Origin: Oopsacas minuta
Lineage: Eukaryota > Animalia > Porifera
DNA length: 64,000 nucleotides
NCBI GenBank assembly: GCA_024704765.1
Contig: JAKMXF010000330.1
Span: 1-64,000 of the forward strand
Direction: 5' to 3'
The notes under the pieces were generated by a model. That model did no database searches and was not told where the DNA came from. It saw only the letters and a program-made list of their open reading frames with translations. Positions 1 to 64,000 of the stretch are shown one piece after another; the first letter of the stretch is position 1, and each line of letters begins with the position of its first letter. The translations under genes and the position numbers were made by a program.

Positions 1-302
1 TTGTTTATATGAATTATGGGTGATCAAAATGTGATTACTAAATATTGCTCTGATGATGTGTATTTGACAGGATATAAGTAATCATGGTATATTCACATGT
101 GCTTATATTGATGTAAATACACTAGCGGATATATTTCTAGACCATGCAGTTGAAATAGCCAATTTCGTGCATTGTAGGCGATTAATGGATATTCTGCTCA
201 ACTGTGTATTGATAAATTTTAGAACGACATATACCTAAACAAGACCAATGCTCAAACCAGTAAAACAATAAACTAGTAATACAGTATAATACACACATGC
301 AG

Positions 303-884
303 TTAATTGTCTGATTGAGGAGGTTTCAACTGATTGGTAAGATTATCAATATCATCTAACAATTCGTTAATACGAGTAATAAGAGACTTTTTCTTATCTT
401 TAAATGCTGTATCTTTAGCACTGACCTGAATAGAATCCAATCTCTCTACCATATTCATACACTGTCCACTTATAACACGAAGAGACTTCAGATGCTCTAT
501 ATTAGCTGAGGTGTGTAGGTGTTTAGGAAGAAACTCTCCCATTACTCCCTCAACAGTATCACACACATCAGCATATTTGGCACATTGCTGTATTAATTGA
601 TCAGATATGTCTAATAGCAATTTCTCATGTTCTCCACTAACAACTACAGGCTCTCCCACTAACATTAATTTAGTTTTAGGCTTAAAATTTAGTGATTGAA
701 TAGATACATCTGGATCTGATAGGAGCTTCCCCTTATAGATTATTTTCTGTCTATCAACAGGTATAGATAATGAATCCCAGATGTGTTGTTTTAGATCTTT
801 CACTTGCCAATCTTCTCCTAATTCAACTTTGTGTGTATCCAGGCCGTACTGTAGCTTAATACATGCAGGAAATGACGTAGCCAT
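303..884 (-). CDS. BAG1: BAG family co-chaperone (ubiquitin-like + BAG domain), single exon, 193 aa
   Basis: N-terminal UBL (VKDLKQHI...IPVDRQKIIYKGKLL) and C-terminal BAG helices (LDSIQV...KDKKKSLITRINELLDDID). Confidence 0.85.
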   Translation of the reverse strand: MATSFPACIKLQYGLDTHKVELGEDWQVKDLKQHIWDSLSIPVDRQKIIYKGKLLSDPDVSIQSLNFKPKTKLMLVGEPVVVSGEHEKLLLDISDQLIQQCAKYADVCDTVEGVMGEFLPKHLHTSANIEHLKSLRVISGQCMNMVERLDSIQVSAKDTAFKDKKKSLITRINELLDDIDNLTNQLKPPQSDN

Positions 885-980
885 CTAGTGATGTGTAAAA
901 GTATATTGAGTAATTGATAAATATATTAAGTTCCTCAAAAGAAATAGTGATACGGAGGATCGAGGTATAATATCATAACT

Positions 981-1362
981 GCTATAATCGGGCATAAGTA
1001 TTGTGAGATAATTGACCGCACGATCACGATCGAGACCTATTTTTGACGATTGAAGGATGATCGCTGATCCTTTTTCCTGAAAAATTTTCGATCGTTTTAG
1101 GAAGACAGAATATGAAAATTTGCGAATCTAGACCCCAAAATGTATATATACATATATGTACTAATTTTGATAGCAATCGGACTGGTATTTTTCGCATGGC
1201 AGCGAGATTGAACGAACGTGAGAGAAGATCTACCTATAGGAGGTGCTTATAAATTTCAGAAAAGTGATCGGGAAATGATCTTGAATATGATCGCGATCCT
1301 TTTTTAATGAACGATCGTGATTCCGATCATTAATTTTGAGATCGACTAATGCCGTATATAGC
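981..1362. mobile_element. Degenerate GATC(G)-rich MITE-like element
   Basis: Imperfect inverted ends gctataatcgggcataagt / actaatgccgtatatagc; internal atcacgatcg / cgatcgtgat; many GATC words. Confidence 0.4.
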
Positions 1363-1781
1363 AGTATGGTAGTAACCTGTATATGTTAACTGTGTAACAT
1401 GTAAATAAGCACCATATTTGGTAGTTATTTTAACTGTGAAATATTTGATAAGGAATTTATATTAGTATTGTGCATTTGATATATCACATTTCGAACGTGA
1501 TAATTTGTCCACATGCGGATGGAAATATTAGAGCTAGTAAATGTATAAATTACACTTAAAAGAATTGTCTACTAATACTAAAAAGTTTCTACTTGAACCT
1601 TTGGGGTCTATTTCTACTTCTAACCGACAAGCTTCTAACATACCTATTACCTCTTAGTATCACTAAGCAGAAATATTAATATACGGATCAATGGTTATTA
1701 ATTGAAGAACCAAATACACATTCTGATATTTACTCTAGGTTATAAATATAAAACACATGCATATATTGCTCAGATAAGACA

Positions 1782-3797
1782 CTAAGTTGAAACTTTTGGT
1801 TGATCGAAGCTATTAGTACGCCCTTGAGGTAGTTTTGACTTTTCTTTTGATTTATCTCTCTCTTGACAAGACCCTACAAACCCTCCTACTTTGTGTTGAT
1901 AGAATAGAAGGTATCCACACTGATCATTTGTCTTCTGATGATCTGAACTACGTCCAAAGTACGTTTCTATATAAACAGGCATTAAGCTTGTAGGTATTTG
2001 TTGGGAATTATTTTCAATTCCCAAGTTAAGTGCTATAATGGCTAACAAATTACAGTAAATATGAATTCAATTTGTAGCTTACCAAAACTTGTATTAGGAT
2101 CAATAGCTGTGATTCTGTCGTCATCATAGACTAACCAGAATCCCATTAGAGTTTTCGCGACGGTTACATAATGTCCCTGGTTAGGACTGGGACCACAGTG
2201 CACCACAACAGAGAATAGCTCATATATCTGTCCCTCTCCCCCTGCTTCCTCCTCCTTAGTAGTGAGACGCAGTTCTTTAGGAAACACTATACGGTACCCT
2301 AGCTTTGTGTGACGCAATAGAAGCTCGTCGAATTTGAAACGTTTTAAGTGAAGAGCTAATGTAGAGGGATAACTTTTTACCTAATAAAATCAAAAATTAA
2401 TATTTTTGTTAAATTGTTTCTTCAAAAAACATTCATCAAAGAAATTTCTCAGTATAAAGACAGGAAACCTCCGAGCCACGGCATCAGAGGGAATAACCGA
2501 ATAACCACTTGTGCGGATTTCAAGGTACTGCTTTCGGAAATTTACCAGCGATAAAATCCATAATAATTTTCTTATTAAATCAGATAACAAAACTCATTCC
2601 TGAGTATTAAATTCAAATGTACGTACTATATGATTTATAATTAGGAATAAATTCCTTCAGAGATGATGTTTCTCATCAATTGTATATTCGTAAGTATTCT
2701 ACAATTAAATTAATAATAAATTGATATACTCCTCACCCTGAGTCTCTTAGTGCCCTCTGTTTTGCCGCCGCACTCCTCACAGTTTAACTTACAAGTACCA
2801 GTGAGAGTCTCAGAGGATGAGAAGTCATTAAGACAAGCTGTGATAGAAGTGTTCTGCTCTATGTCAACTGATATATCAATAAAATCCTCATCCTTACTCT
2901 TCACAGTCTCACAGGTAAGACACTTTGTTTCATTCGTTAAAGTACCTACAAGAACACAAAATAATAAATTATGACAATAATCTTGGGTGATGAATTTTGT
3001 CAACTTAGTTCAATTTCTTTGACATTTTCGTTGTTATTGTGAGGTGCTATAAATGAAAAGACTTATTAACTACCCTGGAATATCTCTTGTACCCAAGTTA
3101 GAGGAGCAGGATCTTTGTGACTACCAGAACTAGAATCATCACTGTCTTCTGACAATTCAGCTCGTAAAATCTCAGAGATACGATTCAGTAGGAAGTTTAG
3201 CATTTCCTGAGCATCTTGTTGATTGTAATTATCAAACACTGGGTACTCTCGTTTTAGCTGAGCAACAAATTTCTTTGGATTAATATATCCTACAACAAAA
3301 TTATAAGCGATAACATAGCTTTAGAAATATATTGAAAGGTGTTAACATGTATTATATTTCACAGGATCGTTCGGACGGATGTCATATATCGTTCGCTCTG
3401 AAAGGACATCTCCCTATAGGTATATGAACTAGGAGTAGAGCTATTATGTATCTGCAGTATGTTATTTCTCCAAAAATGCTAACCTAATGAATGTCTCTAC
3501 ACAAACTATTTAGTAGCGAGTAAACTCACCCTGTCTGTTCTTATGGTTATGAATCTGATTGAACAAATCTCGAAGTGCAGTCAGAACATTCTCAGAACAG
3601 TCAGGATTAGGTTGATATTCTAGAACTTTATCCCTGAATGGAATACAATAGTACAGAGCTTGTAGCACTGAGTTGATATAGCATGTATTAGCTACATTAT
3701 ACAGACCGAAAAACTTCTCATTTGTGTCTGTGACAGGAATGCTGTTAGAAGTGGAAAGGAACTTAGCCGAGAAGAAGTCTCCCTGGATATTTCCCAT
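1782..3797 (-). CDS. USP46: Ubiquitin C-terminal hydrolase, USP12/USP46-like; exons 3530-3797, 3074-3289, 2737-2945, 2083-2380, 1782-1966
   Basis: Cys box [34 protein letters not shown], His box [15 protein letters not shown], terminal GYLLFYQ. All four introns are GT-AG and phase-consistent. USP12 vs USP46 cannot be resolved. Confidence 0.9.
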
Positions 3798-3962
3798 TAA
3801 TCTTATATAATCTGATTAAATCTATTGAACAAACTTAAGGTAATTCAAATGGGCAAGTCCAAAAGAGTTTCTATGTATTAATGGTTATTCTATTTCAACC
3901 CCTGGTAAGGCTACTGAATATGTAAAATGTAAGTGATGTAATGCTGGGAAATTTAATGTCAT

Positions 3963-4315
3963 GACTAGCGAGCTTCGCTTTGCTCGCGCTATGCGGTTGC
4001 GAACACTTCGTGTCTGCATTCGGGCCTACGGCCCTCGAGTGTATATACATCCACCCTAGCTCTCTACTTCGTTTGTAAGGGTGCTTACTTACATGAGTGG
4101 TAGTTAGCGCAGTTGTGTTGCTTATCACACCAAATTGGTTGTAGATTCAGTCTACTTTAGGCAGCAAAACATGTTCGTGATAGAGGCTTAATCCGTTAGT
4201 ACTTACCAATGAAGGAAAATAGGATGGGATAGTAGACAAATGAATGTAAAATAGTAGACAAAATGAATGTTTACAATATCATATTCGGAACCAGCATACT
4301 CGATTACCCCAGTAC
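3963..4315. repeat. Hairpin-capped repeat fragment related to the 54066-54591 foldback
   Basis: Tandem hairpins gcgagc/gctcgc and gggcc/ggccc; tactcgattaccccagta near 4298-4315 is shared with about 54319-54336. Confidence 0.5.
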
Positions 4316-5514
4316 AATGTTGTTTTGTTATTGTTATGTTGTGTAATATTAGGTTCTGGACTTTATGAACTGAATCTATATGCTTTCTATATGGCAGCGT
4401 GACAGACAAGCAGACACACACAAATTAAGATTTAATTCAGTTTGCCTCTTACCACGCTAGAGCCTATAGCCAAAGATTTGTAAGAATATTTTGTTGTAGG
4501 ATAATTCGATAATTACCAAAATAAATACAAATTTAGGAATAAGATATGTGTCAAATTTCGCGGCCCATTTTAGGACATTTGACTATAGTATTTCGAATTG
4601 AGCGGTCTCCTATTTAACAGACTCTGAGATTCTGATAAATTGGTATCATCAGCAACTCAGTAATATAATTAATTGCAAAAAAAGTAGATTTTAAACTGAC
4701 ATATTCAAAATGAAGCCATAACCGAATTAGTTCTGTAACATGGCAGTTAACACATCTGTTATTATTGATTGATACTAGTTCTACTAGACTTCTTAAGCAA
4801 TAAGCTGTATACTACCACCACTGCAAATACAAGTTTAATGAGTTTAGTTAATTCGAGCTTGAGTATGAGAAATGCCATAAGGCCACCAAAAGTAATTTCG
4901 GTTTGTCATTCCTATCCACAAATTATTTCGCATCTAACATTCATTACTAAATTTAATGCACTGTTTACTCTGATTAACTGGACACTGGTTATTGAGGAAA
5001 ACGCTTAATTGGGGACCTATTCCAGGAAGGATTCATACCTCAACGATAGAGGATACTAAAACCTTCGGTGGTTAATCGAGAATTCCAATTAATTGAGACT
5101 ACGTAATAGCCTGGAATCAACGAATTATTCATTGGTACTAAGAATTTTGATATTTCTATGCTAGATTTGAGGATTACTTGGAAAACTTTGGGTTCAAGTC
5201 CTCCAGTAATCTGAAGACATTACACCATACATACCCATACGAGTAGTTCATACTGCCTGGCTACCCTAGGTAAGTACAGCTACAGGTCAGCTTTTTAAAT
5301 AACCCCAGCAGATAATAGTAACGAAATAAGAGAAATATAACAATCCATAATCACCTGTGAAAGCAGTTTCTACACATACACATACAGTAACGTTAGAAGC
5401 ATACAATAACAACTATAGACTAACAACACAAAATATATGTACCTCGAATAATATTCAATGTTAGAGGCAGACTAATTAGATAATTAAATGCATTCACAGT
5501 AACTTTGATGCGTA

Positions 5515-5985
5515 TTATCTTGTGGTCAAAATCAAAGCAACAATCAGACCATATAACCCCAGTACTTCTGCGAAGATGAGGATTAGAAGCATTCCAACGA
5601 ACAACTTTGGTTGCTGGGCAATACCTCTTACTCCTGAGTCTCCGACAATCCCAATAGCGAAGCCAGCTGCTAGTCCACTGAACCCGACACATAGTCCTGC
5701 TCCCAACCCCAGGAAACTCTTGAAGAGTGACATATCCTGAGTCAGACTAGAGGCGATCAATACAGAAACTACCAGTCCGTATATGGCAACAATACCAGCC
5801 ATAACGACTGGGACAACTGATTTAATTATCAGGTCAGGTCGCATCACGGCCATAGCCGCAATACCTGTACCGCTCTTGGCTGTTCCGTATGCTGCTCCCA
5901 TGGCGGTGAAGATCATAGCTGCTGAGGCACCCATCACGCCAAAGAATGGGGCGTATACTGGATTATCAGTACTAGCTGAACTCAT
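5515..5985 (-). CDS. ATP6V0C: V-type ATPase 16 kDa proteolipid subunit c, intronless, 156 aa
   Basis: Four hydrophobic helices; [21 protein letters not shown]; [20 protein letters not shown] with the proton-binding Glu. Confidence 0.98.
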
Positions 5986-6570
5986 CTCTACTCAAATGTG
6001 CGTTGATTGAAACTGAAATAAAATAAAGTATAATTTGTATCCTAAACAGTCAATTAACCTATAAATAAAGATTTAGTTATTTCCAATATTTTATAGGTTA
6101 TAGATATAACTGAGCAGATGCACTCCATCCAAACAATGGAACTCATAAGAAATAATGAGAAGACTACTGAATAATATAGCGAAGTATGATGGTGAGAAAT
6201 AGGGATTCTTATGATAGAAGTTTATATATTTCAATTCCCTGTCTTGATAATAGACATGAAGCCTAATGGTACAACCACCTGTTGATTGATGCTGCTTAGC
6301 TTAGAATCGATATGTGATTGAGCTCGAGTATTATAGCTGATGTTAATTCAAGTACAGGTTTTGTAAATGGTAGGTACGAACTAAGGGAAAGCGATAACCA
6401 TCTTGTCTGTCCGTGTATATATATGTACAATGGTTAATTATAGACCATGTTGTATTTATATGATTCGAAATCGGGAGAGTATGAGCTAATAATAGCGGTA
6501 TTACACAATTTGGCTCAGTATGGCAGCCATAAATCCATTGATATGTCTTTATAGAAGTGATAGCCTTGTA

Positions 6571-7209
6571 CAGTAAACATTGGATTTAACGACACTCGTT
6601 TGGACAGGCAAAAAAGGTCGTTATATCCGATTTGTCGCTAAATCCGAGGAAGCTTGAAATATGCATTATATACCGGATGACACCCAAATTTATTCATGTT
6701 ATACACTGTAGTATATTATGTTTTTGTATTCTCGTCATGTTGTATTATCTGCATCAAGCTCCTTCAAAATTTCGTATTTTTTAGCAAAAGAAAAGTGCTT
6801 CCTTTTGCCAACTCCGCTCGAATCCATGAAGATAAAATTTTAGCATTACATTGGACTACAATAGCTTTAAATATGCATTTTCGTAAGAAGCCAGTTGCTG
6901 TTGATTCAAAACAGGGGAGATTTTAATTGCTATATAATTAAAGCAATTATTATATCTTAATAATTCACTAATTAGTACACTTTTCTGAAGTCAACGGTAC
7001 AGACAGCCCAAAAGTCGTAATATCTGATGGGATTTGCATGGAGCAGACACAGAAAATATGTCGCTAAATTCAATTTGTCGTATCTGACAGGTCGTTATAC
7101 CCGAGGTATGGTGTGTGCAGAATAATGCTGCGAGATTCTGGGTAAGCAAAATGAGTCGTTATAAGCGATTTGTCGTTAAAGCCGATGTCGTTAAATCCAA
7201 TGTTTACTG
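6571..7209. mobile_element. Tc1/mariner(pogo)-type MITE
   Basis: Perfect 24-bp TIR cagtaaacattggatttaacgaca / tgtcgttaaatccaatgtttactg flanked by TA on both sides; non-coding. Confidence 0.9.
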
Positions 7210-7379
7210 TAATACAGTATCCTAATTCCCTAAATTGAGAACTCGAACAGTCTCTCATTTTTACTTTTCGCCGAAAACTATGCTCACACTATGTAAATGG
7301 GAAACGTAAATATCGAAATAAACCTCTATTGAAAAGTTATAATTTTAAAGCTCAGTAGCCTGAATTTCAGCGAATATAT

Positions 7380-7484
7380 ATACTATAACCTCTCGTTATA
7401 TCGAATAAGTAACATAATTTCCATCGCTTATATCGAAGAAATTATCGCGGTCCTTGAGCTTCAATATCACGGGAGTTTAATGTA
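7380..7484. mobile_element. Short degenerate TA-flanked MITE
   Basis: Imperfect inverted ends tactataacctctcgttatatcga / tcaatatcacgggagtttaatgta. Confidence 0.45.
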
Positions 7485-8143
7485 CGTAATATATATCTAA
7501 GAGTGTATCGTAATGTAAATGCATAGTCTGGGCGTGCGGAAATTAAAATGCCTTCTGGATTGATTCTGATTAATGTAAGGAACAAGTTAAGAAGTAAATG
7601 AAATTAGTAGTTTACTTACCTGATTAAAATTAGAAATTTAGAATTTAAGATGTACTTATTGAATGGAAGAGAAACTACAGCTATAAATACGGTATCAAAT
7701 GACTGATTAAGATGATAAGTAATGCATAATCAGAAATCATTATACGTAATAAATGGATACACAGATTGGATGTCACGCGGTTTTAAATAGACACAAATGT
7801 ATTATAATTAAGTGTACTCTACCACGATAATACAAACAAATTACTCGTTATTGTGTCACGGAATAGAGCATTTACGTGACTGCTCTGTTAGATTTAGTGA
7901 GAGATTTAATGTGACGAAATTACTCAAGGATAATCATAAAATTAAATTAATGCTAATATTAGAATAAATCTGAGCTCGTGAATAAATTTAATATGTAAAT
8001 AAGTGTAAAGTATGAGGTAAATTGGAGCATGAGGACAGAAGAGTTTAGGTTGTTAGATTAGGTATTGTCGGTCCTATTCGAGGATAATAGACAAGTGCCC
8101 AGTGCTGCTAAAATAATTCATTTCCTGGAGAATAAATAATATA

Positions 8144-8315
8144 CAGTCGAGTCTTCCAAAACGGACACTCCGAGAAGCGGACAATCCCTCTACAACAGAC
8201 AAGCCTCTTGGAACGGAATGAATTCGCAATCATATATGCAATACTTCTGTAGTCTCCGAGAAGCGGGCAACTCCCTAAAACGGACAGCAGTGATGTACCA
8301 ACGGGGACCCTACTG
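8144..8315. mobile_element. Short TA-flanked MITE adjacent to the large foldback
   Basis: tacagtcgagtc ... gaccctactgta imperfect TIR; internal direct repeat ctccgagaagcgg twice. Confidence 0.6.
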
Positions 8316-8323
8316 TATATATA

Positions 8324-9235
8324 CAGTCAGGGGACAAAAGTATTCGAACACACAAATATATTGTCATAAATTGTATACTCTTTCCCGCTCCTATATATTG
8401 TGTAGTCTATATTCGTAGCTGCTATCTAGTAATTTGTATAGAATAACATATTTTTTCAAGAATTTCAAAAAAATATTTTCGATTTACACTTTTTGAAGGT
8501 GTTAATTATAATAATTATTAGATAATTATTGATAATCAAAATATGTGGTAATTCAAAGCCTATTAAGAATCTATAATTTCTGACTTGATATTTGAATTCT
8601 ACGTAGGCGAGTTACCCCAGATTGAAATTTCCAATCGGATTGAACAATTTTTACCAGAGTTATAAAAGAATTTCAATTTGTCCCACTTGTGCCACTTTTT
8701 GAAAAAGTGGAACAGGTGGCAAGAAAAGCGCCACTACAAGGAAATCAACTAGGGTTAGGAGGGATAAGTCGAAGTAATATTTTCGAATGATATGACTATG
8801 CTAACCCTTGAATGCCAAAATAACCTCTTGGTAGCGGCCACTTGTGCCACCTTGGGCAAAAGGTGGTACAAATGGCACAAATTGAACTTCATCTATAACT
8901 CTGGTAAAAATTGTTCAATCCGATTGGAAATTTCAATCTGGGGTAACTCGCCTACGTAGAATTCAAATATCAAGTCAGAAATTATAGATTCTTAATAGGC
9001 TTTGAATTACCACATATTTTGATTATCAATAATTATCTAATAATTATTATAATTAACACCTTCAAAAAGTGTAAATCGAAAATATTTTTTTGAAATTCTT
9101 GAAAAACATATGTTATTCTATACAAATTACTAGATAGCAGCTACGAATATAGACTACACAATATATAGGAGCGGGAAAGAGTATACAATTTATGACAATA
9201 TATTTGTGTGTTCGAATACTTTTGTCCCCTGACTG
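8324..9235. mobile_element. Foldback (long-TIR) Tc1-like non-autonomous element
   Basis: About 340-bp arms (8324-8664 vs 8894-9235) near-perfectly inverted (1 substitution and 1 indel seen); termini cagtcaggggacaaaagtatt; TA flanks. Confidence 0.95.
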
Positions 9236-9935
9236 TAATATATATATATGCTAGAACTTTTGAAGTTATAACCAAACCATAGATAGTGAGCTATTGACAA
9301 CAAATAATTTGTAACACTCCTCATAGAAATAATGTTTGTACATATCGCGGAGGTTATGAAGACAAAATAATTTTGTCGATGATGGGTCGATGGGAAATGC
9401 AGTCGGAGGCCCTTTTCTATCCTGACGATATAACAATTGGAACCAAATATTGATAATTATTTTGAGTTACAAGCGAAAGTTGTAAAATTAACATTCAGAC
9501 GAGAAATAGGAATAAGTGTTAACGGTGTTAGTAATTTTCAATATTTGATGCACTATAAATATCATGATCGTATTCTACACACAAGAGATTAAAACATAAT
9601 CTCTAGCATATTTCAGTATAAAAACGTCCGTAAGCCTGAGTCTCCCCTACTCATTGAGGTAATACATGCCTGAATACCGTATATTTTAATGTGTATAGTT
9701 ACCTGAACATCTGACAAATATGCACTATAGAACCCATGTAGACTAGGCAGGTATACAATACTGAATATTCTAAGCTAGAACTCATAGGGTGGGTACACTT
9801 CTGGAGTGCTATAAGCTTGTGAATCGTGCTAGTACTGTGATAATCCGTGATTGTGTATGATAAGTAAACATATAGTAGAATATATATAAACATAATTAAT
9901 TGGTACAAATATATGATTAAACTAGAGAAACATAG

Positions 9936-10781
9936 CTATACCAACTCTATTATCTCTCCCTCTTCTATTTGTATGACGTCATCACAATCAGGTATCACAA
10001 TTGTCTCAGTATCTGCGACGTAATTAATGGTTGGTATTTCAATTACCTCAGTCGATGTGACGTCATTATTAGCTAGTGTTTGACTTGTAGGTAAATGTCT
10101 CCTCCTGTATTGAACCAAACGATCATAGTGTTTTATTCTATATATAGATTGTGCGAAATTCCTCACTTCGTGCAAGAAGTGTGTAGCAAACCTTCCAATA
10201 TACGGCTTGAGATATCCATTAACTGTCTCCGAGGTTATAGCATGTGCCTTAAACTTGTTGATAAGATTCTGCTCCAATTGTTTAGCAAGTAGGCTAGGCA
10301 AGAAGAGACGGAGATCTCTGTGCATGAAAGGTACCAGCTGGTGCAGAGCTGCAGGATTCTGTCTGTAGAATTCAGGGCTGGTATCCTTTATACGGACTAA
10401 TCCATCTGTCCATACTAGAGGTTTGGAATACAGACGTCTCAGATAAACATTCCTCCTGGCATTCCTCATTAGCCTCCTGTCCTCTCGCCTCCTGGCACTC
10501 CTCGTGAGGAGTACCTGTACCTCTTCCCCTGCCCTTTCCTCTGGCTCTCTCTCCGAGTGATCAGCTGGTAGGATCACAGGCTCACAGGTTCCTCTATGAC
10601 GTACAGTAGAGAATGGAGTTCTACATACAGCACATCTAGATAATGAGAAAGTTTCTGCTGCTATTATAATACATTCAAAGCAGAATACATGTAGACAGGG
10701 GAGAGTAGCAGGATCCTCTATTGGATCTAGACATATCACACATGGATCTGTTCCTACATGATGGGTCTCTTCATCACACAT
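9936..10781 (-). CDS. TOPORS: TOPORS-like RING E3 ligase, intronless, 281 aa
   Basis: C3HC4 RING (CVICLD...PCLHVFCFECI...CAVCR) plus the TOPORS-type block DTSPEFYRQNPAALHQLVPFMHRDL...FATHFLHEVRNFAQS. Confidence 0.8.
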   Translation of the reverse strand: MCDEETHHVGTDPCVICLDPIEDPATLPCLHVFCFECIIIAAETFSLSRCAVCRTPFSTVRHRGTCEPVILPADHSEREPEERAGEEVQVLLTRSARRREDRRLMRNARRNVYLRRLYSKPLVWTDGLVRIKDTSPEFYRQNPAALHQLVPFMHRDLRLFLPSLLAKQLEQNLINKFKAHAITSETVNGYLKPYIGRFATHFLHEVRNFAQSIYRIKHYDRLVQYRRRHLPTSQTLANNDVTSTEVIEIPTINYVADTETIVIPDCDDVIQIEEGEIIELV

Positions 10782-11614
10782 AATTATATATTGCTAGACG
10801 TAGTATCGTAATAGAGACAATTATTATGTATCTATAGTGACTATGATGTAATAAAGTAATTTATTATCTACCTCTAGTTAATTATTTATCAGATCATCTT
10901 ATGGTATATTACAATTGTTATCGACTGGGGGAGGCAGTGGCGGCAATATTGACTCAACCTCGCAAATTTCCAGTTTTGAATTAATTTTATTACTAGAGAG
11001 GAATTAAATAGAGCAGTTGGGTATTAATATCACTATTTACGTATAGAAATGTGACCTAATATTCTATAGATGATCATGAATAATCTCGGAGGTATGGTGT
11101 GTGCAGACCACTTTTTGAAACAATGCGCCACCACTGGGAGGCATTGAATTTTTGGGCAATTTTTATTCCCAGCTGGGTGTGAGGGGAGCTATAATCCCCT
11201 GATATAAGTTTGTACTTAATTGATCTAGAATCTTCTAATTTGCATATTTCTTGTGATTCCAGGAAATGACTGAACTGATACAAATATCTTCTTAAGGACT
11301 AAGCCTCCCATGACCAATCTATAATACGTCAGCAGTATTAGGCTTAACACAATATATCCTCCAAAGATTAACTATTCCAATAAATATAATTTACAAGTGA
11401 GTTCAATTAAATATTACCTAATAAACAGTATTTAGTACTCAAGCTGTGATTGAGAATTAAAGTAATCAAAATAAGCATTTATAAGGAGAGTGCCAGTCAG
11501 ATGGCTAAGAGTAAAACGGTACTCGTAATTAACAAGGTGCAGGCTCCAGTTGTACGTAGAGTGGGAGATTCCCAACAACATCACTAATCTATTCAAATCT
11601 ATAAAAGAATGATA

Positions 11615-13396
11615 TCACAATAGTTTTGACAATTTCTTAAACGCATTGACTTTAGACTCTCTGTAAGGATAGTTCATGAATTTGTAGAGGCTAGGATCCA
11701 TGCCTTTAGGGAGAGGAGGGGTCTTAGCGTCCCCTACCCAAATATGTGAGACTCTATTCTGTTTCTCAGGTGTGCGGAATGATGTGTTATGTCTGGAGCT
11801 GTCAAGTAAACCAATATTATTATCATTCTCTTTGACATGTTGTGGAGAGTGTATTGGTTGTTTTTGGGGGAGACGAGAGTTCAATGGAGGACAGGTTTGA
11901 GAGATAGACTCACACCACTCCATGGAAGAACACCCAGGACTACTAGAAGGCATTAGTAGAGTTATTTCTGGTTTAGTACCATGTGTGGGTGTGTCTATAG
12001 GAATAGTATAGGAACGTTTTCCTTCCTCAGCAGCTATACAAGTATTGGAGTTAGAAGGTAGGAAAGGGAGACGGGGCTTGAGTATACGTGGTGCAGACAG
12101 GCCGTCAGGCTCCGTTATAAAGCTGTGGTGAGTTACTGAGTCCTGATAACTAGGAGAGGTAGGTTTATAGGACTGATAGCTACCATCAGGTCGGAATGAT
12201 ATTTGGAAGAGTCCCTTGGAAGAGTCCCGTACCTTAGAGGGAGTGTATGGTGACAGCTGTTGCGATAGTGTGCGAGATATCAATGGACTGTTATAGTTCT
12301 CTGAACTAATATCTTCTACTATCTGAGAAACTGTCTGAGAAAGGAGAGAAGCGATAGAAGAGAAATTCTTGACAACCTGTTGTATTGGAAGGAATTCTGA
12401 AATAACTCTATCCAATTTACAGAACTTTTCTGGATTAGAAATAAACTCCTGATGAGAAGAGGACTGTCTGTGTTCCTGTAAACATGAGTACCTGATGAGA
12501 CAGGCCTCGCAATACCCCCGTCGCTCTGTCTGCTGTTTCTTAGTACTAGCTTTCTGCTCATGGTTAATTGCAGGAGGTATACGAGTAGATTCTTCGTGTT
12601 TTCTTATCCGAATAGGAGACTTATCAATGAGAACCTGAGTAGGCTGTGTGTTGAGGAGAGGATTCATTTGTAGTTTGTTAAGACGTTGTAAGGTCACCAG
12701 AGGTTGTACACGACGCTTAGAAGTGCTGAGTTGTCCTGAAGAGTGAGTAAGGGTGGGATTAGAGGGAGCGATCAGTTTACCGTGTTCAAATCCAGGATCT
12801 AAACTAAGTTTTTCAAGAAATTCCATGACAGGCCATGAATCAAACTGTACGAATAGTGGTTTGAATCTGTTAGAAGTATCATCCACCTTCAGGAATGGAG
12901 CTTTCAGTCTCTTTGTACCATGAAGTAGATCCGGCCTATCCGCTCGTCTATTCTCCTGTCTCTTGGCCCTCTTAACAGCTCTGAGTGCTGCTTCCAGTGA
13001 CCAGACACGGACACCTAACCTCCTTGAGTTCTCCACTACATCTGTAGAGCCATTACACTGCATCTTAGCTGCTTGTAGTGCTAGAGCTTTACCTCTCGTG
13101 ACGATAGCAGTAGAAGGTTTATCCGTGCTGCGAGGTGAGTCAGCCCACATTCGAGATGAACTGGTACAGGCGGACAGAGGACTGAGAGGAGTGGATGAAT
13201 CTCTCCTGTCATTACCTGGCTGATTAGTTATCAATACATGTACGTCTTTAGAAAGAAAGTTCTCTACTTTACCACCAAATTTGATAATCTCTCTTCTCAG
13301 GCTATTCTCTTTTGGGTATCCTGGACAATGGATGTAGAATACGTTACGCAGACGAAATCTTGAGTCACTAAAATCCAATCTTTTCCGTCCCTTCAT
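11615..13396 (-). CDS. DBF4: DBF4/ASK, CDC7 kinase activator, intronless, 593 aa
   Basis: Motif N (FGGKVENFLSKDVHVLITN), motif M (LKAPFLKVDDTSNRFKPLFVQF), motif C zinc finger (GYCEACLIRYSCLQEHRQSSSH). Confidence 0.92.
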   Translation of the reverse strand: MKGRKRLDFSDSRFRLRNVFYIHCPGYPKENSLRREIIKFGGKVENFLSKDVHVLITNQPGNDRRDSSTPLSPLSACTSSSRMWADSPRSTDKPSTAIVTRGKALALQAAKMQCNGSTDVVENSRRLGVRVWSLEAALRAVKRAKRQENRRADRPDLLHGTKRLKAPFLKVDDTSNRFKPLFVQFDSWPVMEFLEKLSLDPGFEHGKLIAPSNPTLTHSSGQLSTSKRRVQPLVTLQRLNKLQMNPLLNTQPTQVLIDKSPIRIRKHEESTRIPPAINHEQKASTKKQQTERRGYCEACLIRYSCLQEHRQSSSHQEFISNPEKFCKLDRVISEFLPIQQVVKNFSSIASLLSQTVSQIVEDISSENYNSPLISRTLSQQLSPYTPSKVRDSSKGLFQISFRPDGSYQSYKPTSPSYQDSVTHHSFITEPDGLSAPRILKPRLPFLPSNSNTCIAAEEGKRSYTIPIDTPTHGTKPEITLLMPSSSPGCSSMEWCESISQTCPPLNSRLPQKQPIHSPQHVKENDNNIGLLDSSRHNTSFRTPEKQNRVSHIWVGDAKTPPLPKGMDPSLYKFMNYPYRESKVNAFKKLSKLL

Positions 13397-14201
13397 AAAA
13401 TCATAGACTCAAACTTTTCGTTGATGAAATGTAATTATTTCTACAATTTCTACATTACCGGTATTTATTCTTAGTTGAAGTTATCACTAATTTAATAATT
13501 CGATTGTCGTCTCTTTCACTGATTGTTCATAGGCTGTTAGGCAAGATATGAAATTTCATTCTCCTCTAATGGGAACTGCTCACGAAATTGTGCAAATTTA
13601 AATACGTATTACAATTCTCGGGTCCCGAAATTACTGAATTGCTAAAAATCATTTTGAAATCTCAGAATCAGACTACGTACGCACCCATTAACCCGGACAA
13701 GATGTTGAAACATAATCTTTAGCATCATTTCCTATGTGAAAATATGAATAATCACCATAAAGGTGTGAATGATAACAGGCCCAATTATCCTGAACCCAAA
13801 TCACGCCAGGGCGTAGAATTTATGTAACAAGTGTAACTGTAATCGATTGTGCACAGCACAGGCGTACTGTCGATATCTGAGCACTATAAGAGTAATCCGT
13901 AAATAGTTAAACTTAGGTATACCTTGAGTGTATCCTCGTGATAAAAATCGTAACATACTCGATAAAGAACCTACGTAATCGAATTATATGTTAAAGTAGT
14001 TCTTAGCTCCAGGTACCAGTATTTTGGTAATGTTACGAATATCAAGTTTTAAAACAGAACAAGAAGCTAGAGATAATATCAGAAATTCTGAATATGTTTT
14101 TAATAAAGTATTATAAGATTTCTTATAAATAGCAGAGTGAATGAAGCGAAAAGATTGTGTAAACTGAGTAATTAATCGATAATTATGATCAGTGAATGTA
14201 T

Positions 14202-14570
14202 TCACATTCGCTTATCTTTGTCCATTCCTGTGTTGAGTGAGTTGTTACGATACATGCCACATTTTCCAAGATGTTCAGTAAAACTTCTGTTCTTCCCTTT
14301 ATACATAATAGGCATTTCATGTACAGAGGGGGGTATAGATCCGTATGAAGAGCTTGATGTCTTGAAGACAGGGTTCTGTTGTTTCTGAGCACCGTATCCC
14401 TGAAACCAGTGGGGGCAGTCAAACCTTTCTGGGAGATTATCCGTGTGATACACCTCTGAGGTTCTCTGTAAAGCTTCAGAATTAGAGTCAGTCTCTAACT
14501 CAGATGAAGAAGGTTCAGGCTCAACCTCAGTAACTACAGCTTTGGTAGATTCAGTTGCCTGGGCAGCCAT
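14202..14570 (-). CDS. PIERCE1: PIERCE1/C9orf116-like ciliary microtubule inner protein, 122 aa
   Basis: NLPERFDCPHWFQGY, FKTSSSSYGSIPPSVHEMP and GMYRNNSLNT match the PIERCE family pattern. Confidence 0.8.
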   Translation of the reverse strand: MAAQATESTKAVVTEVEPEPSSSELETDSNSEALQRTSEVYHTDNLPERFDCPHWFQGYGAQKQQNPVFKTSSSSYGSIPPSVHEMPIMYKGKNRSFTEHLGKCGMYRNNSLNTGMDKDKRM

Positions 14571-15431
14571 TGGCTTAGCTAATAATTAAATTAATTATAA
14601 GTTTAAGATAGAAAGATTCTAGAATAATTGAGAGTTGTACCATAATATCTATAGTTCATGAAGTTGACTTTCGGAAAATTTGATAATTATTTACACAAAA
14701 TATTAGAATATGATGGTAAAGATGTAAAACATGACACCACATGAAAATCTCAAATAAAAACTTCCCTCAACGGCTATATAGGTGTAGTCAAGTTTGCTGA
14801 ATCAGAAATCCGCATTGTCAAGCTTCTCACATCTAAATTAATAATCATTTTATGCAAGTTCATCGCGAAGCGGCGATACATAGGCTAGTTATATAAAATG
14901 ATACATCGCAACTTTTCTTGAGTACAGTGGGAATTTATCCATTGTGACATAGATGAAGTAAGAATACAGTATTTGTTGATATTGACTATACTCAGTAAGA
15001 ATTGCTGATGCCAGCAGATGTAGTCTTGTTCAATTTCTTGAAATTTAGAGGTGTCAACACGGTTGTTCCAGCTCACTTTTCAGGATTTGGAACCACATTA
15101 TACTCTATACTCTGGATTTGACGAGACACTTTCCAGAAAGGAAAAATACTAGAATAGAGATGTCTTTCAACATACAAATTAGTTCTAATTATATTTCTAG
15201 ATAATTCCCTTCAATTAAGGGAATAATTGCGGTTACTTTCGTTAAACATAATGCCACGTAAACTACGAAAGTCATTAATATTGTAGAAATGGACAGTTCT
15301 GCTGACATATTTGAATCAATCAATTCATATACTATGTATTTTTCGTTATAACAATTCAACAAACTAAATAAACAATAAATGACACATTACAACGCCCTAG
15401 TTATACATGTAAACCCTATCCATAGCATCCT

Positions 15432-16505
15432 ATGCCATTCCAATGCCAAATAAACGATATTTGATCGCTTCAACCAGAGATGGATAGCGCTCCTCATCAC
15501 ATTCCACGACCTTTGTGACGAAAAGGCAGCGAGAGGATTAGACCGTGTTAGAAAGTTTGAACTGTTCGGAATGAAAGCCGATACGGAGTGTCGTCACCAA
15601 ATGAACGAGCTCCGTGAGCTACAGGAGAGAATACTAGTTGACATCGAACTTAATCTGGCAAAGTTTATGACATCCCAGTCTGAGACCAGCGTTGTATTCA
15701 GGAGGCAATATACGCACTTAGGGGATCTGACTACAGGACTTGAGTTATGACATAATAGCCCCCTATATGCTTATTAGTTATTTAACCAAGGATGGTGGAT
15801 AATTTTGTTCACTTACTTCGATGTTAGGTATTTTGAGGATTGAGACAATCCTCGCTTGATTGGATGGTGTAATTTGTATATAATATAAAAATAAAATATA
15901 TCCACCATTCATGGTTAATACTAATAATCATACAGGAGGATTATTTTGCCAAAACCGGTAGTAACGGTTCGGGAAACATAGAAGCTCCTAGAGAATTACA
16001 TTATCCTAATGCTGTCGCTATTTACTCTAACATCAACAATATCTTTGTTGTAGAGGGAGGATTTGTATCATTATCACCCAAATATCTTCATCTTTTCTGA
16101 GAGAGGAGTCTACCCAGACAGCTTCACTCACAGGACATGATATTACCACATGGTATAGCTATACATAGGAACAATGTGTACGTCACACATACAGGAGTAT
16201 ATGTACATGTACATGTAGTGTTCTGTTTCAAATTAAGACATAATTCTGTAGAATTACTAAGCTAGAGACTAAGAGTCTTAGATTGGAGTGTAATCATCCT
16301 GCATACATGTGTTCTCTCACATGAACGCAGGATACCGGATGATTACTCTCAGGAGAGAGACTCCGCTCCCTTATATCAAGATGTTCCGAGATGGGAGTTG
16401 TTGACTCTCTGTACTTTGCTTGGTCCTGAAGAGAATATAATTATCTGTGATATGAATAGTCAGGGTATCAAAATATTCTCAAAAGAAGGCAGATTTATCC
16501 CATAA
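15432..16505 (+). pseudogene. Decayed coiled-coil + NHL-repeat (TRIM-NHL-like) gene
   Basis: Open helical stretch to 15750 (…QMNELRELQERILVDIELNL…), then NHL blades ELHYPNAVAIYSNINNIFVVEG, PHGIAIHRNNVYVT, ENIIICDMNSQGIKIFSKEG broken by stops and frameshifts. Confidence 0.7.
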
Positions 16506-17760
16506 CTGTCCAGATTTTCTGGACATGTGTTGAGGCTAGTGTCCTGCTGAAACTTTCCAAAAACCTTTAATGTCCAGATTTTTTGTAGCCCAGTCTAATC
16601 AGTCTAATGCATCCTTCTAATTAGTACCTTACATCTAGCTTTTGTTTCACTCTTGTTGGCATGTTTAAGTATGTTATATTGACTCTAGGAGTACATGGAG
16701 ATCCCAACTGTATGATTGCCCTGTAGCATTATGCATTAGCTCTCATTAAAGATCAAAGTGTCGTGTTGTCTAAAATACTAGATAAAACTTCAAATAACTT
16801 ATGTGATAGGAAATTCCTATAAATCATGGATGGAATGATTTTTATCGAATTAATTGACAAACAAGCTTACTTGCTGTTATTTGTGTAATTTATTATACGA
16901 TTAGAAGTGAGGATTGAAATTCTGCCTTGGATAATTGTCTAACTTGGCCGGCCTGATGGCGCAATTCAGAGACCCCCCCTGACCAAATGGAAGTTTGACC
17001 TATTTGCTCTATTTAACCCCTCCTCAAATGCTGCGCGTGTGCTCAGTAATTTTACATTCCTCATATCGGTATGCTCACTCAACCCAATGAGTACTCACCT
17101 CAATCAGGGGTGTCGTGTAGGGGGAGCGCCGCTCCCACTACAAACTAAAGGTGGAGAGGCGCTCCCTCACTTTAACTTGATTATTGTTATTGTATTATGA
17201 TAAAGGTAGAAACTTTCCGCAGTTGCCCTTCTTTCGTACTCTAGTCAACTCCGCTTAATGGGGTAACATCTGCACCGAAGTAGGACAACATTATTTGAAG
17301 TATTTTTAGTTTATTTTACTCGTAATATGGATTACAACCAGGGACGTCGCCAGGATTTTTCACCCAGGGGGGGTAAAGAAATTAACAAGGGGCAAGACGA
17401 TGGGCAAGGTGTTTCACGGGTTTAGCAGGAGCATGCCCAGTGGCGAATCAATATATTTTTAGTTGGTTAGTACCATCCAGCTGGGCAGTTGCGTCGTGTG
17501 GCTTTGATGTATGGGGGGCAAAATTCAATCTGGTTGTCAACAAGTTCTAGATGTTTCCTACCAGATTGAATTTGTGCACCATAGATTTCAAAGCCTATGG
17601 GCGCTGTAAACAATTAGTAAGGTCCAAGAGCCAAACAATTGAAAGAAATAACATTTGGTCCGCAATTGCACCAGAAAGTTGTTTTTTTTCTGGTCGAGTA
17701 ATCATGTATAGCTCGGAGAATATTAGGTTGGCCTCCAGTCACATATGCACGACGCTACTG

Positions 17761-17880
17761 CAGGGTTACCGTGAGAATGGGAATTCTCATGGGAAAAACG
17801 TGGGAAATCCTATAGGAATTCCAATATAGATCCTGTGGGAATGGGATGGGAATTGAAATTCCGTTCCCACAGCAGCCGTG
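17761..17880. mobile_element. Small MITE with GGGAAT repeats
   Basis: cagggttaccgtgagaatgggaatt / attccgttcccacagcagccgtg imperfect TIR; no TSD found. Confidence 0.5.
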
Positions 17881-18127
17881 ACGCCAGAGCATGCTCTCAG
17901 TCTTCTAGCCAATAAATCCTTCTCCAACATCAAAATTTGTAAATAAAGACATCGTATCTTGAACAAATCTAATTTTATACAAAGTTGACAACTATGCTAA
18001 CTTGTACAATCAAATCCTTCCTCAACATCAACAAAACTATAAATAAAGAGCCTGATCCTCACCAAAAGGTAAGTAGTTATTTATATTACTATCCAGCATG
18101 TAGATTTACATATTCGGCATGTATATT

Positions 18128-18961
18128 CAGTGGCGTACCAAACACTTTTGGTACCCCGGGAGGAATCCGAAGTTGGAACCACCCTTTTTCCGTGCGCATT
18201 TCAGGCCAACTTGAAACTATTAGTCAAAACAAAGCAATAATAATCTATTTATTCTATGTAAAGATATGTTAGATAATCCAAAGACGAAGTAATAGAGTAT
18301 TCAGTAGAAGTCTTAGCTAGTTCAGAGAACTTTTGAAACGCAGTCCTTCAAGGAAATTACAAAAATTTTTTTGCTTATATTCCATATCAAAAATGTGGCC
18401 TGAAATCGAGAATTCAGGGTGTGATTAAGAAATTTCAGACAAAGAAAACTGTAAAAACCTAAATAGTAGACCCGAAGCCCGTGCAAGTCATTCCGGGAGA
18501 AATAATTCTGAAGAATGTAATGGAAATTTTGGTCTAAAATCCAAAAATGGAAACATTTTTATGGTATTCATCTAGAACAAGCGCTAATCCTCGTAGATTT
18601 CAAACTACTATAATAATAGCTTGTATTCATCTTGTACACCATTTTAGTCTATAACTATGAGGTTTTTTAATCTCTCATAGATATTATGCACATTCGAAGC
18701 TAATTGTTCGGGCCCGTTGTTTTTGGCCCACCCTGTATGTGAGATGTTATTTTCAACATAAGTTTTGAATGTTAGATAATGTAGGTATGATGAATATATT
18801 TTGTTAGAGAAACCTATTATAGTTTAGCGGGTATGTATAGGAGCGCAGTAACTACATCTGGGATCTCAAAAATATATAATATAATGTATCTCTCTCAGTC
18901 AAAGTTGGCATCCCCCTCTGAGTAGCACTGGGGCGGGCCGCCCCCCCTTGATACGCCACTG
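18128..18961. mobile_element. hAT-type MITE with 8-bp TSD
   Basis: TIR cagtggcgta / tacgccactg; TSD tgtatatt at 18120-18127 and 18962-18969. Confidence 0.9.
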
Positions 18962-21375
18962 TGTATATTCACCCAGTTATCTGGTCACTAGATCATGTAT
19001 TCTCACTCTTGTTCATAATTACAAATCCGCATGTATATTTATAATTCTGAACTCTAGCCAAAATAGTTACACATGATCTAGTGAATCGGTAACTGAGTAA
19101 ATTTAGTACAGTGACCCATTTGCCTAGGTAACCCTGTCAATCCGGCTGCAATAAACATCTTGACGAGCAATTTATAGAAGAAAAAGAGGTGTGAACAAAT
19201 ATGGCAAGGGGAACCATCCATGGCTGCCATGACATAACCCCTTTACCAATTCTTACACATTATGTGGACCCTCTCCCATAGACTGCAATAAGAGCATGAG
19301 TTTTAATGTAATCTTATTGTTAAGTGAAGTTTAATAAAGCCAGATTAAGCTAGCTTTGGAAATTGTATATCTAAATTCTAATAGTTTGTATTCAGGTTAA
19401 ATTCATATGTTTATATAAATATTTCCTTCTCCTCAATCTTGTTAACTTAAATAATGTCTATAATACGGAAAACTATTGTCTATAATCCTTTATAGCAAAT
19501 CGAACAGTTCGATTACGGTAATAAAATATTTACAAAACTTCTGCTAATTGTACACTATTCTGTATTATGTTTATATCGTAACAACTCGACAAACTAAAAT
19601 AGTATATACATGATAATTCCAGTTCAATTAATGAAATCAGTGTTCCTGGATGTTCCTGGAGATTTATGCGAATATGATTATCTAACCATACAGAATTAAC
19701 TATCGCTAGGCACGAACATAATTACGCACATTGATTGTAACTACCCTTAACATAATTATTAGAATATTGATAAGATATCTTCAAAAACTATTGGAAAGAT
19801 TCAGTTTGCAGGAACTACAAATATTTATTGTGCAATGTTAAGTTGCGATAGATTGCCAAGCTAAGATTAACCAAAATGTTAGTCAATTAATTCTAATGGA
19901 AATGCAATTAAAATAATTGTACAAAGGACTTTTAAGATGACTTTGCTGTTTTTCATTATACTTCTGATGGAATTATCATATTCTTTTCGCAGCCATTTTT
20001 GTATCAATTTTTTTGAAATTCCACTGATTTTGGAAAACTAATGGTTCTAATTGTTGCATAGTCAAATGAGGCCTAAATTTCATCAAAAAATATTCTAAGG
20101 GAGTGATAAATTTTAATTCACAAGTATTGGAGCCTTCTTCTGACACCGGCGCTTATTCAGGGAAATATGGTAACTACTGCCCAAAGGAGCCCGTAAATTT
20201 GAATACTAATAGATACCTTGAGCGCATTAGATTATTACATCATTAATATTGTATGAAAAGTTTAAAATTTCACATATATATTTTGTGATAACTTTATATT
20301 AATTGAGGAACGTAGTACCGTACCGAGAGTAATATCGTAAAACAGGAGGCTATGACGATTGTCTTAGATGGGCCATGGAAAAAGTATTCATAAAATTTAC
20401 ACTGTTTCTTGAATTCGCAACACGTATTCAGTATATTCCGTCACACAGCGACCTAGCAAGCGAAGCGCGATAGTTGTTAATACGAAACAAGTGTTTCTGT
20501 CAATCTGTGGGATAGTCAAACACTAATGAATACAATCTCTGGGGTAAGATAAAAGATCTTGGATCAAAATACAGGTGTTTGCTACGGCCTGCAAATAGAT
20601 AGATATTGCAATCACAGAATTGCTATAATCTATTTGTGAAATTAGCAATCATCAAATCACCAATTGATACCCAGGTTAATTGACATATTAAGATAATCAC
20701 AAGTTTGCTAATATTGATAAATTGTGGTGTTTCTAAACACAATAAGTGTTTGTCCATGAAAAAGTTGCTATAGGTAGTTTTTGCCTTTAGACGAATTGCT
20801 AGTAGGTGAAAACACTGTATAGTATATATGACTACGTCTAGTGACTCTAGTCTAACCAAAATCTTTTAACAGGTAAGTATTTCGTTAGTGTGCGATGCTT
20901 ATGTTATCGATATAGGAACACACATGTATTACTGATTATCTAAAAGTGCTCTTATAATTGAGAAGTCATCATCTCTATATTTAGACAGGACAAATAAACC
21001 TATCGGACAGATTTTGAGATAGAAAATATATTACGAAAAGTGTACGATCGGACACTATTTTTTGCAGTTGAATAAAATACCAAAGTGCGAAGGCTAAGAT
21101 ATGTTTCAGTGTAAACGTGATTCCGTGCAAACGTGTTTACCAGTTGATTTATGTGATCGCGTTTGCGCTGGTGCAATCGAGTTATTCGACTATAGTTAAA
21201 CATTTGGTTTGGTAATATAGTTACATATAATTTGCTTTGGTTAGCTTAATAATTTGATATATTGTAGTTATACGTGAGATTAATTAAATTTATCTCCAAA
21301 ATTTCGAACTTGTTTAATTGTAAAATTTTTATTATTGATCGTTTGAGGAATATATTATTCATGCCATGACAGGTT

Positions 21376-24300
21376 CAGTGGCGGATCCAGGGGGGGGATA
21401 TGGGGGATATATCCCCCCCCACCAGACTTTTGGCCTCCTAGTCTTTCGAATTCATTCTGATTATTATTTTTATTTTTCTTACAATATTTCAATCATGTCC
21501 TTGATTTATAGCGTTTTTACAATATTTGTTGCTACTCAACTTCGCTCGGTTGTGAAATTAGTATAATGTACATATATATATATATAGCGCTAGGTTAGGT
21601 AATTGCCTTCACCTTTACCTTTGCTTGTATAACTCTGGACAGGTTTGACCACTTTTCAATTTTCCCTGACCATTTTTAATTTGCTTGCGTGTGGCCTGAT
21701 AGCTATTTGTACTTTGACTTTTTCTCATTTTTGTAAATCTAGATATACCAAATTTGATTATGAATCCCAAAAGAAAATGTTTATTGGATTATTTCAGTTC
21801 AAATGCTACTTCCAGTCAGTCATCTAACCCCGAGTTCAATCTGAATATAGATGGTAATGATACAACTATGCAAGAAACGTTGTTGGTAGACCCAGGATCA
21901 CTGTCAAATCAAGATTCTTCTTACATTGCTGAAGGTATGACAGAGAGGTCATCCTTGGATACCGATCTAGATTTATATGATATCGGACATTTGTATAAGT
22001 TCCGCGAGAATGATTGGTTTTTAGATTGTCCTGCACTCTCTGATTTACAAAAATTAAATTTGCTCGCAAAACATCGCATGCCTGATCTTAATTTTTCATT
22101 TCCTTTTGGTGAAAAGCTTATCAGTTCAGCTTCTAAGGGTGAAAGGAAGACTCAGAGGGTCTATTTATCATTTTCTCATATCACTGGAAAATTTGATTGT
22201 TTTAAATATTCGTTTTTAATTAAGGGAGTTGTTTGTGTTCATTGTGCACTGTTCACTTCGAGAGAAGTTGAAAATGATAAAGGAAAGTTAACAAAAGTTG
22301 GTTCATTTGTTCAAACTCCATTTACAAATTACAAAAAGATTCATGATAAGGTTAAAGAACATATTTTAAAAGATTACCACAAATCTGCTCAAGAACGAGC
22401 TGACATTTTCGTTTACAACATGCAAAATTCAAGAAGTATGGTAACATCAATTTGTGAAGCACGTAAGGACGAGGAAAATGAAAATAGGGAACGCCTTATT
22501 CCGATCATCAAAACGATAATCTTGTGTGGTAGATTGGGTATTGCTCTAAGAGGCTACAGGGATGATGGGCAATTAAATGATGAAGTTGATATCTCTGGAC
22601 AATCTGGGAATTTCCGTGTTTTATTAGCTTTTAGGGTTGAAAGTGGTGACAAATTATTAAAGGAATATTTAGTAAAAACCAATAAAAATGCGACGTATAT
22701 TTCAAAAACTATCCAGAACACGTTTATAGATCTGTGTGGCCAAGAAATTCTAAATACAATTGTAAGTGAAATACAGAAAATTGGATACTTTGCTATACTT
22801 GCTGATGAGACAACTGACAGTTCCCACCAAGAGCAGTTATGTTTCTGAAGATGCATTTATCAAAGAAGAATTTATATCTTACGGAGCAATGGAATTTGTG
22901 GATGCTAAGTCAATCACTGAAGAAATACTAGGTCGTGTTACATCTATTGGGTTGAATATTGACAATTATATAGCTCAACGCTATGACGGGTGTTCAACCA
23001 TGTCAGGCTATATTTCAGGAGTCGCTACGCGTATAATGAAACATGCTCCACTTGCAATATACTTGCACTGTGCAAGTCACAGATTAAACTTTGTGCTTAA
23101 TGATTCTTCAAAATTAACAGAAATAAGACACATGTTTGATATTGTTTCTGCGACGATAGATTATATCAATGATTCTTCTGGAAGAAGGAATGTTTTCGAC
23201 GCACAGTTAATTTCATATTGTTCCACTAGGTTTGTTGAGAGACATGATGCAATTATAAGATTCTGTTCCAATATTTCATCTATTGTTTTAGGCCTAGAAA
23301 GAATTATTAGCGACAATCATTTCAATTGTAAATCTCGAGCTCAAGCGCTTTCTCACTTAAATTCTATTAAAAATTCCTCCTTTTTAATATCACTAGCATG
23401 TGTTGGTAAAGTAATTTCAATTACTATTATTCTTTCCAAGATGTTGTAGACTGTGAATCTAAATTACGTTGAATGTATGCAATTAATTGAATCAACAATA
23501 GAAACGCTTGCCGTATTGAGAGAGGATTCACAACAATGGAATGGGAGTAAGCTTAGTGTATTCAGTACAGTTGAATCATACTCACAAATCTTAGGAATAA
23601 CACTGTCTAAACCAAGAAATTCGTCTAAAGGAATTCTCAGTATATCATATGATGAATCTTGTGTAACTATGAGTACTTCTTTGAATCTTACAAGTGAAAG
23701 TACCTGTGACTATTACAGACAAAAATTTGGATTCCCTACATAGATGGAGTTATTGAGTATCTAAATTTGAGATTTTCAGGTTAATCAAATATTGCGTTAC
23801 AATTGAATAGGTTATTACAAACAAATGAAATAAATATAAACTTACTCGAAACTGTGTATTCTTTCTATCAAACACTATTGAATAGTACACAAATGGAATT
23901 TTTTGAGGAATTTAGAGTCTTCCAATCATTTCAAAAAAAGTAGATACGGGAGATATCCATGAGTCCCTTTCAAGTTTGCCATTCCACTTCGAAAATGTAA
24001 AGAAATTATTTCAAATAGCATTGACATTACCTGTTACTACATGTACTCCAGAAAGATGTTTTAGTGCTATGAAAATTTTGAAAAACAGGCTCAGATCATC
24101 AATGTTGGACGAACAACTAAACGGGATTAGCTTTGATGTATATTCATAAGGATATAGAAATTGATATATCTAACGTAATCAATCGATTTGCACTTGGAAA
24201 AAAGCGCAAAATAGATTTTGTAATATAGTATCGTAATTTAGATTTTATATTTTTATATTTTATACTGAATGAATAATTTAACAGATATTCTATATACGTG

Positions 24301-24502
24301 CATACGCTATTAGATGATATAGATTAAATGTAGTAATCTAAACTGGATACAAGTGGAATATAGGAAAGACTTCAATCAGTGAGAATAGAATAAAATACAC
24401 ATGAAATTGCAGTTAGTTGGGTAGCCAGGGGCTTACAGCGCCCCCAGACCCCCAGCTGGGTTGATATCTCCCCCCCACCAGAGATTCCTGGATCCGCCAC
24501 TG
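21376..24502 (+). mobile_element. Full-length hAT DNA transposon (defective)
   Basis: 16-bp perfect TIR cagtggcggatccagg / cctggatccgccactg; 8-bp TSD gacaggtt at 21368-21375 and 24503-24510; transposase inside. Confidence 0.95.
21754..24228 (+). pseudogene. hAT transposase (ZMYM/THAP12-PRKRIR-like, DUF4371 + hATC), frameshifted with stops
   Basis: FAILADETTD, YDGCSTMSG, YLHCASHRLN and C-terminal LPVTTCTPERCFSAMKILKNRLRSSM spread over different frames. Confidence 0.9.
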
Positions 24503-25060
24503 GACAGGTTGATTATTGCTGTCTTGCATGCTTATCTCAGGCCAATGACACCTGAGAGATTAGCGTACTTAGTTATCTTCAGATGTACATAATGACAACA
24601 TTTCTACTTTAGAATACATGGAGTAACTTGGGAAATATGTATTTTATATAATATTGAATATTTTCGAAAGGTGAATTCGTAGATCTGTCGATATTCTATT
24701 CTTAGTTGTATGGTTGAATTTGTTCTATGCTGATTTGTGTCTGAAATTCTAAACGCGAATCATTTCAGACTCTGAATTTATTCGCGTTACAAATTACATT
24801 AGCCAGTGAGTATAGTTTATTGGCTTGAAGCATTTAATGAATAAAGTACTGTTTGACCAAATACTGCTGGAGGGCTACACATCCTAGAGCCCTAATTGTG
24901 ATGTATTGGTTAGACTAACCATTAATAATTAATTAATATACACAAACAAAATATGTTATAATACGCAATGACTTTAGTTTCCAATCTAGACAGCTTAGTA
25001 GCCACCAATTAAAATCTATATAAATACACACAAAAAGGCAAAATTATTAAATTTGACTAA

Positions 25061-25444
25061 ATGGCTAAACAAGATCGATGCAACCCACATATAATTGACA
25101 TAAATATAATCTTAGGTATATCCAAAGAAGAATTGATTAGCCATCCGATAGGTTATCTCCGGGCTCTTCTAAGAGAAAGGATTCTAAACGCTAATGATGC
25201 TGACCATTTGGATTACCAAGTTTTAGATAATTTATTATCTAAGACCAGACGTAAAGCTCAGAAGAACAAGTACGCGGATAATCATAAACAGAAGTATGAA
25301 TCTGAAATGAGTTGTTTATCAACCAATATATGGTCTCTTGTTGAGGAGAGAGATATCTTGTTACAAACAAAATTTGAACTGATGTACGAAATTGATAATT
25401 ACCGAACTACAATTGACTTCTTAATGGCCGCCAACCACAATTGA
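25061..25444 (+). CDS. Divergent small Maf-like bZIP protein, 127 aa
   Basis: Extended-homology-like SKEELISHPIGYLRALLR, basic region RRKAQKNKYADNHKQK, heptad zipper MSCLSTNIWSLVEERDILLQTKFELMYEIDNY. Confidence 0.65.
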   Translation: MAKQDRCNPHIIDINIILGISKEELISHPIGYLRALLRERILNANDADHLDYQVLDNLLSKTRRKAQKNKYADNHKQKYESEMSCLSTNIWSLVEERDILLQTKFELMYEIDNYRTTIDFLMAANHN

Positions 25445-26947
25445 ACAACTAATACTTGGAGCTTGCTTACTACTTCTATCCGCTATCCACATTGCGCTAA
25501 CACTCGCTGAACCTAACTTATCTGTTGCATTCTGGGATATATATTATTTTTTATAGTGGAGCTTTGCTAATTGCATCATTTATTAATACACTAATGGCCT
25601 AATGACATTAATAAACATTTTTACTCAGAATATACGTATATCGGGAATAGTTAGCAGAAACATGAATTACAATCATTGGCACTGATTTCAGCAGGGTGGG
25701 GTCGGGTTTGCACATCAGTTAATCTGGAAATGACAGATGTAGCGGATCAATTCACTGACCTTATTTATTTAAATATTGATTTCGCAGGTCTGAAAAGTGT
25801 TGTATGTTTACAAAGTAGGACCGTTTTATCAACTGGGCGGTTTTTGTCGTAAATTCTGTATCCAACTTGTATACCGAGTGTGTGATCTATAATAATCAGA
25901 TGACTTAGATTAATATACAAGATTGTACAATTATATGGATGCTAATTCTATGTTCAAGTATTTTGATCTTAAAACAAATCACTTTCAATGTATATAAAGC
26001 GTATATGAGTGTTTTTATTCCGCTAATTAGTTCTATATTGATATTGATCAATTATAACCACATAATGACTGAGAAATCATAATTATTTGAATCTTAATTC
26101 CGTAATTGTAATAATAAAATCTTTCCAGATATTTTATAAATAGCCGGGTGGGGGTATATATATATCCCCCATCTCTCCTTGGATCTGCCACTCGCAACGC
26201 TAGCGTATACGTGAGTAGAATGTTTTGGGTAATTATAATTAATGAATTGTAATGTCTTGAATAGTATGTATCCCATGTAGGTTATATGTGTAGAACGTAA
26301 ATTATTCAGTAGAAAACAATTTTCCAAAGAGTTAAAATATAATTAGTTAGCCCCTAAAAAAATCCTAAAGCCCATCATACACAATGCAACTTTGTACATG
26401 CAACAAGGTAACATGAAAAAGGTCCAGACGACAGACTGGTAGTGCAGCTCAGGGTTATGTATTTTTGTTCTTTTCAAGGGAGGCACGCCCCCCTGACCCA
26501 CCGTATAGATACCGCAATGCACTGGACCCGACTGATTTTGGGCTCCAGGATCTGATAATTATTTCAGGATATTCAATATTATTCTTCCCCTAATGTACTT
26601 CATATTCTATCCTCAAATCCTATGAATAATATTCGGAATAATTCCTACGGTTACCCCCTGTATAACTTCTGAAACAAAATCTCTAGCATGATTTTGAATA
26701 ATATGCAAAAAGTGTGAAAATATGATTATTCATATCATAAATCTGTGAATTTGTAACTTTCAGACTCTGAAATTCTCAAATCGGACTCTTCGCACCTAAT
26801 TACCCTGACAACATGTTGAAACCTAATCTCTAGCTTACTTTTGTATTTTACATAGAGGTGTGAAAATATGATTAAAATGTGTAAATATTCACTATATTCA
26901 CTAAAAATTCATACTCTAGCAAATCTCGTAAACCAAAATGTATATGT

Positions 26948-27055
26948 ATTTTCATGTTAATCGGACTGCTAGATTTCGCACGGCCGCGCGTACGAACGGA
27001 AGTCGCACATTGTCCATGCCATTAGGACATCTTCCTATAGGAACTGCACTAAAAA
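26948..27055 (-). repeat. Dispersed repeat end, copy 1 (homologous to 39721-39832)
   Basis: Reverse complement tttttagtgcagttcctataggaagatgtcctaatgg...gtgcgaaatctagcagtccgattaacatgaaaa aligns with the copy at 39721. Confidence 0.75.
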
Positions 27056-27778
27056 TATAGGAGTACTTCAAGGTCTGCTCACTATTATGATTTTGCCCAT
27101 TTCCTATTGTCAATATATTACGGTAATCTATCTTTCCAAATACATTTTACTTACTTAACTGGCTGTCTGGGCTACGGTGGGGGTCGCAAGCTAGGCAGCT
27201 GGGGCCGAAAAACACGATTCGTTGCGATATGTTTGACTTTCAGTTTACATTTTGTGAAGTGGGCCGGTGTAAAAATTTCCCCAGGCCAAATTCTTGAGCC
27301 AGTCCGTCCCTTTTTGTGTAATCTATAATATCCATTTCCCCAGCCGATAAGGTATTTTGCTTCCTGCCAGTAAACAGTGAATTCATTAGACATGAAAGTG
27401 AACCCCCAAGGATTATGGTACATATGTTCAAATATTATGTCCATAACAAAATAATTGTATTTTGTAATACGAACGTAAATAATAGAAAAGAGAGAGAGAA
27501 ACGGTGATTCATATCTTAGTACAAAATATTAAAACAAATATACAGCTCATCATATACAAATGTAAATAATTATTAGTTATAGTATGATACTATAATAAAA
27601 TAACAAAATTTAGCAGATTAGTAGCATTCCTGAGGACATTACAGTTGTCATGTTTGAGTGGAGAAGGAAAGGAACTTTAAACCATTAACAAAGCTAGCCG
27701 TATAGACTATTAGAGATCCATTCAAGTGATTAGATTTATCTGTTCCATTGAGCGAAAATATAAATATAGCTGCGTTGG

Positions 27779-30700
27779 TTATAAATTATTTTGTGCAAGC
27801 TTGAGTACAGGTTTGTTCCTAGGAATTGGAGGTTTAGGTCTCATAAGTGGGGGAGGGGGAGGAGGATGTGATAAGTGTTTGGCCGCAAAAGCTGAGGTAG
27901 GCAATAAGTGATGTGAAAGACTCTGCTGGATTGGAATGGAGGGAGGGTAGTCATGTGATCTTCTTTGAGGAATTCGCGGTTTTGGAGTTGGGAAATCTTC
28001 CATAACCTGATTATAAAATAAATTACTTTCTGAACAGTCGTTGATAGAACTGACCCTCCTGACAATAGGAGCGCGGTGTGAGTGCTCAGGGATCTCTCCT
28101 AAGGTATCATCTCCGTTGTACCTGCGGGAGGAAGGAGCAGGAGATATCCTTCTTGTGATTGCTCTATGCTTTGTGTTCAGACTCGTGTCCTCAATAGCAG
28201 CACTCCTGCGAAAATTATTACGGTTAGGGACTTTTGGTATTGAATTCTTGTCCCGCTTGAGGGCTGTATCCAGAGATGCTAATTGGTGATTCATAAGGTG
28301 GATGTCGTTCATTGGGGGTTGTGATAGTCTGTGAGAGTGAGGTAGAGGCTTCTTCGGGGGAGTGGGGATTTTAGGAAGAGGTGTGTGATTCAATAACTTG
28401 GGAGGCGGGATGGGAGGAGGATGTGGGGATGGAGAATGGGCACGTCTAGAAGGTCTGGGATAAGGGGGAGGGTTAGTAGGAGGACTCTTCCGTTGTTGCA
28501 AAGCACGCTTTACCTCTACAAGGAGAGAATCATATATATCAACTTTTTCATTTTGAATAAACTCGGACTGATCAAATACTAGCGGATTATGAACAGGTTT
28601 GATGTCAACATTCCGTATCGGGTTAACAACCATTGAATACGAAGAAGTAGGTGCTGTAGGATATCCGAGACTGTTATTTTGAATTATGGAATCAAACTTT
28701 TCAAATTTTAACATCCTTAAGCAAATGTTCGTGATATATATTGTCATGTATTTATACTATAAATACTGTTACAGGGTTTGGCTTCATTTAGTCGCAAACT
28801 TGTGATACTAGAAATCATGATTATTGGATTATTATTTTAATAAATAACTATATTTTGAAAAAACGACGAGTAATATTCACATTTATAACACGAAGCAATT
28901 AAAGTGAGATATGGCATGGTTGGGATGAAGACTAGCAATTACTAACCATCATCTACACTTGAAGAACTAAACATTGTATTTAGTCGCGTGTGGATGTCCT
29001 TGAACTTAGGGCGATCATCTGGTTTCCATTGCCAACCTAATGAAAGAGACCATTAAATATTGATTGATCACAACAGAATTAGTATACAAGATAACAAAAA
29101 GTGTAATTTTAACATAGTCACTATTCACTGGGTAAGTAGAAATTGACATAAACAGACACAGGAAATGTATTATTGCTTCAATTGTTAGAAATAATCGCGA
29201 AATCTTATATAATTATATTTTGGCGGAACTGAGTGGAATTGTCTGTATGAGGCCTGACTAGCTATAAACGTAGTATAAGGAATACAGATGGAAACTTGTG
29301 TGAATTCAAGTTGCAACCATATGCAGTTTAGACTTAAAGTAATCCAAGAAAGGAAATGACGGTACTAGTAGGTACTAGTAGCTACAGTCAGTTAATGAAT
29401 TCCTGTATAGTTCCAATCATTGTGGATATACAAACACTTATAGTTAGAAATATACATCACAAAGAAATTAAATTATTGTTAGTTTTTGCAATCGTGGCCT
29501 GAATTACGTATAATAAGGTTAGAATACACAAACTTACACTCGTGCATCAATTCATAAATAGGATCCGGACAGCCATCAGGCTGCAGCATCCTCTCTCCCC
29601 GCTCCAGGATTTCAAACACCATGGGGAGATCAATTCCAGGATATGGTGTCATTCCATAGGTAGCTAGTTCCCATAGTAATATGCCGAAAGCTAATAAAGT
29701 AGGAACATTTAAACATAAAGAATGTGTTGGTAAAAGTTCAATCAACTACAGTTATACCGAAGCTGAAGGAATCGCTATAATTACTTGTATATAACCGATG
29801 AAACTTAAGTTACTTTAACTCTTGTGAACTATATTTGTACAATTTGGCAATTTAAGACTTCAATATAAGCGGCAAATTCGATATATCCGTGTTCAATATA
29901 ACAGAAGTCACCGTAGTAAGAAAATAACTGACCCCAAACATCAGATCTAATGGAAAATTGGTTATATGCTAGAGCTTCAGGAGCTGTCCATTTAATAGGA
30001 AACTTTGTCCCTTCTTTCGCCATATAAATTCCTCCATCATCATCCTTTATTAATCTAGATAAGCCAAAGTCAGCAACTTTAACTTTATGATTCTCGCCAA
30101 CTAGACAATTCCTTGCTGCAAGGTCTCTAGATAAAATGTATTAGGTATAAATAGCAATAAAATTCATATATAGAATATTTGTGGTATCCTAAAAGGAATA
30201 TTTTAGAACTTTCGCAACGATGTTAGCGGAAAAGAATCAAATTTAAAAAAGATAAAGTACAAAAGTAGCAATACTTAGTGTTACATATACGACTTAGAAA
30301 GTAAACAAATGTTTACCACAAATATTCGGCTTATTGTTCATATGTTTTGATCAAAATAAAATTGGCAAATAAGGCAAAAACTTGCAGTTTGACCTACCAG
30401 TTTCGATTTGGAATTATTTCAAAGTTTTTGCTCCAGTATACACAAAACAATGTGGTTAGGAACGCTTACTCGTGCTGGTTGTGTACTTTACGCTATTCGA
30501 AAGATGTACTGCCTGGCCAAAAGTATTAGAACACCCTGTCGAACCAAATATCAGTATTCATGAATAGCAACCTAACCAAATACTGATATTATTCGTTAAA
30601 TCAACCGAATACTGCTGATAATTTTCGGTTTGGGCTAACTGAATAACGAATATTGAATTGTTCAGTTATAGCCTTGGCATTAATTTATACAAATAATTTC

Positions 30701-33700
30701 TTTTTATCAGAAATGAGTTGTATAAATTAATGAATTGTTCGAATAATTTGCAATTCATATATTGATTAATATTTATCATTATCCAGAAGTCCAAAAATTA
30801 ACATATGCAATAAAGGACGAGTTTATATTTTGGATTACAGGTCCTTAAATCCACCAATCCAATCCAGATATGAGAAAACCTTCAAGGTATACCATTCAAT
30901 CATTCCTTTCTACAAGAAATGTATAATTCGAATAATTCAAATACTATTTTGAATGTACGTCTTAGCTTTTGTTGAGAGAAAATTCACTCATCTAAATTAT
31001 CCGAGCAAATAGTAAACCTCATAGCTATGTAAACTATATCTAAGACGCTATTTTCCGTGTATATAACCAGAATAATATCAAACAAATACGTATGTATGTG
31101 TACCTGTGAATGAAATTCTTCTCTTCGAGATAAGCCATAGCTGAAGATATTTGAGTAGCCATGTATAGGAGAGTAACAGCGTCCAATCCCTTACCACTAG
31201 TGCTTCTTAGGTAGTCGAGCAGATTGCCTTTAGGCATGTATTCTGTAACGATAAAGAATGGAAGTTCTCTTGTACAAACCCCCAGTAGCTGAACGAGATT
31301 AGGATGACGGACCTTTTTCATTATAGAAGCTTCTTTCAGGAATTCTAGACTATCCATAGTATCTTCCTAAATATGTATGTAATATTAAATATTCATCTGA
31401 GACATATATATTATGACATAACATTTCACAAAAAGGCCATATAATTCGCAAATCACCTATAAAAGTAGTACATTGCGAAATGTTTGGGCATTATACAAAC
31501 TGCCCATTTCCCTATATTACATACACCCCAGAGTTACCAGCATTTGTAGCAATAGCTTGTATTAAGAAATATTAAAATTCGAATTATTCCTGTTAGGGTC
31601 ATATTTTTTATAGAAACTATTATCCTTACTTATCTATCTTTTGCAATAATCCGTAAAAACGGTATGATGACCAGCATATGGAAAGTGATAGGTTGGGGTC
31701 TATCTATTACCCAAACATCTACATGTACCATAATTATTGATTAGATTTGAAACATCATACAATATGAATTTGATAGATAAATAAAGCAAGTATTAGAATG
31801 CCACTAAAACTAATCCCTCGTGTATTGAGTCCTGAACTTATCTACGTACTAGCTAGGATGGGACATGGAGACACTATTGTGTTCGGAGATGCAAACTTCC
31901 CGAGCACGTCTGTCAGCAAGGCAGGACCAGAAATTGTCCGTGCAGACGGAATGGACATCCCAACCCTACTGAAAGCAACACTCAAGTTGTTCCCATTGGA
32001 TACCTACGTCGCTGCTCCAGTCGGACTGATGCAGATAGTTCCAGGTGACATAGAGAAGGGACTGAAAACCCCAGTATGGGATGATTATAGGAAAATCGTA
32101 AAAGAGGCGGAGGGAGTTGAAGTTAACTTTGAAAAGATAGAAAGGTTTGATTTTTATAAACGTGCTAAGAATGCGTTTGCAATAGTTGCGACAGGAGAGC
32201 AGGCCCTGTATGGTAATATTATCCTCACTAAGGGTGCTATTCCTCCGGATGCTTGAAGAATTACGAAGAAGTGTAAAATACAGCAATGACAAATAAACTT
32301 GTACTACTTTTCAATGTCTTAGCTTAGGTTACCTAATTAAATGTTTAGCATTTGTAATAATTATAACTTTACTAACTTCCATAATTTAAAAACATATGCA
32401 GGGCTTAGCCCTCCCCATGGACAGGATGACTCTGGAAACGACGCCTAAAACGATTCTATGCACGTTTTAGGAATACCGAATAGCTTAAATATGTAATCAC
32501 AATTGGGGTTTGGGAGAAAGATATAAGATCTACGAAACAGTATATGGTTGATGAACGTGATTATTAGTTTTGTTTGAGGAATGAAGGAAGTCTATAGCTA
32601 CGAACATTATTAAGCTGACCATCCACGATGTAATTGCAACTTTGTAGCATGCAACATTACATGTGTTATTAGCATGGCCTACTTAATACACGGGCGTCTA
32701 TATCACAGAGTAGAGGCAGATTTAGTGTTTAAAGCATTGAACTTTTTATCTATTTTGATTGAAATATTATAATCAAATTCATGTATTACTACGCCTATGT
32801 TGAATACACGTACAAACAAAAATCATTTATTTATTAGAATTTGTATATGTACCGTACAAATAAACAAATTTTTGATAACGTTACTATTAAAAAGAGCCTA
32901 ACCCATGTGAATATGAAGGATGGCCGTAAGAACGTGCTAAGTAGTCTCAATGAATTCCTCATATACGAAAACCGCTAGAAAGTATAATTGGCAAAGTGTT
33001 AGTTTGTCTGAAATGAAAACTAAATCGACCTTCTATTTTTCAGCCTACGGAAACATACACAACCGTGTATTAAGTAAGCAATGGTGATATTAGATTAATT
33101 TCATTATTGTATTCCCTAACAAGGGATAAGAGCTTGCAATTCTATTGGTAAAAGTGGTGGGAATATGGTTCCTAGATGCATTGTAAAGCAGGACTGGTTT
33201 TAATCGACGGAATCCATGTAAAACAAGTGAAAATGTAACAATACTGGCCTGCAACCATTATACTACAGTCCCACAGTGTATGTATGAAAATAAATTATAT
33301 TACAATTGTATTATGTCGAAAGAGAATCCACAGGAGTGTAGAATGAGGAAAGGGGGTAAGGGGGTAAGGGGGTAAGGGGGTAAGGGGGTAATAGATTGGC
33401 GCTAGAAGTTGTTTTACAAAACCAAAGCAGACTGTTTAGGAAATTTCTAGCATTTTAAGTAAGGCTACATACTAAAACAGCTGTAAATTTACAGTATTGG
33501 TTTATGTGTACCATCGATTATCCTCTTCGTTGTTTCGATATCTCCACAAGTATTTCTTTCTATTTAAAATGATATTACCTGAAATATAAATCAAATGAGT
33601 ATTTTGAGATGCAACTTTTCAGTATCAAATTTTAAAAATAATTATTACAAGATTTACCAAATGTGTTAACATACCTTGAATGTTTTAACTGCAACTGTCC

Positions 33701-36700
33701 TATTGCAATACTTCCAGAAAGCTTGATATACATCTCCATACTGACCCCCTCCCAACCTCTTACCCATCTCTATTTCACTGCGGTTAATCTCCCAGTGATC
33801 CTCGTGAGAGACCCCGAATATCGGAGGTTTGTTAGGGTTGTTAGCTGGGTATGTGAGATTAGTTATAAGTCCATCTGGTCGAATCGAGTGGTGCTTAACA
33901 AGATCAACAAGTGCTTTGAATTTGAACTCTGGAGTTACAAAATAGTGAGATTTTTCTAAGTTGACTCGATAATGATAGACCTTCCCCTCAAACCTGAGAG
34001 ATATCGAGTATTGTCCAGCAATGCTCTCGCTCTCTCGCACGAGGAAACTCCCATTAATCCCAGTACTCAGGAAGTACTCAGCTTCATTACGGGAAATACT
34101 ACCATGATACCATGCGTATTTTTTGAGGGATGTTACTGGCGTGACGTAATTAAACGGAAACCATCCTGAGTTACCATTAGAGTTTGTGCCTTCTGCCCAG
34201 CTATAGTCACTATTGTATTGGTGTATTGTGACTTTTTCATCCTTTTTAATACTCAGCTGTCCTTTCGTGGTTGTCTGTAAATTAATATGTCAAAATAGTT
34301 CAAAAGATAAAATAATAAATCAACAATATATTACAATTTTCATTCATGCATATTTGGCCTTGTCCAAGTGATTATAAGGCTCAGCAATTTCATTTTCTAT
34401 AAGCCATAAATTTAAATTTAAAACCATAGAGACCACGAGGGGCTGAGGACACCTAAAGCAATAAGAATTGAGAAATGTTTGTTATTCAGGTGTTTCAATT
34501 TGTAATGTGACCTAGCACGTGGAGTACCCTAGTTGCCATTATTCAGGTTACTATAGAAGTGATATAAAAAGTAACAAAGTGATCATAAGCTGAATTACTA
34601 TTGCATAAGGAACTCTAAAAGAGAATATTCAGAGAGAAACAGCTTGGGGGTATGGGTTCAGTCTTATGAAACCTAGATTTGTGAAATTCCGAAATCTAAC
34701 TGAAAGGGTTCAGATTTAATTTTGAAACACGAGTAGGATAACTCTGTTCTCCTAATTTTATTTCAATAATCGTAGTGTAATATACAAATAATTGATAAAA
34801 ACAGTTTAAGAAATAATGAAAATATAACTCCAAATCTTGTCATCATTATTGTCACATTTTACAGCAACAATGGGGTCCACTTAAATATAAATGAAATTCT
34901 AGTATTATGGGCAATAGAGTACAATGGATAAGTGCTATACTAAGGTCGTATAATCAGATTAACAGTGTTTCGCAACCTTTTTCGAACTGCGACACAGCTA
35001 CAGATGATTTGAAAGCATGTATTCTATCCCAATGACATTTAGGGGCACACTTAACAACATACTGAGGCACAACGTCTGAGAAACACTGAACTAGATACTT
35101 TTAACGTATTATTGAAATAAATAATACGCATTAATAGTCTAGAAATCCAGACAACAGGAACAGGAGAAGTTCAAGATAACTGAAATAGTAAATTAATCAA
35201 CAAAGTTATTACAACTGGTAACTTATCTTATATAAATCAATAAATAGTAAGCGAATATTATAGATTACTAACTCACATTAAACTCATGTAGAACAAGACA
35301 AATATTTTCATCTTCATTACTACTAGCACTACATGGACTACCAAACATATCAGGGCTGTCAGAGTTACATCTTGGAGCAAAACTCTCTCTTGAAACATCA
35401 GACATAGAGCGACTACTCATACTTCCGATATCTGACAGGCTCTGAAGTTGAGGGTGAGATATTTCAGGCAGGCTGAAACCTGGGGTCAGTTCTACAATTA
35501 TGAAATATATAATTTAACCGAAATTATTAATAGAAATAACACAGAATTGAAATATATGTCAACTAGTCAGAGATGTTTGTATTAGAGTAAGATATAAATA
35601 CTGATATTCCAAACTGAAATATTGAGACAAAGAGAAGAATTCAACTAAGTTAGAATACAAATGAATTATTGAGCATTGCACTGGTTTAGTGTAGAAGAAA
35701 CCTCTGCAGATTCTGCATAATTCTCAATATGTCATAGTCCGAGCCCGTACGACTACTATAGAGCAGTCAGTACAGTATAATTGATTATTTTAGCCAAACA
35801 TTCACCTATTATTATTACCCAATAGTATGCCGATAAATATGTTTGAGAAGTATTTTTACTAAATTGCGTATAAGGATTGTGAACCCTGTCCTGTCTATGC
35901 AACATATTATGTTCCGTATAATGGCTGCTGTTAGATCGTAGAATAATACAATACTGTATACCTGTGGCGACTTTTATCAAATTAGTGCCTGGATGACCGA
36001 CCACTTGACCACTAAAGATAGTTTAATTATTACAACAATTCCAATAATAGACTAGGCAATTGACTATATACGTATAGGCCGGTTATAAGGACACCCTTGG
36101 GTGTTACAAATACGTAATTAAAACTTCTCTCCCGATTCCAATTGGATTATATTGGAACCTCCCGAAACGACTCTGTGAGAATCGGACAACCTACCCATAG
36201 CACAACTGCCGTAAAGTGTCCGTTATTCAGAGGTTCCGCGGTATCGGGATTAAGACGATTGTTCGTATATCGGGTGATGTTATAGTAGGTATATTTGTAT
36301 AGCAATTTATAGATTATAGAGTGTTGAATTTGAAAAATTCGAAAAATTGATTCAAATAATTCATTAAAAATGCATTAAATTAATATTAATAGTACACATT
36401 GTAAGGGTTAACAATGAAAAATAAAATTTAATAATTCAGTCTCTTGATTGTTAACTTCTATCTCCCTGTAGAGATTAATCAAACTTCATATATTATTATT
36501 TACACTACACAACAACTAACAACTTGATGCAATATCAACAATAGCAGAGAACCGTTATAATTCTCTAATTGGACCTGAAACCACATGAATATATGGCGAG
36601 ATGAAAGGAATGAGAATCTTACCATAATTTGTTTATGATATTAAAATGCTAGATATAATAGATATTTAATAATAGCATTTTAGAATTGTCAAGTTAGTTG

Positions 36701-39700
36701 GAAACATGACGAGTACATAGTATAATGAGAAGGACTATATTATCTCTAATATTAATTATTACCAATAAAGATAGGAATACAAATAGTATTATATTCCCTT
36801 AAAGAGAGATTATACGACGATATTTACACACGGTTAGCTAGTAGATTGTTGACATAGAACAGATGTGGATAATATGAGCAATAACTACGGGGAATTCATT
36901 TGGGAGAAAAGAATCCATAAGAAGAAGAATTTTAGTTTTATTCTTAGAAATTAATAAATTGATATGAGACTAGTGTGATCTTACGGGGATTTATAGGTAT
37001 TTGCTTGCATAGAATTAATCACACTTTGTAAATTGGATAAGGCAGAAAATAGGCAACAACTGAAAAAGAATAATAATAATAATATACTAGATTGATTAGT
37101 GATAATTATGGTAGATCGTGACGGGTGGATTTATTTTCAGGAATTTTACTCGTATTCGTGCAAACTTCTCCTCTCAGATGGGATAAAGGTAATTTTGAAG
37201 ACCTTACACCATCATGAATTTACTCGCACGATAGTTGAACCCCTCTGAGGTGTGGTTCGGATATTAGTGTGGTTCTTCACTCTTGAGGAATAGCTTACAC
37301 GAATATGATGAAATTTTTGTGAGAAGTAATCCATAACAACACCTATGAATATCGTATTTACTCGAAAAGTAGTCCTTACAAGATTAGTTGCCAACCTAAA
37401 TTATCACACCCCTGATTGCTATGTAAATTAATAGCATCTATACTGAATAATCCCTCTCTGAATAGTTATTAATCTAGTTACATAGGATAATACCCCTCGG
37501 CAAGTACACGGATACACCTATGTCTACAGTAATTACCGTATTTCATAGAATAGTATTTCCCTCTGAAGGTGACAAAAGTAAAAATCGTCCAGTGACTATT
37601 CGAATAAATACGATATAATTCATGAATAGTTCCGTCGTAATTCAATCTCATCCAATTAGTTTCTCGCTGAAATTTCACTTTATTGAAGTCACATATTAAT
37701 CTACAATACTTAGGGATGTGTATACTACAGTATGTTAATAATACGATGCATACCATTACTGGAAGAGTAGTGAATTGAAGTAGAACTGGCAGAGATCAGG
37801 TCAAGAGAAATATTGTCATCTTCCTCACTACTTCGCACTTCCAAAATAAGATAAATTAAATCCTCAATTATCACCTTGTACAGATTATCCATAGTAGCTC
37901 TATGCAAGGCAAGTCTTGCAGCTGAATCAAACACATTATTAGATAACCTTCTTGCATCAAATGGTGAGAAGGAATGTCGCTCTAGGACTGTTACTAACTT
38001 GTTCATATACAAACAGCCAAGCGACTTAGCCCACACAGTCTGAGAAATGCTATGAAATGTGAGTATATTACAGTCATTAATTTCTGACTTATCAACTAAA
38101 TAATTTGTCGGTGAAAATGGAGCTGACAAGAGTAAATTGGGTAGTTCTGGATTAGGGATTGAAGGAATACAAATTTTGCATTGGAAATACGTTTCAAAAT
38201 GTGTTGGGTTAATGAATTCACTCACAGAATTTTTTATCAATATACAATTAAGTTCATCCACAACAGCACTAGCCAGTTGAGATCTCAAAGAGGAGGGGAT
38301 CTGTTCATAAAGAGAGCAGGGTAGGTCCATGAGGAGACGTGGAAAATCAAATGGAAGATAACATGAGAGTTTATGTATTAAATCAGCATAACTATCTCGT
38401 ATTTCATTCTCGAATGATAACAAGAATTTCTCATTACTCGTGTAAGATAGATAAGTTGATATTATCAGGTCGTATAGAGGCGGAATAACTTTATTCCTGA
38501 CAATAGGCTTAGAACGAGTGAGGGAATGAAGTGAATAAATAGATATATACTCAAAGATAGATTCTCTCAGCAGTACTCTCAGCCTAGTTGAGGGTTGGAA
38601 AGAGGTCGGAGTACAACTCGTTAGCATTCAGGCGTATTAATAAGTGCGTATTGGAAAGGGATTCGAAGTAAATTATTCAATTTGATACGCATATCCTCAA
38701 ATTTAGTTTATATAAGTTAGAAATGCATCATATGGAAAGCTTACTGAACCATACCAGCTATTAGAGACTTCCTATGCGTCGTGCTCGGAGCATATAACTG
38801 AAAAGCACTGTAAATCTCAGCAAGTTCGTATATTAATTAAGGAAATATTATTTATTACAATTAAATAAGAACAAACTGCTAGAAGTACTCGACACACGTA
38901 TAAATTAATAACCATTCTTCTAATAACCAATTCTATATTTATGGAAACATCAACAAATAGCAACCATTAGTACTGAAATATTGAGTGATCTATTATACTA
39001 TGGTAGTTATCATATTGTGGTCTGCGGTAACTAAAGAGACTATCCGAAAGATTCACGACTGAAAAGCAATAATTACCACACAGAAGGGTCATTCAGAATG
39101 TTTGCAAAATATTGGACTGACGAAGGAAATCATCAGGATCTGGAATAATACAACAGAATTAATTATATTAGTGTAGCAATTATTTTGACTTTTTAATTAA
39201 TGAGGTCATAAAAATTAATGAAATTATAAATGAATTAAATTCACACAATTTTGCCTCAAACACGTTAACAAAGTGTAAGTACTGTTAATCCTATAATAAA
39301 GTATATTAGCTTAAAGCTTTCATCTCAAATAAATTATGGAGAAAAACAAGCATGGAAAACATATTTGAATACATAAAAACACACACTGTGTATATTTAAG
39401 CATAACGACCGAATAATACAATGCTTAACGAAATTAGAAAACCATTCCAGAACTGAATCAGGAATCAATATTTATGACAGAACTGATACAAAATCTGAAT
39501 AAATTCATTAATAACGCATGGATTAATAACCATAAAATTCCAGAATTTGTATAATTCCTAACGAGCGAAATATTACAAAATTTAGGATAAAATATGGAGC
39601 AATGGTCTGAGGTACTTATAATCAATATAACCGCTTCGCGACTATAGAAGCTAAGATCTTTCAACAGCCGCGAAGGGATTACATTCTGACACTGCATGCC

Positions 39701-42700
39701 TCAATTAAAAATAAATTCTCTTTTTAGTGCAGCTCCTATAGAGGAGATGCCCTAATGGTATGGGGGATGTACGACGTCCGTACGTCAGTCCCCGCGGCAG
39801 TGCGAAATATAGCAGTCTGATTTACATGAAAACTGGTACACTTATACATTTGCATTTCGGGTTGGAGATTGGCACCTCGAGTATGACTTTTTTCCAATGT
39901 GAAATTTCACACCTTTTTGGATATGCATCACATTTTCACAACATACTATGTAAAATTCAAAAGCATGCTAGAGATTAGGTTTCAATATGTCAGGGGTAAT
40001 CGGGTGCGTAAAGTCCGATTTTGAGATTTTGAGAGGCTGAAAGTTACAAATTAACAAATTTATCATATAATCACCCGAACAGGTCAGAAATGCCCTGCAA
40101 AACAGAAATTAGGCTTCGGTCATCTAGTATCTTCAATCAATCTGGACATACATACGCAAACGTAATTATGTATACACATAATGATATAGAATTCCTCCGG
40201 AAAATACTTATCCAGTAGTCATTATCACCGATGATAAACTTCAATAGGATGACTTTTCCTATTGTAGATCCCATCGATAGGATCTAACGAGGTAAGATCC
40301 TAAAATTCGGGTGCTACTGTATTCTAGTGTAAAAGATTGGGCCGATAGAGGACCTTACCAGACCCTAGACAGTAAAAATGTTAAATTACCATATTCGATT
40401 GGAGCGCGCTCCTATTTACAAATTACAGATTTCATCGTTATTCTGTATAAAATTCAGTATTCATTGGTATAAAAAGTGGATGCTGGGACACTTTTGTATA
40501 ATTCACAAATTATTGAAATGGTTTGATCTTGTAAATTTAGTAATTTCCTGAATGTACAATGGTTAAATTCAATCCTAAATAATTAAAATACAAATAAAAT
40601 GAAAAGGAGCGCGATTAGTGCGCGCTCCTTTTTCGGGGCGGTAGAGTGGGCTTCAGAAATGATGAGTGCTTAATGCTCTGGTGTATAGTGATCGTGACCT
40701 ACCTTCCAAAAACAATTCTGATATGATATAATTCAATCAATAGAGATTGCATAGCAGAATTAGAAGTAACGAAAAGTATTGCAGCCTATATTATGAAATT
40801 ATTTTGTATTTTACAGCCCACCTGCGAAATACTCAAGTAACTCAACGCTGATCTGATCAACCATTTTACAAGAATAATATTCAAACTAGATAACTGTTTC
40901 TAAGCTAATAAGCATCACTCAGTTTCATACTGGTGTAATACATACTAATTTATGGTATCTATATTTGAAGTTATACAAAAAGATTTTAGCTATCTAACTA
41001 AAGAATTATAGATATTAGGAATAGTTAAAATCACCTAATTAATGAATCTAACAGAGTATTCAGTGAAGTGAAATGGTCGCAGAGAGCATGTGACTCAGTC
41101 GGTTACCATACATAATTATATATAATATGGGGTGTATGCAGTACCGGATTTAGGAGTGTTCGGAGTGTGTGGCCGAACAGGGCTCCCACATTTAGGGCCC
41201 CCCCACAACTCAACGTCATTAATTTTATACTAGAAACATTTGACTTCTCTGGCCTTATTAATGATTCTGCGGCCAGAAAAGCACGCAGAGTGATCTTATA
41301 GAGTAATTATAGTTATTGTATATTCATGATATATTTTGTGCAACTAAATAATTAGAGGTCATGACAAGTCCTGCCATGCTGCCACTGGGCGAAATAGGTC
41401 TTCGGCCAGGGTGGTACTACTTTTGGGTTGAATTTACATATGCATAATTTGAATACAATAAACACAAGCATTCTAAATTGAGGAATGGGGACAGGTGGGC
41501 GAACCGTGACGGCTTTGAATTGGCTTCAGGGGTCCCGGGAATTGCCCTCGAACAGGGCCCCCACATACCTAAATCCGGCACTGGGTGTATGGATATATAT
41601 TCTATACAAGTGTTCGACAAATTCAAATTTACTTGGTGGCTAACCTAAGCCACCAAAATATTAATTTGGTGGCCCAAGTCGAAAATTTTTACCCAAAATG
41701 CAAGGAATAAGAGCACTGTTCTAAACCCACGCACCCCAAGAATCAGCCAATTGCTGGTTTGACAGGCAATTGCACCAATAACTTTGCGATAAGTTCGAAT
41801 TTTACTACAGAGCTCTCAACCTGCCACTTTCAAAATAGTGAGACGAGAGAGTTGAGAGCCCTGAACCTTACAAATTAAACTAATTATCAGCTCAATTTCA
41901 TCGATACATTATCATTAATCGTCTATATTTCATGGCAGTAGCCTTGGGCCAGCCATAGCCACTATCATAAAAATGTTAATTTCATTTCATAAGCTTGCTA
42001 CGATCCTGTATTTCACAATACAGGATCGTAAAAGAATGTGACAGCTGCCTTCAAGAGTGTCTTCTAAAATCTTACGCTGTACTCAATAGGTGCCAATTTG
42101 ACTACATTGAAAAGAATAGTTCTCATAATGCAAAATCAGCCAAAGAAAATTGTGGGTGTCAACAGCTTCAATCTTGGAGCTGAAATGCTCCGTAATCAAC
42201 TTAACCCACATACCTACTGATACTGAATTTACATGGCAGAAATACTAGAATAGTCGTATGCTAATACAGCTGTAAAATAGCTAAGTTTGTGAGAAAAGAT
42301 CTGCTCATGGAACAGTAAGACATGATTGAACAGAACAACAATATGCTCAGGAGGGATAAAATCAGTTGATAGATCAATTGCATGGTTATAGAAAAGGGGA
42401 AATGATGGAAATGCTAGTGAGTTAAGATATAACGACGAGTAAGTGAAACGCTTTCTACTGTAGATATACTTAGATATGTTGAGGTCGTCCGCGGGCCTAG
42501 TAAGTATGTGATATGCAGCTGTTGATTTGGGATAAAGATTCTAGATTATGTGATATGCTGATATTATTGCAACCTGGATAGTTCGCTGGTTGGACCAACC
42601 AAATGCTAGACAGCTGGTTACTTGGGGTGTATGCGAATGTCATAATAACTAATGATATACGAATTTAACAAATTGTAAAATGCACATAATCACTTGATAG

Positions 42701-43065
42701 CAGTTACTGGAAGTGCATTGAATGGGTATTCGTTATGTGATTATTGTCCTGTTAGCTAGTTTGACTAACGAAGACCTGAGAATCACATACAAAGCTGTAT
42801 TCATTCGTTAATGGCAATATTTGTGTGATAGCAAATATATGGTGAAATTAATAGAAGTCATGAACAACTTAGCCAAATATATATACTCACCATTTCCGGT
42901 TAAATGAACTGGCTTCCTAGGAAGAGGCTGAAGTCGCTTAGAATGTCCTAGATTCGTTTGTGAGACTAAATCGTTGATAGGTTTAGATATAGTAGTAGTA
43001 GTAGTACTGTTTGGTAAGTTATCACTATTTTCGTTCTGCTTCTCAACACTCTGATTCTGGCCCAT
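27779..43065 (-). CDS. ABL1: ABL non-receptor tyrosine kinase, about 808 aa; exons 42891-43065, 35277-35491, 33675-34274, 31104-31366, 29933-30126, 29538-29690, 28947-29036, 27779-28515
   Basis: MGQNQS start resembling Abl-1b; SH3 (LVLHEFN...GWFPFNYV); SH2 ([30 protein letters not shown]); kinase ([41 protein letters not shown]); Pro-rich tail. All junctions GT-AG and phase-consistent; exon 1 linkage is inferred. Confidence 0.92.
30540..30678. repeat. CCGAATA-rich MITE end (second copy 49938-50118)
   Basis: Shared aatatcagtattcatgaatag...ccgaatact...tattgaa...ccttg in both copies; preceded by a solitary Tc1-like end gcctggccaaaagtattagaacacc near 30511. Confidence 0.6.
31798..32256 (+). CDS. 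FUOM: Fucose mutarotase (RbsD/FucU family), intronless, nested antisense in ABL intron 3
   Basis: [26 protein letters not shown] and [33 protein letters not shown]. Confidence 0.95.
   Translation: MPLKLIPRVLSPELIYVLARMGHGDTIVFGDANFPSTSVSKAGPEIVRADGMDIPTLLKATLKLFPLDTYVAAPVGLMQIVPGDIEKGLKTPVWDDYRKIVKEAEGVEVNFEKIERFDFYKRAKNAFAIVATGEQALYGNIILTKGAIPPDA
33352..33391 (+). repeat. (GGGGGTAA)5 tandem repeat
   Basis: Five exact 8-bp units. Confidence 0.95.
37725..38627 (-). CDS. Orphan 300-aa ORF in ABL intron 1, same strand (independent gene or alternative ABL first exon)
   Basis: 903-bp ORF in AT-rich intron DNA with protein-like composition; no recognisable domain; phase-1 donor AATG|gtatgc at 37754/37753. 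Confidence 0.7.
   Translation of the reverse strand: MLTSCTPTSFQPSTRLRVLLRESIFEYISIYSLHSLTRSKPIVRNKVIPPLYDLIISTYLSYTSNEKFLLSFENEIRDSYADLIHKLSCYLPFDFPRLLMDLPCSLYEQIPSSLRSQLASAVVDELNCILIKNSVSEFINPTHFETYFQCKICIPSIPNPELPNLLLSAPFSPTNYLVDKSEINDCNILTFHSISQTVWAKSLGCLYMNKLVTVLERHSFSPFDARRLSNNVFDSAARLALHRATMDNLYKVIIEDLIYLILEVRSSEEDDNISLDLISASSTSIHYSSSNGMHRIINIL
39721..40417 (+). mobile_element. Non-autonomous element with T-rich start and 3' hairpin (Helentron-derived-like, tentative)
   Basis: Starts tttttagtgcagctcctatagaggag; putative end ggagcgcgctcc hairpin + tattt; 5' part has a second copy at 26948-27055. Confidence 0.45.
41139..41583. mobile_element. hAT-type MITE with 8-bp TSD
   Basis: TIR cagtaccggatttagg / cctaaatccggcactg; TSD ggtgtatg at 41131-41138 and 41584-41591. 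Confidence 0.92.
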
Positions 43066-43132
43066 TGATAATATTCTACCCTTACATTGGTAAAACAACC
43101 TATTTATACATAGGTATATATGTATAATTCAA

Positions 43133-45647
43133 TTAAAGATTGAAATCATATGAATCACGAATAATATGATTCGTGACAATTCTTAAAACTAATAAATTAC
43201 TTCCCAGCATATTTGTTATAGAAGCCTGCTGCTGGGGAGGAAGAACTTGGATCGTCACTAAAGATATGCACAACAAATATACAAATATTGTGTCTTGCAA
43301 GAAACGTATTTCTAGAATAGATAACAATTCGTTATAAATGAAATTTAATCCTGTAAATGATACAAATAAAGATATAGTATGGACACGTCTGAGGTAGTAT
43401 GCCTATAAAATCAACAAACAAAAGGAGATCCTTGCTAAATGAATAAATTCTAGTATCACTTAAGCGTCCAGCTGGTGGTCGATAAATATGTAAGAAAGGA
43501 TTAGATATAGCAAATATTTGCTCAGTTGTCAAACTATAAACTAGAAATAGAATTGTGAATAATATAATCTCATGGATCCATTGTATTAGTTCGTACTAGC
43601 ATCAGAGCTCGACTCTGCGATCCGGGACATCGGTTAATGAGAACAATCACTAAATTGTGGAAAGAATCCACCAGCAAGGATTAATACCCTGCTTGTAGAG
43701 ATAAAACAATATATTTCGGTTAGTCAGGCACTCTGCTTATTGGAACATATTTCAGGGAATCAAACATAATCCAAATAATCAAGCAGAATCAAATGCATTT
43801 AAATCCTTTCTACAATGAGAAAATATGATATTGAATTGACAACTGACAGTAGTAAAAATGGAGAAGATAAAGTAGTCATTATATCTTCATTATGCGTATA
43901 TCAATTATTGTGAAATTCTGGCGTGTGCAATGATTTGACTAAATTTATGGAAAGACGAGTAAGGATGTTAAAGAAGCCCAGGATTTACAAGAGGAAATTC
44001 ACTATGGACAAGAAGCAGAGTTGAAATACTGAGGATTAACAAAACCATACATTTAGTACTACAAATAGACATAGATATCCATCTGTAGTGATGAATAATC
44101 ATATAATTATGATTATATCACACAGCCATCAAGGAATACTTAGATCATCGGATAATTGTGACTTTGTGCAATAGTGTATTTAAATTTCATAGATAAAAAT
44201 TGTACTAGCAAAAGCTGAATATACAGAAGGGAAGATGCATTGATTAATGATAGAGATAAGTATAATATTAGGAAGAAATTCAGCATTAATTGAGTGTAAA
44301 TGAAGCACAATAGAGAGGAACGTCAAAGGAAATCAAAAGGAAAAAGAATGTACTGGTAAGTCGTGAGGTATTTCCGTCCAGTGATCTTGCAATTTATCCA
44401 GGCGTCCAGGCCGGGATTGACCTAAATTCACCAAAAATGTCCAGAGATCCACTATCGCGTTTCAAAAGATCATAAAACAACAATGAATAATTATATTGAA
44501 ACAATTCTACGTTCTAGTTCGTAAATTACTATATTTTTATGATTCCAGGGATTCTCTGGCCAAGCAATTTTATACGTAGACAGGTGTACGTACCTAAATA
44601 TATTTTGTTGATTACATTGCGAGCGAAATTGTTGATAATTCACATACAAAAAATATATTTTCTGGTATTTTCTGGTTCAGAAGTCCAAGAGGAAATTTGG
44701 GCTCGGTCCAGGGATTGATGTGACAAAGGTGCCACTTGGGAAGTATGAATTCAACAATCTTAAGTTTGTTAGTTTCACCCGTGACTTAGGTTGGTTATAA
44801 GCAGAAGTGTAGCCAGGGTGCGGCATAGGCGGCACATGTCGCATCTAATTTGCGTGTGCCGACCAAAATTTTATGCAGAAATGTATTACATGTGCGGCAA
44901 TGCTACACCTATGCCACACCCTTTGAGGGCCCTAGCTACGCCTCTGGTTATAAGTCATGTGGAGCTATAGACAGAAGCTTAATATTTATTATCTTACTCA
45001 ATTCGGAATAATTCTAGTTTCAGAAATATAATCTCGAGGTATTTGCAAACAATATTACCTGTAGTAATATTGTTAAGAAAATAAGAATGTCTAACAAAAA
45101 ATATGGGAAATCCTCGATATGTATTGCATTAGCTAGCATTAGTCAGAGGAAAGTGGGTTTTACTATAATTGAAAACAAATAAGTGTTACAGACTTTCTGT
45201 AAAACTTTATCCAAATTAAATTCTCAAAAGATGTCCCAAAATAAATTCTCACAATAAAAGACCCTAATTAAATATGCTAATATTTGTCAACACTATAATA
45301 GCTATATTTCTTAAGATGGCTTCGTGGTAGGTTAACAGTGCAGAGTAATCCTGAGTAATAGCATTTTTGGCCACAATTTCTTCTATGCCAATTTGATATG
45401 ACAAATCTGCCGAAAGAATATATTGATTTGATATTTCATAATTTATTGTGAAATAAATATCACTTAAAATTATCCAACGGGAAAAATCGGAAATGAAAAG
45501 TTGGTAAGAATCAAATTGCTTCTTTATGAATGAAATGCTAGGAAGAAAAAGATTCCAAATAATTATACTTATCAATACACATGATACGACAAAATATATT
45601 AATGTTTTAATATAATATTTGCACCGTAGACTATCATTCAAAAACAA
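43133..45647 (-). pseudogene. Decayed multi-pass membrane protein gene, TMC (transmembrane channel-like) resemblance
   Basis: Ordered hydrophobic fragments: DYSALLTYHEAI, FL*LMLANAI, TPEFH, NILFYLYKQG-VLILAGGFFP, HIYRPP, ICIIYRIK; many stops and frameshifts; a MITE is inserted. Confidence 0.45.
44802..44946. mobile_element. 145-bp hAT-type MITE with 8-bp TSD
   Basis: Imperfect TIR cagaagtgtagc / gctacgcctctg; TSD gttataag at 44794-44801 and 44947-44954. Confidence 0.85.
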
Positions 45648-46245
45648 ATTTTACGCTATTGAGTTAGCTGGGGTACATGTAGTAACATAAAGCATCTACA
45701 GTCTACTCACTAGGAACATCAAGGGGCCGCCGAAATTCGTATTAGGCGGATACTACTGAAAGAAATTGATGGGGAATCAAATTTTGTAAGTTTCCGAATA
45801 CGTATTGCCAGCCTATAAATGAAGTAGAGTGGAATCTGCATACAGCGACATTCGTGGGACATGAAAATTGTGTTGGTTTAACAATGGTCGGATTATATAC
45901 AGGTGAATTTTTATTGTCGGAAGCTATTTCAGATCAGAAACACTGTCGGATTATACAGGCTCCAATGTAATAATTCCGGTAGAATAAAACAACATAATCA
46001 GTATATTGGAATACTCACCCACAGTATGAATTGCATAAATCTTATCTATCATTATACACATACTATTCTACAGTAATAGATAACACATGTGGGTGTGCGA
46101 TCCGTGTTTCAACCCAATTGATCTAGAAATGACAAGTTGACAGTAGTTACAGATAAATGTCAAGACTTGCATGATGCCAATACATATTTAAATAAGTAAT
46201 GAGCCCACTAAAGAATTTGCTAGTTGTAGGGTTAAGGTTTTATCT

Positions 46246-49200
46246 CTATTGAACTTGTTTGTCGCATTCTGGCGGCTTTTCTGCCCCTTCTCCTGATGCG
46301 TTTTTACTGTTATCATTACCGTTGTCACTATCACTGTAATGATTGAAATGAATATGTTTATTTGCTTTGTTAAATTCCTCATCAGCTGATATACTGGTAT
46401 CAACGGAGGAATCATCTATCTGACTAGATTCACCGGATTGTAGAATCTCCCCAGTGAAATAGAGGACAGCTTTTGGTATAACTCTCTCCTTCAACATTTC
46501 TGCGAGAGTGAAGTCCAGTTCTATAGCTGCTCCCTGCTCGTCATCCAGTAGTGACAGATCGTCAGGAATGTTGGGAGGAGAGAAAAAATTGAAAAACGAC
46601 TCTTGGGGAACCAGCTTATTGATCACCTTAAAGAATTCAAAACAATAATACAATATAGCAAGAAATTATGTTCAAATTTTTGCTGTTTATTTGGTTGTAA
46701 TGTGAATTAAATAAACATAATACACTGCTCTAGTAAGCTATACAGTTTGTAATCAACAGATTACCACCCCTAACACTAGGTGTATAGGGATAATTGTACT
46801 AATATTCTGTTAATAGAAAGACACGTGTATTTAGTTCCTGGAATAGAAGGAATGAAGTAGCCGCAAATAAATAATGTAATCATTCTATGAATGATAATAG
46901 CTCGTAGGAACTAATATATGTCTAACGTTAGCTAACCTTGCTCTGTCCACGTCCTTTTGACCTTTGTTTCTTCTTTTTAAGCTTTTTTGTGAGGTTCTTA
47001 CCTTTCTGCCAGTGAATTTCACAACCGTTACAATTTACTATTTCAGGCCCGTTAAACTGGAAAGGATCATTAGGATCTACATCACACTTCACTGTATACC
47101 ATTTAGTCAATACATGGTCACTAAAGAATGAATTCGGACTGAAGTAAAACTCTATAATATAATTCAGGCCTTCTGAGTCTGGAAATACTATCTTGATGTC
47201 TTCAAGATGTTTGAGTGCCGGATAATCCCACTCGTATATCTGATCGTCTAGAATCTCTACATTACGAAGTGTTGTGAGCCAAAACTCAGGAATACCGGAA
47301 GCAGTTGGTTCATCATCAGCTATTTTAACCTTCGTGGTTAGATCACATATCTCTTGTTCCATCTTGTCCTCTTTCCCCTCGGTAGCTCCTGTCCCCTGCT
47401 CTGCCTCGGGCGAGCTGTCCTGCTCGGTCCATATCTAGAAAACAATAATCCTAAAGAGTAGTGATAGGATCAGGGTATATGGACATGATGAAATATCAGC
47501 ATACTAAGGTTTACTAAATAATAAAACACAGATAATTAAATTATCAGATAAAGAGCAGAACTCTATTATATGTACTTTTCGAACCCAATAGATGGTTCCC
47601 ATTCACTTTAACACAATATCTAATCTGATAAGAGGTACGCTCGGATAGTAAGTAGAAATTATTGTTTCCCGAAGGGGCCTAAGGCACTTCCATTCGAGTT
47701 CTAATGTAATCGATCCTGAAATCGAAGATAATTAAAAGTCTACTGAATAAATAATTTTGTTATTACTTATTACTAATTTAGCAATTGATGAATTCATGCC
47801 AAACTGTAAGCATATTGTCCATTCTTCTTGTTGTTAATGAAATAAACGCACGAGGAGCTATAATGGAAAATAAAGCTATTTCATATTGCATCACTTATTT
47901 CTTACAATTGCCAATAGGAATTAATTACTCAAGGAACATAGAGTATTCATTTTGTTAACGCAATTGTGCTAACAGAATTCCCAACTCCTAAATTATCAAC
48001 TGATAAAACTCGATAGATCTTAATAGATTAGCAATAACATTAACTATCAGGGCAAATTATACATTTGTACTAGCATTTCTATAGGGAATTATCCCAAAAA
48101 TACATATACTTAGTTTCAAAGTATAATATTACAAAATATATCATTATATGAAGACTATGTAAATGATATAATTTAAGTATATTTATTTGGAATTATATTA
48201 TTAAGAAGGTAAAAATAATGAATTAATTATCAATGAATGGTTAATGGAGAATGAATAACAAGGGATTATACTTATGTAATATAATTTTATAATACAAGTA
48301 ATTGTACTATACATAATACTTAAAAGAATATTAATAATACTTTTGGATGTTTACATAATTTTTAATTGTAAATAGGAAATGTTTATCTGTGATTCTCTGA
48401 ATATTTATTCGGTAAAAATATAAATGAATAGATCCCTCGTTTAACCATTTAAACATGAGCTAATATGCTAACATGAGTAATATCCTAGCATAAATATAGC
48501 ATAACAAATAAATATAGAATAAGATTACATATGTCGAATTGTTGATCAGTATATAATAAGCTGTGTTCGAGAAGAGAAAAAGTGAAATAAATCATTAGGA
48601 TAAATACAAGAGATATTCACTGAATAATTGTACTAAAAGAGATGATGAATTGTAACTACATCCCACCCTCTCCCGTTCCCTTCCCTCACTGGACACCGGC
48701 ATGCAGCTGGTCAGAATATCTAGGTTATCCTTCTCCAAGTCCCTCTTTCTATGGAGAATTTAACAAATATCCAGAACAAGGTAGTTGCCAATCACATTTA
48801 TTCACATGTATTGTTAAAAGTAAGATACCTATTAGTCAAATACTAATAGTTAAGATTTGCTAAATATAATGAACATGATCTTCTCATAGGATATCGCCAA
48901 ACCTACTTCCCATCTCCACCTCAAGTTGTTGACAACAGAGAACAGCTGATTATCCCTCAAGAAATGCATGAATACGATAACAGTGGTTACGAATTTGCTA
49001 GAGCACTGAGTAGTTCTCCATTACTTCAGACACCACCAGTCATGCAATTAAATAGTCAGGAGAAGTTACATAGAAGGAGTGTATCGTCAGGATGTGGGAG
49101 ACGGAACATGGGAGAATTATTACACAAAGGTTATAGCTTTGACAAAACCAAATACTTACTTCTATTTACATACGCACAGCTACAAGATTCGAGTGATGAC

Positions 49201-52200
49201 ATTCACTGGGTAGATGAGTCAAAAGGTACATTCTATGTTAAGAATCCGGAAAATTTTGCAAAAAAGTGGGGAGAATATAAAGGAAAGGACAAAATGGATT
49301 ATCAAAAAGTTAGTAGAAGTTTCCGCTACTATTACAAACAGAAGAATCTCTTGAAGAAAGTTGAAGGTAAACTAAGACAATACCAGTGGGATCTAAAAGC
49401 AATGGCTTCACTTAAGGATAATTTCACCAGTGGAACTCCTCTAAAACTGGTAAATAAAGAAATTAAGAAGAAAATACCAAAAAGCTTACTTCTGCATTCA
49501 AATTAGTAGCTAAGCCAAATTGAGGGGCGTGGTCTCAATAATATTAATTGCTCCAACATAAGTCAAGAAATAATATCCTATTTATTTTATTAACATTTGT
49601 AAACAAGAATATTAATCACAACATGTTAAATTTGTAATATATTAAAAATTTGAATTGTCAATATTTATTCATCGATAAAATAACATTCATACAACACAAG
49701 TTTTTGCAACAATTATGAGAGCTCCAACTGTAATATATATTAAAAAGTAGTACTAATTGAGAATATGGTATTGTAAACTTATCAACCTCATTACTTGCAT
49801 ATGTTCAAGTAGTTCAAAAATCTATCTGCACCTGCTGGAAATATACTACGTTTGATAAATAAATTCATAAAATTATATTTCCAACAAATCTAAATAATAC
49901 GCTGAATAACTATGTATCATACTATCAATCAATGTTGAAACCGATTGAACCGAATATCAGTATTCATGAATAGTTGCTTGACCGAATACTATTGATAATA
50001 TTCGGTTTGGACCAACCGAATACCTAATACTGATATTCGCTTGGTAACCAAATATTGAACTATTCGCCAAATATTATTCGATTGAACTGAATATTGAACT
50101 ATTCGGTTGCAACCTTGCTATAAATACATTGCAGGTAAGGCTGTAGGGTACTCGGTTGTTTCACCAGTATAACTTCTAGAGGGAGGGGCTCTGCTCTGGT
50201 AGATAGCAAGAGAGACAATTCAAATGCAATCGATATCTAATCACCTGCTTGATGTTTACAATTTTTCAATTTATTACCCATATAACTATATCTCAGCAGC
50301 GGGATGAATAATGAAGTAATAATAAACTAAGGAGTTGCTGATAAAGAAAAATAGTCAGTGGATAATTCAGGTAGACAAGTTGAAAGAAATATTATAGCTC
50401 AGCTTAATTGGGGTACGTTCGTTCCAGGCAGTTTGTTCCCATTAACTGGTGTTCTGACAAGCGAGTTGACTATATAGAAATACTTATTTTGTCATTTATC
50501 GATTAAATTCTGAAAAGACAGAACAGGTATACTATTCTGATTGAAATATCTTACAGGAAATTTAGAAAATTATAACCAATAAGAAAGTTAATGAATGATA
50601 AAACGAGAATCCATAAGTGATAATTTCCAAATAAATGTATCTATGTATCGGGGAGATCAGCTGATAAAATATAATTTGTAATATACAGTCAAACTTGTCT
50701 ATAATGGCCACGGAAGGGACTAACCAAAAGTGACCGCTATAGAGAGGTTAACCGTTATACACTAGTTTGGTAGTAACTGTCAATGGTGGTGGTATAGAGA
50801 AGTCGGGGCCTTTAAGACAAGTGACCGATATAAAAGATAATATAGTGGAAGTAGTTAATGATGGCTAACCAAGGGACTTGTCAAAGTAAACTTATCGGAG
50901 GCGACTACTATATAAAGTGGCCGTTATATAGAGGTAGTGACCGCTATGTGCAGGTGACCGTTATACAGAAGTGGTCGTTAGGCAGGTTTGACTATATCTG
51001 GAAATTCTTACAAATATTATATAAATATATTACAAATAAGGTCATAAACAATAATAACAAAGATTAAATGTTAATCATATGCAAAGAATAAATATATTTC
51101 TACTGGGAAAATATGAAATACTATCAATACAATAAATACGATAAATCATTCATAATCTTCTGATGCTAATATCATTTGCGAAATTTCAGAAGTCTTGTGA
51201 GTTGAATATGAATGACCTCTGAACCAAATTATCCCTTACTTTCATAGTGTAGTTGGCAGCACACTAGCTAGCACTAATAGAATTACATGTATAGTGTAAT
51301 ACAGTATTCTACCTGGTAAAATATAGCATAAGGAGCTAACATGTTTGCAGACGTATAAATGATAGGTATTAATATATTAATACATCAAAATTTACCTAAA
51401 TTCGTAAAATCGCAAGATGAGTTACTATCATTGCTCTCAATGTATAAATCAAGAAGAAGAATTCCTTCCACCCGCGCTCTACACCCAAACTCAATACAGT
51501 AATGATTCTCACTTTATAGAGATGTATTCAAAGCCTTGGGAGCAGGACATGAATTCAACAGCCAACAGCTACGAGTTTTATCCACAAATCGCAGGTGAAT
51601 TAAATTAAATAGAAACGATAACGAATAAATTATATAATAAACATAAAGAAGTCTAAATAATCTAGACTACCGCCTTTCACTGAATAAGAGCCGGGGGCTA
51701 GAAAAAGCTCCAAGACTTGTGAATACAAATTTGTCGCCACCCTTTAGAATATTTTTTTCGTCGGATTTACGCCACATTTCGCCATGCAACAAATATCAAA
51801 TAAGGATAATTAGTTTCCAAATCATTCGTGTTTTCGAAATTGGAAAAAATATTTAGACGAAAAAGCCCACGAAAAGAATAATCATAGCAAAATACGATAT
51901 TCAAAATATTTGATGTAAAACGTAAATAGCTAATAATATATAATTATTGATTATAATTTTGTATAATTAAATTTCAAAATTGTATTCTAAATAAATATCA
52001 GAAGTCGTCTGTCTGACATTTTGTATGATTATGGATTGGATAATACACAAGTATTGAAAAAGCAAATAATAATCACTAAAAATAATGAAATTTTCTGAGA
52101 AGCGAAAGTGGCAGACAAATTTTGCAATCTCTCAAGAAATAGCAACTACTAGTCGGGTATTAAGTTGAATGAAAAAGCTAAAGATTAAGAATGGTAATGT

Positions 52201-55200
52201 ATTTGGCCTACTATACACAGATATACTTGCTGCAGAATCGAATCATAGTAAAAATAAAAGTCCAGGTTTATAAAGCTTAAATTTGCTAAAAAATTTTACC
52301 TTCCAAAGGGTGAGTATTGAACCTTCAAAAATAAATTACAATGAATCAAAACTACTGAAAAGTTCAAATGGCCACCTTAATCAAGTTTGGGCGAATTCAA
52401 TGCATTACAAATCGCTGATCGAAAAATTGTATTTTAATCTTTTCATTTTGGTATTTCATTGAAAGATTTTCTCCTATTCTTTCATCGATATTTTTAGCAC
52501 ATTTACACAAAATCAATTTCTTACGCTATATTCATATTATTTTCGAATAAAGATAAAAGAATTTCTTAAATGTAATATTTTAAGTTCGGGTTATAATTTA
52601 TGAAATTTTTCTTCCAATAAGCAATTGTTGAACTTGAATGAATCTAAACTGGAAAGCACAAGTACTGAATTCTATATTAAGTAATTATTAATTATAGATA
52701 AGTTAGTATGTACGTGTAATATTTAGTGCATCATAAATTAAAGTAGCTTTCAGTACTGGTTAAGTACAAAGTTCTAAAGCATAGTTCCTATAAGCTAGTT
52801 TGACTAACCATTATATAATAATATTATAGATAGACTAAAGCTTCTAATTAAACTGAAAGTAATATCTATTCTTACCAAAGCTAGAATCACTATTTTTGAT
52901 AACAAATGGGAAATAAGATATTACATAAACATGTAATACCTGGAAACGAGAATAACTGAGAATTGATAACAGAGAGATTACAACCTATAGTAAGCTAATT
53001 CTGCGAAAAATGTTCTAACTTTAATCTTAAGCTAATCAATAAAGAAAAATTGATTTTATGATTATTTCCGAGAGTAAGGGTTATATAAATATCTTTAAGT
53101 AATCAGAGAGTTTTGAGTCAATCAATAAGCATTTGGTCAGCCGATTTTGGAAAAATATATATTCGCTAAGCAATTGTATTATTATAGCAGGATTAGCAGC
53201 ATTACGCCAAATAATAGATTTACAGCAGACACTCGTAAATACTTTATACAGTGAAAAGCTAATGTATTATCAGGATTATATTTTAGTATAACTTGTGTTG
53301 TATTGATGGTGATTATTGTATTTTTAGCCTACGGGAGTTATGAAGCTCCTTGCTTCTACAACGAGATGCCTCTATCTCCATACAGTCTAGATGATTGGTC
53401 CTGTAGATCAGTGCCAGAGAATATACAGAAAATAGAAACAGAGAATACAAACGAAACTGGAAGAAGAAGTCTCACAAAACTCTTAAAAAGTGAATATAAA
53501 TTTAAACAATCAAAATATCTTATTTTCTTCACTTACACAGCTCTTAACGATCCAAATAATCAAGATATAATCTGGAGAGACGAATCCAAAGGAAAATTCT
53601 TCATTCGAAACCCAAAAGAATTTTCTCGTGATTGGGGACAGTACAAGGGCAAAGGTAAAATGGACTACAGTAAGGTAGCAAGATCTCTTAGATATTACTA
53701 CAAGGATGGGCTACTCTCTAAATCAGAGGGTCTGCGTGAATATGTGTGGGACCCCTTAGTGCTAGATTCTCTCAAACAGAGATTCAAGTTAGGAAGAGAT
53801 AAAATTACTAGTTCAAGCAGTAACTAGTAAGAGAGTAGGATTATACAGCCTGTTACAGTAACTCTATCATAATCATATAAATATTCTACATTATTATGCT
53901 AACAGAAATTATATGCTCTAGTTAAAATGGATTTGAGGATAAGTAGAGAATAAGAATATATACAATCATAAGTATACAATTACTGATGTATAATGTGTCT
54001 GCATTTATTGTACATACTCACTAATTTGTTTAATTATCTAACCCTCAAATAATAATTTAATATATTACGAGCCTTTGATCGTCGCTTTGCGATTAACTCG
54101 GCGCATTGCGCCTCGAAGTATTCAACGGACAAATAACAATTGAGATTTAATAATATTGATGGTTGTTTACAATATTCAGACTCAGTCTACTCGATTACAC
54201 CAGTATAGTGTTGAAAGCATGACTCTATCTCAATTTTGAAATTTGTTTACTTTATGTACCTAAAAGTAAACAAATATTGACAGTATGTTGTTTACAGTAA
54301 CATATCCGGACTCAGTCTACTCGATTACCCCAGTATAGTCGTTGAAAGTATGATTCTACCTCAATTTTAAAATTTGTGAAAATTTGTTTACTTTTAGGTA
54401 CATAAAGTAAACAAATTTCAAATTGAGATAGAATCATGCTTTCAACACTATACTGGTGTAATCGAGTAGACTGAGTCTGAATATTGTAAACAACCATCAA
54501 TATTATCAAATCTCAATTGTTGTTTATCCGTTGAATACTTTGAGGCGCAATGCGCCGAGTTCATCGCGAAGCGACGAGCCAAAGGCTTGTATAGATTTAA
54601 TTTTGTATTAATATTTTGTTGTGTATGGAAATGTTCATAATTTATGTACTTATATGATATGATATTAATAATATACACATATATATTATGTATTGCGTAG
54701 CATATTATAAAAATAATACATATAGTGGAACCTGCATAATCCGACACCTCTGTAATCCGGAATGTCGCTAAACCGACATTATTTCTTTTCACGGATAGTT
54801 TTGGCATAGAAAACAACCTCAATAACCCGGAACCTCGCTACTCCGTAATCCGACAATTTAATGATGATCAAGTAATATAAATTCGACCTCTATAAACCGA
54901 CAATTTAGCGATTTAGCTTTCATTTATCTGAGATGTACCATATTTCAACAAATGTCGGATTATGGAGGTGGTTTTACCTTCATAATCCAACATCATCGTT
55001 TACAATGTAAATATAGTATACTGCATACTTGATATTTGACAACCATGTCTTGAATTTTACTTGAGTATATACGAGTACACCTGTATAATCCGACATTTTC
55101 TTCGTTCTCAACAAATGTCGGATTACGGAGATTACTCGATAATCTGACAATTTGCTAATCCGACATTTTCTTCGTTTCCCAACGAGCGTCGGATTATGCA

Positions 55201-58200
55201 GGTTCCACTGTAATGTAATTATAGTAACAATGTTGAAGTATGTTTGTAGCACGTAAATTCCCATAAACTTACGTGTAATATGTATGTACTAGAATATGCT
55301 TAGATACGATGTCTCTATTGCCTCAGTAGCAATATAGTATAATAACACCGCTCAACAAAAATTTTGTTGCATTTCTACCAACACTTGTTTTTACCTAATA
55401 TTGGGGCGCTGAATCCGAATCCGACCTTAGTTTTTTTCCGCAAGCTCTAGATTTTTTGCAAATCGAGATTTTTAATTTTTTTGCACAAAATTCATATTTT
55501 TTGAAAAAGTGACATGATTTGTCAAATGATGTTCTGCTTACAGTTGAATAACTAGCCTCAAAACTAAAATAGGTGCCAAAAAACTTTTATGTTGCCAATA
55601 GAAATTGTATTTGTAGACAGATGGGCAACAAATGTTTNNNNNNNNNNNNNNNNNNNNNNNNNNNNNNNNNNNNNNNNNNNNNNNNNNNNNNNNNNNNNNN
55701 NNNNNNNNNNNNNNNNNNNNNNNNNNNNNNNNNNNNNNNNNNNNNNNNNNNNNNNNNNNNNNNNNNNNNNNNNNNNNNNNNNNNNNNNNNNNNNNNNNNN
55801 NNNNNNNNNNNNNNNNNNNNNNNNNNNNNNNNNNNNNNNNNNNNNNNNNNNNNNNNNNNNNNNNNNNNNNNNNNNNNNNNNNNNNNNNNNNNNNNNNNNN
55901 NNNNNNNNNNNNNNNNNNNNNNNNNNNNNNNNNNNNNNNNNNNNNNNNNNNNNNNNNNNNNNNNNNNNNNNNNNNNNNNNNNNNNNNNNNNNNNNNNNNN
56001 NNNNNNNNNNNNNNNNNNNNNNNNNNNNNNNNNNNNNNNNNNNNNNNNNNNNNNNNNNNNNNNNNNNNNNNNNNNNNNNNNNNNNNNNNNNNNNNNNNNN
56101 NNNNNNNNNNNNNNNNNNNNNNNNNNNNNNNNNNNNNNNNNNNNNNNNNNNNNNNNNNNNNNNNNNNNNNNNNNNNNNNNNNNNNNNNNNNNNNNNNNNN
56201 NNNNNNNNNNNNNNNNNNNNNNNNNNNNNNNNNNNNNNNNNNNNNNNNNNNNNNNNNNNNNTCGCAGTTATGGCACACAATATGAGGAGACCATTTCTTA
56301 TCTTGATCACCAAGAGGGATACCAAAGTATGCTATGTAGGCACGCTTCACAAACGATGTTATATTTCGTCTTTGACGCGAAAGCGTATACACACCACAGA
56401 TGTAACAAAATGAATCAGGGTTATTTTTGCATTTATGTCTACTAGAAGAAGCCATGATCAAATCTGAAGAGTTAAGAATCGAAAGAAAGTCTGTTGATAT
56501 CTATGTAACTTAACACAAACAAACTGAATAACAAAGCCTTGGTTCTAATTAAGGCTACCAGCAGACGAGCGGAAAAATACAGCTTAAATGCCTATTCTGC
56601 TGCATCTATCCACGATACTTCACTACAATCACTTAGGGTTGTTTGAATTAAATCATTTCAAAAAAATCAACATGATGATTTTTGATTTATTTAAATTTTG
56701 ACACTTCGCTAATAGTGTCATGTTTTCAGAGAACAATAGAGTGGTGCTTTTGTGTTCAATAGATTGAAGCCATTACTAAATCATAGTAACAGCTACAATC
56801 TAAGAAAAATGGCTTGATAGATAAAAAGTATTTGGTGGAGATCAGATTTATGTACTAAATAAGTACCACAAACGAAAAAATTTAAATTGTCGATTGCATG
56901 AAAACTAGAGCATGCAGAAAGAAACTGATTGCAGATTTGAAATCAGCATCCCAAAATTATATAGAATCAATTGAAAAATCTCATGCAACAAAAAATGAAA
57001 AAAAAATTGTTGAGCAGTGTAATAGCTCAATACGAATTGATTTCAAGGTCATTAGGAGTAAAGGGAAAAATCAGGATAATTTAGGCTCATTAACAAGAAG
57101 TGACCACGAGCTAATAAATTGTCCCTTCTAAATTAAGATTTGTAATAAATTTAAGTGCATAACATATTAGGTTATGTAATATCAGTGGTGAGAGCTATTC
57201 TGCATACTAGATGCTTACAAGAGTAGAGTACACAAATAACAATAAAGAAATGATATATGCAAATAGTGCGACTGCATTGATAGCAAATTTCATTGAAAGT
57301 AATGTGTCATACATGCTGATAGAGCAAGTATGATGTTAATATTATTAATTAATATGATAATGCTAAGACAATGGAAATCTATGGGATATAAATCACCAGC
57401 AATTACAATGGGTTATTTCTAAAAAATTTCTTAAGAATCAAATGTGTGACACAAGAACAATTTTCAAGCTAAGGAGATAGAATATACGTACTATTATAAT
57501 TCGAGATAGAGTATGTGACAAATTAAAATAATTAGCAATTAGAAATTCTATCCAGTTACAGTAGAATTAGAACCTCTATAAGTGGGGAGGTCGGGCAGGC
57601 GAATCTCCTGTTAACTCCCCTTTCCTCATTTATAATTTAAAATGTAAAAGTCCTTTAACCAGAGAATATATAGCCACTTCCTCCAACGACTGTTATTTCA
57701 ACGATATTTAATTGATATATTGTGCACTAAGGTTGTTTGTTGGTTCAATATACAATTTTGTAAGAAATTCTCTCCTGAGAAACCAAAATTTCAATTCATC
57801 ATAGCGATAAATACGTGTTTTTTTCCTCCAAAGCTAGCACAAAAATTGATCATGCAAGAAATTTTTCAATGGTGTGAGGCATAATTATAAAAGTATGCCC
57901 CATTCCTCACTCCCGCTTATAGAGATTCTTTTCTATGGAAACGAATGGAGGTGGACGATAATTTCCCCGATTATAGAGGTTCACCATTTATAGAGATCCC
58001 ACTTATAGATGTTGCACTGTATGCGATTCTTTACATAAATATTGGGCGTACCTAACAAGTCAAAGACTATCCTCGCCTCGGGCACAAATTAGAAAGCTCA
58101 TTTCAATTATACTGCTGCTGAAAATTGAATGACAAATTGATGGAGTATTAGGGGCATGAAGGGTCCATTAACAGCCTACCTCTCCGGTCATTGGTCATTG

Positions 58201-58697
58201 ACTTGAAGCTGACTCATTAATCGCAATCCAACGCACTAGTACGTTAAACAAACCACCAACAAATTACATGAGTATATATACACCATATATGGTAACGTAA
58301 GAATTTATAACTTATAAATTGAGTAGAAAAACAGAGTAATCATTGTAAATAATAACATTCTTACCTCTTCGTCAGTTGGTTCTACTTTCCCAGTGATAAT
58401 AGCTGACCTCTTTTGGAGTATAGGATGAAATTTGTCCTGATATTGCTGCTCCAGTCTAGAGATCTCCTTCATAAACTCACCTTCAACTTCATTATACTGG
58501 AATTGAAGTTTCTTGAGAGCTTGTATTCGTCGCTGCACATTTCTAGGTAATGTATCAATGTAATCAGGTTCATTAGCTTCTTGATTAGCTAATAACTCTG
58601 GGAGAATATCTGATAGTGCTTCTGCTTGTTTCACAACCTCGGGGGCAGGAGGCACTGGGCCAATTCCAGGGGATTTGGATGGATTACTCGAGTGCAT
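46246..58697 (-). CDS. NAP1L1: Nucleosome assembly protein 1-like, about 403 aa; exons 58365-58697, 46937-47434, 46246-46626
   Basis: YIDTLPRNVQRRIQALKKLQ, GIPEFWLT, FYFSPNSFFSDHVLTKWY, GCEIHWQKGKNLT, ESFFNFFSPP. Phase-0 GT-AG junctions; intron 1 is 10,930 bp as assembled. Confidence 0.93.
48642..49506 (+). CDS. ETS-domain transcription factor A (divergent ELF/ESE-like); exons 48642-48780, 48890-49506
   Basis: IHWVDESKGTFYVKNPENFAKKWGEYKGKDKMDYQKVSRSFRYYY; phase-1 intron in frame. Confidence 0.85.
50686..50994. mobile_element. TA-flanked pogo/Tc1-type MITE
   Basis: cagtcaaacttgtcta / taggcaggtttgacta inverted ends; internal gtgaccg repeats. Confidence 0.8.
51417..53827 (+). CDS. ETS-domain transcription factor B; exons 51417-51594, 53328-53827
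   Basis: IIWRDESKGKFFIRNPKEFSRDWGQYKGKGKMDYSKVARSLRYYY; phase-1 intron GCAG|gtgaat ... tttttag|CC in frame. Confidence 0.85.
54066..54591. mobile_element. Palindromic element with about 200-bp inverted arms and GC-hairpin termini
   Basis: Arms about 54066-54268 and 54383-54591 are reverse complements with few mismatches; the spacer holds a third direct copy of actcagtctactcgatta... Confidence 0.9.
54723..55210. mobile_element. TA-flanked pogo/Tigger-type MITE
   Basis: agtggaacctgcataatccgac / gtcggattatgcaggttccact TIR; repeated aatccgaca motifs; related remnant near 45885-45969. Confidence 0.88.
55346..57019 (-). mobile_element. Chapaev3-like (CMC superfamily) DNA transposon interrupted by an assembly gap
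   Basis: TIR caccgctcaacaa / ttgttgagcagtg; 3-bp TSD TAA; transposase N-terminus CKNNPDSFCYICG...AYFGIPLGDQDKKWSPHIVCHNC at 56461-56262. Confidence 0.75.
55638..56261. other. Assembly gap (624 N)
   Basis: Run of n characters. Confidence 1.
57559..58019. mobile_element. Degenerate TA-flanked MITE
   Basis: cagtagaattagaacctctataagtggg ... ttatagaggttc ... cccacttatagatgttgcactg. Confidence 0.55.
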
Positions 58698-59828
58698 ATT
58701 GACTGAAAATAAAACAGTATACATAATGACTGATACGATATTAAGAGGATGCGGGGTAACAGGGAGGAAATAATATTTTTGTTAGATGAATTACAGTAGT
58801 TAGGATTCTGAAAGGAGTGCAAAATATTCAGAATATTATCACCTATCTTTAAAATAGCTTTGTATAATAGAATGATTCCAGAAATGGTAACTCTCACGGA
58901 CTAACCGTGAGTCTCAAGGATTCTTACGGCTTGTAAAACTTCCAGGTTTTGGAAGGAATTTCACGAATTGGTGAAACACCAGTATGTGATTCGAATAAGC
59001 AAAAATGATATGTAACTACGTAGCTTTCCATAAGTGCTAGCATGATGGGTTTGAGATGTGTATTGATACAAAGCAATTTCATATACAACAACAAGTTGGT
59101 ATATCGTCAGGATCATTAAACATAATCCACTCACTTGTGAGGTAATATACTATTATTAGAGACAGGAAGCTGTCAACTGTGTGTATGTTGGGACAATCGA
59201 AATAATAATCAAATATTCTAGATTGCATTGTATTCGGCATTAGCGAAACGAAAGTTTATATTTATTATCATTATATTGTGATTATCGTTATTTGCTAAGC
59301 TTTGGAGAATTCTTAAATTAGTTAATCAGATAATACTCAGTATTATTCTATTAGTTAATATTAGTGTGTGAAAAATAGTAATCATCTAGCTGTACGAGTA
59401 AAACACCATAATAATACTGAAAGTATATAGGAAATACTTGAGTAATTGTAAGATTGTATTCTGATAAAATGATAATGAAACAAATAATTCAATAATCAGT
59501 TGGCAAATTTTGATAAAAAACTACCTAAACATTTATTGAATTACGATTTTCATAATGCAGAGTTTTATCCGATTCAACATATGTGTTATAAATCTCTAAA
59601 TTCCTGAAATAAATTTACCTCATAACCTATCTAGTGTATTATTTTAGGGAATTGCATATTATGGTTACGATTGATACTATATCAATAAGTAATCGGATTA
59701 TAAATCTAGTAATATGTAAGCAAATTAGTATTAATAATAATAACAATAATATTCCCAAAAATAATGTAACCAAACATTTGCTAATCAAATATAATTTACC
59801 TCAAATATTACATAATACCTATATCTAT

Positions 59829-60896
59829 TTACAACTCGATATTTTCCATTTCTGAAATAAGATCTTTCAATCTTGTAATATTTTCCCTTGTCTTTGTTAC
59901 ATGATAATGTTTAGCTTTTGATAACAAGTTGTATAGAGCCATTGTCTTTTGGTGCTGCAGTAACATTAAGTCGCTCTCTCCCATCCTAGTAATACTATCC
60001 AGTTCATCGTGTGCTCGATCTAGGAGCTCTGCCGTTTTAGTGAAGTCCTTTGTTTTCTTGCTAAGTTGTGCGATAGTCTCCAGTTTCTTTTGTCTTCTCT
60101 GCAGCATGTTTAGTGCTGCTAAAGTGTAGCTAGTATAATACTCAAAGAACAGATAAATGTTTTGATCTACTTCCACAAAAGCGGATTCTAAATTAGCTCT
60201 TGAGAAATCAAGATACTCTTCTAAGAATCCTAATATATTATACTCCTTGGGACTGTCTTTGAAAAAGAGCTCATTAGAAAATTGAGATGTTTCCTTGGAA
60301 AATTGTATAGATGATTGAATAATACGCTCGTTTGACTTACATTTAGTAGAATACAATACAAAACAGCCTCGGATAACATCGTAGTACTTAGATAGAGATT
60401 GTTGATACTCGACAAAATTTTTATCAGGATCTTGTGTGGAGCGGAATTGAATAGAACCAAACATTTTAGAAGCTTCCTCCTTTATAGAACTACCTATGCT
60501 AGAGGCAGGAACAGTAGGGAGTTTCTCCTGACTGAAGAATCTCTGTACACAGGATTCCTGGGAAAATTTAGGATGTTGGACTATAAGTTCTAAGAACACC
60601 TGAGTAGCTAGACAGAATCCTTGCAGATAATGCTCTCTGAGGATGCTACCTGGATGGAATACAGGGGAGGGGATCTTAGGGAGTGGAGGAAGGATGCAAC
60701 CCATGTAGGGACCATTGAGTACTGTTTTACTCAACTCAATGAACATCCAACGTAGATCTTCATACAGTCTGTATACGACTAATTCAGTGTTATAAATAAC
60801 GCCTATTTCCATAAATATGGTAGTTTTACCCTCTCTCCGACCTTTGACCCTCTGTACAGAGTTCATTAATCCAGGCTTATGATCTTCAGTAGCCAT
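59829..60896 (-). CDS. PX-BAR sorting nexin, SNX5/6/32-like, intronless, 355 aa
   Basis: PX: VVYRLYEDLRWMF...YMGCILPPLP...VFLELIVQHPKFSQESCVQRFF; BAR: DPDKNFVEYQQSLSKYY and a helical C-terminal half. Confidence 0.75.
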   Translation of the reverse strand: MATEDHKPGLMNSVQRVKGRREGKTTIFMEIGVIYNTELVVYRLYEDLRWMFIELSKTVLNGPYMGCILPPLPKIPSPVFHPGSILREHYLQGFCLATQVFLELIVQHPKFSQESCVQRFFSQEKLPTVPASSIGSSIKEEASKMFGSIQFRSTQDPDKNFVEYQQSLSKYYDVIRGCFVLYSTKCKSNERIIQSSIQFSKETSQFSNELFFKDSPKEYNILGFLEEYLDFSRANLESAFVEVDQNIYLFFEYYTSYTLAALNMLQRRQKKLETIAQLSKKTKDFTKTAELLDRAHDELDSITRMGESDLMLLQHQKTMALYNLLSKAKHYHVTKTRENITRLKDLISEMENIEL

Positions 60897-62639
60897 CTGT
60901 TCATATTAATCAAAATTATGATACAATCTGGAGAGTAAGTAGAAAATACCAGCAAAACAACAAGTACTTGCAAATCTTGAAATTATCTACTATTGAAAAA
61001 ATATACTATAATTTCTCATACAGCACAGAAAGAATTTTTGTACATTGAATTACAGTAAAAATTGACAAAATAATTAAGCAAGAAACATGTCTATAGATTC
61101 TTGTCACCTTGTAATCATTTTGTGCGTGTGCTTATTACTGTAAGTGACTATTAGTCACAGTAGCAGACAAAAATGATACATAAACATAATATTGAAATAT
61201 ATCTATGATAGATTACGTATACTCATATAGTTTTAGATCTCGGCTAACCGGGGAAAACTATAACCAAATTCCGGCAAAGAAATATTTCAAAACTGGCAGC
61301 CAGGGACGAAAAATGCATCAGGGCTGCAAACCCTACTACAATTAATACCGACAAACCAGATGAACAGATAATATCACACATATATATACCAATTGTAAAA
61401 ACATGAAGTATGCATGTTATAAGCCATTAACCGAATATGGCCGAGAAAAATGTGTGATTTTATGACGTCAATAAGGTGCTGAAATCTCGATTTGAGTGCG
61501 GGAATTGGTTAAAACGAAGTGGTAAAATTAACGTGTTTCTTTTTCTTACGAACGTAACACTTCGGCCGTAATCGGTTAATTCACATAAGAACTCTTCCAT
61601 TATTTTGGAAAAATCACTTTTGTCCATCATTATTATCAAATGACTATTCTCGAGGATTTGGGCCAAAACCCTCTGGTATCCTAGATTAAATGGAGAAGTT
61701 GTTTGGGATAAGTAGAGCTTCTCCAAAGGTATAAGTTTACTGTGTTGGGAAGAGAGTGAAAAGAGATCTTTTTCAATTGACTAGTGGCTCGGGGGCCCCT
61801 AGGCGGTGCCTACTTTGCCTATAATCCGCCACTGACTACACCATACTATTGATCATGATTGTCTCATATCTGTTTCGTCAGAAGACTACAGGCCTGTAAA
61901 TTTCAGTGATAATAACTTTTGGCTACTATATGTGTCATGTAGTAGTCTCAGTAATAATTAACTAGCTTATCAACATATTAGAATGTACTAGTGATAGTTT
62001 ATATATTTTGTATATGTACAATTGCACATACAGATATATATATATATATACATAGTATTCAAACTTGCTTATGCCACATGGCCATGGGGTGTTGTGCAAT
62101 TGTTGTGCATGCTTGGTGCATTAAAATAATCAAAAACACTGGAGAATTCTGATTCCACCATGTTATAAATTTTCCAGATGTTAACTTCTAAGTTCTAAGC
62201 CAAGTCTGTATACATAATGCCCAAAAAGTTGCCAAAAGGTCATTTAGAAAAGAATTCTCTTACTTTCAGAGGTAAATTTCTTGATCTAATAGGAAAATTG
62301 ACATGAGAGCTGTTGCTAATAGGCAAACACCACTATAGCTAAAATTATGAAATGCTTAAATTCAGAAGTTGCAGACGTATGAGGATAATTAAAGATCAAT
62401 GGCATGGTATAGAATGCTTTATGCTATAGTACAAATGCGCACAGTGGCGTCGGAAGCTCACCAAAAATGGAGCCGCCATGGCCGCCCAAGTAGCTGCAGT
62501 TTCGACACCTATGACATGTACATAAATGTAATATTCCCCTTGATTGAATATACGTACTGATACTTCCAAATATTAAAAGAATAAAAATACGTAATAAAAT
62601 ACTATAAATACATAAAACAACTAACTGTGCATTATTCCA

Positions 62640-63995
62640 TTAAACAAAGCTAGTTGTGGTTTTAATGAAACACTTCATAAGCTGTTTGTTACCGTTATTA
62701 CCGATTATAAGAGAACCGTTCAAGTCTGCTGCAATTCCGGTAGGTTCTGAGAACTTGGTGATGTCATTTCCCAGAGAGTGTTGTGTGTATGAATTCTCTG
62801 GGAGATAATACACAACTAGAGAGTTCCCTATCTCATCGGCTATTATAACATTATTTTCTCCATCTAGCGTGAAAAATGCTGGGTCTTTAAGAAGCAAGGG
62901 CTGAGATCTATCCACCAGATGACGTAATAACGTACCTGTTAAGTCAAAAAGGTGCAGGAACGGACTCTTGCTATCTAACACAATTAATGTATCAGAATTT
63001 ACCAAAACATCCTTCGGACCATGGATATCATCGTGAGAAAAATAAGATTTTAGTTCCAAATCAAGACCATATACTTTAATTCTGCTATTGCCAAGATCAG
63101 CTACAAATATTTTCTCTTTAGATTCACTTATCGCAATTCCTTTCGGGCACCAGAATTCCTGTGCACCTGAACCATTGCTACCTATCTTTTTAACTAATTT
63201 ACCAGATAAATTGTAGGATAGCAGAGTGTGTGCCATCCAGTCTGTAACATACACAAAGTTACCGGACACAGATACACCCATGGGACACTTTAGATCAGCC
63301 TTATCTCCAACCTTCTTAACGTAACTCTCATTAGAGAATATGTGGATACACGAGTTGTTACCGTCTGCTACAAACATGCTTCCTTCCTTATCGAGGAAGA
63401 TACCATTAATCCAGAGCAGGGGTTCAGGAACCGGGATAGTAGGACCCAGTACGAGCTCTCCAGTCTCGTACTTTGAGCCCAAATGCAGACTAGCAAAACT
63501 CTCAATCAATTCTCTACCTGACGTCATAGACTTGTTGATTTTAAATGATACATCACCAAAGTTTGGTACTTTAAAAGTCGCGAGGTCACATGCCATCTTC
63601 TCCAGCTTAACTTGTAAAGTATCGTATGAGCTGTAGAGATGTTTCCCTGAACAGAAATGATAAGCTAGCTCTGTGTAGTTATATACACGTTGATGTATGT
63701 CTGTAAGATTCTGTACACTACTGATACAAGCATTTAGTTCTTCGAGATTAGCTTCAAATTTATCTCCTATCTTAGAGAGTGTGTCATCACGTACTATCTC
63801 TATCTCAGTAAGTAGACTGTTGTAGAAGCTTCCTACCCTCTCAAGCACTTCATCTTTAGTACGCATTATTCTAGAAAATTCTTTTGTGAGAGAAGCGATC
63901 AGGTGATTAGATTGGGAACAAGTTTTCTGTCCTTTCTTGATAGATTTATTCAGCACTCCTTTTGATGTAGCTAGTATGTCTTGTGTTGTATACAT
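62640..63995 (-). CDS. Coiled-coil + NHL-repeat (TRIM-NHL-like) protein; may extend 5' beyond the window
   Basis: NHL blades (LKCPMGVSVSGNFVYVTDW, FWCPKGIAISESKEKIFVADLGNSRIKVY, FSEPTGIAAD) after a coiled-coil region; frame is open to the window edge. Confidence 0.85.
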   Translation of the reverse strand: MYTTQDILATSKGVLNKSIKKGQKTCSQSNHLIASLTKEFSRIMRTKDEVLERVGSFYNSLLTEIEIVRDDTLSKIGDKFEANLEELNACISSVQNLTDIHQRVYNYTELAYHFCSGKHLYSSYDTLQVKLEKMACDLATFKVPNFGDVSFKINKSMTSGRELIESFASLHLGSKYETGELVLGPTIPVPEPLLWINGIFLDKEGSMFVADGNNSCIHIFSNESYVKKVGDKADLKCPMGVSVSGNFVYVTDWMAHTLLSYNLSGKLVKKIGSNGSGAQEFWCPKGIAISESKEKIFVADLGNSRIKVYGLDLELKSYFSHDDIHGPKDVLVNSDTLIVLDSKSPFLHLFDLTGTLLRHLVDRSQPLLLKDPAFFTLDGENNVIIADEIGNSLVVYYLPENSYTQHSLGNDITKFSEPTGIAADLNGSLIIGNNGNKQLMKCFIKTTTSFV

Positions 63996-64000
63996 GAGAT

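Follow-up and report, generated by a model that had tools for sequence, protein, structure and literature searches.

An open reading frame (ORF) of 300 codons lies in the first intron of an ABL kinase gene of the sponge Oopsacas minuta, and our comparison of related sequences indicates that it is a real, conserved coding exon under purifying selection. From its position, phase and flanking signals, we consider it somewhat more probable than the alternatives combined that this exon serves ABL as a third, giant alternative first exon, joined to exon 2. The analysis covered a 64,000-nucleotide stretch of DNA (contig JAKMXF010000330.1, positions 1 to 64,000; hereafter the window), to which all coordinates refer unless another sequence is named. 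The ABL gene and the ORF are both encoded on the minus strand, and a slash within a nucleotide motif marks an exon boundary.

The host gene was assigned to the ABL family by an SH2 domain followed by a tyrosine kinase domain whose nearest solved kinase is ABL1. Pfam searches of the host exon ORFs returned SH2 and PK_Tyr_Ser-Thr, and the best PDB matches were to ABL1 (E = 1.5e-37), with Fgr as the best non-ABL kinase (E = 5.7e-16); the exon ORF at 33666–34040, encoding the last part of SH2 and the first part of the kinase domain, identifies the gene. Exon 1 (42891–43065; 175 nt) is located upstream of the ORF and opens at 43065 with MGQNQS, a myristoylation-type start of the form MGxxxS that recurs as MGQN(Q/P)S in 6/6 related loci, myristoylation itself being predicted from sequence. 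It ends at the donor AATG/GTGAGT in phase 1, as do its counterparts in all six of these loci. Exon 2 (35277–35491) encodes the cap region and the beginning of SH3, and follows a phase-1 acceptor, TTGTAG/AACTGACC, kept as TAG/AAYTGAC in all loci; the split codon G/AA specifies Glu and is followed by LTPG. The first-exon junction of human ABL1 is also in phase 1, with G/AA as the Glu codon that opens exon 2. Intron 1 of the sponge gene measures approximately 7.4 kb, and the mean intron size reported in the Oopsacas minuta genome paper, which also describes Illumina RNA-seq, is 341 bp (PMC10280926).

The same gene order was found in 6/6 related genome loci, running from Ets and NAP1 through ABL exon 1, the ORF, ABL exon 2 and the SH2 exon to an antisense FucU gene and the kinase exons. 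The FucU gene (31798–32256, plus strand) is a complete RbsD/FucU gene of the fucose mutarotase type that occupies, in antisense orientation, the ABL intron separating the SH2 exon from the kinase exons, and it is kept there in all related loci; ETS genes adjoin NAP1, so that nested genes are a feature of this locus. Several further observations were made along these sequences. One relative only, L001, carries a Tc1/mariner-type transposase (HTH_Tnp_Tc3_2 and DDE_3) in an ABL intron at its positions 17838–18860. Elsewhere in the window, two long overlapping ORFs of 364 and 227 amino acids at 21754–23449 (plus strand) resemble one frameshifted gene, possibly derived from a transposase, and a run of N at approximately 55640–56270, representing an assembly gap, gives rise to artificial long 'ORFs' of X in all frames.

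The 300-codon ORF extends from an ATG at 38627 to a TAG at 37727–37725, and its ATG is immediately preceded by an in-frame TGA at 38630–38628. Within it, AATG/GTATGC places a candidate 5' splice site at 37748–37753, with 37754 as the final exon base and the TAG nine codons farther on. The candidate coding exon thus delimited (37754–38627) comprises 874 nt, that is, 291 codons counted from the ATG plus one base, and ends in phase 1. A preceding sequence-only reading had pointed to the stop directly before the ATG, to this donor with a stop nine codons later, and to the agreement in phase with both the MGQNQS exon and the exon 2 acceptor, and each of these features is present in the window as described. 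The length of the frame cannot be due to chance: the intron stop-codon frequency of 0.076 predicts approximately 4e-7 ORFs of 300 codons per window, and the maximum over 200 shuffles of the window, which is AT-rich (GC ~34%), was an ORF of 184 codons. The runner-up open frame in ABL intron 1 has 105 codons. An adjacent ORF of 92 amino acids (37478–37756) was conserved in no relative compared and was set aside as noise.

Conservation extends across the clade. Seven related sequences share 45–60% identity with the ORF; a word-based search returned six homologues of 236–396 amino acids (50–59% identity), none with a Pfam domain, and a profile search of 1.84 billion representative proteins gave only four matches, all from the same clade and all ORF-sized, one being a fragment from a further species. 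The window's exact 300-amino acid product was absent from the records of public assemblies in an exact look-up. The earlier description of the ORF as an orphan therefore holds insofar as it belongs to no known family, but not in the sense of a species-specific sequence, given seven clear homologues in related assemblies. The frame is intact in 7/7 loci, over distances at which synonymous sites are saturated, and dN/dS was 0.17–0.31 in each pair with an estimable dS, with dS saturated for the more distant pairs. It is single-copy, and in 6/6 related genome loci it lies between ABL exons 1 and 2 on the strand of ABL; the Met-Leu start is retained in most species. An apparent truncation in L006 was traced to the gene caller, which had picked a later Met, and the frame is open along its full length. 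We also considered whether L007 (SRR11455655) might represent a transcript, and rejected this on the grounds that it contains the promoter region and that its sister records are labelled METAG, denoting metagenome DNA, and a literature search for these accessions returned nothing; the Logan contigs carrying homologues are metagenome DNA, and no contig derived from RNA turned up.

The 291 residues upstream of the donor correspond to a protein segment of ~33 kDa with a pI of 5.5, rich in Leu, Ser and Ile and devoid of any transmembrane-like segment. It could not be placed in a described domain family: Pfam returned no family at E values up to 1, the best match in a PDB profile search had E = 0.39, and an Atlas feature search yielded no usable match to a cluster. 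AlphaFold2, run on a shallow alignment of seven sequences, gave mostly helices, but at low confidence (pLDDT 39.7, pTM 0.21). Judged by the distribution of its homologues, the domain appears to be restricted to glass sponges, or to this clade.

The region upstream of the ATG has the features of a promoter. A TATA box, TATATAAA, is found at 38707–38714 (TATAWAW in 5/6 species and TATAAG in the sixth), followed at 38685–38694 by the motif ATATGCGTAT (ATATGCACAT in relatives), present in all seven aligned sequences. Farther upstream, the conserved elements GAAGTCTCTAATAGCTG and GTAAGCTTTCCA at 38733–38771 presumably form the proximal promoter, and the upstream blastn match to L006 extends to 38831. 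GTAAGCTTTCCA, the TATA box and the motif, with consensus ATATGCRYAT, are common to 7/7 aligned sequences upstream of the ATG, and the TATA box always stands 24–27 nt before the GCA of this motif, the distance usually seen from a TATA box to a transcription start. The motif is therefore the likely start region, with the start predicted near 38688, in which case the 5' UTR would be ~60 nt long. In the window, the ATG within the conserved ATATGC opens an upstream frame of 23 codons (38622–38694, minus strand), which overlaps the main ATG in another reading frame; its counterpart in L001 and L007 shares the frame of the ORF. This ATG may precede the true start site by a short distance.

Because the TATA box and ATATGCRYAT are conserved at this fixed spacing of 24–27 nt, the ORF is best regarded as a first exon rather than a cassette exon: it has its own conserved promoter and start codon, and no usable in-frame acceptor lies upstream. 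The sole conserved AG near its N-terminus belongs to an Arg codon (AGR) and is in phase 2, so that its use as an acceptor after a phase-1 exon would produce GGC TGA. Splicing of exon 1, or of the short start exon described below, into the ORF was accordingly rejected on three counts: TGA directly abuts the ATG, the TATA promoter is conserved, and the phase of the only conserved AG would bring an immediate stop.

At the other end of the exon, a conserved helix ending in LILEVR gives way to Ser-rich tails whose length and sequence vary between sub-clades to the point of being unalignable. Nevertheless, a phase-1 G/GTA closes the tail in 8/8 homologues (the window, L001, L006, L007, L002, L003, L005 and P0012), providing a conserved 5' splice site in phase with the exon 2 acceptor. 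The donor reads ATG/GTATGC in the window, L001, L006 and L007, ATG/GTACGC in L002, CCG/GTATGC in L003 and ATG/GTAATT in L005, and the donor end of P0012 is represented by NG/M... in the protein; GTATG-type donors are used elsewhere in the clade, for instance by ABL exon 1 of L009. Beyond the donor, the frames of even close relatives diverge, and the read-through stop, which in the window is the TAG at 37725–37727, is variable in position and lies 9–117 nt away. In the species of L007 and L009, the first stop past the donor varies among individuals or samples (proteins P0001 and P0010 as against P0007–P0009), giving read-through products of 349 and 336 amino acids. A shifting, polymorphic stop of this kind is as expected of unconstrained intron sequence. 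A recursive splice site at 37754 was rejected, as AG/GT is absent there.

A second candidate start exon was found between exon 1 and the ORF, at 40822–40864. It is 43 nt long, consists of 14 codons plus one base, ends in phase 1 at the donor GCAG/GTGGGC, and is conserved in 6/6 related species, in which the changes are mostly at third positions or synonymous and the GT donor keeps its position and phase. It is contained in a conserved block at 41021–40806, the upstream part of which spans 40865–41021, and resembles a '1a-like' start, short and equipped with a promoter block of its own, that would serve as an alternative ABL first exon. Exon 1 and this exon are in phase 1 in every species, the same phase as the donor of the ORF. 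This short exon suggests that alternative ABL N-termini are old in the clade, and the gene seems to possess three such first exons (58, 14 and 291 codons), each in phase 1.

Between the donor of the ORF and exon 2, sensitive blastn and tblastx comparisons detected neither coding conservation nor a conserved exon, and the only conserved segment was a non-coding block at 35736–35503. This block (minus strand) adjoins exon 2, has ~66–68% identity in L001, L006, L002 and L003, and contains stops in all frames; it includes ...TTAGTAATTCAATTG...GAATTCTTCCCTTTATA and may serve as a splicing element within the intron or as part of a promoter. The polyadenylation signal AATAAA is missing from this interval in 5/7 loci, and in L001 ATTAAA is lacking as well, so the stop and poly(A) signal of its own that a nested gene would be expected to conserve inside the host intron were not found. 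With no conserved last exon or poly(A) signal before exon 2, transcripts from the ORF promoter therefore have no conserved end upstream of ABL exon 2. Joining the donor to the phase-1 exon 2 acceptor would read ...SSSN-E-LTPG with no stop.

These features outline how the putative isoform would be made. The TATA-type promoter of the exon would initiate transcription ~60 nt upstream of the ATG at 38627, and the exon would encode a soluble, probably all-helical domain of 291 residues with the variable Ser-rich tail at its end. The phase-1 donor at 37754 would then be spliced to the exon 2 acceptor at 35491, forming the split Glu codon G/AA. In the predicted product, the lineage-specific domain replaces the myristoylated MGQNQS start of the cap, and the remaining cap residues, SH3, SH2, the kinase domain and a long C-terminus come after it. 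Such a substitution might affect autoinhibition, oligomerization or localization of the kinase. The sequence-only reading had proposed an isoform of this type, pointing to the relief of autoinhibition in BCR-ABL, with a nested gene of the lineage as its second choice. A conserved coding exon with its own promoter, a phase-1 donor in 8/8 homologues, a second start exon, and an interval free of conserved exons and poly(A) signals all speak for the isoform, while the join to 35491 is the step that we infer.

Several considerations weigh against an ABL isoform. The phase match alone has a one in three chance of arising, and no protein fusing the domain to SH3-SH2-kinase was present in the library of 1.84 billion representatives. 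The ORF could instead belong to a two-exon gene nested in ABL intron 1, in which 37754 is spliced to a short, fast-evolving last exon and the transcript ends before exon 2. We regard such a gene as unlikely, albeit the most serious competitor to the isoform. It would account for the conserved promoter and the conserved donor as well as for the missing fusion protein, and nesting has precedents at the locus, both in FucU within an ABL intron and in the ETS genes beside NAP1; these other nested genes are, however, antisense, whereas the ORF is sense. Acceptor-like AGs followed by early stops occur shortly past the donor in the window, L001 and L006, and allow for a very short, unconserved last exon. 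In the window, a stop comes a few codons after the acceptor-like TTTCAG at ~37667, but this AG is not kept in relatives and is lost even in the closest, L007. Conservation from the donor to exon 2 is, moreover, limited to the non-coding block adjoining exon 2, and the lack of a conserved polyadenylation signal also argues against a transcript that ends within the intron.

A nested gene with a single exon, translated to the TAG at 37725, would require the conserved GGTA to reflect coding or some other constraint instead of a splice site, and we judge this to be distinctly improbable. An unspliced mRNA could end at an AATAAA located 70 nt past the donor position in the window. This signal is not conserved, and a strong unused donor near a poly(A) site tends to suppress the use of that site. 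In addition, tails of differing sequence and length have only the terminal GGTA in common, and the residues past it are unconserved, with the stop found at any distance from 9 to 117 nt and polymorphic within a species. Least credible, and already disfavored by the conservation described above, is a decaying remnant of a former gene or domesticated mobile-element ORF with no present function. Although the lack of a matching family and of a confident structure prediction would fit such a remnant, it is hard to reconcile with a frame that is intact in all seven loci despite saturated synonymous sites, with dN/dS values of 0.17–0.31, and with a single copy that occupies the same syntenic position in each genome. 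On balance, we favor the alternative first exon of ABL.

In ABL, a classic example of kinase autoinhibition, an N-terminal myristoyl latch restrains the kinase, and replacement of the latch by a foreign N-terminus activates it. If the giant first exon is joined to exon 2, one may conceive of a regulated 'open' ABL isoform, in which a third promoter swaps the myristoylated start of the cap for a newly evolved, lineage-specific 33-kDa helical domain that retargets or oligomerizes the kinase and so bypasses the latch; we offer this functional reading tentatively and consider it possible but doubtful. The closest parallel in gene structure is human ABL1, which uses two alternative first exons, giving isoforms 1a and 1b (PMC8115115). 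Like the human gene, the sponge gene would combine several promoters and first exons in one kinase gene with a common exon 2; it has one first exon with an MGQ... start of the myristoylation type (MGQNQS in the sponge), and its candidate alternative first exons lie inside the intron that follows the myristoylated one. The human first exons, in contrast, contribute only ~26–45 residues of the cap, whereas the sponge exon would supply 291 residues forming a conserved, lineage-restricted domain; there are two first exons in human ABL1 and apparently three in the sponge, where splicing is predicted from the sequence.

The proposed product also resembles BCR-ABL and TEL-ABL, in which a foreign N-terminal segment is attached at ABL exon 2, the myristoylated N-terminus is lost and SH3-SH2-kinase is kept (PMC8115115; bioRxiv 10.1101/2024.10.02.616342). 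Those fusions, however, are somatic translocations whose partners supply oligomerization domains, while the sponge isoform would be germline, conserved and regulated. The intron-nested FucU/RbsD gene at the same locus offers a third comparison: like the ORF, it is a conserved coding unit with its own promoter, wholly contained in a host intron and kept in place across species. It differs in being antisense, of known family and complete as an ORF, whereas the sponge ORF is sense, has a conserved donor at its end and lacks a conserved stop or poly(A) signal.

Should the ORF prove to be a separate nested gene, it would be an ordinary lineage-specific gene with no assigned function. If, instead, the exon joins exon 2, an animal lineage would have fixed an arrangement like that of a leukemia translocation, with a large foreign domain placed before SH3-SH2-kinase and switched by promoter choice. 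Such an isoform would provide a natural system for studying the effect of a bulky N-terminal domain on ABL regulation, and would illustrate cleanly how a lineage-restricted domain can be recruited as a first exon.
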